Shown piece after piece: positions 1-64,000 of a stretch of DNA of 64,000 nucleotides. The stretch's first letter is position 1, and each line of letters begins with the position of its first letter. Source of the DNA: Laetmonice hystrix (lineage: Eukaryota); the NCBI GenBank assembly GCA_965235115.1, contig OZ249436.1:22384001-22448000 (forward strand), given 5' to 3'. The position numbers were made by a program, and so were the translations under genes. A model generated the notes under the pieces. The model had not been told where the DNA came from and ran no database searches. It saw nothing but the letters and a program-made list of their open reading frames with translations.

Positions 1-3000
1 AGGGGGTCCAAAATATGTCCTCCAAGTCGTCCTATTGGATCTGAACTGAAAATAAATCGGCATGCAATTTGCCCCCACCATCCCTCCTCTGTACACCATG
101 CAAGTTTGAAAGGAATTCAGATTTTGTAGTCAGAGTTTTTGCGATCCACAAACATTATAATAGTACATGTACACACACAACTGTGGCAATCATTGTCCAC
201 CAATTGGCTGATGAACGACTAAAATAGCAATCTCTACTTGGCCGGATATTTATGGGGTATTTTCAGTCTAGAGGGCATACTTCGAAAGTAAGTTCAAGTT
301 ACTCCCTCAAGCTCTCTGGTAGGCATCGTTAAGATTTTGCTAGTCTTAATAAGCATACAACAGCCATCGCAATTACAGTACAATTTTTACAGGTTAACGG
401 CATGAGGTCATCAATTAAAAAACAACGTCGCGTGGTCTCGTAAGCTCACGTTTCAAATCTGTTCTAATTATTCTCTGACTCTTATAGACATAAACTCCTT
501 TCTTGCCTTTGTTCGATCATAGACCCCATGCTTTTCTTGGAAGCCGATTCCATCTCCTCAGAAAATGAAGTTAGACATTTCTCACGGCAGATGGTTCAGG
601 CGGTACTGGCATAGGATCTGAAAACGTCTTGTCTTTCTCTGATGGCCACTCTTCTGCTTGACTTGACTGAGAAGTGCTGAGTCACTGCTGTGGAGCGTGG
701 TACCGTCACACCCCTGCCCTCTCATTAATTGGTTAATTGGGGTTGAATTGGGGTGTCAGGGGGAGGTCACAGCTCGAGCGTGTTGCTCGTTAGCTGTTTA
801 TTGTGTCTGGCGTCCCGTCAGAAAGTAGTCGAGTGGGGAGCAGAGCCCTGGACCAGATAGAAACCGACCTCTTATATCAGTCACTTTGTTGGCGGCTCCT
901 CCTCCTCCTCCCCCTCCTCCTCCTCGTCATGGGGCTGATGCTCATAGTCCTGCTCATTCCACGCGACCACCTGATGCGTTATTCCTGTCCCATACCAAAC
1001 TCCTTCCTTCACTTTTCATCAAAGTTCGCAAGACTATTTTCAACATCGGCTAGTAATCAGCACGCGACGTCCGTATCGCTATCACAGGCAGCTGTACAAC
1101 TGCAGACAAACACAGATAAATCCAACCTGATTGCAAACCAATCTTCATGATCACGTTGTCTTCCCAGTAAGATTGCACGAGTGGAAAGAAACGCGATCCA
1201 ATATTGTCAGGTTAATCAAGGCGTATACGGCGGGGTGCTGGTCGAGGATCGAGTGGGACGGACGGGCGGAGGCTGACCGGCCCTCCGTCCACCTTCACTC
1301 TCCGTGCCCACCATCCGGCCACGTCCACTCGCCCAATTCCCTCATCAACTTAATGGGTCCAGGAACGACTACTGGAGAGGTCTGGCCAGGTAGGTAAATA
1401 GGCTTCAAGACCATGGCAGGCTGGAGCCTGTGGCGACTTGAAGACCGTAGTGGTCTGTCATCTGTACGTTCTCGTCGACCGGGAGCCGGTATTAGTGAGC
1501 TGCAGACCCCAGCAAGGACGGCCACCAAAGTTGTGCCAACACAGACGAGGGATGCGAGTAATTATGGCTTTGAGTCGACAGAATCCATTATATGGATTTT
1601 AATTGCACTTTGCAGTCTCCAATATTTGGGTGGAGGCCGGCAGAGCCAGAAGGCAAAGCTGCCATCATAAGAGCCATTACCTCTAATGCATGTTACTTGA
1701 AACTCGGCAGACTTTTTCCATTTGCCTCCATCAATTTTGTGGCACTTAGTGTCTGCACATTTCCGCTTCCATCCCTGCTAGCCTCCTGAGCCACGAGCAC
1801 AAGGTTCAATGGACTATACAACACACCTTTGTTTTTCCTTCGCTGGCACCACTGCGTACATACTGAACCTTTGGGTGCTGATCAGGAGCAAACCTCTCTC
1901 CTGGCGAACTGGCCTTGAATTACATTTTGATGAGATAATGCAGCTCTTGTGTTGGATCAACACGGTAGCTCATATAAACCCTGCCGCACTGAGGACGAGG
2001 GAGTGAGCAGGGAAACCATGGCGCCAAATGACCTTGATCGGTGCACCAAGAACAGCAAAATGCCATCAGCGGTCCGAACCTGCCTGTCGAAACCATGGGA
2101 GCCTGGGGGGATCGACTCGCCATCACTCTAGTCACCCATTCTCAGGCCATCTACATTAGATCTAGAGCCCCACTGCAAGCCTAGATTCATCAGCTAATGT
2201 GTTCCCTCTAACAAAAAAAATTAGGGCAATGCTCGCATTACAGATTTAACTCTCACACACACACGCACCCCCCTGACACGCATAATATTACATCATGTAA
2301 ACCGGGAAAACGAGGATGTCGCTCCTGCTACACCTGTATTTTGTTGTTTTTTCTAAGCACATCCAAATATTAATCTTCTGATGTTGATAGAAAACAGCCC
2401 GTCGTCCACCTGAGTGATTAACTTTAAACCGGGGCAACATGTCAATGACACACAAACATCAGTCAGGTTAACATCTACTACCAGCGCTGACAGCAGACAG
2501 AAGGCTCCTAGAGAAACATCGATGTTTCACATCCCTTTGATGTCCTATATGGACGCCGTTAGTGGAGCCTCTATACCTCTCTCTCGTACCGGGGCCTGTT
2601 ATTGGTCGTGCCAGTTAACAAATCAGGGCTCTGCTTAATGTACTCACTGTCGGCCTGCATTGATTACGGATAGCACGGTGGTGGCTTACATATATACGGA
2701 GTGGCAGCACTAACGACTGTAAACCTAAGTCATCAGGCCCACAGCGTATACAAACACATATATTTTTAACACAATTCAACGGCAAACTAAAGTCCTGAAA
2801 ACCTTTTCCTGTTTTCAATTACTGATGGAAAGGAATACTTTATGAAGAAGATTCAGCACATTCGGTTACAAAAATAAAAATGTATTAATGTCAGGCGTTT
2901 TGTATGCGCATATATAGTCACGTCACTGATAAACCATGCAATCAATAATCGAGCATGAGGCAATGACAGTCATTACGGTACGACCAGGAGTGCCGCAAAC

Positions 3001-3377
3001 AACAGGCTCACACCGCCAAATACCAGTGTGACCACACAAAATTACTTATGTTAATTCCTTTGGTTTTCCCACTGTTTCTCTGTCCCATAATCAGTTTTTC
3101 CTCTCATCAAATATACTTGCATATTTAAACGCATAACTGTATCTGCTGAATTACTTTTCCTAGCTGTCAGATTCCCCCCCCCCATGTTTTCCATGCCTTT
3201 TGAAGATTTTTAGACCATTTTCCTGCTTTCCACGTGATGTGGTCCCCCTACTACAGCAGTCATTCTTCTGGGCCTCCGAGATTTTCTTCTTCTTCTGGTT
3301 CGTTTTTTTTGGTGGTGATATTTAAACGATTTGTCCTGATGATCGGGACTAAAGGACAGAAAGCCAAACCGACTCAC

Positions 3378-3615
3378 CTGAAGCATTTTGAGGTCACAGG
3401 TGGCTAGGTGGTTCAACATCTTGATGGCCATGGTTGTGACGGTGATGGTGTGCTGGGGAAGTTTGGGAGGGGGCTGATCCCCCCGGGACGGGGCTCCTGT
3501 ATGTAGCAGCATTCCATACAGTAACGACATTATACCGACAATCTCCGTCACACGGAAAGTCGCCAGAAGCTGCGACGCGTCTTCTACCTTTTTGGTGTCA
3601 AATATGTACGTATTT
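3378..3615 (-). CDS. SCAPER: SCAPER exon NTYIFDTKK...LLYGMLLH...LKMLQ (last exon found in the window)
   Basis: tgcag acceptor, gtgagt donor; resembles human MLYCVLFHG...LPAFQ. Confidence 0.92.
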
Positions 3616-6600
3616 CTGCAAAAGTGAGTGGTCCATTTTAAAATAACAACGAGAGGTAAAAATAACAGGGAATGTGCTTGGGACTTTTAAATTGTTTCAT
3701 GAAATTTCTAGTAGTATCCTTGATTTTATATATTTTTGTTTGTTTGTTTGTTTTAGTTTTGGTAAAATGAGACGTTGGGCCAATTAATCCTAGTTGAGGT
3801 TTTCCTAGGTTGTGCCCCCCCCCCCGACTGACGACCCCCCGACTGACGATAAAATCCCATCATTTTTTCATGACTCTGAGCCTTGTTTTAATGATCTCAG
3901 GACACATACATCGGTCGCCAAATGTTCTATAGGTAGATAAATTTCAGGCGTTAAAACCATGACAGGGGTTGGGGGTAATTCAGTTTCCATGATTTTCGGG
4001 CCTGTATTTTATCCCTCCGATTGCCCTGGCTCTGAGCGTGTTTCGGTGTATGGTGGGGGGGGGGGGGGGCTGTATTCAGTTTCCATGATTTTCGGGCCTG
4101 TATTTTATCCCTCCGATTGCCCTGGCTCTGAGCGTGTTTCGGTGTATGGTGGGGGGGGGGGGGGCTGTATTCAGTTTCCATGATTTTCGGGCCTGTATTT
4201 TATCCCTCCGATTGCCCTGGCTCTGAGCGTGTTTCGGTGTATGGTGGGGGGGGGGGGGGGGGTGTATTCAGTTTCCATGATTTTCGGGCCTGTATTTTAT
4301 CCTCCAATTGCCCTGGCTCTGAGCGTGTTTCGGTGTATGGGAGGGGGGGTTGGGGGTATTCAGTTTCCATGATTTTCGGGCCTGTATTTTATCCTCCAAT
4401 TGCCCTGGCTCTGAGCGTGTTTCGGTGTATGGGAGGGGGGGTTGGGGGTATTAAGTTTCCATGATTTTCGGGCCTGTATTTTATCCTCCAATTGCCCTGG
4501 CTCTGGGCGTGTTTCGGTGTATGGTGGTGGGGGGGGGGGGTGTATTTAGTTTCAATGATTTTCGGGCCTGTATTTTATCCCTCCGATTCCCCTGGCTCTG
4601 AGCGTGTTTGGGTGTAGGGAGGGGGACGGGGTTGTTTTACCTGTGAGAGACCAGTTTGATCATGGCGGTGAGCAGGGCCAGACTGTGCTGAAGAAACTCG
4701 GAAGCCTGATGGTTGTCGTCGATGGAGCCCCGTACCCCGGTGAAGTACTGGGCCAACTTGTCCACGACCCCCACGCTCACGATATAACTGGAATGGGACA
4801 AACAGCAGGTCTCCAGCATCAACGTTGTCTATGGGTTCACACCGGACGTAAAACACGAATAAATACTGAATCAATGTGTATAAAACACTGAAAATGACAA
4901 CCCTCTGGACATTGGACTAAATTGGAAGTTCACTAGTATAAACAAGTTCGTAAGTGTAGGCTGTAGGCTGTGCTGTGCAGGGTCATTGACATCTTTAGAA
5001 CGGGATCCCCTACACAAAATACCCCTAACACTTAACGGCTTTTTAATTCACCTTTCAAAGTTAAAAAGTAACTAGTAAGAAGTAATGGCGAAGTTGACAA
5101 CTTCAAAATCTAGTTATCTGAAATATTTGTATTTAAAAAGGACGACTCCATATCCCGGTACGACACAGCCACAGCCCAGCCAGTATGATTGATCAAGTAT
5201 AATTGCATTGTAAATGCGTAACTCTACCTGATAATCGTTGCTTAACATCATAAAGAACACTTTGGAAGCAAAATATTGTTTGATTATCCTGCTATAGTAC
5301 GTTATACATTAGGGCAACAAGATAGGATAACTTCTTTGTAAGCTAGGAATCTCCAACTATGGATAGTCTCACCACTGGAATCCAGACGGGGCCGGAATGC
5401 ATCACTCTTTTTGCTGCACGCAAGACTAGTTTGTATCACAGTTTTTGAACTTCACAATTCCTTAATTCAACGTTGATACGAGACGGATATGATTTTTCTC
5501 AAGGTTCCTCTGATTCCGACTCTGTTATTAGGGATTAGGGATTAGGGATACTCCCGAATGAGTTTTCCTTGAAGCTCCACACCGAGTTCTGTGCACCACG
5601 TTTATCACCAGTCATTTATTACACCCATCACGATCCAGACTATACATCCTTGATTTAGAGCGCTAACTTCACGCCAGGGGAAAGATTTATCAGTAGAAGA
5701 TAAACTGACCTGACGATGTCGTTCGCCTTGTTGAGGAAGGCGTCTCCCGAGCTGGCCATGCGTTCAGCCGACGCCTCCGAGGCGCTTACCATCGGATTGT
5801 TTTTGGCCAGACAGTTGAGGATGGTGGCAATCAGCTGCATGAGGCTGCTGGCTACGGGGTCAAAGGGCAGCGGCTGGGGACTTCCTCCGTGTGTCAGCTG
5901 GGCGAAGCCGTCCGGAATCAGGATCTGACCGGGGGGGGGGGACAAATCCCACTCAACCATTAGAAAACCACGTCACAACAAACAAACAACGCAGTATATA
6001 TAACGAATGCAATGTAACCACATGAAAGCTAAAAATACGTACCTACATGTATTTGGAATATTAATTGTTTTTCCTCATCAGAAGTACTTACATTCAACTG
6101 GTGGACGAGTAGGTCGACGAGGGAGCCAATTTTGTTGGTACAGAGCATGTAGTGGCAGCTGTCGTAGCAACTTTTACAGGACAATCTGTAGACATTGCAG
6201 GCGTGGCTTAGAGACCTGGAAGTAACACAGAGTGGCTGGTGAAAACTTTTATATTAACAACTGGTGTAAGGACTTTCTCTTCAATTTAAGGAAATGTTAA
6301 ACACGAAAACTTTTACAGGACAATCTGTAGACATTGCAGGCGTGGCTTAGGGACCTGGAAGTAACACAGAGTGGCTGGTGAAAACTTTTATATCAGCAAC
6401 TGGTGTAAGGACTTTCTCTTCAATTTAAGGGAAATGACAAAAGGAAGCAAGTCCAAAAGTTCAAGTTTCGAGAAATGGACATAAACAGGTTGTCTCTACA
6501 CTGCACTTGGATGGACGTGCTTCCTTCTCTCATGTGACTGATAGCTTTATAGAAGGATGTTTAGCAGAAATGCACCCACTGATAGATAGGACTTACTTCC

Positions 6601-9600
6601 CTGAATCCAAATACTTTTACCTCTTGTATGACCATCTGTTTGTTGGCCAACATATCATAGATCCATACCTGCCAACATTTGGTCAACTCAACGCGGAATC
6701 TTCATCAAAGAGAATGACATTCCTTTTAATAACTTTGTTTCAATAACTTAATTTCTTTCTTATTAGCCTGTCAATCTCGATCTTTCCCGCTCTTTTTCTC
6801 TCTCCTTGCCAGACCAAACTTACATGTTCCCCCCCCGACAACATGGCAGTGCCCACAAACCATCTCACTCCTTGCCAGACCAAACTTACATGTTCCCCCC
6901 CGACAACATGGCAGCGCCCACAAACCATCTCACTCCTTGCCAGACCAAACTTACATGTCCCCCCCCCAGACAACATGGCAGCGCCCACAAACCATCTCAC
7001 TCCTTGCCAGACCAAACTTACATGTCCCCCCCCCCCCCCAGACAACATGGCAGCGCCCACAAACCATCTCACTCCTTGCCAGACCAAACTTACATGTTCC
7101 CCCCCGACAACATGGCAGCGCCCACAAACCATCTCACTCCTTGCCAGACCAAACTTACATGTTCCCCCCCGACAACATGGCAGCGCCCACAAACCATCTC
7201 ACTCCTTGCCAGACCAAACTTACATGTCCCCCCCCCCCCCCAGACAACATGGCAGCGCCCACAAACCATCTTTTGCTGGTGAATATGTAATATGTCCAGG
7301 TTATACGCCGAGGGCGAGGCATGAGGTGTAGGCCTATACATGGAGACATGAGGGGTGGCCGTGGTCTATCTCACTTAGTCATTACGTCGGCAGTTTGAGA
7401 AATGAATGGCGAACACCACTAAATGACGCTGGGTTCGTTGGTCCAGTTGAATACATTTGGATCTTGGACTCGTCCGAGTGGCCCCGACCGGTCATAGTAA
7501 GTCAAGTACCGTGACCGGTGTGACCACCACCTTGTCATGGTGGTGCCAATGATCAACCTTGACCGCTTTCTGCTTTGAGTTGGAATAAAAATAGACAATT
7601 TCTTGCACGTGGTTTAGCAGCGCCTCTAGTGAGCTGTATCAGAAAAGACGAGTCTGTGTATATTTTCTCATATATTTAATAAATACTTCGATGCATTACG
7701 TTTTCAATAATTCAGATAATTGAAAATATATTATTTATTATGTGCAGTTAAAGCCTTCTAGGTTCCTTACATATATTCGACGCAACTTCGGTGAGAAATG
7801 CGTTCTATCAAGCTTACACACCACTGTACATGTAGTCTACTTTACGCTATAGGAGTCGTGACAAGGGGTGGTCAATTCTCAGTCGTCTGAGATTAAAGCA
7901 ACCTGTCGCCTTGTGACGCGAGGTGGGCCAAGACAAGCGGGGGTCAACCCGGTTGTTGAGGTCCACCGATGTGTCACATCATACCGAGGTGGGCCGAAAC
8001 AAGAGGGTGTAAACGCCAGTGCTGAGGAGGTCCACCGAGGTTGATGAGGTGCACAAGCGAGTGTCGGTATTGGTAGATGTCTACCAATACCGACACGAGC
8101 GATGCTAATAGAGGTTGCCACCACTTCTGTGGTGGTGCTCGTCGTTGGGACTCGCCCGTGTCCACTCAACCATGGCGCTTCATAATCGCACCGCCAATTC
8201 GCTCATATGGTGACTAAGTGACGGGAAATATATATATTATATTCACCTTCAATGTTTTTTGTGTGTAAATTGCGTGATTCCACCATTTTGAGAAAAATGC
8301 GGAGTGCAGAATAAATCATTCAAATGCTGAAAGATTCCGCAGAATGCGAATGGGTTGGCAGGTATGCTAGAGGAGATATTTATCTTATACCCTAAATTAG
8401 GTAGACATCCTCGTTTTTCTGCGACTAAACAACCAAAACAAAACAACAACAACAAAATTACACAAAAAACGGTTAAAAGACGATCATCTTTTTCAATTCA
8501 ATGGAAAATATCCTGATTTTGCCAACAAATTTCGCAAGGAAATATATTCAAAATGAATCCTTGAATCCTATCACTTATTATCTCGACTTTGTTTCTAAAC
8601 TTAGGTTTTGGCTGACCTTAAGTTAAATATCCAATTGGTCTAACTTCCATATTTAAACGATTCAAAACTGTCGTGAGAGACATTTTATAAATATAATAAC
8701 AGCAGCACGTTAACTGAGTGGGCTCCTCATCAATTAAGATTTAACCCTAGATTAACATTCTATACATTTGTATTTCTATTCAACTTTCAATTTAAACAAG
8801 AATATTCCCCTATTTAATAGATAGACGACATAAGTGTACCAATTGTTCTTATCTTGCCGTAGCACCCGGTGGAAACCACCTGTCAATATCACATGACGTC
8901 CATGTAACTGTTATAACACATGCCCACAGAGAGTACGCTCTTTGACATGCCTCTCAGTTCGGTCTTCAATTACACTTTATTAACCTGAGATCAAGTTAGG
9001 CCAAAAAAAAAAAAATCCCGGTTTCTGGCCTGAAGAACATTTCAAAACTGGTGCGGTGACGCGTTTTTTTGTTGTTTTTTTTAAGATTTTTTTTTTGGTG
9101 ACAGCTGGCTAAAATGGTAAGCCTTATAAGAATTATCATGTAAAATAAACTCATAAACAAGGACCATGACCTTTGCTCTCATCCCTTTGCATAGAACACA
9201 CTTCCGTTGCAGTGTTAATGAAATATATATTACAACAATGGTTAGTTTCAAGCCTTACCACTAGGTGGCAGAACAATTCACAGATGAGGGCAAGAAAAAA
9301 AGCACTGATGCGCGGCATCTGAAGTGATGCGCGCGCGGACCAGAAACCGGGATTATTTTTTTTTGGCCTTATACCAAAAACACCCGCATGACAACGCATT
9401 GGTACCACTGATCGTGTATGGGGCACATGTTAGTATGATGTTGTGTCAAAGTCAACTATTGGTCTCCATGCTATGATGTCTGACGTTCTTAAATATATCT
9501 GTTCCATGTCACTGGCCGAGCCAAACTCCGGAACAGATGGGCACGGCAGGGGTGGCAGGTGAACAGGTGGCAGCAGCTGGATACCCCAACAGGTGCCCGG

Positions 9601-12600
9601 TACCGCCGATACCAGCCCGTCGCCCAGCAAACTGAGTCGGTCGCCCGACAAACAGAGCCGGTCGCCCGGTAAACAGAGCCAGTCGCCCAGCAAACTGAGC
9701 CGGTCGCCCGACAAACAGAGTCGGTCGCCCGACAAACAGAGTCGGTCGCCCGGCAAACAGAGCCGGTCGCCCGACAAACAGAGTCGGTCGCCCGACAAAC
9801 AGAGTCGGTCGCCCGGCAAACAGTGTCTTGAAGATGGTCAACACTTGCCGACAGGACGTACCCCACCCCCTCCCCCACCATCTACTTTATCCAATTGTTA
9901 TTAATATTCACATATTTTCAAGCCCCAACGGGCGGGGGCTCATCATATGATATGAGCCCAGGGACTCCCGACCATTCTCCTCATCCACAACAACTGATAA
10001 CCTGGATCGTGAAAGGTCCAAGTACCCCTACCAACTGGGCTCCCGGTGCTCCCTTTACTTTCTCCCTATATATTTTTCCTTCTTTCTTCATTGCGTCATC
10101 TGTATGTTTGTCTTGCAGTATAAGCTCCGATAACTTGAATGAAACATACCAGAAACTTGTCTGGTCCCTTATTTCTTCCAAGTTCCTACTCGACCCCAAT
10201 ATCTGTGTCCGTGGACCCCTTGCCACGTTACGAACCGACAAGGTTGACATTACCGGGGCCACGTGACGTGAGACTTGACGACTTTGTTATGCCGGTACCT
10301 GTAGATCCTTGAGCATGGTTTAAATAACCCACACTTCACAACAATATGGCACACGGTTTTACAGCGTCCCTGTGTGACACACTCTTACGCTTAATTTCCC
10401 CACCATAATCTACCATCTACCTTACAGATCGCCCCCATGCCTTTAATGGCAGCCTACAGCGAGACCGTCAGTCCCGCTTTTCGAGACCATGGTGTCAGTC
10501 CCGCTTTTCGAGACCATGGGGATTATCATAGATAGGCCGGTTCAAAAATATTTTGCACTGGGAAGTGTGGTAAAAAACCGCTGCTACTGTCTGTACCTTG
10601 AACAGAGGGTCGGGTGGCCGTTAGGTGGCGTGGTAGTCTACATCTGACCCAGTTAGCAGCCGTCATGCTGTACCCAGCTGGGACTTCTGTCAGCTGTCAT
10701 AATGTCTCATACCCCTGGTTCTAGTTACAAATGGATGTGAGTGACACTGACAGCGGACTGTCGGCACTGACAACATACTCCTCATCACCAACGTATACCT
10801 GTAAACGATACACTCGCACCGCCAACTCTGCAGTGGCGGCTAATACGATGAGACCCAATCGAAGACATACGAGGAGCACAGATGTGAAGAACAGAAGGGG
10901 TTTAAACACCTCAACCATTCAATAACACTGTGAAGGACAAACATTTCTCATTGAACATTTTCTAGTTTCTACTACTAACATCCATTACTAACACCGGCGT
11001 ATGTTATTCTAACGATGAGTGTATCAGCTTGATTCAGCTGAAAATGTATGCGTCAGTAAGATATCTTTTTGTATGAATTTCCTGGTATCTTCTCCAGTTT
11101 TGTTCCATGGGTCAACACATGTACGTCTTCGCTATTTTGTTGAAAGGTAAGACTTGCAGCACGTATCTTGTTTAAAAGAAATTGAAAAACGACATCGGTG
11201 TCTTCTTGTGGAACAGACGGTCAAATAATAAGCTGTATTTTCCTTTTAAAGATTATTTACGGACGGCGTCTGGGATTTCTCCTTTGCCCCTTTTTAATAA
11301 TAAAGTGAGAATAGTAAGAAACGCACCAAGCGCTGTCCCCGAGGGGGCAGCTTTGTTGTCAGTGTGGTCTGCACCGACCATAAAATGGGAGCACTGGTGC
11401 TCAGAGTGAACCCACGTCCCCTGCTCACTGTCACCGGCGTTCCCCTACTGGGACGCTCGTTTGAGACAAAGCCTGTAAAGTGCACCGTAAATCATAGGGG
11501 GAAGCTCCCCTTGAGGCTGCCTCCACGCCGCCTTGTGGAGGTTTCCCCCACAGAGGATGGAATGGATCAGCTGTGAAACATAACAAAAGTCATATCAACA
11601 ATAAATAAGAGATAACTATGAAGGAGGCTGCCACATCGTACCTTTTCAATAATAAACAACGTGCATCTTCTGGCTGATTATTAAAGCCTGCCATCAGAGC
11701 CGAAGTTAATGATAAATTCATGGATTTACGATCAAGGCTTGTCGTAAATCTGTTTGTGTGATGGTGTAGGATGAATGAAGCAGACGCGATGTGTGATGTT
11801 GATACTGTCATATATTGCCACTGGCTGCTGCCGACCGGACTAGACAGTCGCCTGTCACGGAACGGCTCACTGCCAGACCTCGTCAAGCGCTTGTATTGCA
11901 GGGAACAACGTTCTAAGTTAAACAATCACTTCTACTGGCGGGGCTCATTTCCGGACTTACTCAATCCCTTGAGGTGAATGGGCCTATCGCCTGTCGACCA
12001 ACCTGATAAGTTATACCTAGAATTTCACTGAGTAGTATATGAAATCGAACCAGGCAGTAGTAGTATATGAACTGGGAGTTTTGTCTCCAGGTTGTCGGGT
12101 ATCAGGTTTTAATCTAACACCCGTTGGCTAGTCCATATTATTCGCTGCCCGACTTCCGGAAACTCCAGAAAATGAAGCCGAGCTCGTGTGGGTACTTACT
12201 TTGGTGGGATGAGGTGGGGTACTTTGGTTGAAGACTTGTCAATCACCAAGAGGATACGGCTCAGAGTAGTCAGCCCACCACTCAAACGGAAGGCTGTCTG
12301 ATCGGCGGAGGACTGGAGAAAATAACACGACAATAATTACTGACAAAACAAGAATATACTCAACGTCTATCTACCCTCATCATGATGAAATTTAACGACT
12401 TCTCAGGGCTTGAAGGACTTTGAAAGGGCGAAAATTTAATTAGCCAAAGGACACGACGTTTTGTTATCCTTCAAAGGTCCCTCAAGTTTTTCCACACTTG
12501 AATGTTTTGATTGAGAAATACAATGACTGTCCTGATTCTCAAGACCCACACAAACCCTGTCGTCTCAACATTCAAACTTTCACCAGCCTCATACCATGTC

Positions 12601-15600
12601 ACTGTCACTTACGCCGATACTCTGTCCTAAAGTACTTCCAAATTCAGCTTACTTAAAAAAATAATAATAAAATAATAAAATAAAGTGCCAGTAAGTGGAA
12701 GCGTACCCTTTTTTCCATGATTCGTCCGATCTCGCCGAGGGCGCGGTCGACGGCAGACACTCGGTTCTGAGCCCACGGCCCGCTGTCAGGGGCCGCCAGG
12801 TACTTGTTTAAATCACGCATCACCTTCTGGAGCCTGACAACAAACACAGGTAACATTTACAATAGCACACACATAACCAGGCCATGTTGGGGGCGTGGGC
12901 TGGTGGTGGCATGCCCTTAATGGTTTATGTAGGAAGGTTTGTCATCGACAGCTTTCGCGTACTCCGGTCTCGTCCACCAGTAAAACTGACCGACTTGTTA
13001 TGACCCTGGTAAACCCTCACTCACAATCCTTACCACTGATCATTCAGTGTGACGGTCTCGTCCACCAGTAAAACTGACCGACTTGTTATGACCCTGGTAA
13101 ACCCTCACTCACAATCCTTACCACTGATCATTCAGTGTGACGGTCTCCTCCCCCAGTAAAACTGACCGACTTGCTATGACCCTGGTAAACCCTCACTCAC
13201 AATCCTTACGTGATCATTGAGGTCCCTCTTCGTCTTCAGTAAAACCAGTAAAACTGAGTCTGCCTTGTTATGACCCTAGTAAAACCCCACTCACAATCCT
13301 TACCCCTGGCATAGGGTTTGTCGTTGATACATTCTATTTTTGCAATATTCTAGCATTATCAAAATGGTTGTATATTCTCAGTGTACAACAATGAAAACGT
13401 CAGCGAATATGAGAAATGGGCATAATAACTTTGACTTTACAAGATGTTGATTTACTGGTTATATCTTCACCATCAGCCCATCTACACCTCTGCATTCTCT
13501 GCCTCAGCTTACTCGAGACCCGATATTGCTAATTTGAAAAACGCTTCAATTTCTGAATGAAAAAGAAACTGCACAGCAAAACGGAAAAATACTGAATTTA
13601 GACGAGGCTGACGGAAGATATCAACTGATAGGGCACTAGTGACATCACAGTCGGTTCAATTAGCGGGCGTCAATTAGAGTCAAATTGAGGGTGCCGTGGG
13701 CTTGGGGTCCAATGAGGCTCTGCCCGAAACTTCAGCAATGTCCCTCGATCTAATTAGCCTTCTGTGTCTGTATCACCTTTCTCTTGCTGAATATAAGCAT
13801 TAAACACCGCACGGACTCTGCCACAACTCAGGGTACTGTCAGGGTAACGTTGGAAAAACAGCACCCTGGATCTTGTGTTATAAAGCAATAATCAGGTTCA
13901 TTGTCAAGATGTACACTTACCGGTATATAACATAAGGGCTGAGTAAGAGTACCAAGGCTACAATTACGAGTAACTTTTCGTCGGCTGAGACCTGGATGAT
14001 CTGAAATCTGCAGGTATTACATTTCCATGTGCCTGCTGTTGTCAGCCAGACGTCTCCAAATTTATGGTAATCTAATATTCACACAAATGGAGGTTTAATA
14101 ATGCAAGCTATTCACACACTGAAAGTGATGCCGTTGTGGCTTAAATCAGATCGTCCTATGTTACTACCGGCTACAGATCAGTCTCACTGTGAGAACTCGG
14201 AGACGGCTTACAAGTAACGGGAGGGGACCTGGCGACATCTGGAGAAGATACACACAGAGAGCTATATATCTGTGTACAGCTAGGACTCCATCTACCTACC
14301 CCGGAATGATCATATAAATGTCAGAGGTCGGTGGGTTTGTGGGTGGGTGGGGGTGGGGCGACGAAAATAATGCCGGGCTTGAAGGTTTTTTATCATGGGC
14401 GGAATTGACAGAAATTTCAAGATTAATGATTACCCCCTTACCATTGACGTAGTTTATGGTACTGAATGCTCATCATATTGATACTATTAATACATGCTAG
14501 GAGGAGAAAATAAGGAGAATTTCGACTGACGAAATTGTGTTTCATTTCACACAACGGGCAGTTATGCAAATGTCGTGACCTAGATCGGCTGGTAGCCAGG
14601 TATAAAGAGCGGGCCGGGCGGATTAGTTCTTCTTGAATCCAGACGGTGAAGAAGAGTGGTGCTTTCATTGCCCGCCTCCTTCCCTTCTCCCACCTGGGAT
14701 AACTGGAATTTTGGACACAGAGGCCGGAGAATGGGGCAATATTGGCAGTTCATACAATAAAATTGCATTTGCCTTTAATTCCTGCGTTTTTCCAGAAGGG
14801 GGTACCTTGTTGGGGCGGGGGGGGGGGGGCAGTGTGTGAGATGATTACCGGTTTCATGTGTTGGAAAGCTTGGGGTGCGTTTGCCCGTACTCTGGGGTAG
14901 GGATCCTTGTCAGGAATTGGTTGTCCAGTTACGGAAGCGGCGTATCGGGCCCAAATATGTTACTGGAGAGAAATTATTTGGAAGTTCCCCGCTCAGTGGG
15001 GTTACACTGAAGTTGGGCTGTCCTCTATAACTGAAGCCTCAGAGAGGATTTGTCATCAGCTGGGACGATTGTAGTTATGCTGATTGTGAATAATTGTTAT
15101 CGGAGTGATGCCGTTGTGGCTCAAATCAGATCGTCCTATGTTACTCGAGAAATAAAATTATAGATTTACAAAGGAACCTAGTGTTAATTGGAATTGTGTG
15201 GAATGAAATGATACTCTCTCTGGTGGCGAAGGTAGTACAAAAACCATGGGAATATCTACCCATGGGAAAGCGGTGGAACAGACAAAACTAGGCTCTACAT
15301 TTCTCTTCGATTGGAAGATTTTCAAGTGATTGAAAAGACGATTTGGCGACTTTTATCATTTTTTAAAGGTGCTATTCGTCTCGCACAGAATGGCATTTCT
15401 CCTATCATACATTGTGCACATAGTACTAGAAACAATTCCTACCGATACCATTGGCCTGATAAACCTTCTATTAGTTTGTGTGCAGCATTTGAAACCTATC
15501 TCGGTGCGCACCGAGATAGAGCCATTTCCTATGGAGGGGCGTGTCAGGGTCTCCACAGGCCTTCTGAGAGAGCCCCATTTGTGCCGTTATCCATGAAAAA

Positions 15601-18600
15601 TTTTGATTTCCTTTGTTGTGAATCTATTTCCATGATAGGTGGGATCACATAAACGTCAACAAAATTAAAAATAAAAAAATTAAATTTTTGTTCACGAATA
15701 GCACCTTTAAACCAAAACACAAAAATCACATGAAAAGGTAGTGGACTTATTCATGATACCTGGGAACCTGGGGACATATTTTTTGCGAAAGACCACGTAC
15801 TTTCTGAAATTTGTGCCCCGATTGGTTCTAGTAAGGCGGTTGTTTAGGTAAGACCGACGTAATGTCTTGTAGCCTATACTTGGGGTCAACCAATAGATCA
15901 GGGACGATAGGAGGGCAGGACATAATACGTTATAGCCATAACACATACATTGTACAATGTAATGCCTCATATAGTGACTATCAGGTAGACCATTAACACC
16001 TTGCATTAGTGACCCAGGGCAGGGAACATTAATACCTGAAGAGTTTTTGCCTGACCAGGGAGATCCAGATCTAGCTCCCGGTGGGACAGAAGCCGGTTTC
16101 GATGAGGCCGACTTGCCATCTGTGCACCATTCGCCTGTCGGTGTGGGGTCTGATTTCCATTCCGACGTTCAGGTGGCCGGTGCCAGTGTAACGAGACCCC
16201 TGTCCTCTCAACACCCGCCATACATCCGATACCTTGCCCACACTGCTGGGCTTTCCCTTCGCTGTGGACACTCCCTACTATTGTATCAAGTGTAAAGTAT
16301 TGTGGAAAACGGCATCCCACAAAGCTTTCAATTGAAAACAAATACTGACACGACAAAGAATATACGGAGATTGTAACTAAAGAGGAAGAATACACAATGA
16401 ATGCCAAGAAATTACGGAGAATGCCATGGAAAATGAAAGAAGGAAAGGGGGAAGAAGGAGGAGGATATGGAGGAGGACGGGGAGGATGTGGAGGAGGTTG
16501 AGGGGAGGAGAGCGGAGAGGGAGGGGGAGGATGTGGAGGAGGTGGAGGGGAGGAGAGCGGAGAGGGAGGGGGAGGATGTGGAGGAGGTGGAGGGGAGGAG
16601 AGCGGAGAGGGAGGGGGAGGATGTGGAGGAGGTGGAGGGCAGGAGAGCGGAGAGGGAGGGGGAGGATGTGGAGGAGGTGGAGGGCAGGAGAGCGGAGAGG
16701 GAGGGGGGAGGATGTGGAGGAGGTGGAGGGCAGGAGAGCGGAGAGGGAGGGGGGAGGATGTGGAGGAGGTGGAGGGCAGGAGAGCGGAGAGGGGGGAGGA
16801 TGTGGAAGAGGTGGAGGGCAGGAGAGCGGAGAGGGGGGGAGAGGATGGGGAGGGGGAGAGCAGGGGGTGGAGGTGGAGGTGGAGGTGAGAGGCGAGCGAA
16901 GGGGGAGGCGGAGGGGGAGGGGGAGGAGGGGGAGGAGGGGAGGGGAGGAGAGCGGAGGGGGATGGGGAGGAGGAGGGGGGAGGATAGCGGAGGTGGAGGG
17001 GGGAGGAGAGGGGGAGGGGGAGGGGTAGGGGAGGAGAGGGGGAGTGGGAGGAGGGGTAGGGGAAGAGAGCGGAGGGGGATGGGGAGGGTAGGGAAGGGGA
17101 GGGGGAGCGGGAGGAGGAGGAGGAGAGCGGAGGGGGAGGGGGAGGGGGAGGGGGAGGGGGAGGCAGGGAGGACAGCGGAGGGGGAGGGGGGAGGAGAGGG
17201 GGAGGGGGAGGGGTAGGGGAGGAGAGGGGGAGTGGGAGGAGGGATAGGGGAGGAGAGCGGAGGGGGATGGGGAGGGTAGGGAAGGGGAGGGGGAGCGGGA
17301 GGAGGAGGAGGAGAGCGGAGGGGGAGGGGGAGGGGAGGCAGGGAGGACAGCGGAGGGGGATGGAGGAGAGCAAAGGTGGAGGTGGAGGCGGAGCGGGAGG
17401 AGGGGAGGAGAGCGGAGGAGGATGGGGAAGAGGAGGAGGGGAAGGGGAGGGCGAATATACTGATGACAGCCTTCAGTCATGAATAAATACGAAGTGAAAC
17501 GCGAGAATCTGCAGACGTCCATGACACTCCTCGCTAGTCCTGCGCTCCTACTTTGCTCTAGTTCTACTCAACATACGTCACACAGTCGAGGTCAAAGTAG
17601 AATACCAAGATTAAAAAGTATCTCGAGATGATACGAAAGAAGTAACTGTCAGTGCAGTATCCTTTTTACATGCTTTAGCACATGATAAGTGGTTCTTGAA
17701 ATCTCTTTCAGCGCAACCTAATTTTTTTCAGGCTTGACAACAGGCTGCATTCCTTTTTTCCCTTTTTATTTTTCCTAAAATCTAAAAAGTACCCTCTTGT
17801 TGAAATCCATTATAAAGATTGACTGTTCCTTGTCAATACTTTTAAAACACAGAACCTTGCAATTTCGAATAATTTTGAAATTACCAGCCTTCGCAATCAA
17901 TAATCATGATGAACAGACTCCGATCCAAATTAATACCCCGTGTTCTATGCCTGGCATTAAAAAGGTGGCGCTTAATTTGGGATGTACTAAGCTTTGGTGA
18001 CCACCGCTAGAGGGCGTGACGTCGCGGCCCCTGTGATTTCGGCCTGCTGCGTGAGCTCGATTGAATGAAGTAATCCTAGCTCCGGCCAGGGTGCACTGAG
18101 GCAACCTGCTGTTTATCCTCGTGATATTAGGTACAATTTGCTCTATTTATCCTACATTTTGGTCTGGCATCACTGTTTAATAAGGGACCTGATAGCCGCC
18201 TGTGCAGTAACCGCACTGCTGCCGGTCCATGGGCTCACTCCCGTACAATACCCCATGTGTGAAAATGCGCGCATTAATATGCTTTATTATGCTTCATAAT
18301 CCCATAATTGGAGCGGATCTGGGCCGGGCCTTGTGGGTAGAGGAGGGCCGCCATCCTCACAGAGAGCGGGGCAGTAAGGACTCGGCCTGTCATTGGCGTC
18401 GATAATCCCATAAACGGTATGAACGTCCGTGCCGGGCCGTGCTTGCGTCATGCCGGCCGGATGATGCCCGGCAGGAGACCATGTAGGCACGAAACTTGAA
18501 ACTTCAAATTCTCTCTGCCTTAATATCGCTTTGTTTTTCCTGTTAAATTTTTTAGTTTCGCTTTTTTTCAATTCATAATTTTTATCGCCTTCTTCATTGT

Positions 18601-21600
18601 GTCTGGCCAGACAGTAGGTTGACCACTGCCGGACCTGTATAATCTGGCCAGTAAAGGTAACGGTGCCAGTTATTAATGACAACATGACTGATAGCAATTC
18701 ATGACGATATGACAATCCGCTGGACCCATTCTACCATTTATAACCCGACAGGAAAGGCCACTTGGCGGTTAATCACTGGGCATGTGTACTGCTGATTCTG
18801 CTATTTGGCAGAGCTGACAAGTTTGCCAGCCATTAACAGTCAGAAACAACCCGAATCATGGCAGAGGCCAATATGAGCGAAACGTTGTGCCTACAACCCC
18901 CGCTCGAACCCAACCCCTCCGGGCTGTGGCTTGTACATCAGTGAGCTAACTTGATCTGCACCATGGCGCTGATCCTATTGTGAGGCCTCGGACACAATGG
19001 GTCGTAGCTCTAATGTCATCATTGGCATCATATTGCTGAGGGCCCATGCCCGCCAGCGACCTGCCCGCACTATCGGAGCCCTGTCTCCGGCCCCAGCCTG
19101 GTCCCGCCCAACCGTACCCACCCACAAACTCGGTTACCATGCCATCCCAACGCAGGTTATCTACATGTCAATTTATGATATAGTTATAACAATATTCCTT
19201 CACCCAAATGCGCCAGTGAAGACTTAACATTGTAAAGTTATTTACATTGATACAATGATACGGATGATTAGTTGTATAATGTTAAAGAGAGGATTGTGTC
19301 CATGTCGTGTATCGTGTCCGTATTTGCAGGTATATTAATACACTATATTATACAAAGATGTGAAGCAATTGTTTGAGCTGCCTTTGATTGTGCTCTGAAG
19401 AATATACTGTCGCTAAACTGGCCTTGACCTATAGGTCAAGGGTCATAACTGGTGAATGAACTTTGAAGTCCAAATGATACCACTTAGGGCACCTGTCAGG
19501 TGAAAGACAAGGCCTGCTTATCACCTCTCAATCTCTGTCTGACAGTTGAGAGCTGCCCATCTGGACAATATAGGATGACCATGTGCCTCTGTCTTAGCAC
19601 TGGGGGTCAGCCAGCATGATACGGCCTGTAGTTCCCTCCACGGCACATGGATAATCCAATATTAACTTTTAATTCTCGGCCTCGTACTACTTGCTGCTGA
19701 CAGGATGTCAGGACAAATTGGAGCGAACAGATTAATGGAAGTCTGTCGATGGCAATTTCTGTCCCGCAGCCTCACGGCCAATAGTGGACATCTATTGTGG
19801 TGGTGGCGGTGGTGGTGGTGGTGGTGCCTAAGACAGCGCCGTTCATGGCGGCATCTGTGTGCGTCTCCTCCAACTACAGGCGAGCCGTGACACTTTGTGT
19901 CTGGTGACATAATCGTGGGAAATTGGGCGAGATGTTGGGAGGAGGCATGACGAATGCTTTGTGTAGGGTTGCACAAACAATGGGGTTTGTGGTAGGGATG
20001 GGTGTGGGGCTTCCCAAGCTGGCTGCCACCTGCTAGGGTATCCATCGGGAGCCTGTGCAGTTACTGACCAGGTGTGTCTACCTCTATTTTACCCTATAAC
20101 CCATGCACAAAACACTCGGCTTACCTTTCGACACACTACATGTGTATCATTAAAATACTACGAGTTGTCATTAATACTGGCGACTATTTTCATTTTAAAT
20201 CATGAAAATGAAGTCAGTCCCTAGTTTACATTATGGCATTTCATTCTAGACCAAGTGTGCACTGGTCTTCATTCTCCCTTTTCTCCTCAGCACCTACTCC
20301 CAACTCATATACTACTTAGTGCGTATCCCAATTCATATACTACTTAGCCTCCCGCTAGGGGCGCCAAAGCTAGTAGCCACTCTTCCCTCCCTGATGACTC
20401 AACCCTCGGCTTTCTGCTCTCCTGTAGCCCAAACGTCCCTTGTGGGTTATGTCACGTGCAATTAATTCACACATCATTTTGACGGAGTCGGTTTATGTTC
20501 GGTTCGCCTGCCTCCATCAGAGTGGAGACGCCGGGGACACGCTCTGGGCCCCGACCCTCCATTAAGCTGCCAAAAGACTTCCAAAAAGGCAGCGCCGGTT
20601 TGGCCGTGCCAGCGGCCGTGCCGGCCGGCGGCGCCCGCGCCAAATACGGCCCGGCATGCGACGGCCGGTCCCCGCTCCGCCGTCAACTCCACGCTCAGCG
20701 GTCAGCATGCGATAGCAGCATTAAAAATGACATCGTACAGATGGATCGAGTCGATGGACGTTCTGCCTGGGAATTTTTCTATAATGCATGTAACAATCGG
20801 TCTTACAAATGTCCCCACTTTGTAGACCATTTGCAGCCATTAGATATTAAAGCACGGCCATATTCGTGGAGTTTACAGAAAAATGAACGATTTATTTTCC
20901 TGTAATTTTCATGTCATGATGTTGAGAAATGAGCAATTTGTAGGCAATGCCTCCGCATTCTGTGGTTGTATTTCACATGAAGTACTCAGTGAAATGGAGC
21001 AATTTCACCAGTAATGATCCTATCGATATGCTCTGATATCATTTTCTCATGCGAGTTCCTCAAATGCCTTCTTTCTCTCATAGCAAATTGGCAGGCTTCA
21101 ATTCAAACTTACTTGAAAATTGCCATCATACTCTTCAGTATCATGTCTCAAGGTTCCCCTACATGTCCATTTTAGTTCACTTAACGCTGAAGGCTATCGA
21201 CATCAAATGGCCTCCTTTGGTCCGATTGGTGTACAATTTGGATAATACGGGTTGCACATGGCGGCACCAATCCTCCAACCACTTTAACAGGAGTATAACG
21301 TCCTCACACACTGTCATGTTCACACAGCTGCTACAGTTAAAGTTAAAGTCCATGATGATATATATGATGGCTCTCACACGAGATAAGACGACTGGAAACT
21401 TACTTCTGTTTTCACATACGTGCCTGGAAGTTACCATTGTCTTAAACATCACGTGAACGGACGATAAACTCCACATAATTCCGCTCTCACAACACCACAC
21501 GGTACCACATGTAACTCCTACACGACATGGTAACTCACACACCACATGGTATCACATGGTAACTCCTACACCACATGGTAACTCGCACCCCACATGCTAA

Positions 21601-24600
21601 GTCACACACCACATGGTAACACACACCACATGGTAACTCACACACCACACGGTAGCACATGTAACTCCTACACCACATGGTAACTCACACACCACATGGT
21701 AACCCACACACCACATAACACACACGACATGGTAACTCACACACCACATGATAACTCACACACCACGTGGTAACTTACACCACATGAATGGTAACACACA
21801 GCACATGGTACCACATGGTAACTCACACACCACATGGTAACTCACACCGACATGGTAACTCACACACCACATGGTAACTCCCACCTACATGGTAACTCCC
21901 ACAACACACAGTATGCTATGATTTGAGGTTTAATCTTTAGGAAACCTAAGGCCACCTAATTTTTTCAAGAAGCTCCACAATTCAAGACCAGTCGGTGCAA
22001 GTTGTAAAAAAAGCCCATACTCGCGATACATGTGCCTAAGCTTTTATTGAGGGACGGACTCCTTCGACCTCCTCCCTAGAATAATGCACACATACAAACA
22101 CGAAGAAAATGCGCCCAGGGTAAGGTAATTTGACCCAATTTATTGTGATAAGTGTCTAACCTCAAGAATTTCACCAGCTTGTGTAAATTCGACATATTTA
22201 GATGATTTCATGACGTGACGTTATGACGTAGAGCTTGGTGTTGTGAGGGCGGAATTATGTGCCATGTGGTGTGTGTTACCATGTGGTGTGTGAGTTAGCA
22301 TGTGGGGTGTGAGTTACCATGTGGGGTGAGTTACCATGTGGTGTAGGAGTTACTATGTGGTACCATGTGGTGTGTGAGTTACCATGTGGTGTGTGAGTTA
22401 CCATGTGGTGTGTGAGTTACCATGTGGTGTAGGAGTTACCATGTGGTACCATGTGGTGTGTGAGTTACCATGTGGTGTGTGAGTTACCATGTGGTGTGTG
22501 AGTTATCATGTGGTGTGTGAGTTACCATGTGGTGTAGGAGTTACCATGTGGTACCATGTGGTGTGTGAGTTACCATGTGGTGTAGGAGTTACCATGTGGT
22601 GTGTGAGTTACCATGTGGTGTGTGAGTTACCATGTGGGGTGTGAGTTACCATGTGGGGTGCGAATTACCATGTGGGGTGTGTGTTACCATGTGGTGTGTG
22701 AGTTACCATGTGATGTAGGAGTTACCATGTGGTGTGTGAGTTACCATGCGGTGTGCGAGTTACCATGTGGTGTGTAAGTTACCATGTGGTGTGTGAGTTA
22801 CCATGTGGTGTAGGAGTTACCATGTGGTACCATGTGGTGTGTGAGTTACCATGTGGTGTGTGAGTTAGCATGTGGGGTGTGAGTTACCATGTGGTGTAGG
22901 AGTTACCATGTGGTACCATGTGGTGTGTGAGTTACCATGTGGTGTAGGAGTTACCATGTGGTGTGTGAGTTACCATGTGGTGTGTGAGTTACCATGTGGG
23001 GTGTGAGTTACCATGTGGGGTGCGAATTACCATGTGGGGTGTGTGTTACCATGTGGTGTGTGAGTTACCATGTGATGTAGGAGTTACCATGTGGTGTGTG
23101 AGTTACCATGCGGTGTGCGAGTTACCATGTGGTGTGTAAGTTACCATGTGGTGTGTGAGTTACCATGTGGTGTAGGAGTTACCATGTGGTACCATGTGGT
23201 GTGTGAGTTACCATGTGGTGTGTGAGTTAGCATGTGGGGTGTGAGTTACCATGTGGGGTGTGAGTTAGCATGTGGTGTGTGAGTTACCATGTGGTGTGTG
23301 AGTTACCATGTGGGGTGTGAGTTAGCATGTGGGGACCCGGGTGTGAGTTACCATGTGGTGTGTGAGTTACCATGTGGTGTGTGAGTTACCATGTGGGGTG
23401 TGAGTTACCATGTGGGGTGCGAATTACCATGTGGGGTGTGAGTTACTATGTGGTGTGTGAGTTACCATGTGGGGTGCGAATTACCATGTGTTGTGTGTGT
23501 TGTGGTGTGTGTTACCATGTGGTGTGTGAGTTACCATGTGATGTAGGAGTTACCATGTGGTGTGTGAGTTAACCATGTAGTGTGTGAGTTACCATGTGGT
23601 GTGTGAGTTACCTTGTAGTGTGCGAGTTAACCATGTAGTGTGTGAGTTACCATGTAGTGTGTGAGTTACCTTGTAGTGTGCGAGTTACCATGTGGTGTGG
23701 GAGTTACCATGTGATGTGGGAGTTACCATGTGATGTAGGAGTTACCATGTGGTGTGGGAGTTACCATGTGGTGTGGGAGTTACCATGTGGTGTGTGTTAC
23801 CATGTGGTGTGGGAGTTACCATGTGATGTAGGAGTTACCATGTGGTGTGGGAGTTAACCATGTGGTGTGAGAACAGGTTGTAGATGGAGACCCTAGTTTG
23901 TAGACATGTCATGGCCTCAGTGTACCGCTGTTTGCCCGGCCTAACGACACATCACTGATTAATCATCACTGATTAGCATTGATCATGGCGGGATGACGGC
24001 ACTTTGGTGGCAGACTTGACAAACACTACCACTGGGACAGAGCCGAGCCTACAGAACGCGCTGCAACTATCAGGGATGACAACTGTAACCAAAGATCTGG
24101 GAATACGGCCCTGGAATCGGAGTGTTGTCAGAGGGGGCCCTCCCCACCTGTCGTCACGGATCAGTTTAGGAGGGGGGGGGTGGATCCCACCCTAACATCA
24201 CTGATGGAAATCAGAATCCATCCGTAGTTTTCTCCACCATAGCTGACAATTCCCTTGTTAGACGAGTCAAACAAAACAGGTTGACTTCAGACCTGATACT
24301 ACTCCAGCTAACCATCCAAACCCCGGGCCAAATACGCTACACTCGTGCACAGATTTCGCCACCTTCTGGTGACGATTTCGGAATGACGTTTTATACTAAA
24401 TTATAGCTATAAACGGTGATGAGAGACGGCACCAGAATGGACTGTTTTTTGTGTGGAGGCCTATAAAATTGGACACGTGAAACGGGCACCTTAAGCAGCC
24501 CACTGGAAGCCATGGGCGCCAAACATTTTATACAAAAGGATGACAAATAGTGGCGTGGGGGCAGCGCTGGAAATGCATTCATTAAAATAAATAAATATAT

Positions 24601-24605
24601 ATACG

Positions 24606-24636
<31 letters not shown>

Positions 24637-27600
24637 ATAGGTCACCAAGAAAACACCATCACATGAGCTACATCACTGGTCAGCTGACTACTCAGCTGTC
24701 AATCAAATACAAATTCTAACGGCAAAACAGGGATTATCTTGATTCACAAATTACCCCAAATCGAGTTTCTATCAGCTCCTAAGGTACATTCAATACAGGT
24801 ACGTGTTACTAATATAAACGCATCCCTGACAATTTGCGTTAAGAAGAAAATTTCCTTAAACGCTCACAGGAGGCAATAATGTCTGGAAAGCCAAGCCTGC
24901 TGTGTACGACATGAGAGTCAAAAGCACATGTATCGGAGTTCCCCATTGGTTCATTTTATAGTCCACCCCCGGCCTTTAACATAGTCAGTGTACGCTGTAT
25001 GGTTGTGATAGTGAGCTGTACGATAGGCTACAGCGACTTCAACATTAGTTGTACTCACTTAGCTCTGTGCTCAGACTCGGGCGGCTGTTTCCCGACCAGT
25101 GAATTCTCATACTCCAGACCTCTGAAATACACAATATACACACACTGTTAAATCGAAATATACTTTCAATACACCAACGTGACTTGAATACCCTAGGTAA
25201 GACAGTCTGATACTCTCAATACACCATGCACACACTGTTAAATCGAAGGACTTTCTCGTAACCTACACGTTTATAGACTTCAGTACCCTAGGTAAGACAG
25301 TCTGATATACTCTCAATACACCATGCACACACTGTTAAATCGAAGGACTTTCTCGTAACTTACACGTTTATAGACTTGAGTACCCTAGGTAAGACAGTCT
25401 GATACTCTCAATACACCATGCACACACTGTTAAATCGAAGGACTTTCTCGAACTTACACGTTTATAGACTTCAGTACCCTAGGTAAGACAGTCTGATATA
25501 CTCTCAATACACCATGCACGATGCATACAAGAGATTTCACAAGTGTCTTTTTCAGAAAGCGTGTTGCAGTTGTTTTTATTATGAAACCTAGAATTGGTAG
25601 AAAGCAGGAGGTTCCTGTTTGTGTCTAAATACAAATACGAGAGCAGACCAGAAATACACCTACTGTAGAACTGCTAAACACACGTAATATTGACCCTTCG
25701 AAGAAAACTGAATGGATAAATGCGATTCTGACTCGACTATAATAGTTACTACAAGGTGCTATTTGAATGTATCCCCAGTAGGACCTAATCTGCAGGTTAT
25801 TGTTGAATACAGTTATCACAGAGATCACAGTCCCATTGCAGTGGTCATGTTTGAGGTAGCCCAGGGCACGAGCCTGCCGTCAGGTACGGCAATTAGAGCG
25901 TCACAAGTTGTACATTTATAATAGTGACGTAGTGACCCGCCCTCGTGCTAGGACTGCCAGACATGGCAGGCCCCCCAGGTGGCCACACTCGTGTCCATTA
26001 AGACAACCTGAACATTGCATGTTAGCTGTATCCTTCTATGACCAACAGACAAATCCGCACCGACGGAAAGGTAGCGGGGAGACGACCTTTCGTATGAAGT
26101 CGTCTTCAATCTCTGCTGCCTTCCACCATCCGGCCAGGCACGGCGAATGCTGCCGCCATGTGACAGCCGCTCCAGCCGGCCAGTGGCATGCAGTGGCCGA
26201 CCCACCCTGCCCGTACATTAGCGACATACCAAGGAGCGGGCTGTGAGAGGAGTAATGAGAGACGTCTAGGTGCCGACGTAATGTGCCGTAATGCCTGCTC
26301 ACCTTACTCCCGACACAGGCACCCTCAGCACACCCCACCATTGTCATGCCATTTACTCAACATCGTAATAACGGTCACTCAGTCTAAAGTATACACTTCA
26401 TACGCACGCACGAAATGTGTACGACCTTTTTAACCTTTTGGCAAACAGTCTCCACGTCAGATCTAAATCAAACCTTTTTGATCCCTAATCCTTTCTGCCT
26501 CTTGTTACCATGACCCGGTTTCTAAAAAGGTGAAGAGGGCTTCTGACTGGCTGCTTATATATGATCAGGGCCCGGTTTCAGAAAGGTTAGCATGATCTTA
26601 ACTTAAGCTCTGCTTAGCCTTTTAGGACCCCTGATTGGCTGGTCCTCTGCTGCTCAGTTTCAACCAGCCAATCAGGGGACCTAAAAGGCTAAACAGAGCT
26701 TAAGTTGAGATCATGCAAACCTTTCTGAAACCGAGCCCAGGTCTAGGTACGGTCCAGGTGAGATTTACACTATCACTTCTCTCTTTTAATTTCGGGGTCC
26801 TTTTAAATAGGAAAATGTTCAATAAAACGTTTCTATGATAAAGAGTCCAAATGTCTCCACGGGAGCCTGGGGTCAACTTAAAACTCAGGTCAGCTCACAT
26901 TAGAAGTCAGCCTCCCGCACACTCGTAGTTGCCGCCGTGCATGCAAGACTTGCATCTAACAGAGCTAGGTCATCCCACCATGGTACCCAGCACTCTTGTC
27001 TCACATTCAACATTAACGCCACTAAACACGGGCTTTGTTTTGTTAATTTATGGTTCAGATTCCCTCCCCAATCGCAGCCAGTCGCATGACGTTACGATAT
27101 TACGGTTATCGTGCTGCGGTAGACGTTGCCTTTATGGGACGGGCTCATGAAAGGGGGACTGTTCTACTAACTGTTCTATGGAGTAAAGCTTTGTTTTGCT
27201 CGGCCCTGTCTACGTGCGCCTTGAGCTTAATTGCTAAATAAAAGTCGTCTTCATGGGTGATTCACCCGTGCGTGACGTCAGTGGTCAACAAATTGATCAG
27301 CATGTATGAAAGGTAATTAAAAACTGCTGGCAGATAAACAGGAACTTTTGAATCGCCCTCGGCATGAAAGGAAAAAAGTCATGTTCTGGCAGAGTGGCAC
27401 TGGCGAGAGAACATGTGAGACATGTTCTTATTAAACAATGTAGCAGGCAATCTAATACTAAAGGGTACAGCTGTTGTGATACGTCATTCAAAAAACTACC
27501 GTCACATCTGCCCAATTTATACTTCAACATTACTTACTCTTCCAAAGCTATACTTGCAATATCTAAATACAAAGGCTTTGACATCTGAAGCCGTACATGA

Positions 27601-30600
27601 ATTCATACGTGGTATGGTAATTTCTCTTATAGAATATAAATTTCACATGGATTTCACTTCGTCACATGATACAACCATATATCAAATTGAGCAGCTTTGA
27701 AAGTCATAATCAAACGACGATTTTTTACCTCAACGGCAACTGTTCAATTGTCTACAAATTCAACTAGTTATATTGAGTCATTTTTCTTTTGAGACTGATA
27801 TTGTATAATTTTCTCATGTTACATAGTGGAAGATTCTGGTTGACGAAAAAAAAAAGTTTAAATATTATTTTCTGAGTTTAAAATAGTTTCTTTTATCAAC
27901 CATTTCGTACCACCAGCAGTGCTGAATCCGGGTTTCCTGCCTCCCAAACCAGACCGCTCTGACAAACTGTTCGACAACTTCCAACATAACACCGCTGGAA
28001 AAATTAGGCCATAAACTAATAACGCTCATCACCGAGCTCCCCTGAGACCGATTCCTAACCAGATTACGCTGGCGATCAACTGGCCCGATTTCATTATGCA
28101 ACAATAAGAGCAAGATGGTTGCAATGTCTGTTGTTTCTAGACACATTCTGGGCCCAGGTCCCAAATTACATTTGGTCTCGACCACCATATTCCTTCTTTA
28201 GTTTTTAATATTTTCCACAAGGTCACTGGCATACTTTCCAGCAGACAGTACCAAATCGTATCCTTGAAATTAGGCCTACGTTAAAACTTAAAGGAATCAT
28301 GGCAATTATTTCATGTAGATTTTACAAATTGGCGAAAATACTGCCTGTATCATAGTCTGGTAATTCTGTTCCATAGCAATGCCTACTTGCCTGATTGGAT
28401 TTCGCAACTATTTTTTTTTTAATATTTAAAAACCAGCAAATTTGGAATGACGCGCGTCTTTTTCTAGACCTGCAGCCCACCTACGCGATAGAGTTTGGCC
28501 AGGCGACTTTACACCCTTTTCACAGAATGCGAGACTATAGCCGCAATCACGTGATCATCTCACCCGTTGCAACGTTATGTCTGCAGGTCAGACATTCCTG
28601 ATGGCGGAAAGCAGTGTTGGTTTTGAGTGTTCTTGACACGAAATGTGAAATGTGAAGGCGACAGTGCATTTCGCTGCTGTCTGTTTACAATACATAATAT
28701 ATATTAAACCTAGGAAGTATCCTCGGGACAGAAGGTGCATAGATTTTGACGAGGTAAGCGTGAAACCAGGCCGAACTGGCTTCCCGGAATGCTCAACCAG
28801 GGTGCCATGATTCCTTTAAACGAAGGTTATTTCGAGATGTTATCAAATTTGGATCAACTGAAACAATTTTTGAAACAACTGTATTTTCCTATCAATATAC
28901 ATGTGACCTAACGGAATATCACGACACGGTCTTTTTAATTAATTAATTAGTGGATATTGCATGACGGCACCAGGTCAAGACGATGTTTATGCTGTGATAA
29001 TATACCCAAGGCTTAAGCACTGGCCGCAAACTGAGTCACTATGAATGCATTATACTTTAATCAATAATGTAACTTTTATTAGGGCATAGAATAACGTTTA
29101 GCGGTGTCAAACTGCGCTAATTACTTTTAACATATAATAACCATTGCTCAGACAAATTAAGGCGAAGCACCAGCAAAAATACTCTTGAAAGATAAATTTA
29201 AAAAAAGACAATGAGCCTAGCAATAAACATAATGACTAATTGAGGATGTTAACTGGGTCAACTCCGTGCCAGACATGAAATTTAAAATTTTCACCTTCAA
29301 GTTTCCCTTTAAACACCGATGCCTCGCAAGTTTCTGTTTTTGTGTGACTTGCCGTGTACATCATTCTTGTTGTCAGACAACGACTAGGCATGACATATCT
29401 ATGATCCGCCATAAATTACCAGTAAGATAACGGCTGTAATACACGCAGAGATTTCCTAGTTCATTGGGTACATAAACTCCCATCCCCACCCCATCTGAGT
29501 TAACTATATCAGGAGACTTCCCTCCCACTCTACACAATCATATTATCTAGATATTGAAATCACTTTTTTAATTCTATAATTTTTATCCCTATTTTAATAT
29601 CCCATTTTTCGTCATATTTTTTTTAAGGCTGCACATTCAACTAACAAAAACATATCCCAACTACACAAAAACGAGCTGGGGGGGGGGGGGCATGGTAACT
29701 TCGGTGGAAACAGAACGAATTGTGTTATCTGTAACTATATCAACCTTCTGGCTGAGGTAAAAATGAATAATTCTGCATTGTTTGGTCTCGCATGAGCGAG
29801 GCCCACCTAGATTGGCAGCATTGTTATTCCAGCAGAACGTAACGATATTGCCAAGAACACGCCGTTACGGGGAGGTCGATGTGATAGCAGATTAAAGGGC
29901 CACCAGGTACCAGATCACCATGAATTCACATAGTCTGCTACTTGTAATTACTACCTGTCAGAACTCGAGATGATAATCGCCGGCTGGAGACCAGATTAAA
30001 GGTAGACATTAGGAGTGGAGAGAAGGAAGCTACCACTGTAACTTGGTCAACACTCAACCCACCTTACTCACAGCCAGTTCAGATTCGACACGACACCCCA
30101 CCGCCCGTCGTCATAACAATATCTCTAATAACTCTATAACAATATCTCTAATAACTCTATAACAATATCTCTAATAACTCTATAACACTATCTCTAACTC
30201 TATAAAAATATCTCTAATAACTCTATAAAAATATCTCTAATACTCTATAACAATATCTCTAATAACTCTATAACAATATCTCTAATAACTCTATAAAAAT
30301 ATCTCTAACTCTATAAAAATATCTCTAATAACTCTATAAAAATATCTAATAACTCTAACAATATCTCTAATAACTATATAACAATATCTCAGAAAACGGA
30401 TTGAAAGTACACCTAACACATTCATTTATAGTCATTTAAATTCAAAATTGATGTCCCTTTTAGTTCCCTAATGCTATCTCTACCAAACGAGTCGAATAAA
30501 GAGCACTGAAATTTAATTAAAGAAGCAGGTCTCTCCACTTGTTGACATATACCCAATGCCCCGCGTCCAGATTTCTGTGAATGCCCCTGATGAATATTCA

Positions 30601-33600
30601 TGAGCCGACCGCTATGGTATGGTGGTACACGTGAGGAAGTTGTGGCTGCCATTGCTCGCACATTGACCTCCGACCCGGGCCTCCAGCGACGGCGGCCAGT
30701 CGTCATCGATCAGACCAGGGCCCGCCTGTCAAACGGCCGGCCCCGCCCCCTACTCCCGGCCCATCCATAACCATTTAGTGCCACCGCCGAGCGGTTAATC
30801 CTCGCATCCATCAACCGCTCGCCCTTCTTGCACACTTTTACCATTACACATTGCCATTCTATAATTCATGAAATATACCTACATTTCCCACCAGAATGCC
30901 CCCCCCCCCCTTCCCATCCCAGCCCCCAGTGTCTCATCATGAAATCGCCAAATCAAATTTGTTGCACAGAGGCCATGTTGTCGATCTACTCTGACACATG
31001 TTTTCCTGTTAGATCTTTGTTTGATTTATTCGTTCAAATGGGCTTTGGGGACTGTACCGACCCAGGCTGGATCTTTGTCCTGGACTACAATAGGGAATTT
31101 AATGTTTCAAAACGGGCTGGGGATGTTACTGTAGTGACTGATATAGCATTGAATGTGATGGATAATTCGTAAAGTTGCACTTCCATACATGAATTATGTA
31201 GGCTGCCATATGGGGCAAAAACAACCCTACTCTATTCACAGTTGATTTAATGTACATCTTTACTCATTTCAAGTTAACAAAATAAGGCCAACCCATGGGA
31301 GAAATGAATTGATGCCAGAATGTCTACTTCTAAAAACTGTTAAAGAGTTTTAAGTGAGCGGCCGTAAGTGGAGGGTAGTTCTACAGGGACTTCATCTGGC
31401 TTGTTTTACCAAACAAACCACTGTCATGTTGACATTGAAAAGATGCACATCACCATACAGATTAGAAATAAGATCCATTAGTCTATGGCGATTAAGTGAA
31501 AAGAAAGCCTGCCGATTGCCCTGTTGAACTTGAAGGGCAATTCAAGCTAAGATGTATTCTTTTGGCGTAAGCTTGATTCTGCCACGGATCAATCTTGTTT
31601 CCACTATCATTCACTGAATCAGGGCCTGGGTTGTCAGAAATTCTCAACTTGAGTAAAGCTGACTTAAGTAAACTAACAGGCTTTTGATTGGAGGCCTAAG
31701 CAGACCAGCTAATCAGAAGCCTGTTAGTTTACTAACGTAAGCTTTACTCAAGTTGAGAATTTTGGACAAACTGGGCCCAGGTTATGACCCAGTCGGTGGA
31801 TATGATGCACTACCATTTATTTATGAAGGACCCAGTAGGTGGATATGATGCACTACCATTTATTTATGAAGGACCCAGTAGGTGGATATGATGCACTACC
31901 ATTTATTTATGAAGGACCCAGTAGGTGGATATGATGCACTACCATTTATTTATGAAGGACCCAGTAGGTGGATATGATGCACTACCATTTATTTATGAAG
32001 GACCCAGTAGGTGGATATGATGCACTACCATTTATTTATGAAGGACCCAGTAGGTGGATAGGATGCACTACCATTTATTTATGAAGGACCCAGTAGGTGG
32101 ATATGATGCACTACCATTTATTTATGAAGGACCCAGTAGGTGGATAGGATGCACTACCATTTATTTATGAAGGACCCAGTAGGTGGATATGATGCACTAC
32201 CATTTATTTATGAAGGACCCAGTAGGTGGATATGATGCACTACCATTTATTTATAAATGAAGAAAGGGGAAACTATCCGGGGGGATAATTGAAGACATGC
32301 CAACCTTTTCTCTCGGTTACTTTTTTGTAATTATCATGGTGTTCATCGGGAGAGTGATGAGTTTGTACCGGTTTTTTGATTCATGGCTGACACCCACCTC
32401 TGTGCCATCCTCTGGCGGAGTTTCTTGCAGCGTTTCTTTAGGGCCTTCTGCCGCTCCTTCTCAGTGGCCACCTGGGGGTCAGGTTTGTCATACGGCGCGT
32501 CCGATATATGGGCAAGGTTGAAGGCCTCCTGTTTGAAACACACACAATCACAACATTTAGTTCCCCGCATGTACAGTTACCAGTGCAACCTTACTCTTCA
32601 ATTGAAGTAGGTTAAATTGCTCATTCAATATTTTTCATTTTTCATCTGAGTTCCTGCTTCACCGCAGAACTGGTTTATCAATTTGATTTGTTCTTTGAGC
32701 ATCAATGGCGGAGAAATGTCACACTGGCCGATCTTCTTATGAGGAGAGTATTATTCATGATTGCCGATAGGTGGCACCACTAAGCAAAGATTAGTTTCAC
32801 TGCCAACCACAAGGTGGCGACACAAACGGTTTTCTTCGTCTTGCTGCAATCCCAAGCAATGCAGGGGATCTAATTTGCCTCCGATCTAATGCCGCCGACT
32901 TACTATTTCACTCTTGGAGAGATCTTTGCCATTGCTGCTTTCCTTCAGGGCAAGCTGATGTTTCCTTCCTCTAAGATGGCTCATTAGGTACACCTCAGAG
33001 GGGATCTAGGACGAGTGAAGAAGATCAAATGTACATACACAAAAGATAAATTCAAAACTCGACACGATTTTCAATTCAATAACTAGATGAGACATCCTAT
33101 AAAAATGCAAACTCCAATGAAAACCACAAGATATGTGATAGAGAAAGTGTGTGACGACTAACCATGATGTTGCAGACGGTACAGAGTTTCTTGCGGTCAT
33201 ATGGCACAAGTCTAGGAGCATCATTGTGGTCTTCAGTGGAATGCTTTAAGACACTCATTTCAAACGCTTTCTCTCGTATACTCTCCAGGTTCTCTTTGTG
33301 ACGACGTGCACTCTCATCTTGCTGGAAGAGAGCAATTTATGGCCGTACAATACACGTGGTCCAGTTTAAAATATCATTGTTACTTGTATGACCAGGCATA
33401 AAGTCGACCTTCACTGTCCAAGATGCTACCTTGAATGATTGAAATGTTACATTCCAACATGGGGTGGAATTATTGTTTCTACCTCTAATTATGGAAGGTG
33501 ACATTGGATGAACCGCCAGAATAAACAGTTTGGTCTAGGTGATGAGTAAAATTATCCACGACCACTGGGGCCCCCCTGGGAACTACTGGGTATGTCTGTG

Positions 33601-36600
33601 ATGTCACAGTTCCCACTGAGACAATCAAAGAATAGCGATTCTTCACAGCAAAAAAATTAAAATATCATTGTTGCTGGCACAAATACATCAGCCAGTTCAA
33701 CACTGAGTTTAATTTTCTAAGCTCAATTAAGTAAAGGTTTCTCTAACTTATGACGTAGGAACTTTTCTCAACTTAATACGTGCATCCTTTCCAAAAACCC
33801 TGCTTCGATCATCGACCACTTTTTGGCAGGAAAAAAGCATTTACCCATGAAAAAAGTGTGAAAAAGTATTAAGTAGCTTTTCTTTAAAAAAAAGGATTAT
33901 AATTTAAAAAAGTATCAAGTAGCCACACTGTTTTTAAATTCACATAGTCTTACATCACTTTTCAAAAATCTCGTGAGATTCACTTCTATCTTTCTACCTT
34001 TTGTTGTATTTTCTTTTGCAGTTCCTCTATGTGAGCCTGCTGCTGAGCATTGAGGACAGCAATACGCTCTTCCCGCTCTCGGTCCTTCGCACGTGCTGCT
34101 TCAAGTCTCTCACGCTCCCTCATCAACTGGCGCTGTTCGAATTCTGTGGCACGCTGCTGACGCCTGTTCTGCATGTCCTGTAGGCGTGCCAATCTCTCTG
34201 CTTCGAGTGCTTTACGACGTTCCTACCCACCATGATATACAGTTTGAGTTCAGTTACAAGTTTATCAGTTACTACTTGGCAGCTTGGTCAACAGCATTAA
34301 GTATAGTTTTAGATTACCCCGGTACAAAGGTATACATGTACTGCAAATAATTTCTCCGTTGTATTCAAAGCAGAATTAATGGACCATTCACAGTACTTAA
34401 CATTACAAGGAACTTCTGTAGATGATCAAGGCCTGACAGTATTGTGTAATGAAAATTAAAAATTTGCACAGGTCCAAACATGGTGTAAAAAAAAATAGTT
34501 AATGACGACATTCAGAATACAGTATACAAAAATCATCTGTTACCTCCACAGCTGCTTCCTTCGCTGCTTTCTCTTCATGTTTTCTCTGGCGTTCTTCCTA
34601 CATAAACAACAGCAGACCAGAATTATTGAAATGCTCATTCTTCCTAGGATTAAGAATGAATTTTCTGAAGGTACATGTACATTCGATGTCTCCTTGTGCG
34701 TCAAGTACGTTAATTTCAAGTTAAGTTCTCTTTGTTTGATGAATATTTAAGTTGAACCCTAAACTAAAGGTCAATGTTATATCATGCATTCACGTCGACA
34801 ACGATAAAGTCTCATAAAGGAGCCACGTATTACTAAAGGGAGAGAAAATTTTCAATTCATTAAGGTGAAGTAACTTTTGTGAGAAAAGATAAGGCTCAGC
34901 GACATAAAGACAAAGCATACCCAAGCTAAAAATTAAACCTACAGCCAAAAGTTCCTCACTAACATACCTTTGAACACTAGTAACACTAAAGTGTCTAAGG
35001 TCACACCAATAAGTGGAATACTGTCTACGGCGACTTTTTAAAAATACCGCCCGGGTCATTCGCTATTTCCCACGCGAGACAGCGGGAGCTATATCCTTAT
35101 ATTGATAGTTTGAACTTTTCTATTCCCTTTAATCTGTGGCGGTTAAACTTTGCTAACTGAGAGAAACCTGTACTAATCTTACAAAGATCATGAAATATAA
35201 TAAATCTTGTCGTCACAAGATTACCGTGAAGCTTTGAAAATGTCTGGGAAATTTGGCTGCCCCAGCCTCTAGAGAAGGTTACCTGAATGTCATGTAGGCG
35301 TGCCTCAAACTCTTGGTGCTTGGTTATGATGTCGTGACGCTTATTTTGGGCCTCCAGGGTGTTGATAAACGCTATCTCATTGGCCTGTGGGTGAAGCCAT
35401 GAGAGTGATGAGTATTGGCCTTAAAGACCGCCCGCGACTATAAAAGCCGTTACTCCCAGCAACATGGCAGTCAGCACTCACGTTTGAACCCATCAACAAC
35501 AAACCGTCATCTCCCATTCTTGTCTCAATTTTTACTGGTTATATTCTGATTTAAGTTTTGATATTTGTCACAAGTAATTGTGAACATGTGTAGCAGGTTA
35601 TCTGCAATTTTCAAGAAGCATAATGCATGAACTGTATTGATAAGAGTCATTTGAGTTTTGAAAGTATCTGTAACTGACGAGTTTGAGCACCTTGACAGGT
35701 CCAATGTGTTAGCCACACAGGGGTGTGCAGGCTCTCTTATAAATATAGCCGGGCCAGTGTGTATGTTTCCTCAGTGCAGCCCCGCTCACTGCTGCCCATC
35801 TGCCCACCTTACACTCCCTATGGGGGCCGCATTAGACTGGACCAGTGGAGCAGGGCCAGCCGGGGTCAACGTTACCGGGTGGTAACGAATGCCGGCCTTT
35901 AAATACAGTTTTGCTGAGACTGGTGATTTCTTGTTGCTCCACCAGAGGGCACTATCATCCAGCCAATATCAATTTATTTGGATAATTTTTGAAAATGTCT
36001 GGGCCCATTTAATGATGTTCAAAGCCGATTTGATGATTTGATTTGAATCTTTTTTCAAGGCATTCAATGCCACACAATTTTGGAAAGAAGTTGAAATGGA
36101 AAGTGAATAAAATGAATTAATTAATAAACAAACTAAGGAGAAAGAAAGTAATAAAGAAAGAAAGAAAGAAAGTCAAAACCAAAACATCGGTAACTAAACT
36201 TGAATCTGGTTGCTTACTAGATTTTAGCTGTCACATTTCTGAGTTTAAAGTAATTTGGCATGAAATTCAGGTTAATGTAATTGATTCAAAAATAAATCAA
36301 ATTGAATGGATACCCTGAATGAGTCCCCATTACTTGGGCATTTTACCGCTTCGATATTGACAAGTATTTTTTTTTAAATATCAAATTTATAATAAAACTA
36401 TTAGAGGCATGTGTGCCACTGGCCATACCCCACTGGAACTGAACCTGAACTGAGGGTCAAATATATTTTAGTTACAGTCAACACGCATACATGTGCTGTT
36501 CGGTTTGAATCTCCATGCTAACAATGTCGATATAGAATTCAACTACACTGCTTGGAAAACCAGACTTATGAGGATTTTTTCGCATGTCATCAATTACAAG

Positions 36601-39600
36601 TACAGTTACTCTTATGTTAACACCAATGTAGAATGTACATGACTGAATGAAATGAGTTTGAGGGAGTTGGGGGGGGGGGGAGATTCTACTAGGGTAATTG
36701 ATTACCTTTAAGCGCTAGCTCTTACATTTAATAAATTTGATCAAATCCTGCTTTTTTATTAGCACTGTTACAATTTGGAAAAACAGTTTCCTTAACTATA
36801 TTAGATAAAGAATAAAGAAAGGTGGACAAAACACACGAACACGGAACAGTGTACTGTGTGCATCAACATATTACCCTGTAACAGAACCAAAAGAAACCAA
36901 GATACAGTTTCCTAGACATCATAGTGATTCCTTGTCTCAGAGTAACTATTATCAGTACTATTAGCAGAGAACCACTTTCACACCTCTTATTCCTGGCAAA
37001 GTTAAATAAACTCCCAATTTCAATACTTGTAGTAATCATTATAAAGCATTCATATAAAGTCATCTTTACTACCTTTGTTTCCTCCTCATGAGCTTTTCTG
37101 ACTTTCTGCCGCAGCTGAACCTGGCGTTTCTCTTCTGCTCGCTGCATTTTCCTTTCCATTGTGTCCTTCCTCTGTTTCAATAGTTCATCCTTCCAGGACC
37201 GAACTTCTTCCACCTATTGTTTGTGTTAGCACATTCTTACAACCATCAAAATATTTCTCCGTGGTTGCCACCACTCAAAAATCTACCTTCTTGTATCTTA
37301 TATTGTACTCTATACAAGATGTTTCACGGAGGCGGCAGATTGGTAGATTGTGATCTACTGCGGCATAATTTACTTTTTAAAAGTTGTACATAGCAGATAG
37401 TGCTAGGCAAATTGAAGTTGCCTAGCTAGAATCTGCTCAAAATTGTGTTGCAGTCAGCCAAAAAAAAAATACAAAACTTGCAAAATGAAATATATAGCAG
37501 AAGATGAGGGAAGTACCTGTGTTAAAAGGCTGATGTCGGCTTACCTTGCCTGACAGCATCCGCAGTCGCTCAGCTTGGTCAGTCATCAACTTCTCCCTTA
37601 GTTCACGGGCTTTTTGCTGTTTTTCCTCATGACGTTTACGAGATTCTGTGGGGGATCTGTAAATTAAAACAATGGTTTATGACATGCATCTAAACATGCC
37701 AATGGGAAGCAGCCTCGCTGTAATAACACCAGATGCTGTTTATCTCAAGATTTATTTAGGAGACTCAAAAACAGGTAACCTTTTACTTTGGGGTAAGAAA
37801 CTATTTTCACGACAATGATAAACCTAGGCCACAGGCAGAAGCGTATTACAGAATACTGGAATACTTCGGGTCGGGAAAGCTCTACAAACCTTTTTCTTGA
37901 GGGAGAGGAAAGTTTTTCATGCATATGCACAACTCGACCTGGGGTTCGCGACTCAGCCTCCTCCACCATATCCCCCCAGCTCTTGGGAATCTGGTCTTTA
38001 GAGTCTGTCAGGAATAGGAAGGCTTTCAGTAACCACGACACAACGATACATTCTGAGATAATGCCACACTATAAATATGAGGTCAATCTCACAGTCAAGA
38101 ACTGCATTCTCCATGGATAAGGAGGACATGTGCTACTTTCACTTTTCTTGGTCTTACTAATATTAAATTGTCTGTAGCATGTCGTTATCAGGAATTCTTA
38201 GTTATTTTTATCAATTTAGATGCATCCTTTACCTTCATACTGCTTGACTATTGAGTCCCAGTCGGTGGCCTGCTGAGACAATTCACAGCTGCTTTGGGTC
38301 CCCTGAAAAATATTTCCCAATGTGGGTTACTAGAACAAATATCCAACTTTTACCTGTAACTAGTGTTACAAGCATGATTGCAGGTAAGAAGCCAGGTATT
38401 GTATTAATCTCATCAAACAAGTTATAGTTGGTTGATTTGGTCACTGGGAACTGCAACTGGCAATAAATGTCTAAATGCTGCAAACAGAAATGCTGCATCA
38501 CTTTCTATGAGTTGACCAGTAAGTGGACAAGGATACAGAGCAGACTTACACCTAGTTCACCATCTGTTTCTGGTTCTGTGTCCACTATGATCTCTGTGCT
38601 CTTCTCACGCTCGATCTCCTTCAGCCAGTTCTGTTCTTCCTGTGTAGCTTCTTCCAAAGCTTTCTCCTGCTCCTCTGCAAGCTCCTCTTCAATCTTCTGA
38701 ACTGTGTGCAGCTCCTGTCCAAGAAGCAACAGGTAGCCCCGCATGACTTTTGACAATGACATGACTTTCAGTTGAAGCATATGTTTAAATTTGTATCAAT
38801 GATCTCGAAAACATATATACCCAGCCTCATTCTACCTTCTGCATGGAATCAGTTCCAGGGACCCTTTTTTCTGGTAACGTCTGAATCAGAATATCTATTT
38901 ATGACATCAACATTACTTGCCATCTCTTAGGATCATGAATGATGATACTGGAAAATATCTTGTAAAAAATAGGACCAAGGGTCCTGTAGCTTACCACTGC
39001 CAGCAAACGGTATTAGAGCTAAAAGGCACATATTATTTATCTTGAGTTGTCGTGGGGCACAGCACATCCAGCTGGGTACCCCTTGATCTCAGCAGTCTAA
39101 AACATTTAATATTAATAATAGGACCTGACATAGAACTTTATAGACTATGCCATAATTTAGGGGCCGGGAATCTCGTCTCCCTCGCTAGGTGTCTATTGGT
39201 CGATGTGAGAGACTGACTGGTTCCCTGCTGAGCGGAGTAAGGCAGGTTCCCATGACGTCATACACGATTATACCAGATTATAGCAATTTTTTTTGCGTAG
39301 CAACATTCAGCCCCATGCCCCAAAGTGGCACAGCCAGGGCACGTGCCGCATGCCAGTCTGCAGGGTTAGGTACGGGAGGGGGATATGAAGCGGCACCAAA
39401 GATGAGTCCACGTTCAGCTGGTAATCCAAGGAAAGGAGATCTCCGGGCCAGATATTGGGCATTTCTTTTTGAAAACTTAAGGCGAGCCGTTGATGAAATA
39501 TATCAGAAGTGCCCTTTTTCGCCGCAAAAATGGTAAAAAATAAAAATGTTGAAAATCATTTTAAAAAAAGGTCTAGAGAATGCCCTAAGAAATAACTATG

Positions 39601-42600
39601 CCAAATTTCAGAAAAAAAATGTTGAATAGTTATCGAAATGTAGCTGCTAACAGACGGATGACGGACGGACGCTAACCCACGACAATAGCTTATCAGCCCA
39701 AAGGGCTGGTAAGCTAAAAAGTAGATCTATGTGGACATCTACCCTATCTTTGCCTACCTTTTCAAGCTGCTTTGTGAGGTGCTCTTCGACGTCATCTCTC
39801 TCATCATCTGAGCTGAATTCATCATCCATGCCTGACGTATCACGAAGATCGAGATCCCTCAGATGCAGAGAGCCAGCCGTACTGACATCCAAGGTGTTGA
39901 TCATTTCTGCTGCACCGCAACACCTTCTGTCGACTTGATCATTCATTTTGTCATGCTCAATTTTCTTACTTGACTTATCGACATCTAAACCCCAGGCATT
40001 TTTCACATTGCCATTCTGCACCGATTCTTCAACACCCTTGGGCTGACTTATGTTACGCATATTATTCTGTTCCTGCACTGACAAAGGCAGGTTTTCCTTT
40101 TCACTCTCTCTACTGCTAGTCCGGTACCTGAAGTCATCCTTTGCAATGGTATCAGCCGAAGGGACACTGAGATGAGCATCAAAGTAGGCAATATCGGGAG
40201 GGCCACTCTGTGAGCGAGCCAGCATTTCTTTGTGTAAGTTTTCCTTGACAAGTGACCGATACCTGTCACTCCCACTCGTCTGGTGATGGTTGGCAGCGCC
40301 TGTCTGCGGGTTGGTAGCACTGAACGAGGATCGCCCCTTCATCCGGCCACCACGCTGCACAGTCTCCCATCCCTCCATGTCATCTGAGTGTCAATAGCAA
40401 GTCAATATTGAAGCTCATCTTTTAAAATTAACGGTACAACTGTACTAAAAAATTATAAAGCATACATCCATCTAGTATACCATGAACTTTTTCAGTCCCA
40501 GGAACGGATTTAGAACCAATCCTATTTTGTGCTACCCATTTTGGGGTGATGCACTGACAGTCTTTGATCTTGTAGTGTAGGACTCGTCCTATTATGTACG
40601 AATGCCCAAGTTTGTTCCTAATTTGGGTGTTGCACTAAACAAAATCTTCCCATGTAGTCCTGAATGAAAATCATTATTAAATCATGGACTGCTCCAGACC
40701 AGTCCTACCTGCTGTAGGACCATGCTCTAAAGATGTTTTTTTGGTAGATTTAACTCTACAAAGGACTGGCTTCACGTCAAACTTCAAGCACTAAATCTAA
40801 TTTCAACTAATGTTTAGCAACATTAGTCAGTCATTGGTGCTGAAAAATAGATTAGTGTTTCTGATACGAACCTTCCTCAGCAGCAGTTGGGGTTGACACC
40901 TGCAGGAAAGACTCCTGGGGTTTGATATGCTTTGCTTCTGCTCCGACTGACACAACTTGTGGCGGCACAGCTCGAACTGGGGGAGATCCCTTCACCTTGT
41001 CAGCCCAACTGTTGCCAGGACTGAAGAAAAATAGCTAATGAAACATACTGCTTATATATAAGTTCATTTTAAATTAAACGAACCAAGTGAAGTTTGATGT
41101 TAATTCTACCATTGGTACTTCGCGAGATGGGGCATGTAAGATACGGTTTGGCGAGGGCCACAAGGTAGAATCAGAGATACATTTCCACTTTAAAATATAA
41201 TTAGTGGGGAAAAGCCCTGTTACTTACACATTTAGTGGGCCAGCAAAGTTCAGACTGCGAACTACAGACGGACTTGGAGTGATGTGTTCCTTGGCAGTCA
41301 CATTCTGCTGCAAACTTTTACCTGGGGACGACTTGCGTACTTCCCATGCTAACGATGTCGGCCTGTGACAAATGATACATCAGATTCAGATTAATTAGTG
41401 TTTAACAACATGATTCTTTGGAGCAAAACCTGGCAGTTGAATTACCTGGTACTTACTTTTGGCCCTCTTCTGCGTTGTCATAAGCTTCCAGTAACTCTAC
41501 ACGCTCAATGAGGGATTTGAAATCTTTTGTACACTGTTCCAACATCATGATAACTTCCTGCAATGTATCCAAATGAATTTCAACATTCATGTACTGCCAA
41601 CTCCAGCATGGCAAGGAAGACATCACAAAACTAATTACCTATAAAGCACCATTAGTGATCATTGGCAATTACTATTCTTCTCCACTCTATTTCTCTTCTT
41701 AAAAATTCTTAAAATTAAGATAAGACTATCAGTGAAAGACTTTCGATAATAGTGTTTTGCAAATGCTCTTATCAAAACCTTATTCCTTAATGCATCGTTC
41801 CAAAATATAGCTTGCCGACTAGTGATTAAGAGTGGAAGTCACTCTCTAGATGCACTCGACTTTGACAGTATTTGACTGTTTTTTCATTCCTGTTGTGTTT
41901 GTAAAATCCATAAGTTTATGTAATGACAAGAGCTAGACCAGGGCCCATTTTTTTGGTTTACTTTTCCACTGTGAGCAAGGGTAAGCTGAGCTGAGCAAGG
42001 GTGAGCATGAACTCATGCTCACTGTTTTGCATGAACCATTTTCGTTTTTTGTTGTTTTTTCCCGTGGGCTTGCTCACCATGAGGACGCCTCACGTAAAGA
42101 AATAAACCAAAAAACACGAAAACGGTGAGATGAGCTCATGCTCACCCTTGCTCAGCTCAGCTCAGCCTTGCTCACGGTGGAAAAGTAAACAGAAAAAACG
42201 GGCCCAAAACATCACTAGTTCCCATGTTGTACAGAGCACAGAGATCCCCTGTCATAGATAACTACGCCAAGTGTTGTGTGGCTTATCCTACCATGCCGCT
42301 TAGCCTACCGCTCCACCAAATTCCAATTGGAGATGCGCTTTAGTCATTTGACATTACAAATAAGCAGACGTCTTGTGAACAAGATGGGTGAATTTTGACA
42401 AGATGTTATTGTCTACAAGAACTGTTTCATTAATAATGTGGAAGTTGTCTTACCTTACATTCAACAACACTTTCATCTGCTTCACAGGTCTGATATATTT
42501 CATCAACGGCTCGCCTTAAGTTTTCAAAAAGAAATGCCCAATATCTGGCCCGGAGATCTCCTTTCCTTGGATTACCAGCTGAACGTGGACTCATCTTTGG

Positions 42601-43325
42601 TGCCGCTTCATCAAAAGCAACCACATGTTTCTTCCCCGGGGGTGGAGTGACATCCCTGAGAGCTCGTCGACTTGTACTCGAGTTTGATCTTTGGTGACGA
42701 CGTGCAGAACCATGGTGTGGAGACCTAGGTAGTTGCTGTTGTTGATCTTGATGGCGGTCATTCCTTGACTTCCCTATTGAAAATATTTGCCACTTAACTT
42801 CTTAAGTGTTTTCTTAATTGAACTATATGGGAAAAGCAAAATTTTTAAGTTTTCAAGTAAAATGTTTTAAGGCCCATGACATGTGCAGAGTAGCAAGTTG
42901 GCGAGTAGCATATTCTGGAGATAGGCCTACTTACCCAGTCTGACTGGGGCTAATTTATTGACGTTTCCATCACATGGGCTAGTAATTTTTCATCTTGTCT
43001 TTACATAAACTTATGGATTTTACTAGCCCGGCTGGCTAGTTCCTAAACACTTTAATTTTTACCCCTGATGTGTAAGTAATCCAACAATCCAAAATTCAAC
43101 AACATTTTCTACTTTACCAAATAAGAATCAGCATAGTGACTAAGTGAGTGTTTTATTTTCACTGTACTGAAATTGCAGTGACCGGCAGTATCTCTTACTT
43201 TGTGTAGTGTTGGCATCTTCAGCATCAACAGGTACATTCCACTGTATCAGGTTCCTTGCTGACCTTCCTTCCTCCTGAACTATCTTACGTACTTGGTCAT
43301 AGCTTGACTGCCTCTGAAAGTTCGT
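3378..43325 (-). CDS. SCAPER: SCAPER (S-phase cyclin A-associated protein in the ER); 24 coding exons, start exon uncertain and 3' end outside the window
   Basis: Spliced translation resembles vertebrate SCAPER throughout: NFQRQSSYDQVRKIVQEEGRSARNLIQW, LRARYWAFLFENLRRAVDEIYQTCEADESVVECK, HMHEKLSSPSRKR, NEIAFINTLEAQNKRHD, a C2H2 finger (CTVC...HLRGRKH), DSGPWAQNRVSAVDRALGEI. All introns are GT-AG and the phases agree. Confidence 0.97.
3965..4630. repeat. ~94-bp minisatellite, 7 copies with a variable G tract
   Basis: Unit ttcagtttccatgattttcgggcctgtattttatcc...gtgtatgg(g)n. Confidence 0.95.
4641..4787 (-). CDS. SCAPER: SCAPER exon YIVSVGVVDKLAQYFTGVRGSIDDNHQASEFLQHSLALL
   Basis: cag acceptor, gtaaaa donor; resembles human YVVNMGLIDKL...VQGPVDENPKMAIFLQH. 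Confidence 0.92.
5710..5924 (-). CDS. SCAPER: SCAPER exon ILIPDGFAQL...GDAFLNKANDIVS
   Basis: cag acceptor, gtcagt donor; resembles human GDPFNNRVQDLIS. Confidence 0.9.
6092..6215 (-). CDS. SCAPER: SCAPER exon SLSHACNVYRLSCKSCYDSCHYMLCTNKIGSLVDLLVHQLN
   Basis: cag acceptor, gtaagt donor; resembles human SLCNAINVYNLTCNNC...NKITFLMDLLIHQL. Confidence 0.93.
6802..7270. repeat. ~65-bp minisatellite, 7 copies
   Basis: Unit ctccttgccagaccaaacttacatgt(c)n gacaacatggcagcgcccacaaaccatctca. Confidence 0.95.
8999..9368. mobile_element. PIF/Harbinger-like MITE
   Basis: TTA TSD; TIR ggccaaaaaa..aatcccggtttctgg / ccagaaaccgggatt..ttttggcc. Confidence 0.78.
9430..10380 (-). mobile_element. Possible degenerate LTR-retroelement remnant
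   Basis: Broken reading frame with GPFTI resembling an integrase C-terminal GPY/F region; weak. Confidence 0.25.
9615..9823. repeat. 21-bp minisatellite, about 10 copies
   Basis: Unit gtcgcccgacaaacagagtcg. Confidence 0.93.
12200..12312 (-). CDS. SCAPER: SCAPER exon SSADQTAFRLSGGLTTLSRIL...IPPK
   Basis: cag acceptor, gtaagt donor; resembles human ADQIAFQAAGGLTALEHIL...IPPK. Confidence 0.92.
12707..12833 (-). CDS. SCAPER: SCAPER exon LQKVMRDLNKYLAAPDSGPWAQNRVSAVDRALGEIGRIMEKR
   Basis: cag acceptor, gtacgc donor; resembles human DSGSWANNKVSALDRTLGEITRILEK. Confidence 0.93.
12960..13305 (+). repeat. ~87-bp tandem repeat, 3-4 copies, probably SINE-derived
   Basis: Unit ggtctcgtccaccagtaaaactgaccgacttgttatgaccctggtaaaccctcactcacaatcc. 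Confidence 0.85.
15367..15706. mobile_element. Kolobok-like non-autonomous DNA transposon
   Basis: TTAA TSD; TIR aggtgctattcg / cgaatagcacct. Confidence 0.75.
16430..17450. repeat. 1-kb polypurine G/A tract with ~45-bp subrepeats
   Basis: gaggatgtggaggaggtggaggg(g/c)aggagagcggagaggg repeats followed by degenerate GGGGA arrays. Confidence 0.95.
21490..21905 (+). repeat. 20-bp satellite array (caccacatggtaactcaca), left arm
   Basis: About 20 degenerate units. Confidence 0.93.
22260..23870 (-). repeat. Same 20-bp satellite in inverted orientation, about 80 units
   Basis: Unit gagttaccatgtggtgtgt; contains a 362-bp higher-order duplication. Confidence 0.95.
25059..25121 (-). CDS. SCAPER: SCAPER 63-nt exon GLEYENSLVGKQPPESEHRAK
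   Basis: tttcag acceptor, gtgagt donor; fills the gap corresponding to human AKEYESLMETKNSGSDSPYKAK; phases fit. Confidence 0.88.
25140..25520. repeat. ~119-bp tandem repeat, about 3 copies
   Basis: Unit taccctaggtaagacagtctgata...cacactgttaaatcgaaggactttctcg. Confidence 0.9.
26569..26737. mobile_element. Palindromic Harbinger-like MITE
   Basis: CAG TSD; about 78-bp near-perfect inverted arms. Confidence 0.8.
28292..28815. mobile_element. Kolobok-like non-autonomous DNA transposon
   Basis: TTAA TSD; TIR aggaatcatggca / tgccatgattcct. Confidence 0.78.
30113..30390. repeat. ~23-bp AT-rich minisatellite, about 12 copies
   Basis: Unit ataacaatatctctaataactct. Confidence 0.93.
31623..31777. 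mobile_element. Palindromic Harbinger-like MITE
   Basis: CAG TSD; about 70-bp inverted arms with central gattgg/ctaatc. Confidence 0.75.
31786..32255. repeat. 43-bp minisatellite, 11 near-identical copies
   Basis: Unit gacccagtaggtggatatgatgcactaccatttatttatgaag. Confidence 0.96.
32398..32528 (-). CDS. SCAPER: SCAPER exon EAFNLAHISDAPYDKP...KALKKRCKKLRQRMAQR
   Basis: cag acceptor, gtgggt donor; basic stretch. Confidence 0.92.
32904..33005 (-). CDS. SCAPER: SCAPER exon IPSEVYLMSHLRGRKHQLALKE... (second half of the zinc finger)
   Basis: tag acceptor, gtaagt donor; resembles human SEVYLFSHVKGRKHQ. Confidence 0.94.
33163..33321 (-). CDS. SCAPER: SCAPER exon QDESARRH...APRLVPYDRKKLCTVCNIM (first half of the zinc finger)
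   Basis: cag acceptor, gttagt donor; resembles human APKLTPYERKKQCSLCNVL. Confidence 0.94.
33998..34222 (-). CDS. SCAPER: SCAPER exon ERRKALEAER...ELQKKIQQK
   Basis: tag acceptor, gtagaa donor; coiled coil. Confidence 0.93.
34544..34597 (-). CDS. SCAPER: SCAPER exon EERQRKHEEKAAKEAAVE
   Basis: tag acceptor, gtaaca donor; 54 nt in frame. Confidence 0.9.
35283..35384 (-). CDS. SCAPER: SCAPER exon ANEIAFINTLEAQNKRHDIITKHQEFEARLHDIQ
   Basis: cag acceptor, gtaacc donor; very close to the vertebrate motif. Confidence 0.95.
37073..37213 (-). CDS. SCAPER: SCAPER exon VEEVRSWKDELLKQRK...KAHEEETK
   Basis: tag acceptor, gtagta donor; coiled coil. Confidence 0.92.
37545..37656 (-). CDS. SCAPER: SCAPER exon SPTESRKRHEEKQQKARELREKL...
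   Basis: cag acceptor, gtaagc donor; coiled coil. Confidence 0.92.
37890..38004 (-). CDS. SCAPER: SCAPER exon SWGDMVEEAESRTPGRVVHMHEKLSSPSRKR
   Basis: cag acceptor, gtttgt donor; strongly conserved motif. Confidence 0.94.
38233..38302 (-). CDS. SCAPER: SCAPER exon GTQSSCELSQQATDWDSIVKQYE
   Basis: tttcag acceptor, gtaaag donor; resembles human MDWNDVLADYE. Confidence 0.87.
38550..38714 (-). CDS. SCAPER: SCAPER exon ELHTVQKIEEELAEEQEKALEEA...ETDGELG
   Basis: cag acceptor, gtaagt donor; acidic coiled coil. Confidence 0.9.
38969..39716 (-). mobile_element. Helentron-associated non-autonomous element (HINE/DINE-1-like) carrying a captured SCAPER exon fragment
   Basis: Minus strand begins TTTTTAGCTTACCAGCCC-TTT-GGGCTGATAAGCTA, has a (GTCC)n microsatellite, and ends with subTIR TGGTAAGCTA, hairpin AGGACC..GGTCCT and a T run. 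Confidence 0.8.
39758..40383 (-). CDS. SCAPER: SCAPER large exon DMEGWETVQRG...EEHLTKQLEK
   Basis: 626-nt open exon, cag acceptor, gtaggc donor; EGWETVQRG motif. Confidence 0.92.
40872..41020 (-). CDS. SCAPER: SCAPER exon PGNSWADKVKG...
   Basis: ttcag acceptor, gttcgt donor; SWADKVK motif; phases fit neighbouring exons. Confidence 0.88.
41228..41362 (-). CDS. SCAPER: SCAPER exon PTSLAWEVRKSSPGK...VRSLNFAG (RxL cyclin-binding-like motif)
   Basis: cag acceptor, gtaagt donor; resembles human RPTSLAWEVKKMSPG...RRSLNFGG. Confidence 0.93.
41457..41557 (-). CDS. SCAPER: SCAPER exon EVIMMLEQCTKDFKSLIERVELLEAYDNAEEGQ
   Basis: cag acceptor, gtaagt donor; resembles human EVLMMLDNYVRDFKALI. Confidence 0.93.
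41942..42204. mobile_element. Palindromic Harbinger-like MITE
   Basis: ggccc...gggcc termini; about 75-bp inverted arms (gctgagcaagggtgagcatga). Confidence 0.72.
42454..42773 (-). CDS. SCAPER: SCAPER exon ending GDLRARYWAFLFENLRRAVDEIYQTCEADESVVECK (conserved N-terminal domain)
   Basis: tag acceptor, gtaag donor, 320 nt open. Confidence 0.95.
43199..43325 (-). CDS. SCAPER: SCAPER exon TNFQRQSSYDQVRKIVQEEGRSARNLIQWNVPVDAEDANTTQ
   Basis: tttag acceptor, gtaag donor; resembles the human N-terminus SFQRSNSHDKVRRIVAEEGRTARNLIAW. Confidence 0.93.
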
Positions 43326-43479
43326 CTAAAAATAAAAAATGATATGACTTGAACTGAAAAATTAAAATGGCAGACCACTATAATTTAATAAGTTAAATTA
43401 CCAATTGATTTTTCACAGGTTCACAGCTGATGGCTACATCATGCAACCTTCAAACTACTATCGATACAGAACTTTCTTA

Positions 43480-45623
43480 AGCCGGGGCCACACTGCCAGA
43501 TTTTTGCTCGTCTGCCGATTCCGGCGTCGGCTGACGGAATCGGTAGAATCGGTAGTCTCACCGATAAGATCTCATCAGACATTTCGCGTGATCACACTGC
43601 TGGACACGTGTGTTCACAGTCACTGATCATCGGCCACAATGGCACCATTTTGCCGTGTCCTTGACCCTCGAGTTTACATCTAAGGTGATTTTCAGTGTGT
43701 GGCCCCAGATCACAGCACGAGGACCGAGACAGAACGCCGATGTCCGAGTGCTGTGATCTGGGGCCACACACTGAAAATCATGTTAAACCCTGTTCTACCA
43801 TGAGAAAACCATATCTTAGACACTATTTTATTTCATAAATAATACCTAAATAATCAGTCTAATTGTGACGCTCTATTTTGTTAGGGGCCGTCCATCATTT
43901 TCATCATTTTCACGAGCGTACAAACCGTACTAAGGGGGGGAGGGGGTCTAGACCCTGCGTACGCTTTTATGAAAAAAATGATGATGAAATATATAGGCCT
44001 AGGCCTACTATTTGCCGCCAGAGCTCTCGCCCTGCGAGAGCGGCGGGCGTCTTGTATAGGCCTATCTAAATTTGGGGTGCCTGTGTTTATAAGTTCAGCA
44101 TTTATACAGTTCGTTAACCAATTTTTCAGATCTATGAGCAGATATATAGGGCAATGGGTGCCGAGAATTTCAAAGAAATCGGTTCAGGGGAAGGGACAGA
44201 GCTCACCTTTTAATTCATGTCGGGAATTAGCCTATAATAAGACTCTGGTGCATGGGCGGCTCAGGCCTATACCTGAGTTTGGGGTGCCTGTCTTTATAAG
44301 TTCAGCATTTATACAGTTCTCGATATTCTTTAACCAAATTTTCAGATCTAAGGGCGGATATATTGGGGAATTGGTGCTGAAAATTTCAAAGAAATCGGTT
44401 CAGGGGGAGGGACAGGGCGTCCCTTTTAATTCATTAATAGTCGGGAATTATAGACTCTGGCGGGCGGCAGGCGGCTTTTATGAATTCAGAGTGCTTGTGT
44501 TTTGATATTTTTTAACCAAATTTTCGGAATTAAGGGGCGGATATATGGGGGAATTGTCATTGAAAATTTCAAAGAAATCAGTTTGTGGGGAGGGACAGGG
44601 CCCACCTTTTAATTCATGTCGAAAATTATTCCGTCTGGGCCACTAGAGTGACACATTAGGCCTACTACTTCGTTATAACTGGGAAAATCCTCAGTTCGGG
44701 GGAAATTTGCCTTCGTTATAGACGTAATTTGGCTATAGCCGAATTCGTTATATCAGTATTTTATTACATTAAAAATAACAGGGAAAATTTCTGTGTACAT
44801 TATAACCGGACTCTGGACTGTAGTCAAAAAAACTGACAGAGTGCGAATCGACCGATAATCAAATATCGCGCTGCTGGCTAGCTCTGTACAGCTTCTCCGG
44901 CAGACCCAATGACGTAATTACTTTTTTCTGACATTTTTGGACGTTTAAAAATGCAGGAATACATCTTGTGAGGTTGATGTTTTATTTTTGTAATTAAAAA
45001 CATATCCAGGTTTCTAGGTGTGTCTCCATTTCATTTTATGATGGCTCTTCATGGGACGATGACAAGTGGTACGAAACACCACTACCAGGGTACTGTAAAA
45101 GTCATCATCATTTTTTTCACGGATGGTGCATACTCTTTAGGGGGGGGGAGGGGGGTCTGGAAGGAAGTACTCTCTGTACGCTCGTGAAAATGATGAAAAT
45201 GATGGACGGCCCCTTAGTAATTGTGTCATCATCATTTTGATTGTGTCGGCATAATTAAATAGATTCTGGACCAATCACGTCGTTCTTTCTTACAACCTCT
45301 GACTGTGCTGTTGGTCTCAGGACCAACAGTGCAGTTAATCCATCGCATGGCTAGGAGTGGTAGAACACGTGGCCACTGTCAGTACTAAAATTTCGACAGA
45401 TTCCATCGGTACCGGCATCACACTGCCCAACGCCGACAATCGGGGACTTGAATTGGCTGACATTCCTTAACAGTGTCAAGAAATGCCCGATGCCATTTTT
45501 TGTCCCAACACCGACGAAATTGGATCGGAGGTAGGGTCACACTGGTTGACTCCATTGGCCGACATGGAAAACGCCGATCGATGGCAGAATCGGAGAAAAA
45601 AAACGGGCAGTGTGACCCTGGCT
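43480..45623. mobile_element. Harbinger-like non-autonomous element hosting nested insertions
   Basis: TTA TSD; TIR agccggggccacactgcc / ggcagtgtgaccctggct. Confidence 0.72.
43884..45213. mobile_element. Nested Harbinger-like element with a perfect ~39-bp TIR and three internal ~190-210-bp repeats
   Basis: TTA TSD; ggggccgtccatcattttcatcattttcacgagcgtaca and its exact inverse. Confidence 0.85.
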
Positions 45624-46226
45624 TTAGTTTGTTACTCAATTCAATGATCAATTGGGTTCCTAAATGACAACTTCATTTGCACTGCATCTTAGGTTCTATC
45701 CATATGTCAAGCTATTAATTTTCCTTTTCAGAAATGTGTTCTGCAATATGAGGATCATAAACATACACAAATTGACAACCTAGAATCACAAAGAAATTTC
45801 ATGTATGTCTTCATCCATCATTTGGAGTAAGCGGTTATCTTGAAGCGTTTTCTAGATGAATTATCGAAAATGTCCCTGACCTTGATCGACCTCACAAGGC
45901 GACTCAATGAAAAGGGAAATGGTGAAAAATAAAACTTAATATGAGATCCTAAACTTCGTTTTTAGAAATTATATGGATATCTTGAAGTTGAACACTTATA
46001 TTTAACGGGGGTGAGCATCACGTAGTTTGGGCCATGCGCAATGTTTGCACACTGACGATTATGACACTGCGATCGAGATGCGAACATGCGGCTGACTCAC
46101 GAGTGTCATGACGGTGTCGTGCAGGGAGGCGCTCTGCGGGAGGACCGGCCGGCCGGGCGACAGCCTCCGCCGGGTCCCACTCTGGCTCGCAGGGCACGGG
46201 AGGGAGGGAGATGGGGTGACCTTCTG

Positions 46227-46396
46227 GGGTGCGTTTCTATAAAGCCCAAAAGACTCTTTGAGACCCTCGCTGAACCCAAAGAGTCTTTGAGGCGACGTGG
46301 TGTTTCTATAACACTCTATTCTTTAACACTGGTTTCGAAAAGACTCTTTTGAAAGACTCTTTGCACAAAGACATCTTTCCTTACAGAAATGCACCC
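46227..46396. mobile_element. Harbinger-like MITE
   Basis: CTG TSD; TIR gggtgcgtttct / agaaatgcaccc. Confidence 0.65.
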
Positions 46397-47332
46397 CTGG
46401 AGGCCCTACACCCTAGTACCACATTGCAATTTCTTATATTATACGCTAGGTAGAAGTTAGAGATTCAATGTAAGTTTGACTTCTTCTCTCATTTGGAACA
46501 TTCTGGCAAAGAAATAATGAATACCGTAGGGGTTTTGGGGTATGGGGTACATACGAGGCTCCCCCACAAAAAAAAAAGCACGGCAACAGTGTATTTTAAA
46601 AAATTATTCTGTTTAAATATGGAAGCCCAAAAAGTATTTGCACAGATCTATGAGAAAAACAGTGAATTCAAGGGAATTTAAAAGGCACTGGAGAGTGTGC
46701 ACATCGAGTGTAGTCAAGATTTTGTATGTAGGCTCCTTCCTTGGGCTTGACTGCTTATAATGCACCCGGGTACAAACAAAATGGACCAATATGGCCTATG
46801 TGAACTGTCAGCTTTCTCGGTTCTGGTGTCGCACACTTAGATCTCCGCTGGTCTCAGATCTCGGGGAGCATGGTTTCCTATTGTTTATTATGCTAATCTG
46901 CCTTAGTGAGCACGCGCGTGTCACAGTTTAAGAGTGTCTTTTGATGGGTGCCATGCGGCTTGCGCCCATGATCATAAGGTCACAATCGCTGTTTGTGGTG
47001 CCCGTGGCATCTTGATTTTTTTGAAATTAGAAGAATAATCCAGTAAATAGCCTACACTAAGACTGGGAAGTGTCAAAATCACAGTTACTGTCATCTTGTC
47101 CAGTCTGCGGCTCCATGCATTGTGTGTGCTACAGCTTTTTGAGATGGATGCACCATTTGAAAAAAGTTTTTAAGGACCTGCATAGCAATAGCATAGGGCA
47201 CATAACGCATGTCTGGCAAGTGACAACCATCTGGGGGCATGCTCCCCTGGAAAATTTTGAAAACTAAGGATGAAAATAAAGTTCTCAAAATTCAGATTTT
47301 TATCATTTTAGGCTAACATAAAATTTACTTAA

Positions 47333-47860
47333 AGGGGCATATTATGAGGAAACATAAAAAATCGGTATTTCATAGAACTTTTGCTGTTTTCATAAAGAGA
47401 TCCTTCATTAAAATTGCTTAGTAAACAAAGACAGACTTATCAGTTTCATTTTGCGTGAGAAATCGAAGTTTATTAAGCTCCCTTGACCGCTTCTCTGCCG
47501 ATTTCGTAAAATCTTTTTTGGGTGGCAATCTGATGCCCGGCGATCGAGTGCCACTGCTGAATTGTTTACAACTAAGCAAAGCCCGTGACTAAGCACATGC
47601 AGAGAGTGCACACACAGGATGTGACACAGTATGCAATTACACGGGTTGATGGGGGGTTGTCCGCCAAATTATGGCGGGAGATGTGCTATCGGGAGAAGTC
47701 TATAGGTTTGGTCGTATAGAACCTACTTGTGCTGCATACGCAGCGAAAACACGTCGGAGGACAAAATGCTGTGGTAGGATTATTTACTTTGATCCCTAGT
47801 ACACGGTCATGCTGGATAGTTGCCGGAAATCCTCAAAAACGTGTTTCATAGCATGCCCCT
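47333..47860. mobile_element. Kolobok-like non-autonomous DNA transposon
   Basis: TTAA TSD; TIR aggggcat(a/g)(t/c)tatga. Confidence 0.72.
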
Positions 47861-48995
47861 TTAACATTTAACTATTTAACAAAATGACAAAAGCAGTCAG
47901 AACCTTTGATGCAGTAGGTGGCATCAGAGCTTGAAAAAACTACTGCCCAAACAGCGGTAGAGTTGGCAAATATGCTGTTGGCGTTGCCTGGGTAAGCCCT
48001 ACCCTGGCCTAGCCCGCTGGCGCTGAGTGAGTGCAGGTTTTGACAGGCCAAAAAGCCTAGGGCTAGGTCCAGGAGGCTAGGTTAGGTATACTCCAACAAG
48101 TCAGAGTCCTAGTCCTTACGTCCATACGGACTCTGACCGTCGAGTACAAATGCGCCAGCGACTGCTATGCTGCCGGGGTTCTATCTCGGTCCTATCGCGC
48201 ATCATCGCCTCAAAGTCATGTTTCAGACCACTTTTGGCACTGAAACTTGCTGAGAGTACACAAAAGAGGTTACTTCAACAGATACGTAAATGTATTTCGT
48301 TGGATGTTATCTTAGTAGGTGAAATTCTCAGTTTGTTTGGTCAAATACAGCGCAGCGCGGGTGACGAGCGGTGACCCAGTTTATCGGGTGTGCGTATTTT
48401 CCAATTCTACAGTTGATCCGGAACGGACCGCATAAGTAGGTCGCGCTCTGTTCAAGCAGACGCTGACGGCACAGAGTGAAGCTACCCGTTTCGGGTACCA
48501 GTACCGATCTAACTTTTATCAGTTCCCGGTCACTCGGTGCACCGCAGATGGCTGACGGACCTACGGACCCGACATGCTCGTAAACAACCGGACCGTGTGG
48601 ACGTTATATTTGTCCAATAATTATAATCAAAGTCGGAATAGAAATTTCAATACTGTGGCTCTCTATAAAAATCGATTTCATACTCCGTTGAAGAAGTTTA
48701 GTACCAAAACGAAGGCCGCAAAGTTGCGATAACGGACCTCTTCGCAGAGCGTCCACGAGTCGCTAGGCCAGCGTCACTCGACAACTAAACGGTGTTCTGG
48801 AAGACACCGTTTAGAAACTGAACTAGGTTAGGTATAGCCTCTAACATAGGCCGTGTGTATACACGGCCTATCCTCTAGCGAACGGGCTACGAGACCAAAC
48901 GTTCAACCCGCAAAATGAATGTGTGCCATCACCTCTTCCATCACTTCAAATAAAAGATTGCCTTTACCTTCAGCTACTGAGCCCAATGAACTTAC

Positions 48996-49055
48996 TTGGT
49001 GTTCCTCTAAGCAACAGATTCGGCCAATTTTCCAAACCAATCGACCACTTTCCAT
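48996..49055 (-). CDS. Candidate first SCAPER exon (MESGRLVWKIGRICCLEEHQ, or 5' UTR)
   Basis: Strong CAA|gtaagt donor in phase 0, matching the phase of exon 43199-43325; lies just downstream of a promoter-like region; no recognisable homology. Confidence 0.4.
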
Positions 49056-49059
49056 AGTC

Positions 49060-49400
49060 TTACAACCGGCGCCATTTCTGTAAATCCACATCCGGGGTCA
49101 AGCTCACGAAGGGAGCAGGCATTTCAGACGTTGGCTATCATAGTTTGGCGCCATAATGGAGGAATTGCTGTTTGGTCTAGAATAATAAATGCTCCCCTGC
49201 TGGTCGCCAGTGTGCGTGTTTTGAACATGCGCAGTAGAACAAACAGTATGTCAGCTAACGGTAGTGAACCAGCGCGATTCGCAATTTGGGAAGTCTGATT
49301 TATTAAAACTTTGGGCAAAAATCCTCGGAAAAGTGTGCAGCAGAGGAACAGAAGATGGGCTGCGTTAGAATTGACACCTCTACTGGCAGTAGTTACGATG
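49060..49400. promoter_or_regulatory. Probable bidirectional promoter
   Basis: YY1-like AAATGGCG and ETS-like CCGGATGT on the minus strand near 49070-49095; CpG-containing; flanked by outward-facing splice donors at 48995 (-) and 49432 (+). Confidence 0.5.
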
Positions 49401-49431
49401 GATTTTGCACAGCGAGTGATTGACATCGGAG
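49398..49431 (+). CDS. Candidate first coding exon of a divergent gene (MDFAQRVIDIG...)
   Basis: ACGATGG Kozak context followed by a GAG|gtaggg donor; downstream exons not identified. Confidence 0.3.
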
Positions 49432-50146
49432 GTAGGGTTTTTCGGGTTAACGCTGTCCGTCCCTACACTGGGGACGATACTCCGTCTAGGTTAGGTACAG
49501 TTCCACCCGGTTATCCTTCTTGTCGATTTAATTGTAAACACCTGATTTATTTCCATGCCCAATGTTAATATTATTAGATTATGCTATAGAGTCTAGTCTA
49601 CAGTGTCAAAATCTGAGCCAGTCTGAGACTGACTCAGTCAGTGTGAATGTGGTGATATGTCAGACTCAGAGTATCGCACCTTATTCTGTGAGTTGTTCAT
49701 TCTGCTTCTGTTTTGCTGAGACGACCGTGAAGATACCTCTCCGGCTCCAACACCCGGCCGTGTACGAAGGGCAGAGTTCTGCCGACGTTTTCGGGACTCG
49801 CTCATGATGATATCTGGGATCTAATAGGTACAGACTTTGCCCTGGCTGTGTCATATGCCTTTTGAAATAGTCATGATGTGCACCTTCACGACGAACAAAT
49901 GACAACAAGAACCTGACGTCCGAGTGCCGAGTCACTCTGTTACAAGCGTTTTGATTGGCTGTCATTTGCTTCAAGTGGAGGACTTCCGGCAGCAGGCTCA
50001 AAGGAAACGGAAGCCCTCTGTCGGGACTTTGCAGTGCAGCCCAGACTTCCACCAGAGGTCGCTTTTGCTGGAACCAAAATCTTCTGGCACTCGGCCGCCG
50101 TTCGACCATGCATGATAGCAAAGCCTACATATTTTAGCTGCTAATA

Positions 50147-50332
50147 CAGGCGCGGATTCAGGAATTTTTGCAACGGGGGGTCCAGAAGATGCGAGCCGCC
50201 GGGGGATGGGGCAATGGTCTGGGGGCCTTCCCCGATAACATTAGGCCTACAAAAACCTAGGTTGGTCCCGAGCGGGGGGGGGGGGGGGGGGGGGTCTGGA
50301 CCCCCTGCACCCCCCCTCTGGATCCGCGCCTG
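50147..50332. mobile_element. Short GC-rich inverted-repeat element (related copies at about 52804-53235, 57830-58003 and 58318-58428)
   Basis: TIR caggcgcggat(t/c)cag / ctggatccgcgcctg with internal G and C runs. Confidence 0.6.
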
Positions 50333-50835
50333 TAATATATGCTTTAGCTGTAGGCCTACAGGAGCATAGAAACAAAACAATAAACGATATAGGGGGGCCT
50401 ACCGTAGATGAAGTTTAGGCCTGACCGGTGCTGACATAGAGTCTAGGCCTAGCCTAGGCCTACAAGTAACGCCATGAGTCAAATAAAAAAATAAAACCAT
50501 CATTGTATGATTGGAAGTAGGCCCTAACTGGCGCCAATCTAATTAAAATTAGATCTTAGGCCTAGTTATTTCGCATGTGCTCCACCTGAGGTGACCCCTA
50601 ATGGGATTCCCTTAGATCTAGGTAGCCTATAGCGACCTATGCTATGGAGCGCAGACAGCACTGAGTGACACAGCCGAGAGAGACGCGGAATAGGCCTACG
50701 CGGAATAGGCCTACCAAGATCTAATTTTAATTAGGGGGGGGGGGGCTAGATTGTAACTGGCGCCACCTGGTCTGTGTATACAGAAACCGCGACCATCCTA
50801 GTGACAAACATTATATTGTGAAGACTAGATCTATA

Positions 50836-52197
50836 GGGAGAGTAGGGAGAAGTGGGCCGGGGGAGAGGTGGGCCACCCATCCTAACTTTAAAAATAAACA
50901 AAGAGCATCTCCATCTCTTAGTCATGCACGTGATACGTAAATGACGTCCCCAAACGCCACGTGCAGTTTGAAGGACATCGGATGAAGCCTATGCCACAGA
51001 GGTCCGTCAACCCGGTTTTGCCTACAGTAGGCCTTTAGAAGTAATTTTTGTGGAAACGGTTTGACTTGTATCCCGGGAAAGAGTTTTGAGTGTTCCAGAA
51101 AAAGCTATAGCTTCAGCTAATTAAGCAATGACAGCATAGGCCTAATAACATGTGATCAATACTTATCTAGATTCAGATCGATTGTTAGCAGAAGTTTACG
51201 TCATAAATGTTCTAGATGTGACATGAGGGAGAGGTGGGTCACGCAGGCAAGGGAGAAGTGGGACATGGCGAGAAGTGGGACATGGCCCACTTCTCCCTTG
51301 ACTGGCCCATAGCCGGGTCCCCAGCTCTATATTAACTTCGTATATAGAGCCTGGCGTAGGCCAATCGAAGCGAGCATTGTGATTGGCCCATCGAAAACAT
51401 GGACGCAAACGAGGTATAGTTCCGTACCCTCCGTATTTCTCCAACAAGACACAAATATTTTCATCAATCCCTTTAAAATACAAGTGTTAAATGTCCTCGC
51501 TTTTCTGGATGTAAACATAGCGTCAGCAGTCCCACCACCTGCTACGGTCTGCATACGCAGGGGCATGTTGCTATTGTTGGCCACTCCCGGCCACGCTCCA
51601 AGCAGAAGTCAATCACTCTGTTAACGCTGACCAACGGACCGGAGGCGGAAGTGATTAGCTCCGAGGCGGAAGTGCTTGGAGATCACCACTTCCGTTTTAC
51701 AGCTTTCTGTTAGCCATCACCGGGCCTAACATCAAGCGGATGCGTATGGTAAGGCGGCGGGGACCAGGCTAGACTGGCCCACTTCTCCCACATTAATTAA
51801 TAATTAATAATAGGCCTATAGAAATAATTTTATGCATTTTCATCAGATTTCAACTTAGCCCGATAGATCTACACCTTTTCCTATGTTCTAACTTTTCCTG
51901 TCCTTATATGAAATAAGGTTGAAAAAGCAGCCGTTTCTTTCTTTATTTCTATGCGGCTCACTTCTCCCGCAGGGGGGCCCACCTCTCCCCATTTGTGGGA
52001 GAAGTGGGCCACATTTAAGCACCGAACATTTTCTGCCGTATGGAAAATATTTGAAATAATATACGGCCTATTAAAACACATAAAATAGCTGTGTACATAT
52101 GCTTTAATATCCACCTATTTCAAACCTGATTAGCCTGCGCTTTTACCATGTGACAACAAAAATGTGAATTCTGACCCACTTCTCCCTGTTCTCCCCC
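50836..52197. mobile_element. Tc1/mariner(pogo)-like non-autonomous element
   Basis: TA TSD; TIR gggagagtagggagaagtggg / cccacttctccctgttctccc; many internal gggagaagtggg(cc) motifs. Confidence 0.7.
51310..51771. mobile_element. AcademH-like non-autonomous element nested in the mariner-like element
   Basis: TAG...CTA termini (tagccgggtcccc / ggggaccaggcta) with a 10-bp TSD gactggccca. Confidence 0.7.
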
Positions 52198-53399
52198 TAC
52201 CCATGAAAAGTTATGATTGTGGCTATATTGCCTTTCGAGAAAAGGAATTAAACAATCAATCGTTTACTCTGAACAATCAGCACTATGCACCTTAGGCACG
52301 TTATAACAGATGTACCTAAAAAATTATTGGAAACTTTATAAAAAGAAAATGTGCAAAGTGATCAAAGGAAATGGGAGAAGAAGAAGAAAAAGAAGAAGAA
52401 CCTGCCATTGTCGTTTTATCGCCTACACACCCATATGTCCGATCTTCCCCGACCTATCTATCACCTGTCCTCCGCTATTTGTCGCCTGTCCTCCCCTACC
52501 TATCGGTAAATATAGTGTGTCATTTTGCTGTTACCTCATAAAATAGTTTAGCCCTACAGATCTGTCTGCAGGCTCTGACATGAGTAGGTTCCCGGCTCAC
52601 TCGCTAGGTGGCTCGCCTCGACCACAGAGCCACCTAGCGAGTGAGCCGGGAACCAGTTTAGTTATGACACAGCCATTTAGGGGGTGGATGGGTGCGTGCT
52701 CCCTGGATAGGACACTTTTGATTCACAGAACAATTTTAACAGGTAAGAAGAAAACCCAAGAAAGCAAGCAGTAACCTATAGATCTAGCCTAAATATGCAT
52801 CTTCAGGGCCGGATCCAGGACTTTTTTTTTTTGGGGGGGGGGGGGGGCCACAGGTCTACAGTGATCTGTAAAAACCTAGCAAGTCCACTTTGCCTTATTT
52901 TGAGAAAACTGGGACAAACGAACCGTTCCTCCCATTGAGGTGCATGCAAACGCTAGGGTTTTCCAGGTCAATAACTATGATTTGCATAGAGTTCTGATCA
53001 CTTGTATAGGACTAGATATGATAGGGCAAAACCTAGTAGGTCCAAAAATGAGACTAGCTCAAATTGGACAAAAACTCGACTCACTAGGTTTTTCCAAATC
53101 ACTGTTGAGGTGTTACCTGACATGGGCAAGGGTTACTCAGTATGGGGGGGGGGGGGGACCAGAATCCTGCTTTTGAAAATTTCGGGGGGACGATGCATGG
53201 GCCCACTGTGCTCCAAACCCCTAAATCCGCCACTGATCTTGAGTTGCAAAGCGTTAATTAGCCTGGCGAAAGACCGAATAGCTTATAGGCCAACTCCAGA
53301 ACATCTGACGAGTAATCAAACAATATTCCTACGCGCGCGTTCCATAATCAATGCAATGACTTGAGCCTTTTCGGCTGCGAGTTCTGAAGGACCTGCATT

Positions 53400-53530
53400 C
53401 TCGGCGGTTTCCATAACGGGAGCAACTCAAGGACACGAGATCCATATTAGGAAATGGCCATGACGTCAGATCGACAAGGTTGTGAGCTATAAAAGTACCA
53501 CCACGCCAACCATTCGGCCATTCGTTGACT
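53400..53530 (+). promoter_or_regulatory. Pol II promoter with CArG box, CRE and TATA box
   Basis: CCATATTAGG at 53442-53451, TGACGTCA at 53461-53468, TATAAAAG at 53488-53495, Inr-like CCATTC about 30 nt after the TATA box. Confidence 0.65.
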
Positions 53531-54699
53531 GTGCCGGAGAGGGTCGAGTTGCCCGGTGTATACTATGTGAGCTCTGTTTGAGACAGCTATATTGCCTGCA
53601 GTCTCCCAACAGTCAGTGAATTTCCTTGTGACATTGGCATTTTTAAAACAAGGTTCAGTGGACTCGGGACCAAAGTCGCAAAACTACCCAGCGAACAGTT
53701 TTGAAAACGTGGCCATAGTCCCGGCACCCACCACGCAGACAGCGTTGTAACCAACTTTTGAACTGGGCAAGAACAGCATGGAACCAAAAATAGATCCTTG
53801 CAGAGAGGACATTGCCGGGACTCATACCGCGTGGGTATCGTCCAAGTTAACTCCACACCTTCCGTTCTTACTCGGCGTCTGTCTTTGTTCATCATGGCCA
53901 AGTCCTGTAGAGAAGCCGGTATTGACGAGTTTCGGTGTTTTTGGACACCGCCGAATTGAACGACCCGCCGTGGGATCAAATAGTGGACCCCGTAGACACC
54001 AATTCTGAATTCGCGCCGGCTGCCGCAGCGCACAGACGGGATATATCAGCGTCGACTGTGATTGACGGGGGTGACTCTAGCACGCCTTGCGTCACTTTAA
54101 ACAGGATAATTATTCATGCACTATACCTGCATCTTCACATGGATTACTTACACTGGGAATGGATTACTGACACTGATATTCTCGAAACCGTGCATTTAGA
54201 GACATGAACTCTAAACCAAGAACTTTCAGCACAGTCAACATTTACCAACTGTCGTCGACAGGTAGGATGAGACTAACTTTTGTATTGTAGGGGACCTTCA
54301 GCTGCTGGAAAGGACGCCGTTCATCCCCCTCCACTGGATCTTCAAGTAAGCTAGCTTTAAGTTCGTTTCAGGTTAGATTGTCAGTTAGGCAGGTAGGGCA
54401 AACACGATAGGGACCTCCTCTATACTTGTACTTCCCCTATCTCAGTTCAAATGAAGGCAGAATATTGAAAGTTAGATTGACTTTCAATATTTGTTTTTGA
54501 ACTGGGATTTTTTTTCCAGAATCATGAAGCTGTTCATATGTTAATTTTTTAGCGTTTTCCAATTCCATATCGACTGGTGTCACGGAGTGAGGATGGATGT
54601 GGGCATGTCGCCGTCTGAAAGAGAAAATGGTCGCTTGAAACTCGAAGCACCAGAACGACCGTGTAGATAGTGTAGGGAAACTTGATGTATTGAGTATAT

Positions 54700-55032
54700 C
54701 CGGTCCTACTAATTACCGTCCGGTGCCGTCCGGACCGTCCGGTGCCGTCCGGACACTGTCTGGTACCGTCTGGTGCCGTCCGGACACCGTCTGGTGCCGT
54801 CCGGACACCGTCCGGTACCGTTCGGACACGGTGGGGGTGTAGGCCCATTGGTCAGACACCCTATGGGTTAGAGTTAAGGTTAGGTTTAGGGTTAGTTATA
54901 TTATATCCGGACGGTATCTGGACTGCTCTGGACGGCATCCGGACGGTATCTGGACGGCTCTGGACGGTATCCGGACGGCTCTGGACGGTTCTGGACGGCT
55001 CCGGACGGCTCTGGACGGCAATTAGCACGACC
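54700..55032. mobile_element. Foldback-like MITE with internal 10/20-bp repeats and a TTAGGG-like centre
   Basis: Arms ctaattaccgtccgg / ctggacggcaattag are inverted; repeats ccgtccggacac and ggacgg lie in opposite orientations. Confidence 0.65.
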
Positions 55033-55931
55033 CAGTATATCTTAGGTTCTAGTGTTTGTACTATATTATATTGTCTAGCTTGGTTAGAGCCTTAGGATCA
55101 CTTCGATGTATTCTGCATGACGTGTTTTAATAAAGGTCTTTTAGGGCGTGCGATTTTTATGCTGCAAGTCATCAGATCGACCAGACGACACATGTCACTC
55201 ACTGGGACAAGTTCTACAACTTCACTGTCACACGGTATACAGCCAAGAATCATCAAGTTCAAACATCATTTCACCACCTGAAGTGGCCAGGAAGCTGGCA
55301 ATCCGCAAACAGATATTGTTATTGTACAGGGTCCTGAGTGTGTCTCTCAACAGACAAGGTGAAAGAGAACAAGAAAATGATTAGCCCCCCTCCCCAGCGT
55401 TTCTTTTATTTGAAATCCACACGGGTGACTTTTGGGTATTTACTTGACTTGACCAAATTTTCATTTCAGGTTTTGAACACATTTGCAACCTGTTAACCAA
55501 TTTCCTATATTTTCATGAAACGACTGTCAAAATGGTGTTTCTTGAGGTGAACAGGCAGATCCAGTGTATGAAGGGATACTGGTGAAAAGATCCTCCTGAA
55601 CTGGTGAAAAGATCATCCTGAACTGCCACCAACTGAAGAGCTAACTATTTGTTTTCGTATGTCTGTCTCTTACACTTAACCTTTTCATAGTGGTGTTGAG
55701 GTGACAAATGATTCTTTGTCTGGTAATCCATGAGACACACAGACAAGGCCTGTCTGTAGCTCAGGGCCTGACTGTAGCTGAGTGAGGGTGACGGTCAGGT
55801 CAGAAACTGTAAACAGGCCCTAAGCAATGGTGGGGGTGGGGGCTGACTGTCGCTCAAGCCACCTGAACGACTAGATCCGCCACTGGGACAGAGCGTAAAC
55901 TATGATCTATATCAATGAATTCTCTTGTCCC

Positions 55932-56780
55932 ACAGACAGCATTGTCAAGTCACACAGACAAGCCCTACTGACAACATTATCAATGGAATGCAAGGTTCAT
56001 TTCAACCGGATGTTTCTCCTGAAGTCGAGGATAAGTTTGCAGGTAAGTACTGGTGTAGCATACAATTTAAAATAAAGGACGTATGAAGTAGAAGTCTATT
56101 GTTTTCAGAAAACTACTTTTTCTAGGTAAGCAGACCTCCCCCCCCCCCTGTGTGGAAGTCCTCTGATTGCAGGTTTGTAAGTACGGATATGGTTTGCTGC
56201 TTTCTGACCAGTGATACGTTTTCTGTCATTATTGTTCAGGTGGTTTCACGGGAGGATGGACAACACACGGAGCTGGAGTCAATAGGCCTGGCGGGATCCT
56301 TCTCAAAATGAGTCGTCTACAGACGGTTTACAAGTAAGTCGGATCACTCCCAACATATTTGTGAGAAGTTCAGTCGTGAGAAGCGTTGTTAATTATTGAA
56401 TGTCGTCGTGGCGAGGCTGAATCGGGTAAGGGGACATGTGATCATTGTTTGGAAACAGAAGTATATGAGGTCAATTTGAGACTGGGGATATAGGCTGCAG
56501 TTTCTATAAATGTCCACTACCTACACATTATTATCGTATACAGGCGGAAGTGATGTTCTGAACTTGGTACTTTCAGAAGGACCTGTAAATCGGACCAAGG
56601 CAACAATTGCTGGATTGGACGTGAGGCAGTTACGTTGGCACAGGACAATATGGAGGAGGCATCAAGAAGATTTTCGGCCTGTTGGCCAATAACAGAAGTG
56701 ACCAGACACCATAAGTGTTGGCTATAATTCTATGCTATAAAATCTCAGCCATGCCGGACATCGGCCGTTGAATAAATTTG
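55932..56780 (+). ncRNA. Chain of spliced-looking exons ending in AATAAA; possible lncRNA or transposon transcript
   Basis: Exon-like units with cag acceptors and gtaagt donors at about 55935-56042 and 56240-56333; terminal exon from about 56577 to AATAAA at 56771; no recognisable protein. Confidence 0.35.
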
Positions 56781-58806
56781 TATTTCTAATTCAAAATGTC
56801 AGTGTTTATGTAGGCGACAGTTAGGTTGTTGTAGATTGATCGAGTGGTTAGTCGTAGAGTAGATTTGATCCTCAGGGAGGAATTCAGGTTAGTTTTATTT
56901 TGTTCTCTAGGATCTACTTTGTCTTGGAATAGATTTGTCGAGCTCATGGTTAGTGGTTGCCGAATGTAGATAGAATTTAGTCCCTCTGTGTTTCAGTCGT
57001 TCTTAATGGTTAGGGGATGTGAGTCTTGGTTAAGTCTTGTTTTAGTGGAGTCTTGGTGTCTTAGTGTCGCCTTCATGAATACTGACATTGACATGGTTTA
57101 GGACATTTTTTGCTGGTGAAACTGGCCGCTGTTCCCTGCTGAGTCTCGGCTTTGACAAAATCCTGGATCCGTAATGTGTTAATGTGAAATAAAAATATTC
57201 AACAACTGTGGAATGACTTTACAATTATCATTCTTACACGACTATGACATTCCCATGGGTATGAAATTGAAAGGGCAAAAGTCTATGGAACCAAAATACC
57301 CAATTAATATAGGAATTTCTTGTAGTCTTGATGCGGTTCTAATTAAATTCTCACTAAGGAAAATCTCCCATGTTTCATTCCATTTGATATTCGTAGTCAT
57401 CCTGAAGTACATATTCTAATACGTTGCCTTTTTAAAGGTGTCCGTTCTGATTTTGTATCATTTTTCTCATGGTAGAAATAGCAGCCCCAAATGATTTTTT
57501 TTACCGTCTCGATAGTTTCGGTTTCGTGGCTAGTACACCCGACCCAAGTGTAATGGTGGGAAAAAAAGCAAATCCAGACCTTCAGTCGGTTACACAGAAA
57601 AGCAGAGGCAACAATTCCCGTGGGAGGGGAGGGGCAATATGAACCCTTAAAAAACTCGCGAACTGTACACTATAAACCCAACATGGCCATCCACCTGGCG
57701 GCAAACAAAGCGTCATGGTTGGTCTCAATCCCTGAGGTAACCCACTGGCCGAGAGGTGGCGCCACCAGACTAAACCGTCGCTGGACGGAATCCTAGAGGT
57801 CATTGCTTGACAGTAACCTCGGGTGAAATCAGGGCCGTTTTGAGCAGGGGCGGATTTTGCTTTCTCAGAATGCAGGAAATTTCAGGAAATGCCATTTCAG
57901 AGACTCTAGATGTTCAAAATTGTCCGGGGGCATACAAGGGCTCGGCCCCCCTTTAATTCCAACCGCCCCCCCCCCCTTTTCCAAAATCCTGGATCCGCCC
58001 CTGTTGAGCATGAATCGCGGGTAGGCTATAACTTTTTTTTATACATTGCGATACAAGTAGCCCTCCCAGGTGTGTTGTTGTCATGGGCACGGCCATATTG
58101 CTTAATTCCCTTCATTATTAAATAGCTTATCACCGTGACGTCGATTTAGGTTAAAATTTGGTGATTCATTTTCCCTCTTCAATCATCCCCTTCATACCAG
58201 AAATTTAGGCCTAGGTCGCTCAACGCCGACCGTAGCAGTTTTCAACTGATGCACTATATAATTTAGTCTTGGCCCCTACTTCCTGGCTCGATTGGATAAA
58301 TTATAAGCTAGGCCCCCACTGGCGGATCCGGGGGGGGTAGGGGGTTTAACCCCCCTCACAGCCCCTCAGCACAGGCTGGACCCCACCCGTAAGGGCTCCC
58401 TCGCTTCTAGATCCTAGATCCGCGCCTGGCCCCTATGACGGTTCACTCGCTACACAGGTCTGTCTCGTCATGCACGAATGACCATTGGGATGGGGGCGTC
58501 TTGCCTCACCTGTAGGTATATTTTTTACCGAGGCGAGCGTGACATAAAATCTTCGGCGTGGATGGTCGAACTCTTTTTCCCCTATTTACAGATAATTACT
58601 TCTGTTATGTTATTGTGTTGGGGGGTATTATGTTTTGATATATAGATATCTCTGTTCTCTGTTTGTCCTTTTGGGGAGGCTAGTTCTAATAGCCGTTAGG
58701 GTAATTCTCCACCAGGCTTACGCCACTATTAAATAACTGTTCGATAATTGCGAGAGGTACTTGTAACGAGTCCCAACACATTAATGGGTAGCTAGCTCTT
58801 GAAGTC

Positions 58807-59613
58807 GTTTTAGGACATCGGTAGAGTCTTATAATGATAACGTCCTATCCTCACGGAAGGTGGAGCTGAGGAATCCAACATCTGAATACGTCCATGTAGA
58901 TTTCAACCATTTATTTCACAAGTCCACAATACTCCCAAGTGCGTGAACAAGCATACGTATAATCCGCAGTAATTGACTAAGTCCACCAAGTACACCATAA
59001 ACTTATAATAATACCTGTCGTTAATCCTTTCGTCCCTCCTGGCTACTGTTTTCACTGTCTTCTATCACGATCGTATTTCCTCCTCAATCTTTCTATCTGC
59101 CGATCTCGCCTCCAACTCTCTAGCTGTTTCCTACAGTAAAGATCCTCTAAGTGATTTCCGCACAACTCCGACGCGCTCGCCTTCGACCATCACCCGGGGC
59201 GTATATTTCCTTCTCTAGTTGCTATCCGCTCCTAGCTCTATCTCCGGTCTATATCTCTCTGATCTCCGTATCTACCTTTTATACCTACAGCTGTTCCATT
59301 TACTCGCCTCCCCTCTTAAGCCTGATACACACTATCCAAGTTTTTGTTGGATCGCGCGCACCGGCCTCTAGGTGTTTTTTTCTTCGCTGTTCTCTCTACC
59401 TGCCTGCAGTATCACTTTTTCTCTGATCTCGCCGTTCTATCTACCCCCTGCGCTCGCTGTTACCTAATTTCCACTCTCCTCCTGTGAGATGTTTTTATTG
59501 CTCGCCAGCTGGGCCCCGTCTGGGTTCCCTGTCTCGACTCCGCCTCTATACTCCGTCTGTCTATGTTTTTCTCTGCCGGTTCTGACCGTACGCTTTTCCC
59601 CTCTACTCCTGAC
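58807..59613 (-). mobile_element. Possible degenerate solo LTR
   Basis: Minus strand begins TGTCAGGA; TATAAAAG near 59280 and AATAAA near 58912; no TSD confirmed. Confidence 0.3.
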
Positions 59614-60074
59614 AATCCTACGTGTGTTAACCAACACATTATCATGATAGTACTTAGGCTGAATCACAAAAAGGTACTGCGCCCAGAGGACAAGAGTGTT
59701 GCACAAACCTTATAAGAAAATATTCATAAAATATAATGTTGACCTACTTTCATGAAAATATCTCAAATCGTCTTGTATGGCCTGGCGTCAACACTACGTC
59801 CATTAGTGCATAAAATAACCGCTAGGGAATCCCAACTCAACGATAAATAACTGAGTTAACACTAGGGGGCGTCTTGCCCCGCTCTACTCTAGGCTACAAA
59901 AAAAACAAGAAAAAAGACAAATAGGCCTAAATATGTTTGTACAATAATTATTGTAAGTTTAAAAAACATAATTTTGAGTATGTTTTTAAGTAGGTAGGGC
60001 CTATAGCATCGATGCAACGCAGAAAACTAAATATAGATAACCAACATTTTCAGCTCCACTTATATGCTTGATCT

Positions 60075-60880
60075 AGCGAAAGTAGGCCTATAGGCCTATT
60101 TAATTTTTATTTTATTCGACCACAAGCAGGATGTCTCTCAGTGGCTACGAGCATGTTCATATACGACTGGCTCCGGCGCGAGACAAGTCTCCAGGCATAT
60201 ACTCGGAGCCGACGGAGATGGCATAGGCTAGGCCTATATGGACAAAGACTCCGTCGCCTCTATCATCTAAGTGACGGCCGGGTTGTGTCTTCCCTTTAAT
60301 CACATCAATAGATCACCAAGGTCTTTAGCTTCCCTTCCATATCCTTACATTTAGCGAAAGTATATTTCATTTCTATTTTATCCGACCACAAACAGGATGT
60401 CTCTCAGTGGCTACGAGCTTCATACACGACTGGCTCCGGCGCGAGACAAGTCTCCTGCAGGGCATATATGGACACGGAGCCGAGGGAGATGGCATATAAA
60501 TTATGGACAAAGACTCCGTCGCCTCTATCATCTAAGTGACGTGTTGTGTCTTCCCTTTAGGGGCCCAAATTACATCAGTAGATAACCTAGGTCTTTAGCT
60601 TCCCTTCCATAATCCTTATAGGCCTACATAATTGCTATATTATAGCAAAAGTATATTTAATTTCTATTTTATCCCACCACAAACAGCTAGGTACGTGTCT
60701 CTAAAGTGGCTACCACCTTATCTACGACTGGCTCCGGCGTCAGGAAAGTCTGCAGGTCCATGTAGGACATGGAGCCGAGGGAGATTACATATGGACAAAG
60801 ACTCCGTGGCCTGTATCATCTAAGTAACAGGTTGTATCTACGCGTTGATCACAATGGATAACAAAGGTCTTTAGCTTCGC
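60075..60880. repeat. ~270-290-bp tandem repeat, 3 diverged copies
   Basis: Shared blocks tgtctct.agtggctac, tacgactggctccggcg, atggacaaagactccgt, ggtctttagcttc. Confidence 0.88.
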
Positions 60881-61316
60881 TTTTTTTTTTTTTTTTAATT
60901 TCCTTTATTTATCCTGGCTCGACGTCAGCGTTACCGCTGGTTTACATCGTCTGCCAGCTTACATAATGGTTGATCATCTAGAGATATTATAAATCAACTA
61001 AGGTGATATGAAACACATCACCGGTAAACGATTACAAACATATTTACACATGGCTTGTTGACATTGTAAGATAGTACATGGGTAGATGGGTACAAATGCT
61101 TCTCACTTGGTATAGGCAATAGATATTAAAATAATCGGGTGCACCTGAGCTTAGAAAAATAAGAATTCCATTTTTTACTAATGTAATACATCTTCGAATT
61201 ACTAGGTCGCAGGCCCTGCAATCGCCAGCAATTCAGCCTCCACACATGCCTATGCATTCAACCTATATACATACATACACACACCCATGTCACACCGTCA
61301 GAGTGTAGGCAAGCTA

Positions 61317-63503
61317 TCAGTTATAATTATCATTGTGATTAAAGGAAGCGCTGTTCATCATATTTTTTTGTGTATACTTAAACTGGTCATATGATGTAAT
61401 ATTTCTTATATACACAGGTAAGTTATTCCAATCGACAGCCCCTTTGTATAAAGGATTCTGCTTAAATTTTTCTAATCTTGGCTGTGGTACTTTAAACACA
61501 GTTGCTGCATGGGTCCTTGTAGCAATATTCCTACTGTCAATAAGCTCTAAGCATTCCTGTTTTTTGTACATGAAGTTTCTAAGATGGGCTAGTCTTTGGG
61601 GTGCTAACATTGCAGTTTTACATCTTCGATGTAGCTCTGTGGATGATATGTAACCTCCTTCCTTAATGCAAATTCTTAAGGCTCGATTTTGTAGAGTTTG
61701 AAGTTTTTTGAGAGCCTTCTGACTAGCACCGTCGTAAAATAGATCACCATAGTCCAAGTATGGAAGAACCATCGTTTTATACATCAGTAGGCTTGCTTTA
61801 AAGTTAATGTATCTTCTCATTTTGGACAACAGATATACCTTATGAGCAGCTAGTCTGTAACAATTGTCTATGTGCTTAGTGAATGTAAGATGTGTGTCCA
61901 ACGTGAACCCCAAATACTTGTAAAAGTTAACACGTTCGACAGTTCTATTGTCAAAATACAATTTGTGATTCTTGATTCTTTTAGTTTGGGATTTTAGTCC
62001 AAAGATAACATACTTGGTCTTCTTAATATTGACTGTAAGTTTGTTGCTTTCGCACCATCTAGATAAATTCAGCAGATCTTCTTGCAGTGCCCCAGTTACT
62101 TCCTCAATATTACTACCTGACCGAAATGCCACAGTATCGTCTGCATGCAATTGATGATATGAATTTTTTATAGCAGTAGACAAGTCATTAATATACACTA
62201 AGAATAGCAAAGGACCCAAAATAGATCCCTGAGGCACTCCGCACATTACTTCTAGTGGATCTGATAGGGAGTTATTGCAGGTAGTACGTTGGAATCGGCC
62301 AGAAAGGTAGTTGGCTAACCAGGAAAGTGTCAGACCTTTAATACCTAGGTACTCGAGTTTTTTCAAAAGTATAGAATGGTTAACGGTATCGAAGGCCTTA
62401 GATAGGTCTATAAATACGGCAACTGTGACTTCCCTATCATTCATTGCATTAAAAATTCTGTCCACAAGATTTAACGCTGAGTTAGTGGTTGAGTGACCAG
62501 AACGAAAGCCCCCTTGTCGATCGTCTAGCAATTTGTTGTCCTCAAAGAACCTAGTCAGTCTCTCATGTACCACTTTCTCCAATAACTTTCCCGGAATTGG
62601 GAGGAGTGACACGGGCCTGAGATTCGACACATCAGATTTACTACCGTCTTTTTGGAGAGGCACAACAGTAGCACACTTCCATTCCTGTGGATAAATACCA
62701 GTATTCAACGATAAATTGAAAAGGAAGCATACTTTTTCAGGTACGGCAAGAAATGCCTCTTTAATTACTCTACTAGATACGTTATCGATTGATGATGATT
62801 TATAGATATTAATATCTTTAGCTAGCTTAATAATTTCTTCTGTTGTCGTGGCTATTTCCCCTATAGCAAGGTTATTCTTAGTACCCTTGTACTCCCACAC
62901 CGTGTTATGTTGTCTCGCTAATTTAGGCCCAATATTAGTAAAGAAGTCATTAATAAAGTTTGCGGTTTTATCCAGTTCAATTTTGTTGCCTGTTTCAGTA
63001 TCAATTAGGTTAAATGTGGGCGTTTGCGATTTATTGTTCGGTAACACTTGCTTTAGCATTTGCCAAAACTTCTTACTATCATGGCTATTACTTTCAAGAT
63101 TATCATTGATAAAGTCCGCTTTAGCCCTACGCAGTTTACTTAAAGTTTGATTCTTTAACTTTCTTGCCCTTGCGCAGTCGTCGGGGTTTTGAGTTTGTTT
63201 AGCCCGTTTCAAGGCGTAGTCTTTATCTTTGATAAGTTCAAGTAATTCTGAGGTAATCCAAGGGTCCTTTATTTGCTTGATTTTGAATGTTTTGAGTGGA
63301 CACATACTATCTATTATGTCTCTAACTTTGGTTAGAAAGAGATCCCATGCTTTATCTGGGTTAGTTTCACTGTCAAAGTCCGCCCAGATAGCGTTCCTCA
63401 TACGAGTCTTAAAATATTCCTCATTAAAGTCTCTGTAGGATCTTCCTTTGAACGAAACTTTCTTCTTAATAGTAATGCCTTTTTTACGGGTGACATAAAC
63501 CAT
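61317..63503 (-). CDS. LINE ORF2 reverse transcriptase (728 aa open segment)
   Basis: Motifs NLRPVSLL, QGGFRSGHST, FIDLSKAFDTV, GVPQGSILGPLLF, (H)ADD, YKYLG. Confidence 0.93.
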   Translation of the reverse strand: MVYVTRKKGITIKKKVSFKGRSYRDFNEEYFKTRMRNAIWADFDSETNPDKAWDLFLTKVRDIIDSMCPLKTFKIKQIKDPWITSELLELIKDKDYALKRAKQTQNPDDCARARKLKNQTLSKLRRAKADFINDNLESNSHDSKKFWQMLKQVLPNNKSQTPTFNLIDTETGNKIELDKTANFINDFFTNIGPKLARQHNTVWEYKGTKNNLAIGEIATTTEEIIKLAKDINIYKSSSIDNVSSRVIKEAFLAVPEKVCFLFNLSLNTGIYPQEWKCATVVPLQKDGSKSDVSNLRPVSLLPIPGKLLEKVVHERLTRFFEDNKLLDDRQGGFRSGHSTTNSALNLVDRIFNAMNDREVTVAVFIDLSKAFDTVNHSILLKKLEYLGIKGLTLSWLANYLSGRFQRTTCNNSLSDPLEVMCGVPQGSILGPLLFLVYINDLSTAIKNSYHQLHADDTVAFRSGSNIEEVTGALQEDLLNLSRWCESNKLTVNIKKTKYVIFGLKSQTKRIKNHKLYFDNRTVERVNFYKYLGFTLDTHLTFTKHIDNCYRLAAHKVYLLSKMRRYINFKASLLMYKTMVLPYLDYGDLFYDGASQKALKKLQTLQNRALRICIKEGGYISSTELHRRCKTAMLAPQRLAHLRNFMYKKQECLELIDSRNIATRTHAATVFKVPQPRLEKFKQNPLYKGAVDWNNLPVYIRNITSYDQFKYTQKNMMNSASFNHNDNYN

Positions 63504-64000
63504 ATTATGATCACTGATGTTACAGTCTAGGACCCCTGATGTGCAATAAAGTCAGAATTCGTCAGAATCAGGTCCAAACAGCTACATTTACTTTTAGTCA
63601 TTCTTGTAGGTTCATTAATAATTTGTTGTAGTCCGAGAGATCTAGCAAAATTTACAAGTAATTTAAAGTTTTCAGTTTTCTTATCAAGATAGTCGATATT
63701 TATGTCACCCAGGATAAAAAGGTCTTGACCAATCAAATCAATTTCTTGTATGGCATTTTCCAAGTATTCAAGGAATAGTTTAGTATTTCCCTGCGGAGGC
63801 CTATATATCGTAGCAACTATAATTTTGCGTTGTTTCTCAGGTTTTAAGACTATCCATTGTATCTCTATGTCTATGCTGCTTTTATTTAGGTAATTTAGGT
63901 CCGTGTCCGAGAAGGGAATGCCAGCCCTTATGAAGGTAGCCACACCCCCACCCTTTTTGGGGTTCGTACTATCTTGAGAACACCAGGCTCTATCAAGTCT
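63504..64000 (-). pseudogene. LINE ORF2 APE endonuclease portion, separated from the RT by a 1-nt frameshift near 63538
   Basis: Motifs GGVA, IYRPP, GDINID, PTR, CLDLI; the GVLDCNISDH motif continues in the RT frame. Confidence 0.85.

Follow-up and report, generated by a model that had tools for sequence, protein, structure and literature searches.

How does an exact antisense copy of part of a coding exon come to lie within a transposable element in an intron of the same gene, and may it affect the expression of this gene? This question is raised by the SCAPER gene of Laetmonice hystrix. The locus was studied in a stretch of 64,000 nucleotides from contig OZ249436.1 (forward-strand positions 22,384,001 to 22,448,000, assembly GCA_965235115.1), called the window in the following; all positions refer to it. 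A first-pass annotation of the window had suggested that a Helentron-type element acquired the exon fragment recently and nearby, and that the resulting chimera could become a mobile antisense regulator.

An inverted-repeat search detected positions 39385-39507 as the reverse complement of 42489-42611, with 123 of 123 bases matching (100%) and the two arms 2981 nt apart. This was the longest of 74 inverted pairs in the 64-kb window, and the probability that a 123-nt match arises by chance is negligible. In the 627-Mb assembly the 123-mer was found at two sites, the exon and the intronic copy (two candidates, both scored), so that the antisense match claimed earlier was obtained in the window and in the whole-genome search alike. 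The source segment is contained in a minus-strand ORF (42430-42801) with a Pfam match to SCAPER_N (E 3.8e-20), whose translation is the peptide quoted in the first-pass annotation. Because the copy is on the plus strand and the SCAPER pre-mRNA is a minus-strand transcript, the copy is antisense within this pre-mRNA. It comprises 123 of the about 320 bases of the exon, and both of its ends are internal to the exon. Since the exon ends at 42454 and is followed by GT at 42453-42452, 35 nt separate the copied part from the donor, which is exactly the distance noted previously. A weak similarity (71%) between 39449-39479 and 40235-40265 was treated as chance. The coordinates of all features are compiled in Table 1.

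Table 1. Features of the SCAPER locus around the inverted exon copy (positions in the window; + and - denote the strand)
Feature	Position	Strand	Basis or remark
Exon A (source exon)	42454..42773	-	donor GT at 42453-42452; upstream limit taken from the first-pass annotation
Source segment	42489..42611	-	inside the SCAPER_N-coding exon
Exon B	41456..41559	-	SCAPER_N profile positions 39-77; splice motifs
Exon B'	41229..41362	-	SCAPER_N profile positions 76-96; downstream limit approximate
Exon B2	40872..41020	-	donor confirmed by spliced contig; upstream limit approximate
Exon C	39758..40383	-	donor about 36-41 nt upstream of the HINE-like element
HINE-like non-autonomous element including terminal T runs	~38964..39721	-	alignment of both ends, 11 copies; T runs appear as A runs on the plus strand
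Conserved arm, element positions 539-748	39507..39716	-	5' part in the HINE's own orientation
Inverted SCAPER exon copy	39385..39507	+	exact; antisense within the minus-strand pre-mRNA
MITE X fragment, MITE positions ~20-124	39285..39386	+	unrelated MITE of about 390 bp with terminal inverted repeats
HINE interior remnant	39247..39284		alignment with full-length relatives; ends in 7-nt direct duplication
Conserved arm, element positions 1-278	38969..39246	-	3' part in the HINE's own orientation

Four exons, B, B', B2 and C, separate the source from its copy, as had been claimed before. They were called from Pfam matches, splice motifs and one spliced RNA-like contig. The SCAPER_N match of exon B' (E 3.8e-5) reaches 24 bits compared to a Pfam cut-off of 25. 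The spliced contig, from the RNA-like run X4, contains one joint, from 40383 to 40872, reading CT..AC on the plus strand and thus GT..AG on the minus strand; it ends at 39757, in agreement with the donor of exon C, and X4 does not cover 42489-42611 or 39385-39507. The intron carrying the copy is the fifth downstream of the SCAPER_N exon. Of seven small ORFs between the exons that were compared with Pfam, four had no family and two had only sub-threshold, unrelated matches.

The element housing the copy had been described as a HINE spanning 38969-39716. These limits agree with our family alignment, and the HINE structure is corroborated by end features conserved across the copies. The element's own 5' to 3' direction is the minus strand, as for SCAPER. 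Its subterminal inverted repeats, TAGCTTACCA (38987-38996) and TGGTAAGCTA (39707-39716), are complementary at all 10 positions and conserved across 11 copies. Close to the 3' end lies a palindrome (AGGACC..GGTCCT, 38971-38985), and close to the 5' end a hairpin (39686-39716) whose stem measures 14 nt; both are conserved in relatives, too. Runs of 4-7 A (plus strand; T in the element's own orientation) of variable length mark both boundaries in 10-11 of 11 copies; to fix the exact TT target site an empty site would be needed. One relative (L004) exhibits tandem repeats, eight repeats of a 15-nt unit. The element in the window is non-coding except for a chimeric frame of 115 amino acids running through the exon patch, the only ORF of more than 100 amino acids.

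The own-genome search gave at least 59 matches to this element (40 of 235 candidates scored). The 32-nt end motif gave 30 genome matches at up to two mismatches, and the end of the window element shows no mismatch to the commonest variant, which is common to 10 of the 30. Among ten other two-armed copies, nine possess interiors of 131-1165 bp and one (L009) has none; the eight interiors of at least 405 bp are homologous to each other. In the window copy about 38 nt of interior are left, the 400-1165-bp interior of the full-length relatives being lost.

In place of the lost interior we found a patchwork, i.e. a stretch of roughly 100 nt from an unrelated MITE and next to it the inverted exon piece, which together fill the internal deletion of the HINE. 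The idea of a capture inside a HINE describes only half of the filler, to which the adjoining MITE fragment belongs as well. MITE X has at least 41 matches, with identities of 88-97% (40 of 100 candidates scored), of which nine other copies were aligned; no copy was found elsewhere in the 64-kb window. Its fragment equals the family majority except for one cluster of three bases. A search of the assembly for this variant found it once at up to one mismatch and in no other MITE copy.

The junctions of the patchwork are sharp. The MITE fragment breaks off in the middle of the palindrome GGGGGATAT/CCCCC (the stroke marks the cut) and is followed at once by the exon copy, the AT at 39385-39386 being common to both (2-nt microhomology). 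Directly after the exon copy, homology to the HINE arm resumes exactly at element position 539, and the A at 39507 is common to the exon copy and the arm (1-nt microhomology). The junction between HINE and MITE contains a 7-nt duplication, GATTATA (39266-39272) and GATTATA (39276-39282), with CCA in between. We considered this structure as the footprint of an excised transposon; however, the MITE fragment stands after the second GATTATA and not between the repeat copies. Neither a target-site duplication nor poly(A) was seen at the junctions around the patch.

Element and patch differ markedly in their divergence. The arms 38969..39246 and 39507..39716 are at most 87.4% and 87.0% identical, respectively, to 16 other copies. 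The best pair within the HINE family reaches 95.4%, and none lies clearly above 95%. The exon patch, in contrast, shows no difference to the exon in 123 nt. Judged by these values, the HINE copy is old and the patch is young. The exon copy appears as young and as local as the first-pass annotation had assumed. With arms that come no closer than about 87% to any relative and a patch without divergence, the capture would not have been part of a transposition event. The chimera itself is restricted to one locus: the string across the HINE/MITE junction occurs at one genome site at up to three mismatches, and all three junction-spanning strings searched were unique in the genome. With a chimera at a single locus and a family lacking recent near-identical copies, a mobile antisense regulator, as envisaged earlier, is unlikely.

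We observed directly how the locus and its junctions are built, that the chimera is unique, and that element and patch contrast in age. In our judgement the patch is probably a one-off, young, templated filler of DNA repair in a resident element, and neither a capture during transposition nor a mobile regulator. Of the two routes proposed before, local capture or templated repair, the latter fits best and capture during transposition is not supported. The features of filler repair are present, i.e. an insert at a deletion breakpoint, an intact donor, short junction homology and the lack of a target-site duplication or poly(A).

The event may have proceeded as follows. An old HINE-like element residing in the SCAPER intron would have suffered a break in its interior or a collapsed replication fork, and most of the interior would have been lost. 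The gap would then have been bridged by copy-and-switch repair synthesis of the kind known as filler DNA or templated insertion. The new strand would first have used a MITE located elsewhere as its template, for about 100 nt, and dropped off at the centre of the palindrome. By means of two nucleotides (AT) it could have re-annealed to the SCAPER exon at a distance of 3 kb, on the opposite strand, copied 123 nt and rejoined the other broken end via one nucleotide (A). The outcome would be a scar at a single locus, not a product of transposition, which did not spread. A single event, the order of template switches and the initiating lesion are what we infer, and the MITE fragment may stem from a separate, earlier event. 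Microhomologies of 1-2 nt are weak evidence, as roughly every fourth junction would share one base by chance alone. The templates may have been DNA or RNA, and the process may have been break repair or template switching during replication. The state before the event was reconstructed from relatives only (no allele free of the patch was seen).

The main competing explanation is a capture linked to Helentrons, in which the exon was taken up during transposition of the HINE into this intron, or a nick set by a Helentron Rep/helicase at the resident copy was followed by template switching of the strand-replacement synthesis at this donor site. Both routes would leave a still-mobile element carrying antisense SCAPER sequence. 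The ends of the HINE are indeed intact, including the 32-nt motif identical to the commonest variant, and passages of a study on Helentrons and HINEs report gene fragments in both (PMC4067079). Helentrons are also numerous in this genome. We detected 125 Helitron_like_N matches, of which 98 lie in open frames with a length of 2000 amino acids or more, and the one element checked (6.9-kb stretch) shows the Helentron architecture, with DUF6570, Rep, PIF1 and, at the C-terminus, Exo_endo_phos. Yet a recent transposition should leave a near-identical source copy, while the best identity of the arms to other copies is about 87% and the patch between them is undiverged. The chimera is also unique in the genome. 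Transposition-coupled capture predicts several copies or recent mobility, and in the assembly neither the 123-mer nor the MITE variant nor the HINE/MITE junction was multiplied. Comparing by eye the 30 end-motif matches with the 125 Rep matches, we found none less than 25 kb apart (nearest pair 29 kb), and the Helentron checked had nothing in common with the HINE in the 4.8 kb downstream of its ORF. We therefore regard a Helentron-linked origin as unlikely, though its donor-site variant is conceivable. It is very unlikely that the inverted copy is old and owes its identity to repeated gene conversion between the arms or to selection for pairing. Gene conversion can occur between inverted repeats separated by 3 kb on one chromosome, and the host element itself is old. 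However, the adjoining MITE fragment, which the exon cannot convert, is also close to its family majority, and with the MITE fragment undiverged the patch appears young as a whole; moreover, conversion tracts would have to stay inside the 123 bp without flanking homology.

An artefact of the assembly, in which the exon came to lie inside the repeat through a chimeric read or an error of the consensus, is highly improbable. Judged by indirect support, the duplication is probably real in the reads. Four sequencing runs were used, all as Logan contigs from one sample of one study, and this sample may be the source of the assembly. One contig of run X3 (42208-42611) stops precisely at the boundary of the repeat and the following one begins at 42582, the pattern expected from a branch of the k=31 graph at this boundary. 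The mean word depth of this contig is 74.6 compared to 56-62 in neighbouring single-copy contigs, and by our own arithmetic a second copy of the 93 internal 31-mers would account for about this excess. In favour of an artefact, the copy is situated between two repeated sequences, the weakest ground for assemblies; contigs of runs X1 and X2 pass 42489 and 42611 without a branch, and no piece bridging 39384/39385 or 39507/39508 was found among the longest contig pieces listed. Against it, besides the contig break and the depth in X3, stand the clean junctions of the patch and the element, which is in register on both sides. Foldback artefacts of reads are not expected to produce an internal insert of 123 bp. 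Templated repair in the resident element thus remains our preferred explanation of the locus.

What may the patch do? In principle, the exon and the intronic copy are predicted to form 123 perfect base pairs with each other within the SCAPER pre-mRNA. The calculated energy of the duplex is -243.5 kcal/mol, and all 123 pairs are formed in the minimum-energy fold of a 3474-nt pre-mRNA; the perfect intramolecular duplex proposed at first is thus also predicted by thermodynamics. By default, we expect the patch to be neutral or slightly deleterious. Beyond this, we tentatively put forward as a possibility that the patch is a newborn intronic sequence complementary to an exon, whose putative duplex would, in carriers, recruit ADAR and lead to A-to-I editing over the SCAPER_N segment. 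Back-splicing of exons B-C or processing by Dicer might be further consequences of the duplex; the first-pass annotation had named exon skipping, A-to-I recoding and endo-siRNAs as putative effects. If this were true, the locus would provide a natural before-and-after case for how repair scars in intronic transposons give rise to editing-site partners, circRNA arms or hairpin small-RNA loci.

An actual function, in which the patch would tune SCAPER output as an editing-site complementary sequence, as a back-splicing arm or as a source of hairpin small RNAs, would be compatible with any of the origins above but is distinctly unlikely. About five loci of the genome carry adenosine-deaminase (A_deamin) genes (15 matches). 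The predicted duplex ends 35 nt from the donor of exon A and brackets the acceptor of exon B and the donor of exon C, and according to an excerpt of a circularisation study inverted repeats of 30-40 nt are enough for the circularisation of minigenes (PMC4201285). On the other hand, the RNA-like contig shows ordinary splicing of B2 to C, with exon C leaving at its normal donor. The unique, young and perfect copy bears no sign of selection, and harm would be the more likely result if a conserved domain were edited promiscuously.

If the patch is indeed a repair scar, it would represent a clean and datable example of host coding sequence that entered a transposon without transposition, the route being patchwork repair synthesis which borrowed a nearby exon and an unrelated MITE. 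For annotation this implies caution: exon fragments in Helitron-type elements do not, on their own, prove a capture during movement. At the same time, a perfect exon-intron inverted repeat of 123 bp in an intact conserved gene offers a natural experiment on editing, back-splicing and small RNAs.

Compared with known RNA-pairing systems, the locus exhibits both parallels and differences. Known editing-site partners are short, imperfect and conserved and are usually located in the adjacent intron, and the arms of circRNAs are both intronic. At SCAPER, in contrast, a coding arm would take part in the pairing, the predicted duplex comprises 123 bp without a mismatch, and its loop contains four exons. 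With ADAR editing-site partners, and with the intronic inverted repeats promoting circRNAs (PMC4201285), the locus shares an intronic stretch complementary to an upstream part of the same pre-mRNA.

The host element itself has several features in common with the HINE/DINE-1 elements described in PMC4067079. Both possess inverted repeats in subterminal position, terminal palindromes, boundary T runs that vary in length and, in some copies, tandem repeats; both lack coding capacity and occur in genomes that contain Helentrons. No autonomous partner with identical ends was found here by the comparison of end-motif and Rep matches and in the one Helentron checked. The subterminal repeat also differs, having 10 nt here and 12-15 nt in the HINEs described there, and lying about 20 nt from the 3' end compared to 38-60 nt (PMC4067079).

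The stepwise acquisitions of Sfru_Hel1A, in the portion of PMC6544945 dealing with them, resemble our locus in that host sequence lies inside the element away from its ends, with short junction homologies and with pieces from more than one source locus side by side. Chimeras of the Sfru_Hel1A type, however, were amplified into sub-families in that account, whereas here a single copy is present in an old element and the donor is an exon of the host gene itself, inserted in inverted orientation (PMC6544945). Short junction homologies are also what the filler-DNA model outlined in the same source predicts (PMC6544945). Maize Ds elements with internal deletions, which are non-autonomous too, according to an extract of PMC3260210 likewise keep their ends and have their interior replaced by filler, which is occasionally genic. 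Ds belongs to the cut-and-paste hAT superfamily, though, and the donors reported in this extract are on other chromosomes, unlike here (PMC3260210).

Further parallels were found in templated insertions of Class 2, for which the relevant passages of PMC5110952 describe matching junction features and patches at double-strand breaks in human and yeast. Judging from these passages and from an excerpt on microhomology-mediated template switching (MMBIR, PMC2621351), both share with the SCAPER patch the lack of a target-site duplication or poly(A), microhomology and a donor that is kept, as well as a complex outcome with several templates and a deletion. The SCAPER patch differs from the Class-2 insertions, as characterised in these passages, in that the recipient is the interior of a transposon and that it was seen in one assembly (PMC5110952).

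The first-pass annotation had described an exact antisense copy of part of a conserved SCAPER coding exon in an intron of the same gene, and this observation is confirmed. An inverted-repeat search recovered two arms of 123 nt each, 100% complementary and 2981 nt apart; among the 74 inverted pairs of the window, no other is as long. In the entire 627-Mb assembly, the 123-base sequence occurs at two sites only, namely the exon and its copy (2 of 2 candidates scored). The source lies in a minus-strand open reading frame (42430-42801) with a Pfam SCAPER_N match (E 3.8e-20), the translation of which includes the peptide quoted in that annotation. Since exon A ends at 42454 and is followed by a donor GT at 42453-42452, the copied segment ends 35 nt before the donor, as had been claimed. 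It comprises 123 of about 320 exon bases, and both of its ends are internal to the exon.

SCAPER is transcribed on the minus strand, and the earlier count of four exons between source and copy is right, because exons B, B', B2 and C could all be placed (Table) and a contig of sequencing run X4 confirms the B2-C intron by omitting 40384-40871, the minus-strand ends of which read GT..AG. Two stretches are heterozygous in the sampled animal: 41566-41702, where two 137-nt contig alleles differ at 6 sites, and 42178-42900 around the source exon, where 6 listed substitutions and an 8-nt deletion were seen in run contigs, none inside the 123 bp. The intron directly after the source exon holds a foldback element (41941-42205; 76-nt arms, 91% complementary, 113 nt apart). 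Its summed word depth of about 100,000-350,000 in the runs, compared to about 75 for single-copy sequence, makes it a member of an extremely abundant repeat family. Within the SCAPER-spanned region also lies an array (31700-32344) whose eleven units of 43 nt are for the most part 98-100% identical. A further local inverted duplication is formed by a 19-nt-unit minisatellite array and a shorter inverted partner array about 0.7-2 kb off (21492-21881 and 22220-23900; longest inverted match 116 nt, 96% complementary).

Table. Positions of the host element, its patch and the neighbouring SCAPER exons in the window
Feature	Position	Strand	Content or basis
HINE-like host element	38964-39721	-	element position 1 = 38969
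MITE fragment	39285-39386	+	positions ~20-124 of an unrelated ~390-bp MITE; match search and alignment
Exon copy	39385-39507	+	
Exon C	40383-39758	-	B2-C intron from run X4 contig
Exon B2	~41020 to 40872	-	B2-C intron from run X4 contig
Exon B'	41362 to ~41229	-	SCAPER_N profile 76-96, E 3.8e-5, just below cut-off
Exon B	41559-41456	-	SCAPER_N profile 39-77 and splice motifs
Exon A	42773-42454	-	
Source of copy	42611-42489	-	in exon A

The host element starts some 36-41 nt past the donor of exon C and, in the published HINE orientation, is directed along the minus strand like SCAPER. Its assignment as a HINE-structured, Helentron-associated element is borne out: a subterminal inverted repeat (TAGCTTACCA/TGGTAAGCTA, 10/10), a hairpin with a 14-nt stem at one end, a palindrome AGGACC..GGTCCT at the other and, at each boundary, an A/T run of 4-7 that differs between family copies all agree with the published description (PMC4067079), as do tandem repeats seen in one relative. 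The family has at least 59 matches in the genome (best 40 of 235 candidates scored). The same genome appears to hold a large, apparently intact Helentron population, with 125 Helitron_like_N matches, 98 of them within open frames of 2000 aa or longer (up to 3634 aa; e.g. C12:22168001-22178524). One Helentron examined encodes DUF6570, Rep, PIF1 and a C-terminal Exo_endo_phos domain; no similarity was found between it and the host HINE. Compared to the 125 Helitron_like_N matches, none of 30 end-motif matches of the host family had a Rep match within 25 kb. Four Helentron Rep matches of equal score in 2855-aa frames, spaced about 27.9-28.2 kb (C5:29448625-29533159), suggest a tandem array of ~28-kb units.

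Only element positions 1-278 and 539-748 are common to the host element and its relatives. One of the 10 other two-armed copies lacks an interior; in the remaining nine it measures 131-1165 bp, and the eight interiors that reach at least 405 bp are mutually homologous. The window copy retains only about 38 nt of the family interior (39247-39284), terminating in the 7-nt duplication GATTATA-CCA-GATTATA. The exon copy lies inside the element as proposed, within a patchwork of MITE and exon that had gone unnoticed. The MITE family (~390 bp, 13-nt terminal inverted repeats CAGACCTGCCAAC..., internal palindrome; loci L032-L040) gives at least 41 matches to the fragment at 88-97% identity (best 40 of 100 candidates scored). 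It numbers at least 40 copies, 88-97% alike, and the flanks of two copies suggest a target duplication of 6-7 bp. The match breaks off at the palindrome centre, between GGGGGATAT and CCCCC, where the exon copy begins, AT (39385-39386) being common to both sources. At its other end, the exon copy joins the HINE arm precisely at 39507 (element position 539), and one A is shared. Neither a target-site duplication nor poly(A) was found around the whole patch. A putative 115-aa frame (39189-39536, plus strand), antisense to SCAPER, leads from the HINE arm across the MITE fragment and on into the exon patch, whose original reading frame it keeps (SCAPER_N, E 2.9e-13). The interior of one relative (L015) carries a nested insertion with long inverted ends (AGCTAGGAACAGACAGGACGCAATG...), so HINE-family interiors gather other small elements.

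Compared with 16 other copies each, the two arms of the window copy reach no more than 87.4% and 87.0% identity; within the whole family, the nearest pair has 95.4%. The exon patch shows no difference from its source in 123 nt (divergence below ~2.4% at the 95% level), in line with the very recent copying proposed earlier. The MITE fragment has the family majority base throughout, except for one 3-base cluster absent from every other copy in the genome (search up to 1 mismatch), and the HINE/MITE junction occurs once (up to 3 mismatches). It follows that the element is old and the patch young, and that the chimera has never been copied. Other copies carrying the insert do not exist in the genome-wide search, and a mobile antisense regulator is not supported: the MITE variant and the junction are each confined to this single chimera, and the 123-mer to the chimera and the source exon.

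The runs are Logan contigs from one sample, possibly the assembled animal. That the duplication is real is supported indirectly in two ways. The X3 contig 42208-42611 stops right at the repeat boundary, with the following one beginning at 42582, the pattern of a boundary branch with 31-mers. Furthermore, the mean depth of the former is 74.6 compared to 56-62 for adjacent single-copy contigs, an excess about equal to that added by a second copy of 93 internal 31-mers. However, X1 and X2 contigs continue across both boundaries, which counts against it. Contigs of this kind are prone to losing variants, and none of the contig pieces listed bridges the patch junctions. Unique contigs at both HINE edges have full diploid depth, suggesting that the HINE is present on both haplotypes of this animal.

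The proposed 123-bp perfect pre-mRNA duplex is also predicted by folding (-243.5 kcal/mol for the two arms; 123/123 pairs in the minimum-energy fold of a 3474-nt stretch). One end of it would lie 35 nt from the donor of exon A, and it would flank the exon B acceptor and exon C donor, which makes back-splicing of exons B-C a more specific expectation than plain exon skipping. The single spliced RNA-like contig (X4) shows ordinary splicing. Genes with adenosine-deaminase domains occur in the genome.

Of the two origins offered earlier, local capture or templated repair, the latter fits best: a repair scar of a known kind, left in an old HINE, explains the patch well. That the exon was captured while the HINE transposed into this intron site is not supported, since no near-identical source copy exists (closest at most 87.4%). 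It is possible that Helentron enzymes, acting on the window copy as donor, had a part in the event. Judged by its sequence, the patch has the anatomy of filler DNA, or templated insertion, lying at the breakpoint of a deletion. Within the resident HINE, a break or a collapsed fork would have left a gap bridged by repair synthesis, jumping between templates via very short homologies. As the MITE and exon pieces are both undiverged, adjoin each other and fill one gap, a single event appears favoured, two events being possible. The exon template could be the DNA 3 kb away or SCAPER's own RNA, which the sequence does not distinguish, as no exon boundary falls inside the piece.

Template jumps via short homologies are predicted by the filler-DNA model for Helitron-type elements (PMC6544945). 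The junction features of the patch match those defining class-2 templated insertions (PMC5110952), and Ds elements contain genic filler similar to that of the window HINE (PMC3260210).
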